A stretch of 54,230 nt of DNA, the filler included, from Sphacelaria rigidula (taxonomy: Eukaryota): NCBI GenBank assembly GCA_964200075.2. It is 5 parts of 5 records of this genome, joined end to end, with 100 filler letters (N's around TTAATTAATTAA, not from the genome) between each part and the next. Parts side by side here need not be neighbours in the genome. Positions count along the whole stretch, not along the records: positions 32,601 to 43,365 come from CAXNAA020005953.1; 4 more parts are not named here. One strand, 5' to 3'. The first letter of the stretch is position 1, and each line of letters starts with the position of its first letter. The notes below the pieces were generated by a model, which saw nothing but the letters and a program-made list of their open reading frames with translations, was not told the origin of the DNA and did no database searches. The translations under genes and the position numbers were made by a program. Shown here piece by piece: positions 1 through 54,230 of the stretch.

Positions 1-200
1 CACTCAAACACCAAGCGCGAAGCGCTGTGGTGTGTTCGGCGAGTCGCATGAAGGGTGAGCTGCATCCTGCTAAGATTGTTCCGCCCGAAGCGTACCGACT
101 CATCTTGCATTTGGATGACAGCCAACAATGAGTTGCTCTATTATCTGGTATCGCCACTTCCAGAGACAGCCACATCTTATACACTGCCTCATGGGTGTCC
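1..200 (+). repeat. Fragment of dispersed non-coding repeat family A
   Basis: gagtcgcatgaagggtgagctgcatcctgctaagattgttc...ggtatcgccacttccagagacagc recurs reverse-complemented at about 10395-10590, 22820-23030 and 24215-24420. Confidence 0.85.
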
Positions 201-1229
201 AACCAAACGGTGGGGGGGGAGGCGGGGAGTATTTTCGGGGCAGTTTTGTCTTTGCCACATACAACTTACGCATCTATATAATCTATAGTATATAGTGAAA
301 ACGCCCCACACGAACTTGTGTGCTCGGTAAGCACAGCTCTTACTTGAGGTTTCACTAAGCAAACGAAGCGAACCGCATTATCGAGCGCCAGCACTTCCGG
401 ATAGCGCTGAATTCAGAGGGGAGGGGAATGCTGTCAGCGACCTACCTCAGATAGGGACATTTGATGCGTCTCTTGGTTTCCCCGTTTTTTCCCGCGAGAG
501 CTGTATTGGGCCAGTATGTGCCACCTCTGGAAACGTGAACATCGGGACCACTGCAAGACACCAGACTGTTCCTTGGCAAATATACTTTCGATTTGTAACA
601 GGGGTCACTTGACACCGCCCGCCCACCCTACGGCCGCCATCCAGGTGTATACTTCGATATTTTTACTGGTGATGACACGATACGCTTGACGTCCGTTGTA
701 ACACAACCAAGAACGTTGTCAGAACTTGGGAGAGTTGATGCTTTTCGCAAACAAAACGGCGTACTCGATGAGGCCACTTCATGTCCATCGCGCACTACGT
801 TCACCAATTCCGAAACATAGAACGCCGTTTGGGATTCCGTAAGGGAGCTCAGTGGGATCGATCGCGTCCTGTTATCCCCTCGCCCCCCCCACCCGCCCCC
901 TCTTCCCCAAGGTTTCCTGCCCTATCGGAGTTGTGTGGTCTTGGATAGTGTACTATAATTAGTAAGGACCCCGCGCTGTGTAGGTTGTCATATGCTACGA
1001 GGTTCCCCTTCGGGAGGTAAGATTAGTGCTTCTCGGGAGTGACGCAAGAACGCCAATCAACGGCACTGAGGGCTGGTTTACCTTGCGCACAGCCGTGGTA
1101 GTGCAGGCTTCCTTGTCTCTACGACACTTTGAGTATTCTCCACCCCGCTGCTGTGTTCAAGGGATACAGTGAACCAGCCCGCTGCCAAAATATTATGGGA
1201 TTACCATCATCTGAATCGACTTCAGAATT

Positions 1230-1900
1230 CAATCTATCGAGTTGTTGGACATTTGATCGAGGTTGACTTACAATCGACTAGGAACCCATCTGATGAAAAA
1301 TGGACCGTGTCGGAGCACAGGTTAATATGCATGAAGCAGTCAAGTGTGCCATGGCTCGGTCCTTTGTCGGCCTGTCTGGTAATTTCAAGCTCAACAGCGG
1401 AGAGCCTTCCACGCTGGACACAGAGCAAAGCATAGGCACCGTCATCAGACGAGAAGGTGTCCGGGGGACGCGTCATCCCCATAGTACCGAAAGAAGGGCA
1501 TACTTCGACATGTGACCCACGTGAACCGTAACGCAAAAATCAATTAAGGGGAGGTAGTGTGATTCGTGATGGATCCGCAGCCCAAACGTCCGAGGCGCGA
1601 AGGTGTCGGCACCACGCTCGCCCAGAACACGCGTCCGTTGGTGATTGCAGCTTTTAACTTACCGCCCGTGTTCGGAGACGTTTGGCGGCCCGGAGAGGAG
1701 GTTTACGACTTTATTGGCGAATTGGCGACACATGCCGCAGGGGGGGGACGGCCGACGGTCTCTTTCAAATAAAAGCTTCAGAGAGGAGACCCAGGTGGCG
1801 AAGTTAGCGGGTCCATGGGTAAACGTTTTCTTCGAGGGGATGTCAAAAGACTGCTGGAAGATAATCCAGATGGCTGGTTCAACACCAAAGACTTGAGATT
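1230..1900 (+). mobile_element. Degenerate 3' fragment of a CRE-like non-LTR retrotransposon (restriction-like endonuclease region)
   Basis: Frameshifted peptides GAQVNMHEAVKCAMARS, RDGSAAQTSEARRCRHHARP and ETFGGP/GEEVYDFIGELATHAAGG resemble the C-terminal region of RLE-bearing LINE ORFs; stops and frameshifts present. Recognised from memory, not by search. Confidence 0.55.
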
Positions 1901-2449
1901 GAAGCTTTAATTGACGTTGGATGATGTCTCAATGCATGTACACGTTTCATTTAATGATTTCGATGATTGAGTAGATATGGGTCGCTCAGAGTGTATACTA
2001 TTCTAGAGCGGTTGCGTAGTCTTCCTATGTTTAATGGTGGTATCTGTTCCATGTCTAGAGGAGTTACGTACTCCTTTTGTTTGTAGGTTGTCGGCGATGG
2101 GAGCTACACGCTATTCTGGCTTGAAATCACGGGTTGGGTTCAATTTTGCGACGCTGTTCGAAATCGATCAATACACATTATGACTGGCTTCGTCGAATTT
2201 TGAGTGACGATTTGTTGTAGAGAGCGAATGCGGATTGAGCAGCCGATCAACAAAATCAATGATGGGGCTTTCAATTGAGGATAATGACCCGAGAAATTCA
2301 AATCTCCGTATCCGCACCATTGCTTCGGAACATGGTTGCCTTACCTCACCCACTGGTGGGTAATGACAACTACAACACGCCATACGAACTTGAACGGATC
2401 ACTGAACTTCCCCAGCATGAAGTTTTCACCTTTTTTTTGTTTTTGCGCT

Positions 2450-2725
2450 ACTTGAGTTCATTTTTCGCACTTTGAACCATTTCCCTTCCTCGGGACGAGT
2501 CCACGGTCTTACAGTCTCAAGGAGTCAACCCATATTTCCCCGGTACACGCCTTGTACTTTGGTCTCGCGGCAGCGTTAACTCTCGTCAAATAAACTCAGT
2601 CTACTACTCTCTGTCTATTAAGTACTGACGCTTTCGACTGTGGAAATCAGATACTTCGAAGAAGAACCCCAACGCATCGGGAACCGAACCCGCGATCTCT
2701 CCAACCTAGTGGTGACAGCCGTGTA
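2450..2725 (-). mobile_element. tRNA-derived SINE-like element, degenerate copy
   Basis: Homologous to 38690-39010; minus strand has B-box-like GGGTTCGGTTCC, the shared body (ctcgtcaaa-aaactcagtc; cttcctcgggacgagtcc) and an A-rich tail. Confidence 0.65.
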
Positions 2726-2819
2726 ATGCGTGAGAGGACCGCGTGCTTAGAGGACCGCGCCGTAGCTCAAAACACCTCAGGGTCGACGTTTGTCAAAACC
2801 AATCGGGTCAGTCCCTGGA

Positions 2820-3080
2820 GGTACCACGCCCCTGGCCATAACCCCAACACTAACCCTAACCATAACCCCAACCATAGCGATGTTCAAATTCCGATGTTGT
2901 CCTCTATGCATGCGGTCTCTCACGCATTACAAGCCGGACCATCACACCACCAGGGCGCTCATCTAGGACCCCACAATTTTGGATATCGGGATCCAGATTT
3001 GTACGGCGTGTAGTGCTTATCAAAAGCTACCAGTAGGTGAAGGAATGTGACCACATTTTGAAGATTTGGTGTGGATACGA
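2820..3080 (+). repeat. Dispersed repeat segment with degenerate telomere-like (TAACCC)n tract
   Basis: accacgcccctg followed by taaccc variants at 2823-2875 matches 46527-46578; agctacca-taggtgaaggaatg...gatttggtgtggatacga matches 26877-26932. Confidence 0.65.
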
Positions 3081-3508
3081 TTTTGTTTTTTCCGACTTAT
3101 CCTCTATCTTGAAAATGAGCTGGCATTTTCGGGCTTCATCGCTTTTCTCAGAATGTTATTGTGCGATATGATGACTGGGATGTTTTCGGTGTGAGCACTA
3201 CTCCACAACAAGCCCACATTGTCGGATGACAAGCAAAACAGTCATGGGAGAAATGCACCTCGTTGAAGCAGGCTGTGTGTGGGTAGCCAATTTATTTGCG
3301 AGTGCCATTGGTTGCCTGTAGTTTGCTCGCACTCTTTACGAGATGCTTCACCCGCTGCTCTGTTGTTCATGTGTGTTGTTTCAGCAGCACATTTCGATTT
3401 TCGGATCGCCCGATTCTACATTTGTGAGGTGGAGTCTCGTGCGTACCGCTGTCACCATTTTATTTCTGCTCTACTTTAAGTGATTACGTATGTATCGTTT
3501 CTCTGACG

Positions 3509-3766
3509 TGTGACGAAATCGCGCCGTCACGTTGAGTATATAGTGATGATATGGATGATGGCTTGGGATCTGTAGTGATGATATCATGATGACATGGACA
3601 CAGGGGTGATACCCTGACGTGGTTTATGGAGCATGTGTGCCTGGGTGGCACTCCAGGATAATAAAAGGTGTTGTGAAGGCTAACAACTGAAAGCTGAGGC
3701 CAGTGGAACTGGGGAATCCCTCAACAGCATAAGACGCTGCAGTACTAGCACGCTGCTGGCGTCACA
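3509..3766 (+). repeat. 5' LTR
   Basis: Direct repeat of 7349-7575 with inverted termini; about 31 bp longer because tagtgatgatat... is duplicated internally. Confidence 0.93.
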
Positions 3767-4064
3767 ATATCGATCTTAGTGCTAGTTGCGCTAGTAGTAC
3801 TATCGTTGGTGACTGCTGGAAATGTTTCAGTAGAGAGGAGTGTGGACAGCTTCGGACATATTGCTTCACGGACGCGCGAGGAGGGTTCAAGCTGAGGTAG
3901 CTGCAAAGGCGGCTGGCCCGTGATTGATCCAGACTCGAGACTTGCTGGAGCTGCGTGCAGCGGGAGTTTATATGACCCCACGGCTGTGTGGTGCGGCGAT
4001 GGAGGCAGGTGTGAGTTGTGGAGTTCGAGGAGGTTCAGACGCCTTCGATTAGGTCCGCTCGGAA

Positions 4065-4990
4065 ATGTCGACCACAGAGGTACCGACCGAAGAGCCAGCG
4101 GAGACGACCGTAACCCCAGTTGTTCTGAGTGAAGAGTTGCGGCCTCCCAGTTACGGAAAATTGTATTCTGAGTGTGCTTCTCGTTCGTTTTATACGAAAT
4201 ATGTGGAATACAAAAAGTGGGTGGAGTATACGAATGCGGGGGGTGCGGTAAGGCATCAGGTGGTATCCGTGGCGCAACTCGTGTCTACCTCCCTCCAACG
4301 CGTTTTTGCGAGAAGATTCCACGAGAAGAACACGATAACGTCGCTGCAATTGGCTGCAGCGATCAAGAAGCATGCAGGGTATGCGGCGGGCGCTGAGGTA
4401 GAGCTAACCCAGGCGTATGCTGCCGTGGCGAAGGCTGTCGCCATGAACCACAAGGAGAATACCATGCGTGAGAGGGTGGAGCCAATCATGGGAAAGTTGG
4501 AGACATATTTTCCCGAAAATCCCAACGTCGAGATTGTTTATCGTTCCTCCGATGGGAAATTCCGTCCAGGGCCCGCTGCGGTGATTACGGAAACGATGAT
4601 GGAGGGTCTGGCACCGGCGGAATTCTAACAGGCCGTGCTTGTGCAATTACAGCACGAAAGCAATTGCAAGTCAGACGCGTACTTAGTTATGGATACCGTG
4701 GTGGCTGAGGCTCAGGCATGGCGGAAGATTGAAGTATTCGGGAAATCCTCCACTTCGTCGCGCAGTATTAGAGCTCGCGTAACCGCGGATCAAAATCCGC
4801 AGGCAGTGCCGCCGCCAACATCACTTGTTTTCCGTGTGACCAGGTAGGCCACTACGCACGCAAGCGCACAACGCCTTCCGAGGGGGAGTCTGGGCAGACA
4901 AGTGCCGCGCGCCCTCGTAATCACAAAGGCGGATCCTCCAGCTGTGGAGGAGTGCAGTCGAGTTTCCAGAAGCAGAACCAGCAGCAGAAC
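4065..4990 (+). pseudogene. gag: gag remnant with degenerate CCHC zinc knuckle
   Basis: 187-aa ORF continuing past an in-frame stop; ITCFPCDQVGHYARKR at about 4820-4870. Confidence 0.75.
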
Positions 4991-5660
4991 TAATGCAATT
5001 CCTGCACGCAATGAACTGGTTGTGTACCTCATTGCCACGTACGGCCGAAGTAGTAGTGCCCTTGCGCGTTTCCCTAGAAGAACTCATGGTGGGGGCTACT
5101 AGGCGCACGAAGCGGGTGGCCAAAAACCGCCTTATTCCGCCCGCATCGTGGACGGAGGACAGGCTGCAAGCATGGGCGGAAGCGAAGGATCTGGTGGCTC
5201 ATGCCGTGACGCTGTTCCATCCCCGTCCCGGTTGCCAGGTGCTGAAGTTTCCGGGTGCATCCGAGTGTCATTGAGGTAGTTTGTAACCCAGGTGCCTGAT
5301 GCAGAAATGCAACAACGGTTGCCGGTTGAAGACATGACGCATGGACCGCTGGCTTTTCTTAGTGGTATTTTCAAGGGTTCACAGATGCGTTGGGCAACCA
5401 CCGACAAGGAAGGGTTTGCTATCGTAAGCACTTTTGTCGTCCCGAGCATCTATTGTGGAATGGCGTGCACATTGTCACGGATCACCGCAATCTAGCGTAC
5501 ATTTCCAACCCGGAGGCATGCGTGTCGTCTGCGTCGAAGGCGTTGGCACAACGATTGGAGGAGTGGAAAGATGTATTAGGCCAGTATCGGTACACGATTT
5601 GTCATACTTCGGGTGAACGTAACGCGTGGGGTGACTTGCTGTTGCGCTGGGTAAATATTC
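4985..5660 (+). pseudogene. pol: RT thumb/connection and RNase H remnant
   Basis: ELMQFLHAMNWLCTSLPR...LFHPRPG...PLAFLSGIFKGSQMRWATTDKEGFAIV, then VTDHRNLAY and GERNAWGDLL: typical Ty3 RNase H motifs. Confidence 0.88.
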
Positions 5661-5814
5661 CCACTATGCCCGCGCGAGCTGTGACTGTATATGGTCCGTG
5701 TAAAGCGGATGATTCGATGCCGTCCAAATCTATGGTCCGCCGAGCTCAACGGAAAGACTTGGGGTCACTGATGCGGATGTCCAATGTTTCGAGTCGGATG
5801 TTGGTACTGCGATT

Positions 5815-7000
5815 TTGGACGATGAAGGTTTGTTTCGTGTGCATGTACGTGGCCGAAACGTGTTGTGGATTCCCACCTCCGACAAACAAATGCACATACG
5901 TTTGACGATTTGTGCGCACATGCGCGATGGCGGGCGTCGCGGTGTGGCTGCGACGCTCGTGTGCTTGCAAGCGTTTTTGTTTGGCAGGGAATGGAAACTC
6001 AGGTGCGCGAGTTTGTCCGACAGTGTCTTCACTGTGCTGATTCGAGGAAGGGTGATATTGTTCCCCGCCCGCTCGGTGAAACGGTCCATGGGACCACGTC
6101 GAATGAAGGCGTTCATTTTGACTTCTTGTACGTGGGCGAGAGCGACCCGCTAGCTTCCCAAGGTTTGTCGGAGGATGCTGGATTTCGATAAATTTTGGTA
6201 ATCATAAATTGTTTGAGGAGCTTTGTGGCTCTGGAACCAGTAGCAGTGTGTACTGCCGAATCGACGGCTGCATCTTTGCTGAATTGGTGCAAACCTTCGG
6301 GGGTGCCGCGTGTGTGGGTGAGTGATACCGCCAGGCATTTCAAGAACACGATCCTGAACCGCTTGCGAGGGGCACTACACGTTGATCACCGGTGTGCGGC
6401 GGCATATTCTCCTTGGTCTAACGGTACGTGCGAACGCATGGTCAAGGAAGGGGTTCATGCTCTTCGATCTATTCTTCTCGAGCAGCGTCGAGAAGTGACC
6501 GAGTGAGTGGACGTGTTGCCCGCGGTGCAATGGGCGTTAAATACAGCATACCGCCGTCGGTACGATAGTACGCCGTATCCCGTGGTGTTTGGTCGTGCAC
6601 CTCGGACGTCTCTCGGGGTGTTGGCGTCCTCATCGGCGGAGGAGTGAAACTGTGATGTCTTAGACGATGCGCACCTAAAGCGTGCGTTGCAAAGAGTTTT
6701 GGAGTTGTAGGAAAATTTCCACGTTCAAGTGCAGGAGCGTGTTGCCGCTTAACATGCGCGTAGACGTGAGGGGTCTTCGTCGGGGCTGAAATTGCCGAAT
6801 TTCGAGGTAGGCAGTTATGTTTTGTATGCACGCGTGCGTCGTCCGGGAGTTACGCCTAAATTGATGGTGACGTGAAGTGGTCCGTGGAGTGGGGATGGTG
6901 CTCGTCACGCATGTGTTTGAGATGCAAAACATTGTCTCGGGTCGTGTTCAGACCGCCCATGTAGCTCGTCTGCGTTTTTATGCAGACTCATAGCTTGGTG
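5815..7000 (+). pseudogene. Integrase remnant (HHCC zinc finger and DDE core)
   Basis: AHMRDGGRRGVAATL, FVRQCLHCADSR, VHFDFLY, WVSDTARHF, YSPWSNGTCERM; interrupted by stops. Confidence 0.9.
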
Positions 7001-7044
7001 TAACGGCAGACGTGAAGGATGTATTTCAGCACGCTTTCCACCAG

Positions 7045-7215
7045 GGGCAATTTTAGATCGCTGGGATTGTTCGCGTGGCAGAGGCAGAGGATCGTTTGTT
7101 GATCGTGTTGGTCGACTGGGTTGGTTTTGAAGTCGAGGAGCGTAGGTGGGAGCCTTTTAAAAAGATTTTCGAGGCCGCTCCGGAATTTCTCAAAAAGGAG
7201 TTACGTAAGGTGCGA
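7045..7215 (+). pseudogene. Integrase C-terminal chromodomain
   Basis: IAGIVRVAEAEDRLLIVLVDWVGFEVEERRWEPFKKIFEAAPEFLKKEL fits the chromodomain pattern LVxWxGF...xWEP. Confidence 0.8.
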
Positions 7216-7348
7216 ATGACTCGTTCCATTGCTGCTCGCATTACGCGTGAGTTTGGTATTCAGTTGCGACTCGCTCAATCGTTCTGGCGTTATGTTTTTG
7301 AATGTCAAGCTTGTTGCTCGATCCTCGTCCAACGCGCTTTGGGGGTGC

Positions 7349-7575
7349 TGTGACGAAATCACGCAGTCACGTTGAGTGTGTAGTGATGATATGGATAATA
7401 ACGTGGACACAGGGGTGATACCCTGATGTGGTTTATGGAGCATGTGTGCCTGTGTGACACTCCAGGATTATAAAGGGTAGTGTGAACGCTGACAACTGAA
7501 ACCTGAGGCCAGTGGAACTGGGGAGTCCCTCAACAGCGTTAGACGCTGAAGTACTGGCAACCTGCTGGCGTCACA
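7349..7575 (+). repeat. 3' LTR
   Basis: Direct repeat of the 5' LTR, preceded by a short G-rich tract and followed by TSD GACG. Confidence 0.93.
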
Positions 7576-7919
7576 GACGTTCCGATTTCTGCTGCACCTC
7601 TGCTCAGATATTGCACTGCTGCACTCCGGTGTTGTACGTGTACTTGAAACACCCCCCCACGGCACGTAATTTGACGGGTTTCGACATGTTCTCATGGTGA
7701 TCGTACCGCGAAATGCGTCCCCGAGTGGTAGAGACAGTTTCTACGACGTTTGGAGGTGATTACACCTGACACAGACATCGGCAAAGAAGCAGACATGACC
7801 GGGGACGAACCGACAATCCCATTTTGTGCCGCGCAGAAACACCGCGTGACAGAAATGAATGTCCGTGGAGAAATGTGTTTCCAAGGCTATTTTTTACGTT
7901 TCGTATATTGTGGGTGTCG

Positions 7920-8290
7920 TATTTTGCACTTTGGGTACATTTGGCACAGAATTTGGCCCCAAAGAGGAAGAAGAGGGAGAATATCGCCATCACACATCCT
8001 GGACGCCGTACTGTGCATCACACCGCCGAGAGGAGTCTAGCCCGATTTTGAGATTTTGCTGAGCTGCGAGGTTCCGATCACGGCCTGCGGAGGAAAATAC
8101 GGCTGAAATAATGAATGTGGTGCCTGCAGGTAAAATATTCTCATTTTAAGTGAAGACACCGCAAAAGGTACGGAGAAAAACTGAAAACACCGCATCTTAT
8201 CATGCTCGGCTGGAGTTTTGCTCGGAGGTCACTCTTCGAACCTCAGAGCCCAGCGAATCGGAAATGTCAGCTAGACTACTCTCAGTATGT
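7920..8290. mobile_element. Degenerate copy of the foldback/MITE family seen at 30654-31144
   Basis: gcatcacac...gagaggagtctagccc...gatt...gaggtt matches 30770-30830; an inverted partial arm lies at about 8230-8285. Confidence 0.55.
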
Positions 8291-8444
8291 GGGGGATGCA
8301 GATTATTCAGGACATATGACGGCGATATTCCCTTTTCGGGGGCCAATACCTGGATCGTATACGCTACAAATGGAACATCTGCCCCGCCCCCCCCTTCCTC
8401 GCACGCTCCCCATGGGTTTGGTGTCGGTTGAAAATGATGGTGAA

Positions 8445-8612
8445 AAACATGCCACTTGCTGCGTAAGCTAGGCAACCAGGTTACCGATTTCTTTCGCGCA
8501 CTGGCGCTTTTTTAGCGGTACCTATGACGGTGGTTGAGCTAGATCATATTGTACGGGCTGGGAGAACCTCAACTCCGCGCAAAGGAGATGATCGTACTAC
8601 ATGGTGTTTAAC
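8445..8612 (-). repeat. Fragment of dispersed repeat family A
   Basis: gcgtaagctaggcaaccagg...gagctagatcatattgt...gagaacctcaactccgcgcaaagg-gatgatcgtact is shared with 22650-22810 and 24065-24210. Confidence 0.85.
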
Positions 8613-10394
8613 CCTTTTGGAGCCGTTGATGGAAAATTGACGATTTACTTTTGACGTTTTTTCGGGCGAGAAATGGTTGTTTTTCTACAGCCTTTGAGCG
8701 AAAGATTCGCCCAAAGCGTGTTTTTCAGACCCGTACGAATGGAACGTGGAAGAACAGAAGGTTCGAAGGTTCTCTATTTTACGGGTATGACGAATTGTTC
8801 GACCCGTCGGTGTTTTCTAACCCCGGCCAGAGTTGCAGGGCTGGCCTTTCGTGAAGCAATCTTCACGCCGCACCTGCAGTAGATGCTTCGCACCGCATCG
8901 TAGCAAGCCTACTCCTAAGTTGCAGTAACAAAGGCGACATCCACGGCAAATTTACCCCATTTATGCCCCCGTCTACTGTCTGTATCGCAGACAGTCACCG
9001 TCAGGCCCTGTGGGAATGTGTTCACCTACTCCTCTGTCCTGCGCGTGCTCGTGATATTTTCAGCTTGTGTCAAGTGTAAACTCATGTCATGCACGCTACT
9101 GTACTCTGTCGTACGCGTTTATACCGCACCATACTGCGGTTTGATCATTCCATAACGGCGACGAGGGTGTCGTGTACCTCACCGTTATACATACTCCCGG
9201 TGCAGCGTAGGCGGGGGCCGGTACTTTGCCGTATCCGGTACAGGCTGTCACTTTCTAGGGTGTGATCTTACGGCATATTTCATCCTGCGCTTTGTGCTGT
9301 ACGTTCCCACGACATCACCTCTATACTGCGGGTTGGTCATGCCTGAACGTTGCACAGCCGTACTTCGTGCTGCGTGAGGTTTGTTACTCCGGCTGGCGCT
9401 ATGGCATTTGGACCGTCTTTCCTCGTGGGCGGCGTTGGGGTTTCATGCAATGATATTGCATACCTTCTGCCTTCTGGCGTCGAAGACCGTGATACGAGTA
9501 TCGTCATTCAGTCATACTGGACTGTAGTGAAGTGTTTTTACTGACTGTTGTTGTTGTAGTTGGATTGGGCTGGTTGCGAAAGGCCATCCCGGTCGGTTGT
9601 CGACCGTTTGCTAGTATATCGCCTGTTTGGACGCTTGCAATCACGTCCGCCTGGTGTCTCCTACATAATCCTGCGTGCCTGGCAGCGATTTCACTTGCCG
9701 CGGTTACTGTGTTGACGTTTGGTAAGCGAGCGGGGGGGGGCGGTGTGCGCCGGAGGGCGATGGGCTGCCCCAACCGCTCTTGCAGCTTTTTCAGCGAAAC
9801 GCCTGGCAGCGTCCTGGCCGTGCTTATCAGCTACCTTTTCCAGCTGAACGTGAATTGCATATGGGCGCTCTTCGGCGATTCCACATGTGGCGACGGGATT
9901 TCCACGTGCTCCGCCATATCATTGTCGCCGGCCGTATATTGTGGCTTCCCACTCTCGCGAAGTGTTGATGATTCAGCCCGCCAAAACGGTGCACCACTCT
10001 AAGTTCAAGTATACCAGTCCGCCACTCTAACTTCAAGTATGCGAATGTGACGGGTTCGTGCACCGAACTCGACTTGACGTATTTCACAGATTTTACGGGA
10101 AAAAAACACATGTATTATAGGAGTTAGTACTACTGTGCGAGAGTTTCGTCGATGCACACAATTGGACACACTTCGCCCGTCGCGTGATATCATTGGACGA
10201 ACCCAACCCGACCGCGCCTGGGTTTCGTTTTCGGTACATCCATGACGTGTGCGTCTGGAGTCTTCGTTGGTCTTTCGCAGTAAAAATGTTTGCCGTCGGT
10301 CTTTTCTGTTTCCATACTTTCTTCTTTGTCAGAGCTTCCCATAATGAGGCGTCTGGCCCGGGGACGGGAGGGGCGGATTCCAAAAGGGTCAAAT

Positions 10395-10640
10395 GGTGAG
10401 ACAGTGTATAGACTGTGGCTGTCTCTAGAAGTGCCGATTCCAGAAAATGAAGCAAGTCATTGTAGGTTGTCATCCAAGTCCAAGATAATCAGTGCGCTCC
10501 GGGCCGAACAATCTGAGCAAGATGCAGCTTACCCTTCATGCGACTCGCCGAGCACACTACGGCGCTTCGCGCTTGGTGATTGAGTGCGAGCCTGGTCGGG
10601 CGAAAACCCGCCGCCCCCCGTCCCGGCTTTGTGAGGATGC
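10395..10640 (-). repeat. Fragment of dispersed repeat family A
   Basis: Reverse complement of 1-200; same orientation as 22820-23070. Confidence 0.85.
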
Positions 10641-10767
10641 GAGAATGATGTTGTTATGGTATATGAGGGGCAGACTGCATTTGGAGCGGGACAGATTCGC
10701 TTGGTGACTTACCAATCATATCGCTCCATTTCGCTTGGGAATCGCCAGGGGAGTACTCTAAAACCAG

Positions 10768-10867
10768 NNNNNNNNNNNNNNNNNNNNNNNNNNNNNNNNN
10801 NNNNNNNNNNNTTAATTAATTAANNNNNNNNNNNNNNNNNNNNNNNNNNNNNNNNNNNNNNNNNNNN
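10768..10867. other. Artificial contig-joining spacer (N44-TTAATTAATTAA-N44)
   Basis: Exactly 100 nt with a 12-mer giving stops in all six frames; identical to three other spacers in the window. Confidence 0.97.
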
Positions 10868-12739
10868 CTATTGGGTAGGTATTGCGAAAGGCATTTGCTG
10901 ATGGCACAATTTTGGGCGATAAGCGTGAACCAGCCTGTACGTGAATCAGATGGCGCTGTTTAGAATCCGACCCCACTTACATGAGTCACACGCGAAATTA
11001 TCGAGGGCACTGCAGGCTGGAGAGTAGGATGCTGTTCCGAAAGATCAACGACCAGGAGTCAATCCGGTCTGTGCTGCTTTATGGCCGACCACCAGCTCGT
11101 ACGCCTAGCGTATTTCACCTTGGTTCATGGTTTGCGCTAACCGTGTGAGAGCCAGAGCTCAGAGGAGCCAAGCGACGCTCTGGGAATATCTGATTGCCGA
11201 CATCATTGTCTCGTTCCGGCTTGCCGACAGCGCCGGGAGGAAAGGTGTTTCCCCTGTGCCGATTCTCACGTCCTTCAGGCGGTAGTGTCATTCCCAAGCT
11301 CTATTGTGCGTCGACGACGTAGTCTGTTTTTACCCGAGGATTGCGGCTTTGCTTGTTTTTCTTGCATTATTCTTGCACTCTTCTTGTAGAGCGGTGGGAT
11401 GCATTCGCACCCACGCGTGGGTCCCCCTTCCGGCATTGAACGCATCTTCAACACGCGTGCCCCTCTGTACGCACGCTGCCATGAGCGGGAAGTAGGTTGA
11501 GCCGGGGGGGCTACATGACCGTCTCGAGACCAATGTTGGGATGTGAAAATGATCGCACACATGAACACTAGGTAGTCTTGGCGCTCACCCGCGCTTTGGT
11601 CGGACGAGGTTTGGTCCATGAAATCGAGCTATCATGTCAAGGCGATGAGGGAATTTCCGACATTTTTCTTCTATGCAACTGTTGAGCATGATGGCATCGA
11701 TGCTAAGAAGTATTGCCGCCCCACGCATATGTCGTGCATAGGTGCAGACCAACGCGCCATGGATACTGTACATGGTCGTTTGCCCCCAGCTCCGCCGTTC
11801 CTGCTTCCTTTACTGTCCATTCAACCCGTCGACTGTTTTATTGGGCCGACCGCAGTTGCCGGTCATCGGCCCAAATAGTGTAGAGGAGATGCTGAAGGAT
11901 CTGGCCCGAGTGGAAAGCGTGGGAACAGGCTCCAAGGCATGCCTGAGTTGATGACGGGGTAGAATCTACATCCCGCCCCGCAGCTTGGCAGCTGAGCGAA
12001 ATCGGTCAGCAAAGTTGCAACCGATGTACTCCATTGGTGACACATGCCAAACGTTCCGTGGTTTGAATGTTTTGTTTTGGGGGAGGGGGGGCGGGGCGTA
12101 AATGAGTTTGGTACGGCGACACCCTGTGCTGTCGATCGTGAAGGATGGGCGGGTATTTTCGGATTGTCCTCCTGATAACAAACGGGATTTGTGAATATTT
12201 GCAACCTATAATAGCGTAGCTCACAAAATAGAAAAAATCGCACCCAAGTCGTGATTAGTCTCGACCCTAGTAGAACGAGCGCAGACACTGGGCGTCACTT
12301 GCACCTCTAGATGCCAAATCGAGCCATGCTGACTCAATCCCGTGATTGCTCATGATAGCACTTTGTTGTGATTAATTACATGTATGGAATATACCCACGT
12401 GTTACACGTCATTTGGCGCACAGCGAACAACCCAGAGAGTACCGAGGGCGGGACGTGTAGTGGATGCCTAGGTGCTTCTCCCTTTATCGTCACTCTGTGG
12501 TATAGCACTCCGTCGTGCGCGGGTATCAAAGCTGGAGTTGCCGACGACGAAATCTGCCCACTAGCTGTCTGTTTGCAGAGGTCACTAATCCTACTTCACA
12601 CCAATGTTTCTTGTAAATTCTGAGCAAACCATCTCAGGTATGTATGTCCTTGGCTTTCTTACCGAGCCAGAAGTGAAATCGAGAAGCGTCACCCCTACGT
12701 CCGGTACCATCTATATACCAGCAGACGAGATTTAAAATT

Positions 12740-13285
12740 AGTCGGCGGAGTAGGAAGTTGTACAAATGGAGAATCGATGAACTAGATATAGATTAAAAAC
12801 AGCAAGACTTCCAAGAAGAGGTGGCCAAAAATGCAATGAAATTCTCCGACCTGTTAAAACGCGTAGGTACAGTTGGTACGAAATGGAAAGGCATCGGGCA
12901 GGAGCGAAGATTATAGAAGGATGGTAGCAGTTGGTGAAGAACACAGCGACTAAAAGTCATAGGGAAGAAACTGATAGTATGCAACAGAGTAGTAAAATCG
13001 CGGAATGAGGAGTTCATGGAGGCTACAAAGGTAAGGAGAGAGGCCCACGATAGATGCATATCAAGTGAAACTACGGTAGGATGGGAGGTGTATAAAAAGG
13101 AAGTAAAGATGATGGTAGAGAAGAAAAAGAAGGGGGTATTGGAAGATGTAGTGAACAAAACAAATGAAGATTTCGATAAAGGGATGGAACAAATGTGGGT
13201 AGGGATAAAAGGGATCATGGGAAGCCAGGCAAGAAAGATGGACAACATGATAGCCACACTACGGGCACATAGCGGTAAAATTCGC
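12740..13285 (+). mobile_element. LINE ORF2 fragment (linker between endonuclease and RT)
   Basis: A/G-rich sense strand; QLVKNTATKVIGKKLIVCNR...WEVYKKEVKMMVEKKKK...MWVGIKGIMG pattern typical of this region; contains a stop. Confidence 0.65.
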
Positions 13286-13530
13286 TGTGGAAGTATCTTT
13301 GAGTGGTAATCATTGCTTGAGTCACGCCACTGCTAATCGCAAAGGTAGCCCTTCTCTATACTGTGGTATTGAGTAAACACACCCGATAAATTTTAGCTGC
13401 CTGTGGTCAGTAACAGTGCATGTATTGCAAACCCCTTAATTTTGGTTTTCTCTGTCATGTAGCTGTCATATGTGACATGTTCCCATCATATGTATTTGCA
13501 CTCGGGTGCTGGTTGTATCTGCTGGTGTGC

Positions 13531-14260
13531 ATGACTGGGCACTGGGACACCGATCGGTCCACGGGCGCTTGAGGTATTCCTGCCCGGGTTCTAGGATGCC
13601 TTCGGTTCCGCGGACACCGGAGTTGGGCTAAGTTCTCGGGTTAGTAAGAAGGCGGTGTTGAATATATATATATATACTTCGAAGTATATATTAACCTGTG
13701 AGCATTGTGCTATTTTGGCTAAACACTGTCAAAATGGCCCTTGCTTCTTGCATTTTGTGTCAAATAACGGCATCATGTGTGACATATTTTTTATGGGATG
13801 CTTTTGCACTTTGGTGCAGGTTACATCAGTTAGGTATACATGACTAGGCACTGGGACACCGACCGGTCCACGGGCGCTTGAGGTATTCCTGCCCGGGTTT
13901 TGGGATGCCTTCGGTTCCACTGACTCTGGAGTAGGACAAAGTCTTCGCGTTAGTACCAAAGCGGTGGATCTGATTTTTCTCTTGCGAGCATTGTGCTCTT
14001 CGGTGGAACATCGACATGGTCTTTGCTTCGTATCATTTTGTGGCATATAAGTGTGCCACATGTGATCTATTTCCACGAAATGCCTTGCACTTCGGTGCTA
14101 GATGCATCTGCTGTTTCCACATGCCTGGGCACTGGAACACTGATCGGTCCACGGGCGCCTGGGGTTTTTATGTTCGGATTCCGGGATGCTTTCGGTTCCG
14201 CTGACACCGGAATAGGACAACGTCCTCGTGTTAGTTACAAAGCGGTGGGTATGATGTTTA
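13531..14260. repeat. Three diverged direct repeats, period about 290-310 bp
   Basis: ggcactgggacaccga-cggtccacgggcgc...atgc-ttcggttcc core begins near 13531, 13840 and 14121. Confidence 0.88.
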
Positions 14261-16919
14261 TCATGCGAGCCTTGTGCTCTTTGGTGAAACATCATCGAAA
14301 CGATTTTTGCTTCTTGTCAGCACTACTCCGATTGTTGAGAGGTTATCATCTTTGGGAAGTTACACTCCAGTCACCATTGACATGTCAGATATTTTTCCGT
14401 TTATGTCTGCATTGTCCAAACGTCGTTTTGTTGTTTTCTTCTTTTGTGACTCTCGTTCATTTCCGAATTGTGACTCCGGGCTACTGCTCAACCCTTGAGC
14501 GTTTTGCTAGGACGCTCGAACAGTCTGTTGAACAGTCACATCTGTTTCCGTCACACGGTATTTTCGGATTTCGACTCCGGATGTGAGCGCTTGGCTAACC
14601 CCTTATATCGATGAGGTGTCTACCTTGTGAGGTTTCATCAGCTCGATAGAATGGTCAGCTGCTGGGCCGTAGTTTTTTGAGTCTCATTTGAAACCTACAC
14701 TTATGCTTATGAAGACTTTCCCGACCTGGTGCTAGAGCGTAGACGAACACTTTTTCGACAGCGTAATTGTTCTATTGTAGGCAACGTTTCGTCTGGTTGG
14801 TCTCTCTGGTAGAGATATCTGTTTGTCTAGGAATAACTCGCTCGATTTATCGACATCTGATGCGGGTGGCGTTTCCTGCGGACTATATTTCTTCAAGTGA
14901 GCGGGATGTACTGACAATTCTTCAGAGTCGTCGCCTATTTTGATTATGTACACAACCGGCGATCATCTCTCGGTTATCATGAAAGGTCCTCTCCATGGTA
15001 ATTGGAGTTTCGGGTTCGGCCCTTCCGAGTCCTGGTATGGTGGGTACAAGAGTACCTTTTGACCAGGTTTGAACACTTGGACTGGTTTCAGTTTACTTTT
15101 GTTCCCATGCTCATTCGCTCCTTCTCGTAGAGCTTGACTCGCAATTTCAAGTTCTAACCGTAGTTTCTCCCGCGTTTCTTTGGAAAATTCTTTGGGTGTC
15201 GCCGCTTTTCCCGGATGCCCAATGTGGTAAAGCGTTATCGATAAAAGTTCTGGCTATCGACGTGGCCTGTTGACTTGGTATCAAAATGAGAAAGGCATAC
15301 TCTGTGAGGTTGACCATTACGGACAGTACCTATCTACGTAGTACTCCAGCTCTTGGCATCGAAGCTGTTTTGTATCCGACTAGGTCTGTCGACACTCTCT
15401 CGTATGGCCGTCCTGCCGTAACGTATCTCATCGGCAAATTTTGGCCGGTTGTGGACTGTTTTTCCGGTGTTGGCAACCCTGACTTAGTGTGTGCACTCCT
15501 GCCTTTGCTTTTTTTTTTTGCGGTTGTCTGTCAGCTCTCGGTGACTTTGCACCGGCTTCAAACGGTCGAGCTTCTCACTTGATCTTTGACATTGGTACTG
15601 TGGTTCAGCCATTTGCAGCGCAGGGTCTTTTGGACGTTACCACATATTTGTGTAAGCGGCGGTTTAATTTCAGCTTTTCGTCGCTCTGGAGTAGCGCAAA
15701 CAGTCGTGAGAGGATGTCCGGAATAATATGAAGTTTCTCCGGTTCTTGTCTCTAATCGCTATCATAAAGTTTTTCCGGGGTTTACGTGTGGGCTTGACAT
15801 GTTGGCGATTTGTACCATTTCCGTTTTATTCGTCGCAGACTACGTGCATGCTGTCCTTGAAACCATGATGCGCGTGAATGCCTGAGGTACATCAGGCGAT
15901 CGAGTGTCTTCCTCGGTTATTATGCGTGGCTACACGACAGCTATTGTTATTATTGGCGGGGTATTTTCTGTTTCAACTAATGCTGCCATTTCATGCGGGA
16001 ACCCTCGGATTTTTATGGGGGAACCGTCCGCGCTTCTGAGATCGATAGGTCCTGGCGGTACTGGTTCTATATGATCAGCTTCCATGATGGCCGGGTGTTC
16101 ATCTATAAACTTTTTTTTGCTGATACACGTCACATCTGCTGCGGAATCGATTGTTAGTTTTTCAGCGGGAGTGTCGTTTACTCTGGCTGCGACTCTCACG
16201 CGGGCTGGTGCACAGGATAGCGCTAGGGGCGCATCTGTATACCTGGCGAGCGATGATGCATTGTATGAGTCAAAACAGTGATCCTCCAAGATCAGGTTGA
16301 AAAAAGGAAGACTGGTGTTTCAATTCGGAATCAACAGCCCCTGCTTACAATATTGTCGTTTTTTCCTGGCTGCCGGTTGAACTTTTGTCAGCGCGGGATG
16401 TAACGTTGCCGATTCATTGGGGTACGGCGCAGAATGTAGCATGGTTGGGAGCCTCAACAAGTTGAGCTACATGTTCGACGATGATCGCCCTCCGTGTGGT
16501 GTATTGATTTTTTCTCAGCTGCTCTGAAGGCTGCTTAGGAACCAACTCTCATCGTGTTCCTTCCAGCTTCTGCCCCTAGTATGTACTTTCACATCACAAC
16601 TGAGGGCTGTTTCGGTGCCCGCCTGGAGGGGTTATTATACTGACTCCCATTTCATGCGTACTGAGATGCAGAATATTGAAATGTCTGTAGTTTTCAACTC
16701 CTCTCAGCTTGTGGGCTGGGATGCGGTAAGACTATCCAATACACCTTCTTCTTTCGCTTGCTACATGGTAGGAAATGACAAGGTCGTGCATGCGCGCAGG
16801 TTGGGTCATTTGTTTTTGTTAGTGCTATTTCGAGTCACCGCGTTTCCAGAGGTCGGCCTGCTTGATTAATTGCAGTGCCTTTCGCACTATGGTGGTGAAA
16901 GGTTGGTTGATCGGTGTGG

Positions 16920-17105
16920 TTTCGCTGTTTAGTTAGCCATTCTGGTGACATATAATGCACGCTGACGAGACTAATTTCGCGTTTTCGCTGTTTGACTAGC
17001 CATACAGGTGATATAGTGCACCCTGAGGAGTCTAACTTCGCGTCCCGCTCTTTGATGAGTCATGCGGGTGACATATAAATACACATTGAGGGGGCTAATT
17101 TCGCG
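16920..17105. repeat. Three ~60-bp tandem repeats in the LTR element leader
   Basis: cgct-ttt-a-t-agccat...gtga-ata-a...ctga-gag-ctaa-ttcgcg occurs three times. Confidence 0.75.
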
Positions 17106-17279
17106 CAGACCCAATTACATGACTCCAATAACCTCTCAACTCGAATTATTATGCACATGACCCATGCGTTTCACCTGGAGTAGGGTTCCTTGGAGGACCC
17201 TAGTGTTTCCGGTGTCAGGGAGCAGTCGGTTCTCGTTCCAATTTTTTACTTCTAAGGCCTGTCTTGCCTGAGTTCTGTT

Positions 17280-17291
17280 CTGGTGTCGCCA
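17280..17291 (-). promoter_or_regulatory. Primer-binding site, probably tRNA-Ser type
   Basis: TGGCGACACCAG immediately inside the LTR, complementary to a tRNA 3' end ...CUGGUGUCGCCA. Confidence 0.6.
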
Positions 17292-18063
17292 GTATGAGGA
17301 AGGTGTATCGCTAGAGTAGTCAGAGTCCTACGGGGGAGACTGCCGTCCTGATGCCGCTAGAACTTCGAGGCCGGCGATGATTCCCTCTTGTATATATAGG
17401 CAAGAAGTTGGGTCAGACGAGAAGTGGTCGCCAGGGGCGACCTGTACCTCGGGGGATGTTAGACCGTCCTAATATTAGGCTCTTCCTGAAATCACCCCGA
17501 GTTGTCTAGTTACGTCGGCGTTACAGGGTCCTCGGTAATCTGGTCCTTCCGGACTGTTCCTACCTTGTCCCTGCTTGCGCTGGTTCTCCATACATGTGTG
17601 GCATCAGTCTCTGATATGTCACTGCAAAGAGGTATATTCCACACGTGTTTCGAACCGAGGAGAGAGCCTAAAAAATCGCCCAGGATCCAGGAACTGGACC
17701 CTCAAAATCCAGCCATGTACTGTATTGCTACCGGGAGCGCCTCAACTCGACCTCGGGGTGGCGCACGGTCGCGCTGAAGGCGATGTTCTTACGAATAGCG
17801 CCGGGGGACCGCGCTGGTTTTTGTCACACAGGCGCCGGCTTCGATACATGAGTGGTTGGTTGAGATGTGTGCGTGATTGACTTCCTGGCCGTCCATCTGT
17901 CGTGCTCCTACCCGACTTTCTGTGATGTATCGGAGGTAGTTAGTCATTACGTACGCACCTGGAGGAGATCCATCGCCGTGACATGTTGCCATGGGTATTT
18001 ATCGGTGTCATGTGTCGTTATCAGCTGGCTCGATACGTTCCAGTCGTAGTCTGACTCCGAATA

Positions 18064-18112
18064 GGCGTGACGTCACGTGACGTGACGTAACGTAGCGTAA
18101 CGTGGCGTAGCG
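18064..18112. repeat. Degenerate pentanucleotide microsatellite (CGTRA-like)
   Basis: cgtgacgtcacgtgacgtgacgtaacgtagcgtaacgtggcgtagcg. Confidence 0.8.
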
Positions 18113-19084
18113 AGGGTACAGTAACGGCAAAACTCTCTATACTAGTACGGCCGCGTAGAAGGGGAAAAGAAGGGACAGCAATGGAAACGTCCGTGTAAAC
18201 GAAAGGCAAAACGAGATGCACGCTTCAAGTATGCCAACGCGATGCGGGCAATACCACAAAGAAGACCCCCTACCTGACGTCGAACAACGTGGTGCGAGAC
18301 AGTCGCTGTAGCTCGCAACCATCATGTTTGGTGAGACGGGCATGAGCCACCAAGCACAGACGAGGCATGTACGTTTGCTGATTGTAGTGCCGAGCGCTGG
18401 GCGTCATAGAGCATGGGTGTTTCGATTTACGGTGTCTTGTGGTGCGTACCAGATAGATGCGAAGAATAGGTGCGTGTAAACATGTTTGACCATGTGTCCT
18501 GCTACGCGGAGGCGCCGCTGCTTGTTGTGGTCGCTGCGGCGTATCTTTGTCCACGAGGTGACGAGATCTGATGGGATAGCGTTTGCGTCTTTGAGTTTCG
18601 GGAGGTGAAGTGTGTGTGAGTGTCCTTCATCTTTGCTTACCCGAGATGTACGCAAGAGTGGGCTCGTGCTCATGTGGGCAGAACCGCACTGAAGCGTACT
18701 TGAGACGAAATGAGTTCTCTAGTTGACGGCAGAACGCGAAGCAGGAAAGGAGCTACCGCCTTCGGAGAGCCGCGGTTACCCGCCGAGTCGTTTCGAGCTG
18801 TCTCGTGCTGCGGCATATGCATACAGCGCCGTCGCAACATAGGCGTACCAACACCCACGTATCACCTACCGCTGCGTCACGAGTGCCTTCCGCTCATTAT
18901 CTTGGTTACGCACATCTTGAGATCATAGCTGGATGTGAAATGGATTAGCTGATGTACTCTAGGACAGAGGTCCTTCAGTCGACAAAATCAACTAGTGGGG
19001 GACATTGTATGCCTGTTATTATACTTGATGCATATTATCGCACTCTGGCATTCGCGCGCGCTCTTTGTATTGTTTGCTTTGCAG

Positions 19085-19206
19085 GGGCTACCCGTGAGGC
19101 GGGCGATGCATCTCGAGAAGCTGCTGCCAATCCTGACGCTCCACCTCCAACGGCACAGCTTCATCAAGGGTTCTCGCTCTGCTCTCAAACGGGCGGATGC
19201 CATAAG
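19085..19206 (+). CDS. USP-family exon (LxxxLHLxR box)
   Basis: tttgcag| GLPVRRAMHLEKLLPILTLHLQRHSFIKGSRSALKRADAI |gtgagg; ends in phase 2. Confidence 0.85.
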
Positions 19207-19748
19207 GTGAGGCTGCTTCCCAGTTTGCCACATTCCGCACAACTGGTACATACACTTTCGCGAATCCACACCCACTTGAGTGTTGGGGGACGATCTTTCG
19301 GAGTGTATGATGCTACGCCACGATGGATCAGGGTGGAAACGGAGAAATCAACGGAGCGTAACTGCCATGTTTCGGTGGTACCTTGTCATTTCTCGGATAT
19401 TTTTGTCAAGTCACGACTGCTGTGGTAGCCGTATCTCGATTCACAAGGACACTCATGACGGAGCCTGAGCTGCACGGGGGATGAGGAGATGGCTCCCAAC
19501 AACGGGCTGAAAAATGTCGAAGGCGCGTAGCCACGGTATTGTGGTGTTTCGCCCCAGGCAAAAAAGTAATTTCTAAGGCGCCAAATAATTCTACTACGAT
19601 CGTTTGTGAATCATCGACAGTACAGAGGCGTGAACTAAGGACTTGTATATTTTTCCGTGGTCTTTGTTTTCGAAATGCGTGTGATTTGCACTGACCCTAT
19701 CGGAACGCACCGCTGCTCGTTCCTTTGCAATGAATACTCGACAAACAG

Positions 19749-19855
19749 CTACCTGATCGAGCTGACGATCCCCAGTGAGCTCGTCCAGGACTCACTGAAA
19801 CAAGACGCGGCAAAGAGCGGGAATTCCAGCATTCGATACCGCTTGAACGCTGTCG
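19749..19855 (+). CDS. USP-family exon
   Basis: aacag| YLIELTIPSELVQDSLKQDAAKSGNSSIRYRLNAV |gtaagt; phases match both neighbouring exons. Confidence 0.85.
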
Positions 19856-21327
19856 GTAAGTTGGGAGCTTCGGTTCTTGTACGCGTCATGCCGAGCCTGT
19901 TTTTCGTGGTTCTTGTGTTGCCGACTTTGCGTTAAAGGGAATGAGTCGAAATATCTGTTTGGACGTGCCGCGCGCTTCCTACTGCGTCGAACTAACAGTT
20001 GATGCCTTCGCCCAAACGTTCCGAGCCAATGGAACGGGTTTCTGCCGACGCCTGTCTACTGTTGCGTATGGTATTGACTGCCCACAGCACGAGAGAGCCA
20101 CCACTCAATATGGTGTCCATGGCACCACAGGCTAGTGAAGCACACGGATAGTCCATCGCTCTGCTATGTTGCCCGAGGGTTGACGCGTCGTGACTCACGG
20201 TACGTTTGGAGATAGTTACTGTGAAATACGTGTACCCCTACGCCGAGTTGGACAGGCGGGGTTAAATAGGTATACCAAAACAAAAAGCTACTGCCTAAGA
20301 ATTCGCGACTTCTTGTATGTGTTTGTGCCGGATATTCAGCAGCTTGCCTTTGCTTTGTATTTGCTGGTCAGTCGTACGACTACAGCTGCATGCCGGGTGG
20401 GTACAGGCGCACCACGGGAGTACCGAGCAGCCGTTCGACGCGTATTTGTACCCTAGAGTGCACATGCAGTAGCACTGCACCAAACGCGAGGAGCGGCATC
20501 ACACACGTATGCCGCGGCTTGCGTTAGGAAAAGGGACGAGTCCTGTAGTCGACTTACCCCACGGCAATACCATCGGTCTGACAAAGCCACGGGGAGGGGG
20601 GCAAGATGCCGCGCCGAGCTTTGTTGGTTGGCCTCCGTCATCCGAAGTACTTGGTTTCACCGGCGGAACGAGGAAATATATCCCGCCACTTCTCAAATGA
20701 AGGGCGACATTGGTCAGCCTGTGCGGTGTTCCTCTCAAACACACGACCTTGCACCCTCCATGCAAAACACAAGTCGATTCCAAACAGATGATTTCCAGTG
20801 CAAATCCATGATGTTCCCAATGCTACACATTTTCACCCCCTTCCGACCCATGCGGATGCTTGTTTTAGTGCTGACTAGTGGCCCAGAAATCGAAACCCTT
20901 TTGACTGCTGAGCATAAAACAAATCAGCCGGGAATCCTTGTCGGGCTACTCATCTCCGCGCTCGGTTTAGTAGTATATCATGTGCTCAACGAGTCTGCCT
21001 GAAACGTACGTCCTACAATACACGTGCTGATGCTTCCCGGGCTCCGGCATTTGCGTTGGCTATAGTGTGCAAGTCGGGACGGGCGGTGCTTGTTTGAAGT
21101 AAGTACTTGGGATGAGACTGAGCATACTGGTGCCAAGCGTGCATACAAACATTTGCACGTTCTACGCGATTCAACTGTAGTGTGGGTTGGTGTGAAGAGT
21201 TCCGTGTAGCTGACCGACCGACTCGAGGATGGGTATACCTCTGCGAATTTACCCTGCTCCGCCCGCCCGCCTACGCCCCACCGGCGGGAAACTCTGTTTC
21301 CCCCAACCCGCTTGGCAAAACTCGCAG

Positions 21328-21503
21328 TCTTGCACGAGGGAAAATCGCCATCAGGTGGCCACTACACGGCCATGACAGTCGATGACGTAGACAATTGGCG
21401 GCTGTTTGACGACGAGGAAGCAACGATCCTCAGCGATGAGTACGACGTGCTTCATCCTCCACCTCGCCATGATCCGTACCTAATCTTCTATACGCGACTA
21501 TGA
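21328..21503 (+). CDS. USP-family terminal exon (His box)
   Basis: cgcag| LHEGKSPSGGHYTAMTVDDVDNWRLFDDEEA...YLIFYTRL TGA. Confidence 0.9.
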
Positions 21504-21634
21504 AACACCGCCGTGGAGGTCACTGCTGCTTGGTTCAAGCGCCGGGGGGGGGGGGGATGTACGCGGGAGGGGGGCGGGGACGGGAGGGGAAAGGGATGCC
21601 TCGTGACAGGTGAAGTCATTGTTTTGAACCCCGG

Positions 21635-21734
21635 NNNNNNNNNNNNNNNNNNNNNNNNNNNNNNNNNNNNNNNNNNNNTTAATTAATTAANNNNNNNNNN
21701 NNNNNNNNNNNNNNNNNNNNNNNNNNNNNNNNNN
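21635..21734. other. Artificial contig-joining spacer
   Basis: Same 100-nt N/TTAATTAATTAA structure. Confidence 0.97.
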
Positions 21735-22519
21735 TTCAGGGGCTCCTGACGATCCTAGACGCACAAGGATATGGGTCAGGGCATCCCCGTTTGCAGATTT
21801 ATTCGGGATATCTCCAGCATACAGGAACACTAATCCTGGCATACTCTCGCATATTTTCATAATTCGTGTTTTGGATGAGATGAAGGGCTCCTGACAATTC
21901 TAACCTCAGAAAATATTTGCGCACCCCTACCGTAGCATCACTCGGACCAGCACTCCCTCACCGCGTTGACTCCCGTCAAATTCACTCCAACTCGTTTTTT
22001 TGCTACTCACGTCCTCGCGCTTTCAAGGGCGGGAATCGAAAAAAAACAAATGAACGCATTCGGTGGCGCGATCAAAGACGCGTTCTCTCTAAACTCAATG
22101 GTGTCAGCTGTACGGTGGGAGGCGCTTGCTTTTATTCACGGCGTTGTATTCACAGCTTACGGGTGTCGTTACACTGTGCTGTGTCATACTCCGTGCTTGA
22201 GCTGTCGTTACTACAGTAGTGCCGTTTTTCCCAGGTGGATCCATGAGTCCTCGTGTGTAGGGATGTTCTTATTTGGTGGCACCCCGCAATGTCGCTCATC
22301 GCGACAGTGTATCAATCGATGGAGAGATGAATAGCTCCCACATCGACTTGCGGGCCGCAGTCACGAGGCGTATCCCAAGGATCAAGGAGATTCAACACAG
22401 GGAGTAAGTGCATCCTACAGCAGACCATTCATTTCTTGTTTTGTCATACTTCAAAGTCACCCCCTTTCTCGGGACGAGTCCGTGGTCTCAAGGGATATGT
22501 ATCCACTCATCCGCCCCCC

Positions 22520-23070
22520 CCTTCCCGTATTGCTCCATCTCGAAAGTGATGCGTGGTCAATGGTCAAACGACCAAGGCAAGCAACAAATGAGTACGCCCC
22601 TCCCGTATGGGGTTGGCATCGGTTGGCAACGACACTGTAAAACACGCCATTCACTGCATAAGCAAAGCAACCAGGTTACCGTTTTTGTTTTTTGCGTGCT
22701 TGCATTTTTTTCTGAGGTGACCATGATAGTGGTCGAGCTAGATCATATTGTGCAGGGAGGGAGAACCTCAACTCCGCGCAAAGGGAATGATCGTACTGCT
22801 GTCCGTAGTGTTTAAACGATGAGGCACCTATGAAGCAGTGTGTGAGCCGTTGCTGTCTGAGGAAGTGGCGATACCGGAAAACGGAGCAACTCACTGAAGG
22901 CTGTCATCCGAATGCAAGATAATCAGTACGCTTCGGGTCGAACAATCTTAGCAGGATACAGCTCACCCTTCATGCGACTCGCGGAACATATCACGGTGTT
23001 TCGCGCATGGTGATTGATTGCGAGCGTGGTCGGCGAAAACCCGGCGTGCTCCGTCCCAGCGTTGTAGAGA
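22520..23070 (-). repeat. Longest copy (~550 bp) of dispersed repeat family A
   Basis: Contains, in order, the segments seen at 28810-28900 and 31900-31990 (reverse complement), 8445-8612 and 1-200 (reverse complement). Confidence 0.85.
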
Positions 23071-24019
23071 TGCGAGGTCAATGGTCATATGACTACGGCA
23101 TGCAAGATCATGGGTACCCCCCGCCCCCCCGTCCCCCTCCGCGATATTTACCTGCCTGACGTTTTGGCATGGAGGAATACACCGGCACTCTCGCACCCTG
23201 TCCACTCTCGTCCACTATAACATATCTGATACTCGCGTCTGCATGCCTCCAACGACAAAAAAACGGACTCTGCTCCAAATATCGCACTGTATATGTCGGG
23301 ATTCAAACCCGCGATCTTCCTTCCGCACCAACTGACCGTGAGTACAGCGGTCAGGTCACGGGGGCAACGGCGGAAACTCTGGCAGTGGTCAGAAAAATAA
23401 GATATACGATCAAATATAAGCGCAGAGGTACACACAATCAAACGATCCAACTCTGTTGCCACACCTCGCACAGTATCATTGCAATATGCATGTGCTCAAC
23501 CAAAACAGAAGGATCGGCTCATGATTGACCATGACCCTGCATTAAATAATAACCTATATATACATAAATATATATATATATATATCTGTGTGTCTCGCTT
23601 TTACAGACGGTAATTGTAACGGAAAACGTATGGCAGTTGTGACAATTACTTATGTAATATTCTATCTGGTACAGGCTTGATACAGCAAACTTAGATTTGA
23701 TCATATTGGTATCGACGAACGCAACGCGACCCTGGATTTCCGGGGGGGGGGGGGGGGGATCACATGGACAGTCTTTATTTTGGCCAAAGGGGGCTGGTTT
23801 TTCTTCTTATGTTCTCATGTGCAAAAATGACTGTTACAACATTGCACGGTAAATGAAAAAAGATGAAGTCAGTTGTTGTTTTCTTTATTTTGAAATAGAA
23901 TAGAAGAGCACCCCAGTCGTGTGTGTGTATTTTCTGCACATACGACACAGGTACGCTTCTTCTCGCACAAGCTCCACTCCTGGAACATGATATCACCAAC
24001 CCCTCCCTTCCCCGCGAAA

Positions 24020-24430
24020 TTTTGAGGGTTGGCGTCGGTTGGTAACGAAGCTGCAAAACACGCCACTCACTGCGTAAGCTAGGCAACCAGAATTTGTCTC
24101 GCTTGCGCTCGTTGTGCGTTAACCATGAATGTCGTCGAGCTGGATCATATGCTGCGGAGTGGAGAACCCGAACTCCGCGCAAAGGGGATGATCGTACTAC
24201 GTAGTGTTCAAAGGGTGAGACACCCAGGAGGCAGTGTGTGTAAGCCGTAGCTGTCTCTGGAAGTGGCGATACCAGAAAACGGAGCATTTCGTTTTAGGCT
24301 GTCATCCATATTATGCAGGATTATCAGTACGCCTCGGGACGAAGGATCTTAGCAGGATGTAATTCACCCTTCATGCGACTCGTGGAACATGTTACGGGGC
24401 TTCGCGCGTGTTGACAGCGAGCTAGCCCGG
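24020..24430 (-). repeat. Copy of dispersed repeat family A
   Basis: Colinear with 22610-23025. Confidence 0.85.
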
Positions 24431-25197
24431 CCGCAATACGTGTTCAGACAGCGTGCTTTTAGGACCGCATCGGATTTTGAACACCGCGGAATCAACTCGT
24501 CGGGAGGATCGCTCGTACCTAACGACAACAGCGACTGCATCCCGAGCACACCGGGGTCGCGCATTTATCGAGTCAGGGGGTGGCGAAGCCAGGCGAGGTG
24601 ACTGGAGCAACACTACGACGAAACAATCGTACCCCGATGAAAAAGGAGAGCAAAGGTTTCAGAGAAGAAAAAAAAATCAGACACCACCAACTCGTCTTTG
24701 AGCCGCTCTCGCAGGCGTATTGTGTGGAAACGTGTTGATACCAGTGTATTTTAGGAGAGTGTCGGCACCTACCATGTCATGAGCGTCCCGACAAACTAAT
24801 TTCTTCACTTACAGCTCTCAGCTGTGAGAATGACTCTTGGATGATTTACTGGTGTCTTAAGTTCATTTACAGTCTTGGAATCCTTGCTCTTGTCCTTCTC
24901 AGGGCGCAGTGTATCGTCATCGTGTCACTGTCCTCCCGACAGGTCGGTCACGGGGTGTTAAAACTCCGGTGCGGTCCTAAAAGCGCGCGGTCTGAATACG
25001 CATTACACGGCGAAACCCCGACGTGCTCCATGCCTGCCTTTTTGAGGATACGAGATCAATGATCTTATGAATATAGCATACAAGATCATTCGTACACCCG
25101 GCAAAAATGAAACCCGGATTTATTTCACTACTTGCGTATCGACCTACGTACCCTGTAACCGGTCGGGGGAGAGAGGGGGGGGGGGCTGTCCACTCAC

Positions 25198-25304
25198 CCT
25201 GTGTCGCAAAAGGAGTCAAGCATTTTCTGCCAGAACTTGGCCTGAAAATCATTGTCCTCTTCATGTCCGGCGACTACCCATTTATCTTCGTCTTTCAGGT
25301 AGTG
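25198..25304 (-). CDS. Internal exon of a probable tyrosinase-like (di-copper) protein
   Basis: tcgcag| HYLKDEDKWVVAGHEEDNDFQAKFWQKMLDSFCDTG |gtgagt; phase-0 start matches the end of the 29582-29787 exon. Confidence 0.7.
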
Positions 25305-25357
25305 CTGCGAAGATTCAAGTGTACGTACACGAAGCAGAGAGACAGGAAGACCGAGAG

Positions 25358-25450
25358 AAACACACACACACACACACACACACAGGGAGGCCGAGAGAGA
25401 CGGAGGGGGAGGGAGGGAGGGAAAGAGGGAGGGAGAGGGAATGAGAGAGA
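25358..25450. repeat. (CA)n microsatellite followed by a GA-rich tract
   Basis: About 12 CA units, then a purine-rich low-complexity run that acts as the pyrimidine-rich intron end on the minus strand. Confidence 0.9.
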
Positions 25451-25814
25451 GAACAGCACGCGTCTGCATGCCCTGTCCCTGGTCCGGTTCCCAGGTTCCG
25501 AAAAATGTGAAGAACAAACAAAGCACTGAAAACAAAAAGGAAAGAAAAGGCGAAGTAGAAATATATAGTTTGGAAGTATTTTCACCTCGGGGACCTATCC
25601 ACCCACCATTCGATATCATCACAGGGTGCTTACTTGCAAGGTTCGGATAAAACCGTGATTGGGCTCATCTTCAACATGTGGAGGAATCAGTCATACGACT
25701 CGTACACAAATTTAGAACCGGGCACGTTTTGGATTCGTGATTCATACAACACTACTTGGAGTACGCAAATTCAAACTTCGTAATTCGTGCGGTACACTGT
25801 CGAAGGTAGACGCT

Positions 25815-26220
25815 TCCTAACCTCCATTCGTGTGGTATGAATCATATTGACATGTTTCCCACACTCCGTTTATGTAGTATGAATCATAGGTTGATGTTTC
25901 CCAATTTCCGTTCGTGTAGTTCGAATCACGGACACACGTACCCCACCTTCCATTCATACGCCATGAATGACAGGTACATGGTTCGCCCCTTCTATCCATA
26001 CAGCATGAACCCTACGTAGATTTTCCCCACCTTTCATTCATGCGAGGTGAATCAAGCGTACACTTCCCAGTTCCTATTCATGTAGCGTGAACCATGCGTA
26101 CATGTTCCCCGCCTTTTACTCTCGTTTTTTTTTATTCATGCATGAATAAGACGTACATGTTCCCGACCTTCTGTTCATACGATCTTGATCATGAGGACAT
26201 GTTTCCCACCTGTCACTTTT
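25815..26220. repeat. Degenerate ~39-bp minisatellite, array 1
   Basis: Units like cccaccttccattcatacgaggtgaatcaagcgtacatgtt, about 10 copies. Confidence 0.85.
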
Positions 26221-26575
26221 ATAGGTCGCGACTCTTCGGTGGCGCAGCCTTTGTGCTGCTCGGGTAGGCGAAAAGAGCGTACAGGTCGCGAGTCCTTTAA
26301 GAGCCAAATCCGCCATGAACCAAATTTGAAATAATATACTCGCACGTAATACAATACATCCCCTATAAACAAAAGAGAGTTTCGGAAAACGCTTTTTTGT
26401 CATTTCAGAGTGCAAATATCTCAGGATCAGAGGGTAACGAAAATTTATTTCCCTCTCCTTCAAACGTGGTCACCCCGCGACTGTTTTTCGATGGGGTGTT
26501 CTTTTTTCATTCTGCACTGTGGTCCCGAGATATTTGCACTCTTAAATGACAAAAAAGCGTTTTCCGAAACTCTCC

Positions 26576-26790
26576 AATGTTTTCGTGAGATTGAGAGTAG
26601 AGGATACGATTGAGAGTGAAAAGCGGTCAATTAATGAATGAAGCGTTTCAGTTCCGAAATGCCTCTCGACGAGACCCGATATGCGTGATCTGTAGTAGCT
26701 TGCCACTGAGGCCCTCGTCATCCCTGAGTAGGATATCGACGTGTAGCTGTAAGGACACGCCCGTGATGGAGGCAAAGAAAAGCACACACG
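26576..26790 (+). mobile_element. Truncated copy of the MITE at 49360-49652
   Basis: gttttcgtgagattgagagtagaggatac...agcggtcaa...tgagtaggatatcgac...gaaaagcacac matches 49364-49565. Confidence 0.8.
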
Positions 26791-27249
26791 GATCTCCGCC
26801 TAAATTCCCCAAAACTATTTCTTCATCTAGGATGTTATCAGAATCCCAATTTGTAGGGCGTGTAGAAGTTGTCAACAGCTACCATTAGGTGAAGGAATGG
26901 AACCATATTTCAAAGATTTGGTGTGGATACGAAGATGTTAATTTTCCCGGTTCCCATCCTCGACGGAAAGTTTCATCCTCAATTTCGATGATCGGCTGTC
27001 TTTTTTTCATGTTTTGTTCTGCGGTGCAGTAGTTGGCCGGAATATTTAAAACAGCACGGAGACAGCTTCAGGCTGCATCAGCACTGCAAGAGTCGTCCCC
27101 GCATGTTCGCGTGAGCTTTCGGAAACACTCCGGCAGCGCCCACTGCAGTCAGGGGGCAGTGCAGCACAGTACAGCATGATACTGTTCAATCTGTACAGCG
27201 GGCAACAGGCAACAGTACGGTAGTACGAAACCTTGCAGTCAATGATACG

Positions 27250-27760
27250 ACATGTATCATGAGTACATGCTCTATTTCCCCCCTTTGATTCATGCAGCAT
27301 GAATCACGTGGTTTTTGTCCATAACTTTCCGCCTTGCATTCGTGAGCATGCATTATAGGCACACACGTTTCCCACCTTTCAGTCATCCGAGGCGAATCAA
27401 GCGTACATAAATGTATCTCCCCTTTCATTCATGCAGAATCAATCACGGGCACATGTTCCCCACCTTCCATTCCTACGAGGTGAATCAAGGGTACACGTTT
27501 CTCATTTTCCGTCCATGCAGCATGAAGCATACATACATGTTTTCCACCTTCCATCCATACGAGGTGAATCAAGCGTACATGTTTTCCAATTCCCGTTCAT
27601 GCAGCATGAATCACACGTACATGCGCTCCACCTTTGATTCATACTAGATTAATCAGGTGTACATATGTCCCACCAATGATTCATACAGATTGCGATTCGT
27701 ACACAGTTATGCGCTCTTGATTCGTGTGACACTACTTGGAGTATACACATTGAACCTTCG
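27250..27760. repeat. Degenerate ~39-bp minisatellite, array 2
   Basis: Same unit as 25815-26220; the flank acactacttggagta is shared with 25749-25764. Confidence 0.85.
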
Positions 27761-29581
27761 TCCTCCGCGCCGTACACTCGCGACCATTCCGTATACTGGA
27801 ACAGCTGCCACGAGTTGCTTTTCTTTCCTTTCTTCGTTGTACGCACCTTTTGTCTGGATTTGTTTAATTTGCTGTTTTCTTTATCTCTTTGTCTTGTCGG
27901 TCGAGAGGTTCCGGAGCGAGCGCTGACATATCTGATCCCCCCGTCTGGAATATTTGCGCTTCTGTCCAATCGCGTGATTCGTGCGGTATGTCCTTGAACG
28001 TACAACTTCGCCACCCGTGATTCATACCAGATGATTCGCATTCAACATTCATGTTCTTGGGCCATGCGGCGTCGTGCCTTGTGATGGGTTGGACGACGGC
28101 TGTGGAAGGCCGATGTTGGTCAGATGGAGGAACACTTCGAACAATATATGAGACAGCATGAGAAATAATGAGGTACAACATACACTGAGTAGTTTTTGCT
28201 GGGTACACCTACCCCATTGTTGGACAAAATAGGGCAGGGTGCTCTGCGACGGCCTTGTTTCCCGCGGTGCTGTTCGGCCCTAAATCACGCTCTGTCTTCG
28301 CGAAAGTTGATGTACGTGCTCTGCTTGGGTGTGGGGATTGATTTTCGAAAGGTTCGGGCCTAGCACCGACAGCTCTAACTTCCGCGGTACCTGCACCTCC
28401 GTTTGGGCTAGAATAGGTGATGATGTACCCACTTGTGCTTTTTGCCCAAAATAAATGATACACAGATCGACGAAGTAGTTGGTTTTGGTTGTTCAAAATT
28501 CTGATACGGTAAAGAAAGTACATGCATTGTCTATAACCAGTTCACCCCCCTTGAGTACGAGCGATACCGCACAAATTAACCAACACCCCTTGGAGGATCG
28601 AGCACTGAACTGGAAAGTAATGAATATTGCCTTGACAGAAGAAGAATATGATTTGGCAGCATTCACAATGCGAGAATTACATGCATAAGTCACAAGGTTC
28701 GAGGGTCACGAGTAATAGAGAGTGTGTTCTGTCATTTTTGAGCGGTAGCGGTGGTCTCAAGCACAGAGAAGCCGCTGAGAAGTTGTATCGAGGGAATGTA
28801 CATGCCCTGAAAGAGCGGGGGGGGGGCGTACTCGTGTGTTGCTTGCCTTAGTCGTTTGACCATTGACCACGCATCCCTTTCGAGAAGGAGCGGGGGGGAT
28901 CTTTTCCAAGTGATCGATTGAGCCAAAATTTGAAGTTTTTACGCGTGAGTCATTATCTGCTTTGAGATGGTCAATGCGGAACAGGACCCACAAAAGGGTC
29001 AGCGTTTGGAATTGCATTTTACCGGTAACAGCATTACAGCGACGGTTGTTGATAAATGCGCCGAGAGCTTGGGAGGTAGACGCATCAGTATTTACTCCTT
29101 TCGGCGACTTGAACAGCCAGCCAGTTTCTTGCTTGAGTGCAGGCAGAACGGCGGTGAGCCCAAGTCCGTGACACCCGTGACAAGTGGGGCGGTTGCATGA
29201 CGACAGCGTACTGCACAGTAATGATACTGTGACGATTCGCATGGTTTGGAGTTACACCTTTCCGCGTTGTTTGCAGCAAAAATTGGCCAATGACATATAC
29301 TACAGAGAAGTACCACGTTTGACCACCGGGCGCGGTGGCTTGGCAATTATTCTTTCATACTTCTCAAGAAAATCCAGGGATTCGAGCCGACGAAAAAACA
29401 AAAAAAAGTAACGCACAAGAAAAGAAAAACAGGATCGGCGAATGTATCATCTTTGCGATCGATGACGCACGATACATGAATAAAATACATGTCTTCCCGC
29501 CGGGAAAAACACAAATACGAGTAAAACAATGAGTTTCAGCTTCTTGTTCTCTTTTTTTGTTTTTCGCGAAAAAACACCCAC

Positions 29582-29787
29582 CAGCGTGCCGAAGCTTGAG
29601 TGTGCAGCCCAGACTTGTGCGTTCACATCCAACAGTACGTCGTACGGTGTCATATCTCTCGACTCGTAGATCTCCTCGGGGCAGCTCGAATGGCACTCCC
29701 CCTCGCCGGAGACGCATCTATCCGGCAGCCGTAGGTAGCCCTTCCGCCAGAGGTACTTCGTGACAAGCGGGACCATCTCGTAGTATC
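29582..29787 (-). CDS. Internal exon of a probable tyrosinase-like (di-copper) protein
   Basis: ttggcag| YYEMVPLVTKYLWRKGYLRLPDRCVSGEGECHSSCPEEIYESRDMTPYDVLLDVNAQVWAAHSSFGTL |gtgggt; coding-like GC3. Resembles the Cys-rich insert before the CuB site of heterokont tyrosinase-like proteins (from memory); copper-binding His exons are not on the contig. Confidence 0.65.
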
Positions 29788-30653
29788 CTGCCAAGAGGAC
29801 ATTTGAGGCGAAGATTGTGACATAGCTGGACCAAAAAACAAAAACAGAAGGGAGGTAGTCATGCTGAGGTATATACCTCAGCATGTCTGGGACAATTTCA
29901 GGTACACCCCCTGTGGCGTTGTGATCTTTGCCTCTGGATACGGCAGTCTGATTGGTCGAGGCTGCAGGATATCCGATCACGACTGCGAATCCCGCAGGTG
30001 TGCCTGAAGCTGAGTACTCTATGTGCGTGCCATGTCCCGCGGAGCACGGATTTCCCCCGCCCCTTCCCCCCCGCGCAAAGCAGACGTAACACAGAAATCC
30101 TAACGGCAAACAAGTGGGACCCCCCCAGAGACTAAACCCCAGAACACGACTGAACAGCTTCCTATCATAGCGCCTTGAGAGGTTCGGGCAGGAGCATAAT
30201 CAATGACCGGTTAGGCCTTGTCTTTTTTTGCCAAAAAAATAAAAAAAAGCGTCCGACGTTGGTAACTTCCCGTCCCCGTGTGCATTGCATGCACACGGTG
30301 TAGGGGGGGGGGGGGGAGACGCGAGGCTATTGATAGCTAAAAGGTGATAAGAAACGTGGTCTTCCGCCGAATAACTCGAATATGCCCTAGTACGAAACCC
30401 AGAACCTAGCGTCCACCAGGCGAGATACAAATCTTACGTTGAAAAAAATGTATAGTCCTACCACAGCATAATGCTGTTGCGCTCTAACCGCGATGTCCCG
30501 TTGGTCTGACTGGTACAGTACAATGCGCACACCTTACACCACTTACCGTAGGGTTCGGGAAGAAGGCGGGTTCGATATTCGGGCGGAGGTATTCCGAGTT
30601 TTTTTGTGAGTATCTGATTCCCGTTGGTTGAAGCGTGAGGACGTGCGTGATTA

Positions 30654-31144
30654 GGCCGGATGTTATGGCACACAGAGTTGTGGCCGACGGATTGTTCACT
30701 TTTGGGACGTTTGGCCCACTTTTTGACCTCCAAACCGGGAAAATCGCCAACACACGTCTTGAACACTTTGCATCACCCCACAGAGAGGAGCCTAGCCCAC
30801 TTTTCAGATTCGCTTGGCTCCAGGGTTTCAAGAGTGGTCGTTGAACAATAATCCGTGTGTGATAAAATCTACGGCGGTCCCCACGGATTATGGGGCAAAC
30901 TGCCGTATGTTGGCAAGCACAGATTATTGCACATCAAGTATTGTTCAGCCGCCCATCTCGAAACCTCGGAGCCAAGTGAATCTGAAAAGAGGGATAGGCC
31001 AGGCTAGGCCCTCTCTGTGGTGTGATGCACAGTGTCCGAGACGAGCCTTGGTGATTTTCCCTGTTTGGGGTTCAAAATGTGGCTCAAACATCCCAAAAGT
31101 GAACAATCCGTGGGCCAATAATCTGTTCGCCATAGAATTCGGCC
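30654..31144. mobile_element. Tourist-like (PIF/Harbinger) foldback MITE, 491 bp
   Basis: About 200-bp imperfect inverted arms around a ~90-bp spacer; ends GGCC...GGCC flanked by TTA on both sides (30651-30653 and 31145-31147). Confidence 0.85.
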
Positions 31145-32500
31145 TTAGTATCAGAATGTTTTATCTGGCGAAAGTGAGTCTAAGCGATGCGCAAGGGCTA
31201 TTCCGATCCGATCCGATCCAATCCAATCAAATCCGCGATAATAATTCCGAAATGAATGGCGTATACATACTGAGAGAGAGCTGACGGGTTCTGATGATCC
31301 CTTAACAACGGGCTCGTCCCGAAGAAGGGGAAGGGGAAGGGGAAGGGGGACGGGTTGAAAGTGCGACGAGGAAACGAGGGGGAAAAAAGGAAGAAAAAAA
31401 CGTACAGGATGTCGATGCCCGGATAGAGAGTTTTGAGGAACGTAGACACAATGGCGACGGTGTCATGGTGATGCCTACTACAATGATGGCTATCCCGACG
31501 AAAGAGGCGTTGACACACTCGCACCCTGTGTGCACTAGGCGTAAACGCACATTGGTCCCCAAAGGGTTTTAACACACACACATACATACACAAGCATCAT
31601 GACCTCCAATAGTGGGCGGTTTGGTGCATATGGGGTAACACGTGCGTGCTTTGCGCGGCACGACACTGCGCGGCACGGCACTGACATTCATAAGACATTG
31701 CCACGTACTGGGTGTCAACTTTACGGAGTACACGTGAGTGGTCACTAGGTTTCGCTAGAGCGGGTCACCAGCTGCACCTATCACTGTGCGGAGCTTATTC
31801 CGTAGCCGTTGCATTTTGCGGAGGGCAGAACGCGCGTGGCAAAGAGACAGGTAAAAGCAACTTAGCGATAATACGGCGATGTGGACGAGGACTGACGTTT
31901 CGCTCGGGGGGGGGGGGGTTACTCATTTGTTGCTTGCCTTAGTCATTTGACCATTAACAACGCATCCCCTTCGGGACGGAGCACGGGGGATGGAACGCGG
32001 TCGTACCTTCAACCCTTGGTACGTAAGTAAGCCCCACCTCCTTCCCTCTTGCCCACTGTTGTTGTACAGGCGAGCCAACCTGCCCTCTCAATCATATTGG
32101 GATGGAATCCTTTCGGTCGAACTCTCAGGGAAAAGGGCACCCGTCAGGCGCCCCCTGGACGGCCAAGAATCACTAGCTGGCATGTACTCTTACGTCATTG
32201 TCATCTTACAAGAGTCGGACGCTAACACCCCGATATTGTACCGATATCGCGAAGTTTTCACAGCTGATGTCGGATATCTTATCGTGTCGATCGCTTTCTC
32301 GATACGCATGACCAGTTCCATATACAAGCTCGAGGAGGAAAATATACAATTTCAGATACCCCTGTTGAGCTCGCATTCGTGATCAGGTATTTAGGAATAA
32401 TGCCGAGATAGCCCCCCCCAAAAAAGTGCACCGGAGACGGTCCGATAAACCGGCTGCGATCCCACTATTGGACTCGCTTGCAGCAATTTCGCCCACATGA

Positions 32501-32600
32501 NNNNNNNNNNNNNNNNNNNNNNNNNNNNNNNNNNNNNNNNNNNNTTAATTAATTAANNNNNNNNNNNNNNNNNNNNNNNNNNNNNNNNNNNNNNNNNNNN
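32501..32600. other. Artificial contig-joining spacer
   Basis: Same 100-nt N/TTAATTAATTAA structure. Confidence 0.97.
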
Positions 32601-34466
32601 ACTCATTATACTAGAACCAAGTGATTTCCAGACAAGTCATTATTTGTCCCACCCTTGCGAGCTTTGGATCGAAAAAGAACGGTACAATTCGTGAAAAGGT
32701 ACATGCTCACTCGTCCAGAGTACAGTCTGTACCGTCTGCACTGCTCGCAAGCAATGTCTCGAGTGCGTGTGTGCGTGTTTTGTACAGAAGGGTATGAAGG
32801 AGAAACGGGCAACGTGCAGTGCAGACATGACAGCACAGTACTATCAGTCCTCGTCGCCTATAATGTGACGTGAAGAGGACTTAAGCAACGTGCAGCTTGT
32901 ACTGCCTGCACTGTTGTTCATGAGCGTTCAGGTGTGCTTCAGCACGTTCGTGACGAAACGAAATGTGCGAACACCGACTGATGCATGTGGGTCAAAGTGA
33001 TCTCCGCCGCCATGAAGTTTCCGTAAGTTCCAACCAACGGCTAGCATTTGGCCAACAGGGTACCACGCACACGGGAACACATGCCCCAAGAAGAAAAGAC
33101 ATCAATGGTGTGGTCGGTAGGGTATTTATCCCGCCCGATACACCTTTGAAGGGCATGGAAGTTTAGCTGCCCGTTACCATCTCTGCGATTTATGATGCCG
33201 AAGCGCCGAATCGCACTAGTACCACCACCGCAAAAGGTACGAAAAACGACCTCAGCAATGACAGTGTGTTCACATACACCGCACAGGCTTGGTATCTGCT
33301 TGACGGACCAGGGAAAATCTTTGAGTAATGATCTAGCTTGTTCAAATTAGGAGCCAAATCGACGGGCCTCTCGTTGCACCAGACGTGACACCCACGTCAC
33401 AAGTTGTGGTATGAATCGCGGTGGAGTACGCGCATGTGTGAGGAGACCAGTTAAAACCAGTCTCGCCACTCTTAGATGATGAAATTTATCGATGAGGGAT
33501 GTGCTTTTTAAGAAAATCTTGACCGTGTGGTAGCTCAGTGCGGGGAATGAAGGACCCCTTCATGATGCACGACATCCGCTACCATACTGCCCAGACGCAG
33601 AACAGAACAGTTCACGGTACAACTGCTGCACTCCATGTCCTGCGACGTGATACCGTCCGTAACTGACATGCTCTAAATACAACATAGTCAAGAGGTGCTG
33701 AACGGGAAATTGGTGCAACTGGTTCTTCGTGAACACCACGGATAACATGGTCCACATTTTACCGTACACGATTGATGTGAATAAATCTGACGCTCACTTG
33801 CTGTACAGTCAGCCCGACATTCAACGGCTACACGGCTTCGGCATGTAGCGTTGCAGGCATCGCGAAACGGGTGACATACAAAACAGCAAATATACACGCA
33901 CAGACAGACAAGAGTATGGCAAAGTGGCAGAGAGTGTGGCAAAAATGGCAGGGCACAGCACGGCACTTCAACGAACTGTACTGACGCGAGATAGTGGTGG
34001 ATTTCACGCAGGGGTGTCATGTTGCTCAGTTCGACCCTACCTTCCCAGGCTGATCGACGGTTGCAGACCAAAGAGGTGCATCCTACGCAATTAGTAAAAG
34101 TACAAGCAAGCCATACGGCACCCACCTGCGTTGCTCGATAAGGACGTCTGGACACGTTGACAGCATGCACAAGTGACAGATTCAAGATCATGTATACACC
34201 GTCTGTGGACTACACATTCGTGGCAATGACACGCGTCACAACTCAGAGTAAAGACGGCTGTGCATACAAGATCTTTCGTGTGGTTCTTGCGCCATCAATG
34301 TGCGCATGTATTCCGCTCATGTAAATGAAGAGAGCCGACGTTTATTACGGCATTGCACCCTTGTGCACACGTCAGGAATAGTTGTACCCGAAGCGACACT
34401 CCATAGCCAACAAACAAAACATATTCGTAGACTCGCGATTAACCCCCGTCTTCCCTCTGCACTCAC

Positions 34467-35077
34467 CTCTTTGGCGTGTACTCAAAGGCCTGCTCTACTG
34501 CCGCCATGGTGTCTTCGAAAGCCACGCCCTCGGGCTCGCTCACCAGTCGCTCCCTCAGACTCGACACAACCACTTCGCCCTCCGACGTAGCACCAGCTGC
34601 ACTCAGCATAGTCGTAGATGCTCTCCTTCTTCCGCTGACACACAGTGCACACGAGCACGCCTCGGACTGACATGAGGCGCAGGAGGGGCACTTGCAGGCA
34701 GCACCGTGAAGCCGGGAGCAGTCTCCGCAACCGCAACCTGCCCCATGAGCCTGCAAACGAACCGAGCAAGCACTGCAGCGGCAACCCCTATCGTGCGATC
34801 TCGCAGACATTGAGGTCGAACGGCACGAAGAACACGTGCAAGACGAGCCGTGGATCCCCAAAGCACATTTGGGACAGGTGCAACCCGCGCTGTTGCAAGA
34901 GCGGACGGCTGCGTCGAGCGCATTGTGGGCGAGGCTCGAGGTGCCCACAACGGAGGTGCGTGCGGTGGAGAGACCACCGGGTGCTACAAAAAAGGCATCG
35001 GCCGTGATGATATTTTTGTTGGTGGCGACAGTCACGAAGGCAAGAATGGCCGTTCCCAATGGACTGAAGGGCTTCAT
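34467..35077 (-). CDS. Exon 1 of a predicted plastid-targeted protein: signal peptide, Cys/His-rich repeats and start of a HopJ-like domain
   Basis: ATG at 35077; hydrophobic N-terminus ending ADA-FFVAP (ASAFAP-like); six CxCxxC motifs; then LRERLVSEPEGVAFEDTMAAVEQAFEYTPK, matching the HopJ-family N-terminus (FxDTxAxIxxxYxxTP); donor AG|gtgagt. Later exons not found before the contig end. Confidence 0.8.
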
Positions 35078-35540
35078 GATTTCGTTGCGCTGCGGATGTT
35101 TGTCGATCGGCTGACCACCCCTGAGCCTGCTCCGTATCTTCTCGAGCTGTGCTGTTCGTGCTGCTTACGACGGTTCCGTTCCGTTCCGCTGAGCATGACC
35201 ATCATTACAGACGAATTAAGGGGCAATGGTCATTTTTGGGGAAATTCGGAATTATTCTGAATCCTCGTATATTGCGATCTTTGGGTATCAGCAGAGACAG
35301 CTCGCTACACCTCGCTGCCTTGCTCTGCCTGTGTTTTTCGAAGGCACGCTCCGCAGTCCACGGCGTTTTTGAATCACCTAAAACGAGAGAACCCAAGTAA
35401 CAAGAGTTGTAATTACACGTGCAAGAGAAGGGAAGGCCCTCCAAGAAGACGTTGACGCGCGTACCGCTGGCATTATCGTCAAGCAGCAACAGCCGTCGAC
35501 CTTTTGACACAACCCTGCCAGAACCACCGAGCGGGCAGAC
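35078..35540. promoter_or_regulatory. Putative bidirectional promoter region
   Basis: Only 463 bp with no recognised repeat between two divergent start codons, in otherwise TE-filled DNA. Confidence 0.55.
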
Positions 35541-38500
35541 ATGAACTTGCCAACGCCTTCGTATGCAGACGACCATTGCTCTGCTCCTGTTCATCGACTG
35601 TCCGAGGATAAAGGCGCTACTATGCGGGAGCGACGGAACTGGTCCATATTTGCAGCGTACGCCCGCCAGGACTACCCGGAGTGCCTGCAGGTCATTGAGG
35701 AGCAGCTGCGGGCCTGTAAGGGCCTGGCCGAGTATCCCATATATGTGAAAGGTGAAACTCGGGACGGATGCGTGCTTATTGCTGCCTAGCCAACCCAAGA
35801 AGGAGTATTTTCGAATGGTTATGATGTTTGAAGCACCGATATAACATGCGTGGCAATACACACTGAAACCGGATTCATTGCTGGAGGGAAGAATGTATAC
35901 CCAAAATTGTACCGCAAAGAGAACGCCTGGCTCGTGAAGTATTGTAGGATCTCACGCCCGCTTCCGAATGCAATTCAGTGCATACAGTACGAGTATCATC
36001 CTACTGTACCATCTCATCGCCCTTCTGTTCACGCATGATAATTTACCCGTGGTTCTTTCTGCCAGCAGGATTATACATGCACCCTTTTCCATTGTGTTTG
36101 CAATCTTGAGACTTGGCCGAAGGCCAGCGCTGCTACAACATATGCTGTACTACGTACACTACCTGTGCTGTGATTGCGACGAAGCCTGTTGCGCCACACG
36201 ATGAGAGCGAGGGCACCCGCTGCACCGATGATTGATTGTCTAACACTAACTGATGCGCTACGAGTCCAGTCATGGTCACCAGGGCAGACACATCTAGGGT
36301 AAATAGCAGGGGAACCTCGGTAGAGAAAACTCGAGGAAGGACAAATAAGAAGAAGGAATCTTCAGATATGACAGGGACTGTCAAGATAGATGGAGGCGAC
36401 CTTTAGCTTTGGGCGAAAATCTATGGTTGATTTTTTCGAGCAAACTAACCGTAACACTAACCCCGACCCAATGCCTACGAGAACCCTGGGGTAAGGGGGG
36501 TGCGAAGGTTCTCCTAGGTAAAGTGTGCGTTGATAGACGTCAAATCGACGCCGCCGGCACCGATTTGGACAAAAACACGTTCTGGACGAGCTGACTCCAC
36601 TGCTCACTTGCTCCAAACCATAAATACTCTCAGAACTTTCTTCACTCCAAAATCAAGTAGTCATCCTGCCAACCATACGTTTTCGCCCAAAGCTAAAGTT
36701 TTATCGAATAGATGCTCACAATGCACCGCGGAGGCTACATGCCCGTGGGTTTCGTACATGACAATGGCTTTGTCGCCACGACCGCGGACAAGCTGGTGAC
36801 CAATGGGTTTCGACATTTCCAAGAGCAATGGTTATTTCGTGGCGTCGTCGGAGACCGGCGCGAGATATTCGGACATATCAGCGTGGTGTCGTTAGGGTCG
36901 ACACAGAGTTTGCAACGAACCACCGGAACACGAGGTTTAGCGTCTGACCCCTGAAGATCGCGCGAGAAATCCAAGTAAGAGTTTGTCGCTAACAGGGTGG
37001 CCATCAGGAGACGTCTGTGATCGTCCGACCACAAGGATCTTGAAGCGTCCTGTCCAGTTGAGGGACAACTTGGCCCTGAGCGCCGCATCGTTATGAGCTT
37101 TTCTGGCTCCTTGGCGAATAGTCACTGTCTGTTGTAGATTCATACCGAATCACGGGCTTTCCAAGTTGGGCGCTTGCGCATGATGTTGCAGAGAGTGGTT
37201 TTCACTCCGTCGATGCGCGAAGCGTGAAACACATGTTCTTCAAGTCATGGAGTTGTGTGGTCTGTCACAAAAAAATCCCGCGATCTGATTGGTCAGGTTT
37301 GAGTCATGTGAGTCCGACCCGATCCGGTGATGGCGGTCATTACAATGGTGGTTTGTCCCAACAAGACAGGCCATCTCTACGGCGGGAACAGTTATTGTTC
37401 TGATGTCGCCGTCGGGACGATCGATGTGGCGACAACCGTTGTTATATATCCGGTGAATTACTCAACCGCCGTGGGAGCGTGAATCTGATCTCCAACTACC
37501 CCGTCGCGCAATCGTCCCGTATTGGACCGGTCCCCACGACGAACATGTTGCAAACAAGAAGAAATACCGCAACATGCGCCACCGCGCAGCAGTCCGAGAG
37601 CTGTACCGTGACAAGGGCTCACGTGTTGTTACCTACGGCTACGACCTAGTATCTCGTGTAAAATTGTGGGGAAAGGTAAAAGCTTTCAAGACAGTCACCT
37701 GCCCAAAGGGGCCTATCCCTGGTCCAAGGGTATTGATAATCTCTGGTGGCTTGGTCAAATCCACTTTGTCGATCCCATCGAAAACAGCACCAAGATCGCG
37801 CGCTTCGTCGACGATCCCGGCCCAGTACTGTACAGCTCAAGCGCGGAGCCGTGATGTCTGGCTACGTGGAACACCACACCTCTGCCTTTCAGCCTCGTGA
37901 CAGTAAACTGAAAACTGGAAAACAATGGAAGCGGGGGAAAGGAAAATAGAGAAAAGAACACGCTTGACTAATACCAACAGCGCCGACCCCGGAAAAAAAT
38001 AACCGGGCAGGCTTGTGTCGGATGTCTTCAGGCAAGACGGCCGTGCGAGAACAAGACGAAATAACATGAAAGAAGGGCGTGGGAGTAGGTTTCTACCCAG
38101 ATATCTCGTGACCACACGGATCGAATAACCACACCACTCAGATATGTAAGGACATCTCTATTTGAGCAGGAGCTCCCACCCTCGAGCTCTGCGGGAGCGA
38201 GATACAAAGCCCACTGTAGCAGTAGAGGAAAGACCTGACCGAGCAAGCTATGGACAGATATCCGAATGCGTTTCATATGAAACTTGTGTTTCCTCACACA
38301 ACAGTAGTATTGGGACCCCTTGACGATATGACTCAAGCTGGGTGTTTTTTTTCGCGATGACAGGGCTGATTATGCGCTCCAGAGGCCGAATAGAGGAATC
38401 TCTGACGCTGTTTCAGGCAGCCACGTGCCTCAACCCGCAGAATCCAGCTAATCTGAAGCAAGTAGGCCGTTGCCTGTTTCTCCTGGGGAAGCACAAGTTT

Positions 38501-41500
38501 GCGCTCGAGGTCTACGACGAGGTCCAAAAGGTGAGCGCGCGTGAAACTGTCGTGCTGTTGTTATATATAGCCGCCGTGGTGTCACGTCTTCATCAACGTC
38601 GCCCAATACCGATTCATCCTAGCCATTCAGCAGAGTTTTTGCTTTAGCTTAGTTCTCGAACAGGATCTTACCCACATATCTTACAAATTGTTTTTATTAT
38701 TGTTTACTGTTTCGCACTTTGAACGCCTCCCCTTCCTCGGGACGAGTCCGTGGTGGTCTCAGGGGATCAACTCATCTCTCCCCGCGGCACACGCTCTGCA
38801 TTTTGGTCTCGTGGATTTGCTCAGCACTCCCGCACCGCGTCAACTCTCGTCAAACAAACTCAGTCAACTACTTTTTGTTTACTCACGTACTAACGTTTTC
38901 GACGATGGAGACCGGATACTCCGAAGAAATAGTCTAACGCATTATCGGGATTCGAGCCCTCCTTATCTCCCCCCTTACGGTGACAGTCGGACCATTGCAC
39001 CACCGGGGCGAGGCGTTACAAATAGACGGAAAATGCGAGAATGACGTCGTGTATAGAAGCGGTTGAATGAATCCTTTGGTTTACAGCTATTATTTTACCA
39101 AGGAAATAATAACAGTCGTCTCAATTATCATCTGATTTTCTTAATTCATTTCTAGCCATCCCAGACTAAACGCCATACCGTTCCGTTAACGTGTGACACT
39201 ACAGTTGGTAATAATCGACGTGCCGAGTAGCCTGTGCGTGTTACTCGTCCGGTGTTACAGCGGTTGCACACTGACCGGCAGATATTGCCCATCCGGTTCC
39301 ATCGAGTTTATTGTTGCTCAACCACAGCATTATTTTTCAGTATTTTGAAGATACAATGCGTATCTGTCACTTACCGCTTAAGACCACATGTGAAAATAAT
39401 TACCAAGCGACGTGCGAGTGCCTGTCGATCCGGTATCGTTACGGAGAACGTCCAACTCACGTGTTGGAAAATTTTACACGCCCTTGAACCCCAAGCCGTT
39501 GTCTGCTACGATGGTAACTGAACGGCGACAATATCGCGAAGCGTCGAGGACGCATTGCCTCACTCAGTACTCGATGCACTCCACGTCGCGTTTGCGTCTA
39601 CGCTGAGCGTGGACAGCTCGATGCAGAAGACTGGGAGGTATGGCACAACCGCGCGCTGTGCTACGTGCACCTCAAGCAGTTTGAACGAGCGTTGGAATCT
39701 TTCGAGCAGGCGAACTCCATCAGCAGGCACGACGCCACCTTTCTGCAAATGGGGAAGGTTAGAGGATATCTTGACTGTATTGGTACCCTCCTTCGCCTCG
39801 AGGTTGGGATGTCTGACGTCTGCCGTACGAGGAATGACCCAGAGGGTGCATACGATATCCTTGTTTTTGCGACCGATATATGTAGAGACGTGTCTGTGTG
39901 TCTTGCCTCCTGTTTTGTTTGTTGATGAGCCGTGCTATCTACTTGTAGTCGTCCCGCTTGCGCTCCTCATCTCATCCCGGAGTAATTCGATTTCGATTCT
40001 GTGCACACACTGCATCGACAACCGCAGGTTTATCGCTTACAAGGCAAGCCGGATGAAGCGCTGGCAGTTTTCGAGGTGAGGAAGAGGCATTTCTACCCAT
40101 GTACACACGACAGAACGTGATATGTTTTTATTTTGTCAAACGCTATTATTTCTGTATGACTCGTCGCTGGACAGTGTGTTCTGTTCAGGGCACTCGAAGA
40201 TCAATTACGTTTGATTCTGTGGAGGGATAAAAGCTGTTCTGTCACACAAATCGTAGTTTTCAATGAAAGAAGCAAGCCTTCGCATGTAGCGCGACCATTC
40301 CCACTTGGCCGGAAGCGGCAAATATGACTATGCAAGGAACCCAGCCTACGAATGGGAGGTATGGATGCTGTAGAGCCTTGGCGACTAGATCAATCCCCAC
40401 CGAGATACCTAAAAAAACTCCGTACGTTGATAGCTTCATTGGACCGCACGTACATCTCTTTCTCCATGTCTTTTTCTCTCCTTCTCTCCTTTTTTTTCTC
40501 TCCCTCCCCTTCCCCCTCCACCCCCCCTCTCCCTATTGACTGGAAATTTCTCGGTACGGTAGAGGACAAAGATCCTCGTCAAGTTCATTGGGGGGGAAGA
40601 CAGCACTCAATTCTTGTTAAATTCCGTCTTGTCGTTCGCAGGAGGCGCTAGAGTTCTCGCCCGAAAGCCCGGAGCTCCTGACCACGGTTGGGCTGTTGCA
40701 CCTGCAGCAGGGAGACAATCAGAAAGCATTCGAGCGCCTGGGTAGCGCCCTCACGCACGACCCTCGGGATCCGAAAGCGATTCTTGCGGCGGGGTGGGTT
40801 TTTGCTCGCACTTTCTTCTGCACTGCTGCTGAATGTTGGTATCCAACACCGCCTGTGCGCCCGTGTTACCGTTCTGTGCTTCGCCTATGTGCCAGTAAAT
40901 CCGTAGACAGCAATCTTGGCACATCTCCACCTTCAAACGCAAACCAGGGTATTATTAACGCAGGTTCCCCCGTGTCTTCGGGGCGGTTAAGGTCGCAGAT
41001 CGTAGAAGCGGAAGTCAAGAATGAGCACTGTTCTTCGGTTATCTCGATATCTCGCTCGTCCCCTCTCCCGTGAATCCACTCTCCCACCCCCGCGTATGCG
41101 CCGCTCGTTCTTATACGCAACGCCAGATCAATCATTCAAGACAACCAGGACATGGATGTAGCCCTCGTCAAGTATAGGGTGGCTGCCGTTCAGGTAAGGG
41201 CATCATATGCTCAAATGGTTGGGTATTTTCGTCTCCTCATGAGTGATGTTACGATAGGGGGGTGTTATTGGCCGTGTCTTCCCCGAAATTCCATCAACCC
41301 GTCGCTGAAAGCAGCAACGGTTGTTCGAACGCGCTTGCTGCCGGTGAATAACGCTCATCCATTCTGCTTGACCGTTTTCACCCAGATATAACCGCACCGC
41401 GAGTGTGTTAGGTCGTCTGGCACACATATGATATCTTTTTTTCGTGGAACCAACCCCCCCACTCCCCCCGGTCATATCATGACCCTCATGTAGTACTCGT

Positions 41501-41955
41501 CAGGAGCCGACCGCTGAACTCTTCTCTTGTGGTCATTTTCTTGCGCGGAAGAGGCGTACGCGCTGAGGTTGAGAGAGAGTGGCTTGCCCAACATCGTGGG
41601 TACGCCTTGTTGCCGTCTATCAATCGCAACGAAACATGAAGGCTTTTTGTGGTTGCATCATGTGTGTCGCCACTATTGTATGGAAGCGGTACACGATACG
41701 TACATCAAAAGCTACAAACCCGCCGTCGGGTGCAGCCTGTGTGGCCGTTCTCGAGGTCCTCCCCTGGTTGTTTCACTGTGCACGTTCTTCCTTTGCTCGG
41801 TCGACCCACCATCATCATGACTCATTGCAAGGCTCAACGGGAAAAGCTGTTCGTTTCCCGAAACCTCCGTTCATCGTTTCTTCTTGTCGCTGAATACACA
41901 GACACCAAATTCGGCACAGCTGTGGAACAACATAGGCATGTGCTTCTTCGGGAAG
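35541..41955 (+). CDS. BBS4: Bardet-Biedl syndrome 4 protein (BBSome TPR subunit), 5' part. Exons 35541-35751, 38364-38530, 39617-39757, 40028-40075, 40642-40793, 41127-41193, 41902-41955
   Basis: Seven GT-AG exons join in phase to 840 nt (280 aa) with no stops: ERRNW...[13 protein letters not shown]...[23 protein letters not shown]...[23 protein letters not shown]...[24 protein letters not shown]...[13 protein letters not shown]...[15 protein letters not shown], the conserved BBS4 sequence. Alternative in-frame ATG at 35622. The 3' exons lie beyond the contig. Confidence 0.95.
36560..37450 (-). mobile_element. Gypsy integrase C-terminal/chromodomain remnant inside BBS4 intron 1
   Basis: TIRQGARK...[19 protein letters not shown]...[11 protein letters not shown]...[13 protein letters not shown] and HQLVRGRG motifs; frameshifted; antisense to the host gene. 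Confidence 0.7.
38690..39010 (-). mobile_element. tRNA-derived SINE-like element inside BBS4 intron 2
   Basis: Minus strand begins GCCCCGGTGGTGCAATGG (A box), has GGGCTCGAATCCC (B-box-like), is about 320 bp long and ends in an A-rich tail; partial copies at 2450-2725, 21930-22010, 22440-22510 and 31305-31365. Confidence 0.75.
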
Positions 41956-43365
41956 GTGGGTTCGACTCTTGGTACGTAGCGTACACTGAATGAGTATACA
42001 GCTCCGTAGAAGGAAGGACTATTGCGGAGGAACATTGTTAGTACGAGTGTATACATGAACGGACGTAACTCGAGCGTTCATCGGCATATTTTAACAAACG
42101 ATATCTCGGATGCACCGCAAGGTCCCCGCGGTCAGCGGCCAGCGACAAGAACAAAACAAAACAGTGCACAATAATACTGAAAGCCCGTTTCGTGAACGTT
42201 TCCTGTTGGCGTCCCTCCAACCCTGTATACTAGTTTTGTAATACTCCTATTATCAGTAACAGTGCGCCCCGGTAATAATTCGGTATACAGCCCCGTAAGA
42301 GGAATGGTTCGCAGTACATTCTGTCGCCATTCAGTGCTGCCTAATCACGAAATGTGTGCCAGGTGTACTGCCGTTTTTTTACAGCCGAAGAATGGAATGG
42401 ATGAACTGACGCAGGGGCCATGCGCACACTTGATGAACGCTCGCTACATTATTCGTCAACATATTTTGCGTACATTTGCCGGAGGGAAAGTCGAGCAGTA
42501 ATCGGCTGTGCCTCCTTGTTGGGATCTTCGCAATACGTCGCTCTCACGCACAAAATATGAACGCTACTGTTTTGCATAGTTCCACCGCTAAACGGACGGC
42601 TCAAAAATCTTCGCTCTACTACCCAACGTGGAGATACGTGTGCTGGGAAAGACTCTCCTTCGACCTTACGCATGCTTCGTACGTGAACATCATAGCCTTA
42701 CACCCGCAGTGTGCACATCAGAGATTAAGTAGACTACTATTATTCTACTTCAATAATGAGATTAGCGCACTTTTTTTTTATAATGGCAGCAACGGCGCAA
42801 GCAAACATCAACATTTCTCAAAAGTGTGTGAAACTGGGAGAGTGATCAGGCGCAGCATTGGACGGGTCTTCCTCGCATGTGTCTACTCCCTCTACCTTTC
42901 CCGTCAGTTGCTCCAAACCTCATCATCAGTGCCTCAGTAGCACCAATATTTGTTGGGAGATTATCCTCTCCCGCTTCACCTCGATCCCACCTGTCCTTCT
43001 TTTCCGGGTTCGGTGTCTGCTCGTTTCTCCCGCGGAAGTAGATGACTTTTTTCCAAAAAGCAGGTGGCGCCTGAGCATGCTTCAAATATCACGTGAAAAG
43101 TATTACAAAACCACATTGCGTGTCGGTCGCATGTTTCTGCACTCATCATACTGTGTGGGGCCTACCTTACTAAGCGTATCAACAGTTTTTCTACTTCCGG
43201 TGTTGAGACTGCCCCGACCTACCTTCCCGCCACTCGTCCCCCTCCCCGTGACTATGATGTGCATGATCATGAGTATCCCCCCCCTCTCCTTTGGTTTACG
43301 TCACATCATTTCCCCCCCCCTCCATCGTTTTTAGTGGTGACGCACTCATGAGGCCGTGTAAAAGC

Positions 43366-43465
43366 NNNNNNNNNNNNNNNNNNNNNNNNNNNNNNNNNNN
43401 NNNNNNNNNTTAATTAATTAANNNNNNNNNNNNNNNNNNNNNNNNNNNNNNNNNNNNNNNNNNNN
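43366..43465. other. Artificial contig-joining spacer
   Basis: Same 100-nt N/TTAATTAATTAA structure. Confidence 0.97.
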
Positions 43466-46400
43466 GTGGAGGGGTTGCATGGTGTGTTTTCACCAACAAC
43501 CTGCGCCTGGGAGACGTGACCCCAACTCTGAAAACTTCGAGCTGGACTCTTAGCCGCAATTACACCTGCTGTGGATACTTCGACATAGAGGGGAAAACTC
43601 CAGAAGTATCTGCCAAGGACTCGTCTTCTCACATTGGCGGCACCACGACATAGCTCCGTATGCTTCATTAGCAGAAGGTCCCGGGCTCGAACTTTGGCTC
43701 TCGCCAACGAAACGAAAGACAAAATACCCTCCAAAGTTAAGTAGTGAACAACAAAACGGCGTGAAATTGGTGAGGAACTAGAAAACTGGTGGGCGCCTGG
43801 CAAGCGCACTCCACGAATCCACGGCCGAGTCTTCCGCGGAAGCTGTTGGCTAGGCAACTCAACGCACGCAGTTCAAAAGTAAAGAAGGATGGCCAAGCTC
43901 CTCACTGCTAGGTGACGAAAAGGTTTCCCCTACCCAACCATCTCCTCGTCAAAGGACGGACGAAGGGGCGGAGGGGGTGATGTGCATGATTTCACATGAA
44001 AGGGGGAACTTCCTGCAAGTGCATGTACAGGAACCATTTTTTCACACGATATCCCCTGAAAACGGAGTGGGTGGGGGGGAAGGGCGCTTTGACTACACGC
44101 GCCATGCTTCAGAGTCATTCCAAGGAGATTTCTTCACGCCGTGTCATGCACGATGTGCAGGTAGCGCTACACATTTCACCACATTACGCTTGAAAGCGCA
44201 GGTCCTTGCAGCATCATCGCTATGATCAACGGGTTCAGCGGGCCTTGGGTGGATTGCACGAAAGCAGGCACACGAAAGATTGAAACTTCAGCTCCAAGAA
44301 CAGCACACGCGAGAATTGGAACAAATTCTGTTGTACTACTAGGTCTCAGCATTGATGTGCGATAACGCAGTATAGTACACCAGCTCCACTCTCGATGAAA
44401 CTGAGGTGCATCCCCCTGGTGAATGTTGCGAAAGAATCCGCTGAGTTTGCAACTACGTGGGGCTTCACAATCTGCTACACTTGCGAGCATTTTTAATCTC
44501 TTCGCGGTTTTTACAGCAAATTTAGATCTCGTCCCCTTTCGTATTACAGCAACTTCACATCTCAGCACGGTGAGACCGAAGCACAGACAGTACACCCAGG
44601 TCGTAAGCTGGCAAAAGTACACCCACACCGGCACGGCAGATCATCATAAGAGTTGGAATGAGTTGAATAATACTTCGTACATATATACTGGTATATAAAT
44701 AATATGGCTGCTTTCAGGGATAGACGTTGTCGTGAAGCCTCCTCGTTTTGCCGCTGCTCTGACGATGCTGGACAGCCTGTCGAAAAAATAAACCAAGGCT
44801 GGTGTGTGAGATAGCGACCATTGACAACTAGGAGCTGCGGCTGGAGCTAACGTTTAGTTCGATACTTTGTTGGAGCAATAGGGCCTAGGGACTTGAAAGG
44901 TGGCAGTGTGCGGCCAACGATGACATGGAATTGTGTCGGGGCAGTACGTGTTCCTTGAGCACGAACAGCCAACAGGCGGCCACTGATGTGGATACAGGCG
45001 GTTGTCTGTAGATAGGCACCGAATGGCACTACTCAACAACCCGCTGCTACAGTATGTAAACAAACGTACGCCGGCGTCACATAGATGCACAACCTGCCCA
45101 CAATATTGACGTCAAGAACCTTAAACAGAGATGGGTCGGTGCGCTTGCGTCGACTGATACACCGTGTCTAGTACGACCACGCTGCCATACGGCCGGAAGC
45201 TTGAAAACATAGTCTTTGCTTAAAACCCAGCGGTCATTCCAGCCCACAGCGATTCAATCCCCTTTGAAAGAAAATACTAAGCGTTCATGCTTGGTCATGG
45301 TAACTTACCGCCACAATCTTTGCTTCAGTGCTGTGCTGCAACCGCACAGCCGTGTGTCTCGATGCAAGGACGATTTCATTTCTTTTGGTTCCCACATTTT
45401 CTTCTATCATTCCTTCTCATTCCCGTACACCACCGGTCGGAGTTTATGTGGACCAAGTTTAATCGCTAACGAGAATCTTGTCTGCTCTCAACTGGCAACA
45501 CCAATATGTTAGTTTTAGTAGAGTAAGCTTCAATTATTAATGCTCGTCACGTGTCGTGTGGCATGTCTTACAGCGGCATTCTTCGCGGAAATGTTTTGCG
45601 CGGTTGTGGCTGTAAAATAATAGTGACGACAGTCGGCAGAAGCTTCACGAACGACCACGAAACAAATCTGGTATGAGTATTTGAGCTGCAGTAAGTGAAG
45701 CAGGACATAAATCTCATATATACTACGCTACTTTTTCGGCGTTCAGAATGGCACCCGATTTTGAATGTACACGGGCAAAATTGAAGATGCGCGAAAAAGA
45801 TGTGTGTCACTTTTCTTCAAAATCGTCACCGATTTCTTTCCACTTTCAACAGTCGTTCAGAATCCAATTAAACAGCTCTATTTTGAAGAGTTAGTAGTTG
45901 TTGATCCTATCTATGGTCGTACGCGACGTGCATTCAATTTCGACTCTGGATAAAGCCGTGAATATACGAGTGAAACAGTCGAAACATGACGCAACAACAT
46001 TAGCCCGCAAGATGGTATAAATTCGAATGAATAGGTCAAAACCCCGCGGTCAGAGTACTGAAACTTCACCTCCTGGCTCATGCAAAGCGGGAGTTCAACC
46101 CAATTTTAAGAAACGCCATTTCTACGCCCACGCAATCGATACCACACCGTAAATGATGTGATTTCCGGGGTAAATCTTTCATGACATGCATTAACAATCC
46201 CACATTTGCAATGTCGGGTAGGGTGTACATTGGTCATTTTCCAGTGTATAGCAAGGCTAGATATAGCAAATGGCTCTTCAGATCCGGAGTTTCCATCATA
46301 TTTCCAGTCGGAATATGGTCTTCTTTCTCGTTTTATCTCAGAATTGGGCCCGCGAGACTCTGACCTGGATTGCCGCGGAGGTACTGTAACAAAAATAATC

Positions 46401-46650
46401 CAACACGTGTAAACGGAGAGGATCCTGTAATACGTGGTAAGATCGCGTGCTTTTTGGACCCCATCCGAATGTTAACACCCCAGGATCGACGTTTTTCAAG
46501 GCCACTCGGGCCAGCCCCTGCAGGGACCACGCCCCTGACCCTAACCTCAACACTAACCCTGACCCTAACCCTCAACCATGAAATAATAGGGAGGGCGGGT
46601 GTTTGAACTCCGACGATGCGGTCGAAAAAGCACGCGGTCCTCCCACGCAA

Positions 46651-47083
46651 TACAGATCCTGAAAAATGAGGTTGTTGGTCATTCAAATGAGGTTCATCCC
46701 CAAAACAGCGTTTTTCCTGACCCAAAGTATCGACGGATGATTTTCATACCGACTACTACCTCATCTCCCATGATCTCCCTGAAAATATATTGGGGGGCTT
46801 GCAGCGTTCCGTTCTCGAAAAGGGTGTGTGCGAGAGCACGTTTTGCCTCGATTTCGGGGTGAACAAAGGGACGCTTCTGAGCCCAAAAATGGTGCTTTCG
46901 CACATCCCCCCTTCTGGAGAAACGAACGACGGGAAGTCCCTAGAATAGTTTCAGGGAGGTCGCGGGAATTGAGTCGTCGGTATGAAAATCGTTTGTCATC
47001 ACTTTAGGTAGTAAGCGAAAGCACTGTTATCGAGTTGAAACTCATTTCCACGTTCAACCCCATTTCTCAGTTTCTCTGTTGTA
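46651..47083. mobile_element. Degenerate foldback/MITE-like element
   Basis: About 140-bp imperfect inverted arms (gattttcataccgac vs gtcggtatgaaaatc; ctccctgaaa vs tttcagggag). Confidence 0.65.
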
Positions 47084-48729
47084 ATTGGGCCGCAGGAAAC
47101 CGCCAAATAAATACTGTATCATCTCAGGTCGTGTGTCGGACACTACTCTACAGAACACGTCCCGACGCCGACGTGAACGAGAAGAGGCGGCTCACACAGA
47201 ACAGCGTGGACTGATCTCTTCAACCTCACTTCATACTATACTAACGCTACTATCCTAGTCCATAGCGACTATAGCAACAGCGCGCGGACTACACACAACA
47301 AGGCGGCATTATCGACACAGCAGCTCGTTTTTCTCGGCGTCAACTCTAGGATGTAGCTGTCTATTTTTACAAAGATTTTCCTTGGGAAGTAGTAGACTTT
47401 TTCGGCGCGCCTTTTCCGCGTGTATGGTAGCGCACCCAAGCAGGGACTACGGCCGCGATGAGGAGGAGCCCTGGACTTATCGCACTGGTGGTGCTCGTGG
47501 GGTTATCGGTGGCATTGGTGCTTCGTGCGGTGTCGACACCCGGCGGGTCGGTATCTGCCGGGAGGTGAGTTGTCCGTCGGTCGGTGGAAAACTTCGAAGC
47601 ACTGGAGTTCGCTGACCGAGGACTTCGAGTACAAGCTATAACTAGCATGGCACTGTTGGGGCAGGTAGATAAGTACAGCACTTGCTGCGGGGCGAGCGAT
47701 GGTTTGGCGTCGCGCCAGCTGAATGTGCGCGCGGCGCTGCTGGGCGAAGTGTACACATACATAGCTTCAGGTGGTTGATGCGACGTCGAATATACGCATG
47801 ATCCGCGCACGCGACAAAAAATAGGGTAGATACCAGGCAGTACAACATGGAGCACCGAACAACACTTACTTACGACCTACCACTGGTTCACGTTTGCCGC
47901 ATTCTGGAGCGTCCCCGGGTTATCGGCAACTTGAACGGCATGCGGAAAACGTGAACGGGATTGCGAAACAGGTGTTCCAGTATGTATATGCGCGGGTCTA
48001 CAATGCGGTACATGACGCGACAACGCGTGCGATCACAACCCGATTTATGGTGCATACGCTAATCTGTGAAGCCATCACTGTCGCGCCAGAAACATGGCGC
48101 GAATACGGCAAGGCCCACTAGGAAAGGGAGTCTGGTGGTTTTTCTCGGACTTATCAGACTTCAGGAAGTAAGACTCCCTCCCCGCAAAATGTATCAAGAA
48201 GATGCCTGAACCACGTCGAGGAAAGAACAAGCCAAGACGAACTAAAGATTGCTCGAAACACCTGGCGCTGGAGTTTTTCCAGCAAATATTTTTCGAGTCG
48301 GATATCTTCCCACAATAGTCGAGTCTGACACAAATGTCCAGTTAATAACGACCCTTATGAGGCCCCTTGTTGTCGATGCTGCTTGTCGGAGATCTCCGAA
48401 CTATTCGGGCCTGGCAAGGCAACTGATGGCTCTCGAACTCTTGCGAGCGCTACAGCGTACACACAGGGCAGCTCTCCCAAGTGCTGCGTTGCATTTAATT
48501 ATTCTCCACAAATAGTAATGAATCCTCGGAGAAAAAATCAAGCAGCTTCGTTTTGAACAAGTCTGAACACAGAGTCCGAGAAGTCCGAACATATATGACA
48601 TCTTGATATCTCCGATGAAGCAGCAAGCCTGAACGCATAGTCCGAAAAGCCCAAACCGTTTTCACATCATGTCTCGAAAAACGGTATCGTCGTTTTCTCA
48701 GGCATGTCAGAAATATTCCACACGTCGGC

Positions 48730-49090
48730 CAACTCATGAGTTCACTCAGTTATACTGTATAACTCACCGGCCGAATATATGCACCGCTGAGTTATCTTCT
48801 ATAAATCACCCGGCCAGAATGTGCATCGATTATTATTATTAGTTGTTTTCTTCAGCTCATCTGGCCATGATGTACATCGCTGCGAGTTATGCTGTTTAAC
48901 CACCCAGCCAGAATATGCAGTGCTGAGATATTTCTATACCTCACCGGGCCAGAATGGGAATCGCTGACCTATTTCTACAGTTGTATAACTCACCTTACCA
49001 GAATCCGCACCGTTCAGTTTTTTTGAAGAACTCGCAGCTGAGTTATCGGAAAATGAGTTATGCGGTACAGCTCATCCGACCGGAAACATG
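48730..49090. repeat. Degenerate ~40-bp tandem repeat
   Basis: Units like gctgagttat-ct-tataactcaccggccagaatatgcacc, about 7-8 copies. Confidence 0.8.
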
Positions 49091-49359
49091 TGGAACACAG
49101 GGGTCAACATTAGCCACTTGTGTAAGTGGCGACACGCGTGATCACGTGACACGCCTGCCGGTGCATATTGTAGCGTGAGAAACCTAGCGGTAGATCTGTA
49201 AAATAATAATTAAGTAGTAGTGCTGCCGCAGGTGTAACATTATTATTAGAACATACACTACTTATTTGTACGAGCACATAATACAGGACCATAATAATGA
49301 GATGAGCAAATACTTATCTCGTGTCGGTGTACAGAACTCAGAACACATGATGAAAGTTA

Positions 49360-49652
49360 GGATGTTTTCGTGAGATTGAGAGTAGAGGATACATTATGAT
49401 TGAGAGTGAGGAGCGGTCAAGTAGTGAATGAATCGTTTCGGTCCCGAAATGTCCCTGCACGAGGCCCGATATGCTTTTTATGCGGTTGTAGCTCGGCCCT
49501 TGATATCGCTGAGTAGGATATCGACATGCACACGCTAGTAGTGATGGAGATAAAGAAAAGCACACGCACGGGATAAAACATTGGATGAGTTAAAGCAAAT
49601 GATCGAAGTCACTCTCAATCAACGCTCTACTCTCAATCTCACGAAAACGTTG
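49360..49652. mobile_element. MITE, about 293 bp, PIF/Harbinger-like
   Basis: Perfect 24-bp inverted repeats GTTTTCGTGAGATTGAGAGTAGAG at 49364-49387 and 49625-49648; TTA on both sides (49357-49359 and 49653-49655); second copy at 26576. Confidence 0.8.
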
Positions 49653-51604
49653 TTATGAGTGAGGTTCACTCCCCTCTCTCTTTTATTTTAACCAGTCAGT
49701 CAGGGGGCAGCGAAAAGAGAAATTCAGGACACGTAAGCCCCAAGATCGAAAACTGAATTTTTCGAGTTTTTGAGGGGGAGAGGGGGGGCATCCAGCCGTC
49801 GCGTGTGTCCCCTGATTTTCTGCCGAAGCGTTGGCGGATGCGGTCACTTGCCGTAGACAGTAGAGATCCTTATATACATGATATATGACATATGATATGT
49901 GATATATTATCATATTATACATGTTCATGTATCATTTCACTTTTTTCACCACTTTTGCCGAGTTGTCTCTGGCGGCAAGGCATCTCATCACGCGCTTTCT
50001 TTTGCAGTGCACGAAGGAGGCGCAGCGGTACATTCGCGTTCAGGTTTGGGTGTCATTTGATAACTGTGGCGCGTGTTCTGGCCATCGAAAGTCGCTCAAA
50101 CTGGCTCTTTTTCGCGGGGTGTCGATCCCGGACCACAAAAGCCTTCCCAAGTTCATAAAACACTTCAAAAAGCAGGATGATGTTCGGCGGGGTATGTCCC
50201 CCCGTGCTTCTCTTCGTTGGGTTCTCGTTCATTTGGGAGCACGAGTACACCGCTTATGCCGCCACCGTCACGACAACATGAGAAGGATGCAGTTGAAAAC
50301 AGTTGAACATTACCTTGGGCTTAGTCAGCAGCAAACACCATGCCGTGCGGTGAGCCTTTGACGAGTTGAACAAGGCACATACGTAGGCAAACGTCCCCAC
50401 TGTGGGTCAACTGTGTACAACCAGCAAAGCGGGGTGCCGAAATTCCTGTGATCATGCAACCCATAGGATGCACCTGTGAAGAACTGGCGCAGGGATATCC
50501 TTGTGACAGGGTTGACAGGTTTGTCCTTGTGACAGGGATGACAGGGAGAATCATACGAGTACGCACCTCATGTATCTTTCGACGGCTTAGTACCGTATTT
50601 TCAGTACAAGTCAAGCGTTACTTTGCTTGCGGATTTCTCCGCCGTGTCTGAACGAACTAGCCTGAAAATTGGCACAGAGGTAGACCACAACACAGGCAGC
50701 ATATTCCCGGATCGGGGCATGTTATACGTGAAATATGACACATTTGTTTTTTAATTAGTTTCACATGAACATAAAGTAGCTCAGATACAGCACCATAATA
50801 ACCGATGTCGGACCCGCAACGACGTTTAAAAAAAGAAATTACGAACAAAAACGCCACTACTCAACGAACAACGCCACATGGAGCACCCGTGGACAGCTAT
50901 TAGCTACTGGACATGGGGTACATAATCCCGTTGAAGTATTATATGCGCCAAGTTATGCGTAAAACTTAGTTTTTTCCCTTTGTTATTTATGCTGAAATCT
51001 CCAAAACTACTATATATATGTTCGCATATGCTTATGCGCAAAACCCCGTTTTATGCGAAATTGTATGCGCGCATAAGAAGCAAAAGCCTAACCAGAACTG
51101 AGGGGTGGCATTATTGTTAACGGGACCTTTTCGGCAAACGAAATCTCCGACTTTTTCGGAAAGAAACTCCCCCTACGAAAAAACTGAGAGCAGATTTGTC
51201 ATCGGAAATCGACTTTCGACGTTGCATCACTACTAGGGTCTAGCACCGGCACCGAAAATAAATGCCTCGGAGACGTAGCATATCATGAGATTTGGACCCA
51301 TGATGATCGACAATATTAATAATAGCTGATGGTGAACCATAGCCCACCCAAAAGAGTTGTTCTGCCCCCCAAACAGTACTCGGTAGCCCTCTCGATAGCT
51401 CTCACTCAACCACGTGTGTGTGTGGTGTGCGCGTTCTCGCATCATTTCGTCAGGAAAAAATGGTCGCCATAATATGTGTTTCGGTAACCCCGCTTTACAC
51501 AAAAAAAAGCCGCCGGAAAGGCACACGAACTACGCAACAACCATTCGCACGCACCGTTCGTTGATGCTTGCCAGATATACATGAGAGCAGACGCACTCGA
51601 TTAA

Positions 51605-51702
51605 CCCTTAGACCGCGAGGTTAGTCTTCTGTTGAATGGGCATCAATTTCAAGTGAAAAAAAGTATGCATGATCCAGAAAGACTAATCTCGTGGTCTAAG
51701 GG
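51605..51702. mobile_element. 98-bp piggyBac-like miniature inverted-repeat element
   Basis: TTAA|CCCTTAGACCGCGAGGTTAGTCTT...AAGACTAATCTCGTGGTCTAAGGG|TTGA: ~24-bp TIRs with CCC/GGG ends and a TTAA-like TSD. Confidence 0.75.
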
Positions 51703-51889
51703 TTGAAGAAACTTGTATGATTATGATTAGAGTCGTTACTGACGGTTCTTCTGTCAGAATTTTCCTATTATTTCGGGGGAGGAAAACCTCCTCCCCGAAA
51801 AATGTTACGGACAATTTCCTATCTAGGTCAAGGGCTCATAGAAGAACTTTTGACTGACTACATTTTACTGAAAAAATCTAGCGTTGTAA

Positions 51890-52505
51890 TTTATGTCCAG
51901 TTTTTTCCCCGTCAATAATGGTGGGAATATATTCCGAAAAGAAGTCGGGAACAAAGGGAAAAAAAAAGGTCAACATGGACCATCATCACGGGATATTTTT
52001 TTCAGACTTTGCAGATTTTCCCCGAAAAAGTGGAGTTTGTTCCCGACTTATCCAAAACAAATTGCCAGGAAAAAACACGACGCTAGATCCTCGGAGTGAT
52101 TTGTAGTCAGTCTTGACCTGATCTAATAGTGCCTGATCTTGTTCAAAACTCTGCTCTTACGTTTTCCGGAGAGTTTTTGTTTCTCCCGAAAAACTCGGAA
52201 ACTCCGACTGAAAACATCCCGCGAAGGAGGGGTGTTATTAAAGGGACCTCTTTCAGACTTTTCAGACATTTCCGATTTTTTCGACTTGTTCGGAACAATA
52301 ATAGTTGTATTTTTTCGGAGTTGTTAAAAAAATTGCCCCCAAAAGTCCGACGCTAGATTTTCGGAGTAATCTGTGGTCAGTACTCTCAGATATTTGACGT
52401 CGTCTGGCTTGGTTCAGAAATCTGATCTCACACTTTTTCGGAGAGTGTTTTACTTTCTGCCAAAAAAGTCGGAGATTTCGCCTGAAAAACAGTCCCGTCA
52501 ATAAC
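51890..52505. repeat. Diverged ~270-bp tandem duplication
   Basis: cgacgctagat--tcggagt-at-tgt-gtcagt...gttca-aa...tt-cggagagt at about 52078 and 52348. Confidence 0.7.
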
Positions 52506-54144
52506 GCCCCTGATGATACTCCCGACAACATCCCTCAGAGACGCTCTAAAATGCAGCATGCCCTGGGCAAAAGATTACATTGGGAAGAAGTGCACTGCAT
52601 ACAGTATCGAATACTGCGACAATGACGCAATAATCGATACCGCATGCAGTAGACTTCTTGCCAATGTTGTCACCTTTTGCCCAGTTTGTAAAATGAAGAT
52701 AATACGTACCAGCGGCCACCCCTGTACTGTTGTATTAGTACCAGTCACACGGTTGAGGAAGAAATATCATGCAGGAGGCAATGAACAAACGTACAGTAAA
52801 ATGCACCTGGCAGTGGAATAAAGTGGTGCGTGGTGAGTTCTCCAAGACAGACACGTGTTGCAATCCACCTCGCCTTTATAGGATACCATTCACATCATGA
52901 TCGCGAGTCTTAACATTGAACGGCTCCGCCTTATCAATGCAAATTCTCCGGTAACTCTTGCAGTCAACCTCAACGATGGGGGACAGCCGTTGCCTGTGCG
53001 GAGGGCAAGGGGAAATATGCTGGTTTTGGAGGAATGGTGCCGTCGTTGTTCCGCAAGGTGAGAGAAGTACGCCTAGGTGAAGTGAACGAGTGGGGGTTAG
53101 GGGTAAAACACTCGCAATGCGCATCAAATGCACTTCATGTCTCGTGCACGCAATCCAAGAAATTCGAGCACCGTTCGCCTACCGTATCAGACTGGAGTAT
53201 ATCAGAGTTTCCAGGCGACCTGGAGGTAATGCTGAAACGAATTTACAGAGAATTTCGACTCACCGAGCGTGCATGTGGTTGTGATTATACTGTATCTTGA
53301 GTCTTGTGTGCGGCGTATGTACCTCGTACTGTAACACAAGGAGGAGGAGAGCATCCAGCGCGTTATCGCGAACCCGGCGATGCACTCCATGACTGACACA
53401 TACTCTGATTCAGTGTTGAAAATCACGTTCGAATCTTTAACCGAAATTACGGATGTTGTATTGGGGGGGGATAAGCTTAGGGGTTCTTCATGAGCACCAA
53501 AAGATTTCGTAAACAAAATACAAACGCACGCTCCGGCTTTGATGTGTGGCCTCGTTCATTCTCATATATAACGCACCCGCAATCTGTCAATTGCTGTGTT
53601 GACAGAGGGTAATGACGAACGAAAACAGAAGTTTGTACGGCAATGAACAGAGGTCGAAAATGTTGGGTACGAGCGCCGGATATTTCAAACTTCGAATGAA
53701 TAATCTTGAAGATGAGCGAGGTCACACATCATGACCGGAGAGTGCATTAATTGCATTCTCTTTTGAAAATATTACAATGCTTGTAGAGGTTTCAAAGGCT
53801 CATCCTAAAACAAAATCCATCCGCAATTTGTGAAATCCCTTACCAGTGTTTTTTCGGCGGGGCCCACAGTCCCAGGGGCTCAACCCGGATGCCCAGCAGG
53901 CGTTTCCGCGTAAATGGGCTCCGCGGTGTCCATTTCAATTCGAACAAGAATTCCCTTGCCTGGGATACGTATCCCATGCATTACCCCCTTTGCTCAAGGG
54001 TACTTGCCCCACCTTGGGTTTGGGTTCGAGTTTGGGTTGGCCTTAGGCTTAGGTGTGGCCAAAACCAATCCATGTATGTGTGTATCTTTGTGTCACAGGG
54101 TGGGCGAGAAGCTCCTCCACCCAATCTCAAATCCAGTGTGACAC

Positions 54145-54215
54145 TTCCTCCCCCCCCCCCGCCCCCCCCCCCCCCCCCCCTCCCACCCCCTCCGCCCCCC
54201 AACCCGCCAGCGCCC
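54145..54215. repeat. Poly-C low-complexity tract at contig end
   Basis: Long C runs; source of the spurious poly-Pro and poly-Gly ORFs. Confidence 0.9.
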
Positions 54216-54230
54216 TAGCCCAGCACAAAA

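Follow-up and report, generated by a model that had tools for sequence, protein, structure and literature searches.

A six-unit Cys/His array precedes the start of a HopJ domain in a predicted plastid protein of Sphacelaria rigidula

What does an alga make from an exon in which a signal peptide and a dense array of cysteines and histidines run directly into the beginning of a HopJ domain, and where might the product act? The fold of HopJ is solved and, to our knowledge, no function is known for it. The exon belongs to Sphacelaria rigidula (assembly GCA_964200075.2) and lies in the piece from CAXNAA020005953.1 (positions 32,601 to 43,365) of a 54,230-nucleotide stretch of five joined genome parts, the whole of which we call the window. 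An initial annotation of the exon had proposed a plastid-targeted fusion of a repeated metal-binding module to a bacterial-type HopJ domain, possibly a metal or redox sensor or buffer. Its observation is confirmed by the analysis presented here, and its interpretation is partly supported.

The open reading frame lies on the minus strand, where it starts at an ATG at 35077–35075 and stays open for 203 codons and two bases up to a splice donor (AG/GTGAGT, minus strand). This single coding exon, 35077–34467, encodes a signal peptide, six CxCxxC units and a HopJ-like start of about 40 residues (Table 1), and the peptide strings quoted in the initial annotation match its translation exactly. In the other frames and on the opposite strand of the same stretch no Pfam family was found except a Defensin-like match, which at a sub-threshold E of 0.076 was taken as chance. 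The best explanation is that a nuclear gene, in an ochrophyte alga close to the brown algae, has 35077–34467 as its first coding exon. The far end of the stretch assigned to the following intron, 32601–32914, is a high-copy repeat.

Table 1. Features of the exon and its flanks, in window coordinates.
Feature	Position	Strand	Basis or remark
5' untranslated leader	35078..35123	-	Covered by RNA-like contigs up to 35120-35123, 43-46 nt before the ATG
Signal peptide, aa 1-28 (MK, hydrophobic core, T-A-D-A)	34994..35077	-	Predicted cleavage, F29 at +1
Transit-peptide-like stretch, aa 29-60	34898..34993	-	Ser/Thr/Ala/Gly-rich, one acidic residue; putative assignment
Six-unit (H/C)x3-4-CxCxxC array, aa 61-146	34640..34897	-	Counts, shuffles, family conservation
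Linker, aa 147-164, motif G-R-R-x-A-S..T-x-M	34586..34639	-	Family alignment
HopJ N-terminal stub, aa 165-203 + 2 bases of codon 204	34467..34585	-	Ends ...FEYTPK(R)
Splice donor GT (AG/GTGAGT), phase 2	34465..34466	-	Contig loose end at 34466 in X1, X2 and X3
Intron, at least 1.86 kb, to end of window piece	32601..34464	-	RNA-like contig depth 0-3

The array comprises, in order, the units CNSAGCTCPKC, HGSSCTCSSC, HDRGCRCSAC, HGAGCGCGDC, HGAACKCPSC and CQSEACSCALC. A script count of residues 61–146 (nt 34897–34640) gave 20 Cys and 4 His in 86 residues and, together with the translation, bears out the six-unit array as first described. All six units contain a CxxC pair, and a His stands four residues before the first Cys in 4 of the 6 units here and in 6 of 6 in several relatives. 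None of 100,000 shuffles of this segment reached six CxCxxC motifs (maximum 5), so that chance is excluded even given the composition. Tandem Repeats Finder detected no DNA-level repeat in the exon; the array is thus kept at the level of its ligand residues and does not stem from recent duplication. AlphaFold assigns it a pLDDT of 44–62, with no confident fold in the absence of metal. No relatives of the array were found in Pfam, the PDB or the Atlas: the HxxxCxCxxC unit has no Pfam family, the ESM Atlas yielded no usable match for P0001 or for the stand-alone array P0013, and a PDB sequence search with P0013 returned nothing below E 0.087. P0013 and a second stand-alone array, P0012, carry a plastid-type presequence and no HopJ part, and the unit also occurs in a protein of Paulinella micropora (P0011). 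The HxxxCxCxxC unit may therefore be a more general small module of algae, predicted to bind metal.

Upstream of the array, the junction T-A-D-A/F-F-V-A-P (residues 25–33; ADA/FFVAP, residues 26–33), at which we assigned signal peptide cleavage by eye, has the small residues at −3 and −1 and the Phe at +1 (rarely Trp, Tyr or Leu) that characterize plastid targeting. In the available part of PMC2567999, Phe at +1 after the signal peptide distinguishes proteins imported into heterokont plastids from periplastid or secreted ones, which lack it, a rule that the ASAFAP-type motif originally proposed for this junction fits. F29 is kept in at least 90% of 22 aligned family members, and the ~30 residues after the junction are hydroxylated and almost devoid of acidic residues. 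The allele seen in one run (X3, see below) differs at 34939 and 34950, inside the transit-peptide-like stretch. Judged by its presequence, the protein is probably bound for the four-membrane plastid.

Downstream of the array, the linker has the consensus GxRxASSLTVMxMG with a nearly invariant R151. A twin-arginine signal was considered for GRRxAS..TVM and rejected, as the uncharged stretch after RR is short and weakly hydrophobic by hand calculation. The HopJ-like start that follows proved to be homologous but short. Residues 173–202 align to positions 3–32 of the 109-position PF08888 profile (E 0.027), with 15.2 bits against a gathering score of 27 bits, so that the exon product falls short of membership by score; its C-terminal 37 residues alone score 20 bits. 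Of 11 family C-termini, all 11 have PF08888 as best family at E ≤ 1 (best E 2.3e-4), with scores under the gathering threshold. In the AlphaFold model the stub has a pLDDT of 78–94, with confident helices at 165–180 and 187–197 (~94) that are the two opening helices of the full HopJ fold predicted for the Ectocarpus sp. 8 relative, and in the named relatives the stub residues continue straight into a complete HopJ domain. We accordingly regard the stub as homologous to the N-terminal helices of HopJ. Its mean column identity is 68% over 11 members.

Searches recovered ~40 proteins of the family to which the exon product belongs, most of them brown algal or from Chrysoparadoxa. A phmmer search of 1.84 billion representatives gave 14 matches (best relatives, E 7.5e-34 and 1.7e-33) and a profile search with the C-terminus gave 21, while a metagenome scan with the family alignment returned 447 pattern matches and 0 relatives. 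The exon product has every part of the common family order, which is a signal peptide with F at +1, HxxxCxCxxC units, a GRRxAS linker and LRxRL..FEDTMAAI..FDYTPKR, as well as the phase-2 intron conserved after PK(R). We consider the donor position conserved because nearly all genomic ORF calls end in ...PKR plus a stop inside the intron. The Cys residues of units 1 and 5 are present in at least 90% of 22 aligned members, and the alignments uphold the expectation that orthologues conserve the Cys/His spacing. The number of CxCxxC units ranges from 1 to 8 across the family (1 in Cladosiphon; 4 in Ectocarpus, Choristocarpus and Chrysoparadoxa; 6 in the window protein), so that the family's function need not depend on a metal site of fixed stoichiometry.

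A complete HopJ domain (110–126 bits, positions 3–105) is found in Ectocarpus sp. 8, Choristocarpus tenellus, Chrysoparadoxa australica and Cladosiphon okamuranus t1. Ascophyllum nodosum provides a fifth full-length fusion, which, like its count of 5 units, was read from the sequence only; the rest of its HopJ is a single-exon ORF (P0045). In all five named full-length relatives, a phase-2 intron interrupts the Arg codon of 'PKR', and the rest of HopJ is supplied by a second exon. Short models ending PKR or PKRL are found in Ectocarpus and in Cladosiphon, whose annotation lists a short isoform (t2) beside the long one (t1), and one unnamed protein ends PKRR. For Ectocarpus, 8 of the 9 models retrieved are short, one being named 'expressed unknown protein'. 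We found no description of the array-HopJ architecture in the literature searched, in agreement with the initial annotation, which knew of none.

The identity of the completed domain is clear from full-length relatives, which match PDB entries 2QHQ and 2QM2, the solved structures of Vibrio parahaemolyticus VPA0580 (HopJ, PF08888), at E 6e-24. The fold of a full-length relative superimposes on the HopJ structure with a Foldseek TM of 0.92 and an rmsd of 0.8 Å (VIA Z 20.7). The fold search with this relative returned only the two HopJ entries before the N-terminal domain of 2RIJ, which at Z 6.8 is in the range of common arrangements and was set aside as a fold relative. Among bacteria, the closest homologues found come from marine Gammaproteobacteria, including Marinobacterium and Endozoicomonas (43 loci, 43–58% identity). 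The neighbourhoods of these 43 loci contain no conserved gene neighbour, the commonest families occurring in 9–11 loci (ABC ATPase 11, semialdehyde dehydrogenase 10, QSregVF_b 9, CLC channel 9); a 12-locus neighbour cluster was discarded as an antisense ORF over HopJ itself. The earlier characterization of HopJ proteins as mostly bacterial and single-domain is broadly right, with the amendment that algae also have proteins with 3 or 4 tandem HopJ domains.

Does the S. rigidula transcript complete the domain as well? Three runs (X1, X2 and X3), all from one study, are RNA-like and presumed to be RNA. In 3 of 3 the exon is covered by a contig (1079, 2479 and 1081 nt; depth 1274, 641 and 1226, respectively) that fits exactly 34466–35120/35123, as expected of the single exon first proposed, with its 3' end exactly at the donor (34466/34465). 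Neighbouring intron and intergenic contigs have a depth of 2–3, and a DNA-like run (X7) has a flat depth of 69 across 32867–35600. From X1–X3, only the covered parts of the stretch count as evidence here. Beyond the junction the X1, X2 and X3 contigs extend by 424, 1822 and 423 letters that are absent from 32601–35600, and the first 20 of these letters have 0 matches in the window at ≤3 mismatches. In all three contigs the added sequence first completes the split codon with a single base and then has a Ser codon followed by two stops; after the G of 34466 (minus strand) it reads AGC TAA TAA in X1 and X2 and, in the X3 allele, AGC TGA TAA. The alleles differ here by one stop codon for another, which fits a real stop. 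That the 30 letters read are adjacent to the junction was judged from three other 'before' loose ends, at 32602, 32605 and 32607 (213, 67 and 40 letters), which share the same repeat motif in the same register within 1 nt. The product of the only spliced form seen is 205 residues long and consists of the presequence, the Cys/His array and a two-helix HopJ stub.

No transcript continuing into the remaining ~75 HopJ residues (NEGSCK, GEHYR, HGNIR) was found in X1–X3, which are assemblies from which rare variants are dropped, so that a minor long isoform would go unseen. A tblastn search of the whole window with eight HopJ-bearing relatives gave no HopJ-like exon beyond exon 1 and weak matches only. 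The best match, at 30201–30043 (minus strand, E 0.10–0.75), was dismissed as chance: it lies in another window piece, in low-complexity DNA, and overlaps the 'DYxPxR' part of exon 1. The second exon was sought within the window, and the window piece ends at 32601, before any downstream exon, which leaves room for a long isoform. The fusion to a bacterial-type HopJ domain put forward at the outset is thus complete in the five named relatives, whereas in S. rigidula the only spliced form seen stops, and its downstream exon does not complete a HopJ domain.

We think it fairly likely, on balance, that the locus makes a short plastid-imported protein, composed of the array and a HopJ stub, that would act as a metal store or buffer. 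In the assembled transcript exon 1 runs on into a distant exon, beyond the window piece, which contributes one base, a Ser codon and two stops; the product would be imported into the plastid and then lose its presequence. With its three Cys and one His (or Cys), each unit could ligate the soft metals Zn(II), Cu(I) or Cd(II), either in a tetrahedral site of its own or in shared thiolate clusters, and the metal held by the array might be released or switched by thiol oxidation. Where a full HopJ is present the array may serve the HopJ domain, the short form being an array-only version. The metal chemistry that we infer for the array is by analogy only.

The strong conservation of the stub counts against a short functional product, as it is easier to explain if full HopJ is still made. 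The full array-HopJ fusion might indeed be the functional product, with exon 2 beyond the window piece and the short transcript an alternative terminal-exon or intronic-polyadenylation isoform or a by-product, a possibility that we take seriously and still find doubtful. It would account for the complete HopJ directly after PKR in five named relatives, the single-exon remainder in Ascophyllum (P0045), the 68% mean column identity of the stub in 11 members and the annotation of t1 alongside t2 in Cladosiphon, and a long form could have been lost with the rare variants of the assembled contigs. Against this, in 3 of 3 RNA-like runs the contig is continuous across the junction and into the exon with the stops, and the retrieved Ectocarpus models are also short in 8 of 9 cases. 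The array, for its part, could be a thiol-disulfide module in a disordered plastid regulator that changes state with stromal redox via its CxxC pairs, much as CP12 does. The CxxC pair in every unit, the disorder predicted for the array from its low model confidence and the plastid-type presequence are all consistent with such a role, which we nonetheless judge unlikely, given that the conserved His is superfluous for a disulfide switch and typical of a metal ligand set, and that no CP12 or thioredoxin-like similarity was found in Pfam at E ≤ 10.

Two further alternatives to a plastid metal store concern the presequence. The signal peptide is the only targeting element readable with some certainty and brown algae handle metals outside the cell, both of which would suit a secreted or endomembrane protein, such as a metal-binding protein of the cell surface or vacuole; we hold this to be improbable in view of the Phe that follows the A-x-A site in at least 90% of 22 members, a plastid-import discriminator in the available part of PMC2567999, and of the ~30 hydroxylated and almost acid-free residues after it. 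Very improbable, in our estimate, is that the array is itself part of a long removable presequence, processed near GRRxAS to free the HopJ part as the mature protein. In favour of this reading, the array has the Ser, Ala, Gly and Arg and the scarcity of acidic residues seen in transit peptides, its unit number differs among species (1 to 8), and a conserved basic motif comes after it. However, lineages that have diverged at other residues keep its Cys and His in place, and the exon lacks repeats at the DNA level, which argues for selection on the ligands themselves; moreover, the stand-alone arrays P0012 and P0013 carry plastid-type presequences of their own without HopJ, and the stretch after RR is, by hand calculation, too weakly hydrophobic for a twin-arginine signal.

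More speculatively, and with low probability in our estimate, brown algae and their relatives would have an undescribed plastid family that combines a new tandem His-Cys3 metal unit with HopJ. Which last exon is used would be a conserved choice between the complete fusion and an array-only product that stops one residue past 'PKR'. If true, the array would be a first handle on the role of HopJ, through metal- or thiol-dependent chemistry, and the long and short isoforms would be a regulated pair. HopJ is widespread, and finding it together with a plastid-type presequence and an array of likely metal or thiol reactivity suggests a site and a chemistry that can be tested. In view of the short transcript, most public Ectocarpus models ending 'PKR' may reflect either a real isoform or a systematic annotation cut. 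Brown algae are major metal accumulators, and a plastid metal buffer would for this reason be of physiological interest.

Among known systems, the array shares with metallothioneins, one of which is known in the brown alga Fucus, a short stretch with ~23% Cys as CxC/CxxC, some His and no confident fold without metal. Its regular 11–16-residue unit with a leading His, its plastid-type presequence and its HopJ part are unlike metallothioneins, and Pfam searches with the window product (E ≤ 10) and with the stand-alone arrays P0012 and P0013 (E ≤ 0.01) found no metallothionein family. The ZAS motif HxxxCxxC, a combined zinc/thiol-redox switch, likewise has a His four residues before a Cys and then a CxxC-type pair; this is a resemblance only, as the array has the spacing H-x3-C-x-C-x2-C, is built of tandem units and has no anti-sigma domain. 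The same six-residue CxCxxC spacing occurs in polyomavirus small t antigen, and in the SV40 protein a pair of these clusters holds two zinc ions, with a stabilising effect on the protein, according to the available part of PMC1945078. The two viral clusters lie within a folded domain, whereas the array has six tandem units with a conserved upstream His, and there is no sequence or fold relationship between them.

Bacterial HopJ proteins are single-domain, with a median length of ~118 residues. In the array-HopJ family a Cys/His array and a bipartite presequence of eukaryotic type are added and an intron splits the domain, and the window transcript retains only the first two helices of full HopJ. 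The six named relatives that were compared with the window protein, from Ectocarpus sp. 8 (CAM9529365.1), Choristocarpus tenellus (CAM9235321.1), Ascophyllum nodosum (CAN0230758.1), Chrysoparadoxa australica (CAM9501828.1), Cladosiphon okamuranus (g13736) and Ectocarpus siliculosus (CBN80086.1), are 37–49% identical to it and share its order of parts, +1 F, spacing, linker motif and intron position. Five full-length models include HopJ exon 2, whereas the window transcript and most Ectocarpus models stop at PKR plus 0–1 residue.

We find that the array gene sets a known orphan domain, HopJ, in a new lineage-specific architecture together with an undescribed repeat unit. The gene is coded on the minus strand in the fourth of the five equal pieces, each ~10.77 kb long, that make up the window; pieces that lie side by side here may be far apart in the genome, and the piece ends truncate genes. 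Translation of the exon (P0001) gives 203 open codons plus two bases, ending at a splice donor. The initial annotation had quoted a series of peptide strings from this exon and counted 20 Cys and 4 His, with six CxCxxC units, in residues 61-146; all of the strings are present in P0001, a script count reproduced the numbers, and the observation as a whole is confirmed. His stands at -4 before four of the six units and Cys at -5 before two, so that each unit offers three Cys and one His or Cys as candidate ligands. Six CxCxxC motifs arose in none of 100,000 shuffles of the 86 array residues, the maximum being five. Tandem Repeats Finder detected no nucleotide-level tandem repeat in the exon DNA, so the units are old and kept at the ligand positions only. 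The opposite strand and the other frames of the exon stretch contain no Pfam family.

Features of the window and contigs placed on it
Feature	Position	Strand	Details
Linkers	10768-10867, 21635-21734, 32501-32600, 43366-43465		44 N + TTAATTAATTAA + 44 N; N runs start at 10768, 21635, 32501, 43366
Fourth piece	32601-43365		holds the array gene
High-copy repeat	32601-32914		
Intronic Cys-rich frame	34091-34294	minus	67 aa, stop-free (CDACHCHEC...CACC)
Splice donor	GT at 34466-34465	minus	AG/GTGAGT, consensus
Array	34897-34640	minus	aa 61-146
Start codon (ATG)	35077	minus	
Upstream open frame	35541-35750	plus	70 aa, ATG-initiated, up to a GT (MNLPTPSY...EYPIYVKG)
X1 contig	34466-35120/35123		1079 nt, depth 1274
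X2 contig	34466-35120/35123		2479 nt, depth 641
X3 contig	34466-35120/35123		1081 nt, depth 1226

One contig from each of X1-X3, three assembled runs of a single study that were guessed to be RNA, none being recorded as such, fits the exon exactly. Since contig depth gauges expression poorly, the depths are used solely to place the exon in abundant RNA-like material. The intron and intergenic DNA on either side is represented in these runs by few contigs of depth 2-3, and X7, a DNA-like run from the same organism, spans 32867-35600 as one piece at depth 69. The contrast in depth is what RNA would give, and the contig ends put the 3' end of the exon exactly at the predicted donor.

Past 34466 the contigs extend by 424 (X1), 1822 (X2) and 423 (X3) letters that are absent from 32601-35600, their first 20 letters being absent from the entire window; the next exon is thus at least 1.86 kb away, past the piece boundary. 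After the matched G of 34466, the loose letters (minus strand, 30 printed) are AGC TAA TAA in X1 and X2 and AGC TGA TAA in X3, and the in-frame reading across the junction, ...Y-T-P-K-R-S-stop-stop, yields a product of 205 aa. This reading assumes that the printed letters are the junction-adjacent ones. Three other loose ends of the 'before' type, 213 letters long at 32602, 67 at 32605 and 40 at 32607, show the same repeat motif in a register that agrees to within 1 nt, as is expected only if the printed letters adjoin the junction. X3 represents a second allele, in which A is replaced by G at 34950 and 34939 (V43A and S47P, both in the transit-peptide-like stretch) and TAA by TGA at the next-exon stop, and this stop-to-stop difference fits a genuine stop codon. 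The transcript seen is short; a long form may be made as well, as assemblies drop rare variants and the genome further downstream lies beyond the window.

The high-copy repeat has a summed contig depth of 13,000-62,000 in X7, versus 69 in the adjoining unique sequence; loose ends and variant letters abound there, and copies occur in the RNA-like runs too. The intronic Cys-rich frame gives weak tblastn matches to the arrays of relatives (E 0.035-0.16), is covered by a low-depth RNA-like contig (33997-34235, depth 3) and could be either a chance resemblance or a decayed array fragment. The upstream open frame, which matches nothing in Pfam at E<=0.1, lies 464 nt from the array-gene ATG in divergent orientation, and the two may share a promoter region.

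The window product matches the HopJ family (PF08888) weakly, at 15.2 bits (cut-off 27) over positions 3-32 of 109, and HopJ is the best family for 11 of 11 family C-termini at E<=1. Five named models, from Ectocarpus sp. 8 (258 aa), Choristocarpus tenellus (277 aa), Chrysoparadoxa australica (224 aa), Cladosiphon okamuranus (isoform t1, 207 aa) and Ascophyllum nodosum (292 aa), read on through the PKR junction to give the full HopJ domain (...PKRF-x-NG...NEGSCK...GEHYR...HGNIRAF...). That of Ascophyllum was identified by reading the sequence, its remainder being a single ORF (P0045); the other four, and a Nemacystus model that comprises the HopJ part alone, score 110-130 bits over positions 3-105. 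The fusion to a bacterial-type domain proposed in the initial annotation is therefore the correct architecture for the family, but in the transcript seen here HopJ is not completed, which leaves that interpretation partly supported.

At E 6e-24 the Choristocarpus protein matches 2QHQ and 2QM2, crystal structures of Vibrio VPA0580 ('unknown function'); superposing the Ectocarpus sp. 8 protein, as modelled by AlphaFold, on these structures gives a TM score of 0.92, an rmsd of 0.8 A and Z 20.7. The fold search returned no informative second match, the next being the 2RIJ N-terminal domain at Z 6.8, in the 'common arrangement' range. The nearest bacterial homologues, at 43 loci in marine Gammaproteobacteria, are 43-58% identical, and no family is shared by more than 11 of the 43 neighbourhoods. 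The bacterial sequences most similar to algal HopJ share the motif HGNIRAFM and all come from marine Gammaproteobacteria (Marinobacterium, Endozoicomonas, Oceanospirillaceae and others), a hint that the gene may have passed between bacteria and algae in the sea. Ser replaces the otherwise invariant Cys of NEGSCK in the Chrysoparadoxa australica protein P0032, a point relevant to any catalytic role of that Cys. Pfam finds four tandem HopJ domains in P0028 and three in P0029, an MMETSP transcript that has them behind a Dabb stress-responsive barrel, and P0030 shows repeats on sequence reading; HopJ is thus not a single-domain protein there. A proteomics study reports that HopJ-type proteins are depleted under heat stress in the diatom symbionts of a foraminifer (PMC5824892), a result that establishes no more than that algae produce HopJ proteins.

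A phmmer search of 1.84 billion representatives returned 14 relatives of P0001, a profile of the C-terminal ~40 residues matched 21 proteins, and cluster look-ups added further named proteins; members are called only 'unnamed protein product' or 'expressed unknown protein' in the databases. Literature searches for HopJ with brown alga or Ectocarpus found nothing, and those for CBN80086, D8LKV3, VPA0580, PF08888 and IPR014984 nothing relevant, supplementary files, which might mention the family, lying outside their scope; among the matches listed, the HopJ literature mostly concerns Pseudomonas effectors or the unrelated Helicobacter HopJ. The 22 aligned members share the linker motif GxRxASSLTVMxMG and the C-terminal block LRQRLxxEPxSVxFEDTMAAIxxGFDYTPKR, and at least 90% of them have the Cys of units 1 and 5 and Phe directly after the signal peptide. 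The number of CxCxxC units differs by species, from one in Cladosiphon to four each in Ectocarpus, Choristocarpus and Chrysoparadoxa, six in the window protein and its closest unnamed relatives, seven in P0003 and eight in P0017.

Almost every unnamed member is an ORF called on a genomic contig and ends ...PKR, as results from reading through the AG/GTGAGT donor, so intron position and phase are conserved. Of the nine Ectocarpus models retrieved, eight stop at PKR or PKRL, including the E. siliculosus 'expressed unknown protein'; the annotated Cladosiphon isoform t2 ends PKRL alongside the full t1, and a single unnamed protein has PKRR as its terminus. Read-through into a GT intron cannot supply an extra Leu, Arg or Ser, since with the usual donor the next codon would begin with T followed by G or A. 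As a lead, the PKRL and PKRR endings may be spliced short forms like the window transcript.

The HECTAR paper (PMC2567999) describes heterokont plastid proteins as bearing a signal peptide plus a transit peptide, with an ASAFAP motif in which positions -3 and -1 are Ala and position +1 is Phe almost without exception, the Phe being needed to get past the periplastid space. The window protein begins with Lys at position 2 and a hydrophobic core followed by T-A-D-A/F-F-V-A-P; it and at least 90% of its relatives have this ASAFAP arrangement, and the ~30 residues after the junction are hydroxylated and nearly devoid of acidic residues. Plastid import is thus a well-founded prediction.

AlphaFold pLDDT is 44-62 in the array and about 94 in the two C-terminal helices (165-180 and 187-197), and the array has no match in Pfam, PDB sequences or Atlas clusters. 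The unit exists apart from HopJ. In the unnamed records P0010, P0012 and P0013, 6-7 HxxxCxCxxC units recur about every 11 residues and stand alone, HopJ being absent; P0012 and P0013, in which Pfam finds nothing, carry them behind A-x-A/F presequences (P0013 ...ATAFAPASS). A protein of Paulinella micropora, a chromatophore-bearing rhizarian, contains seven tandem NPEHGDGCECSKC units with the same H-x3-C-x-C-x2-C spacing (P0011, EukProt g80623.t1), and the unit may extend beyond ochrophytes or else be convergent in Paulinella.

HopJ contributes little functional insight so far. For the array we favour, by analogy, a predicted role in binding soft metals inside the plastid, with thiol oxidation as a possible switch. 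The main functional rival is a pure dithiol-disulfide regulator; the conserved His favours metal over this. The usual metallothionein spacings are CxC and CxxC. The CxCxxC spacing of the array also occurs in SV40 small t antigen, in which it binds zinc (PMC1945078).
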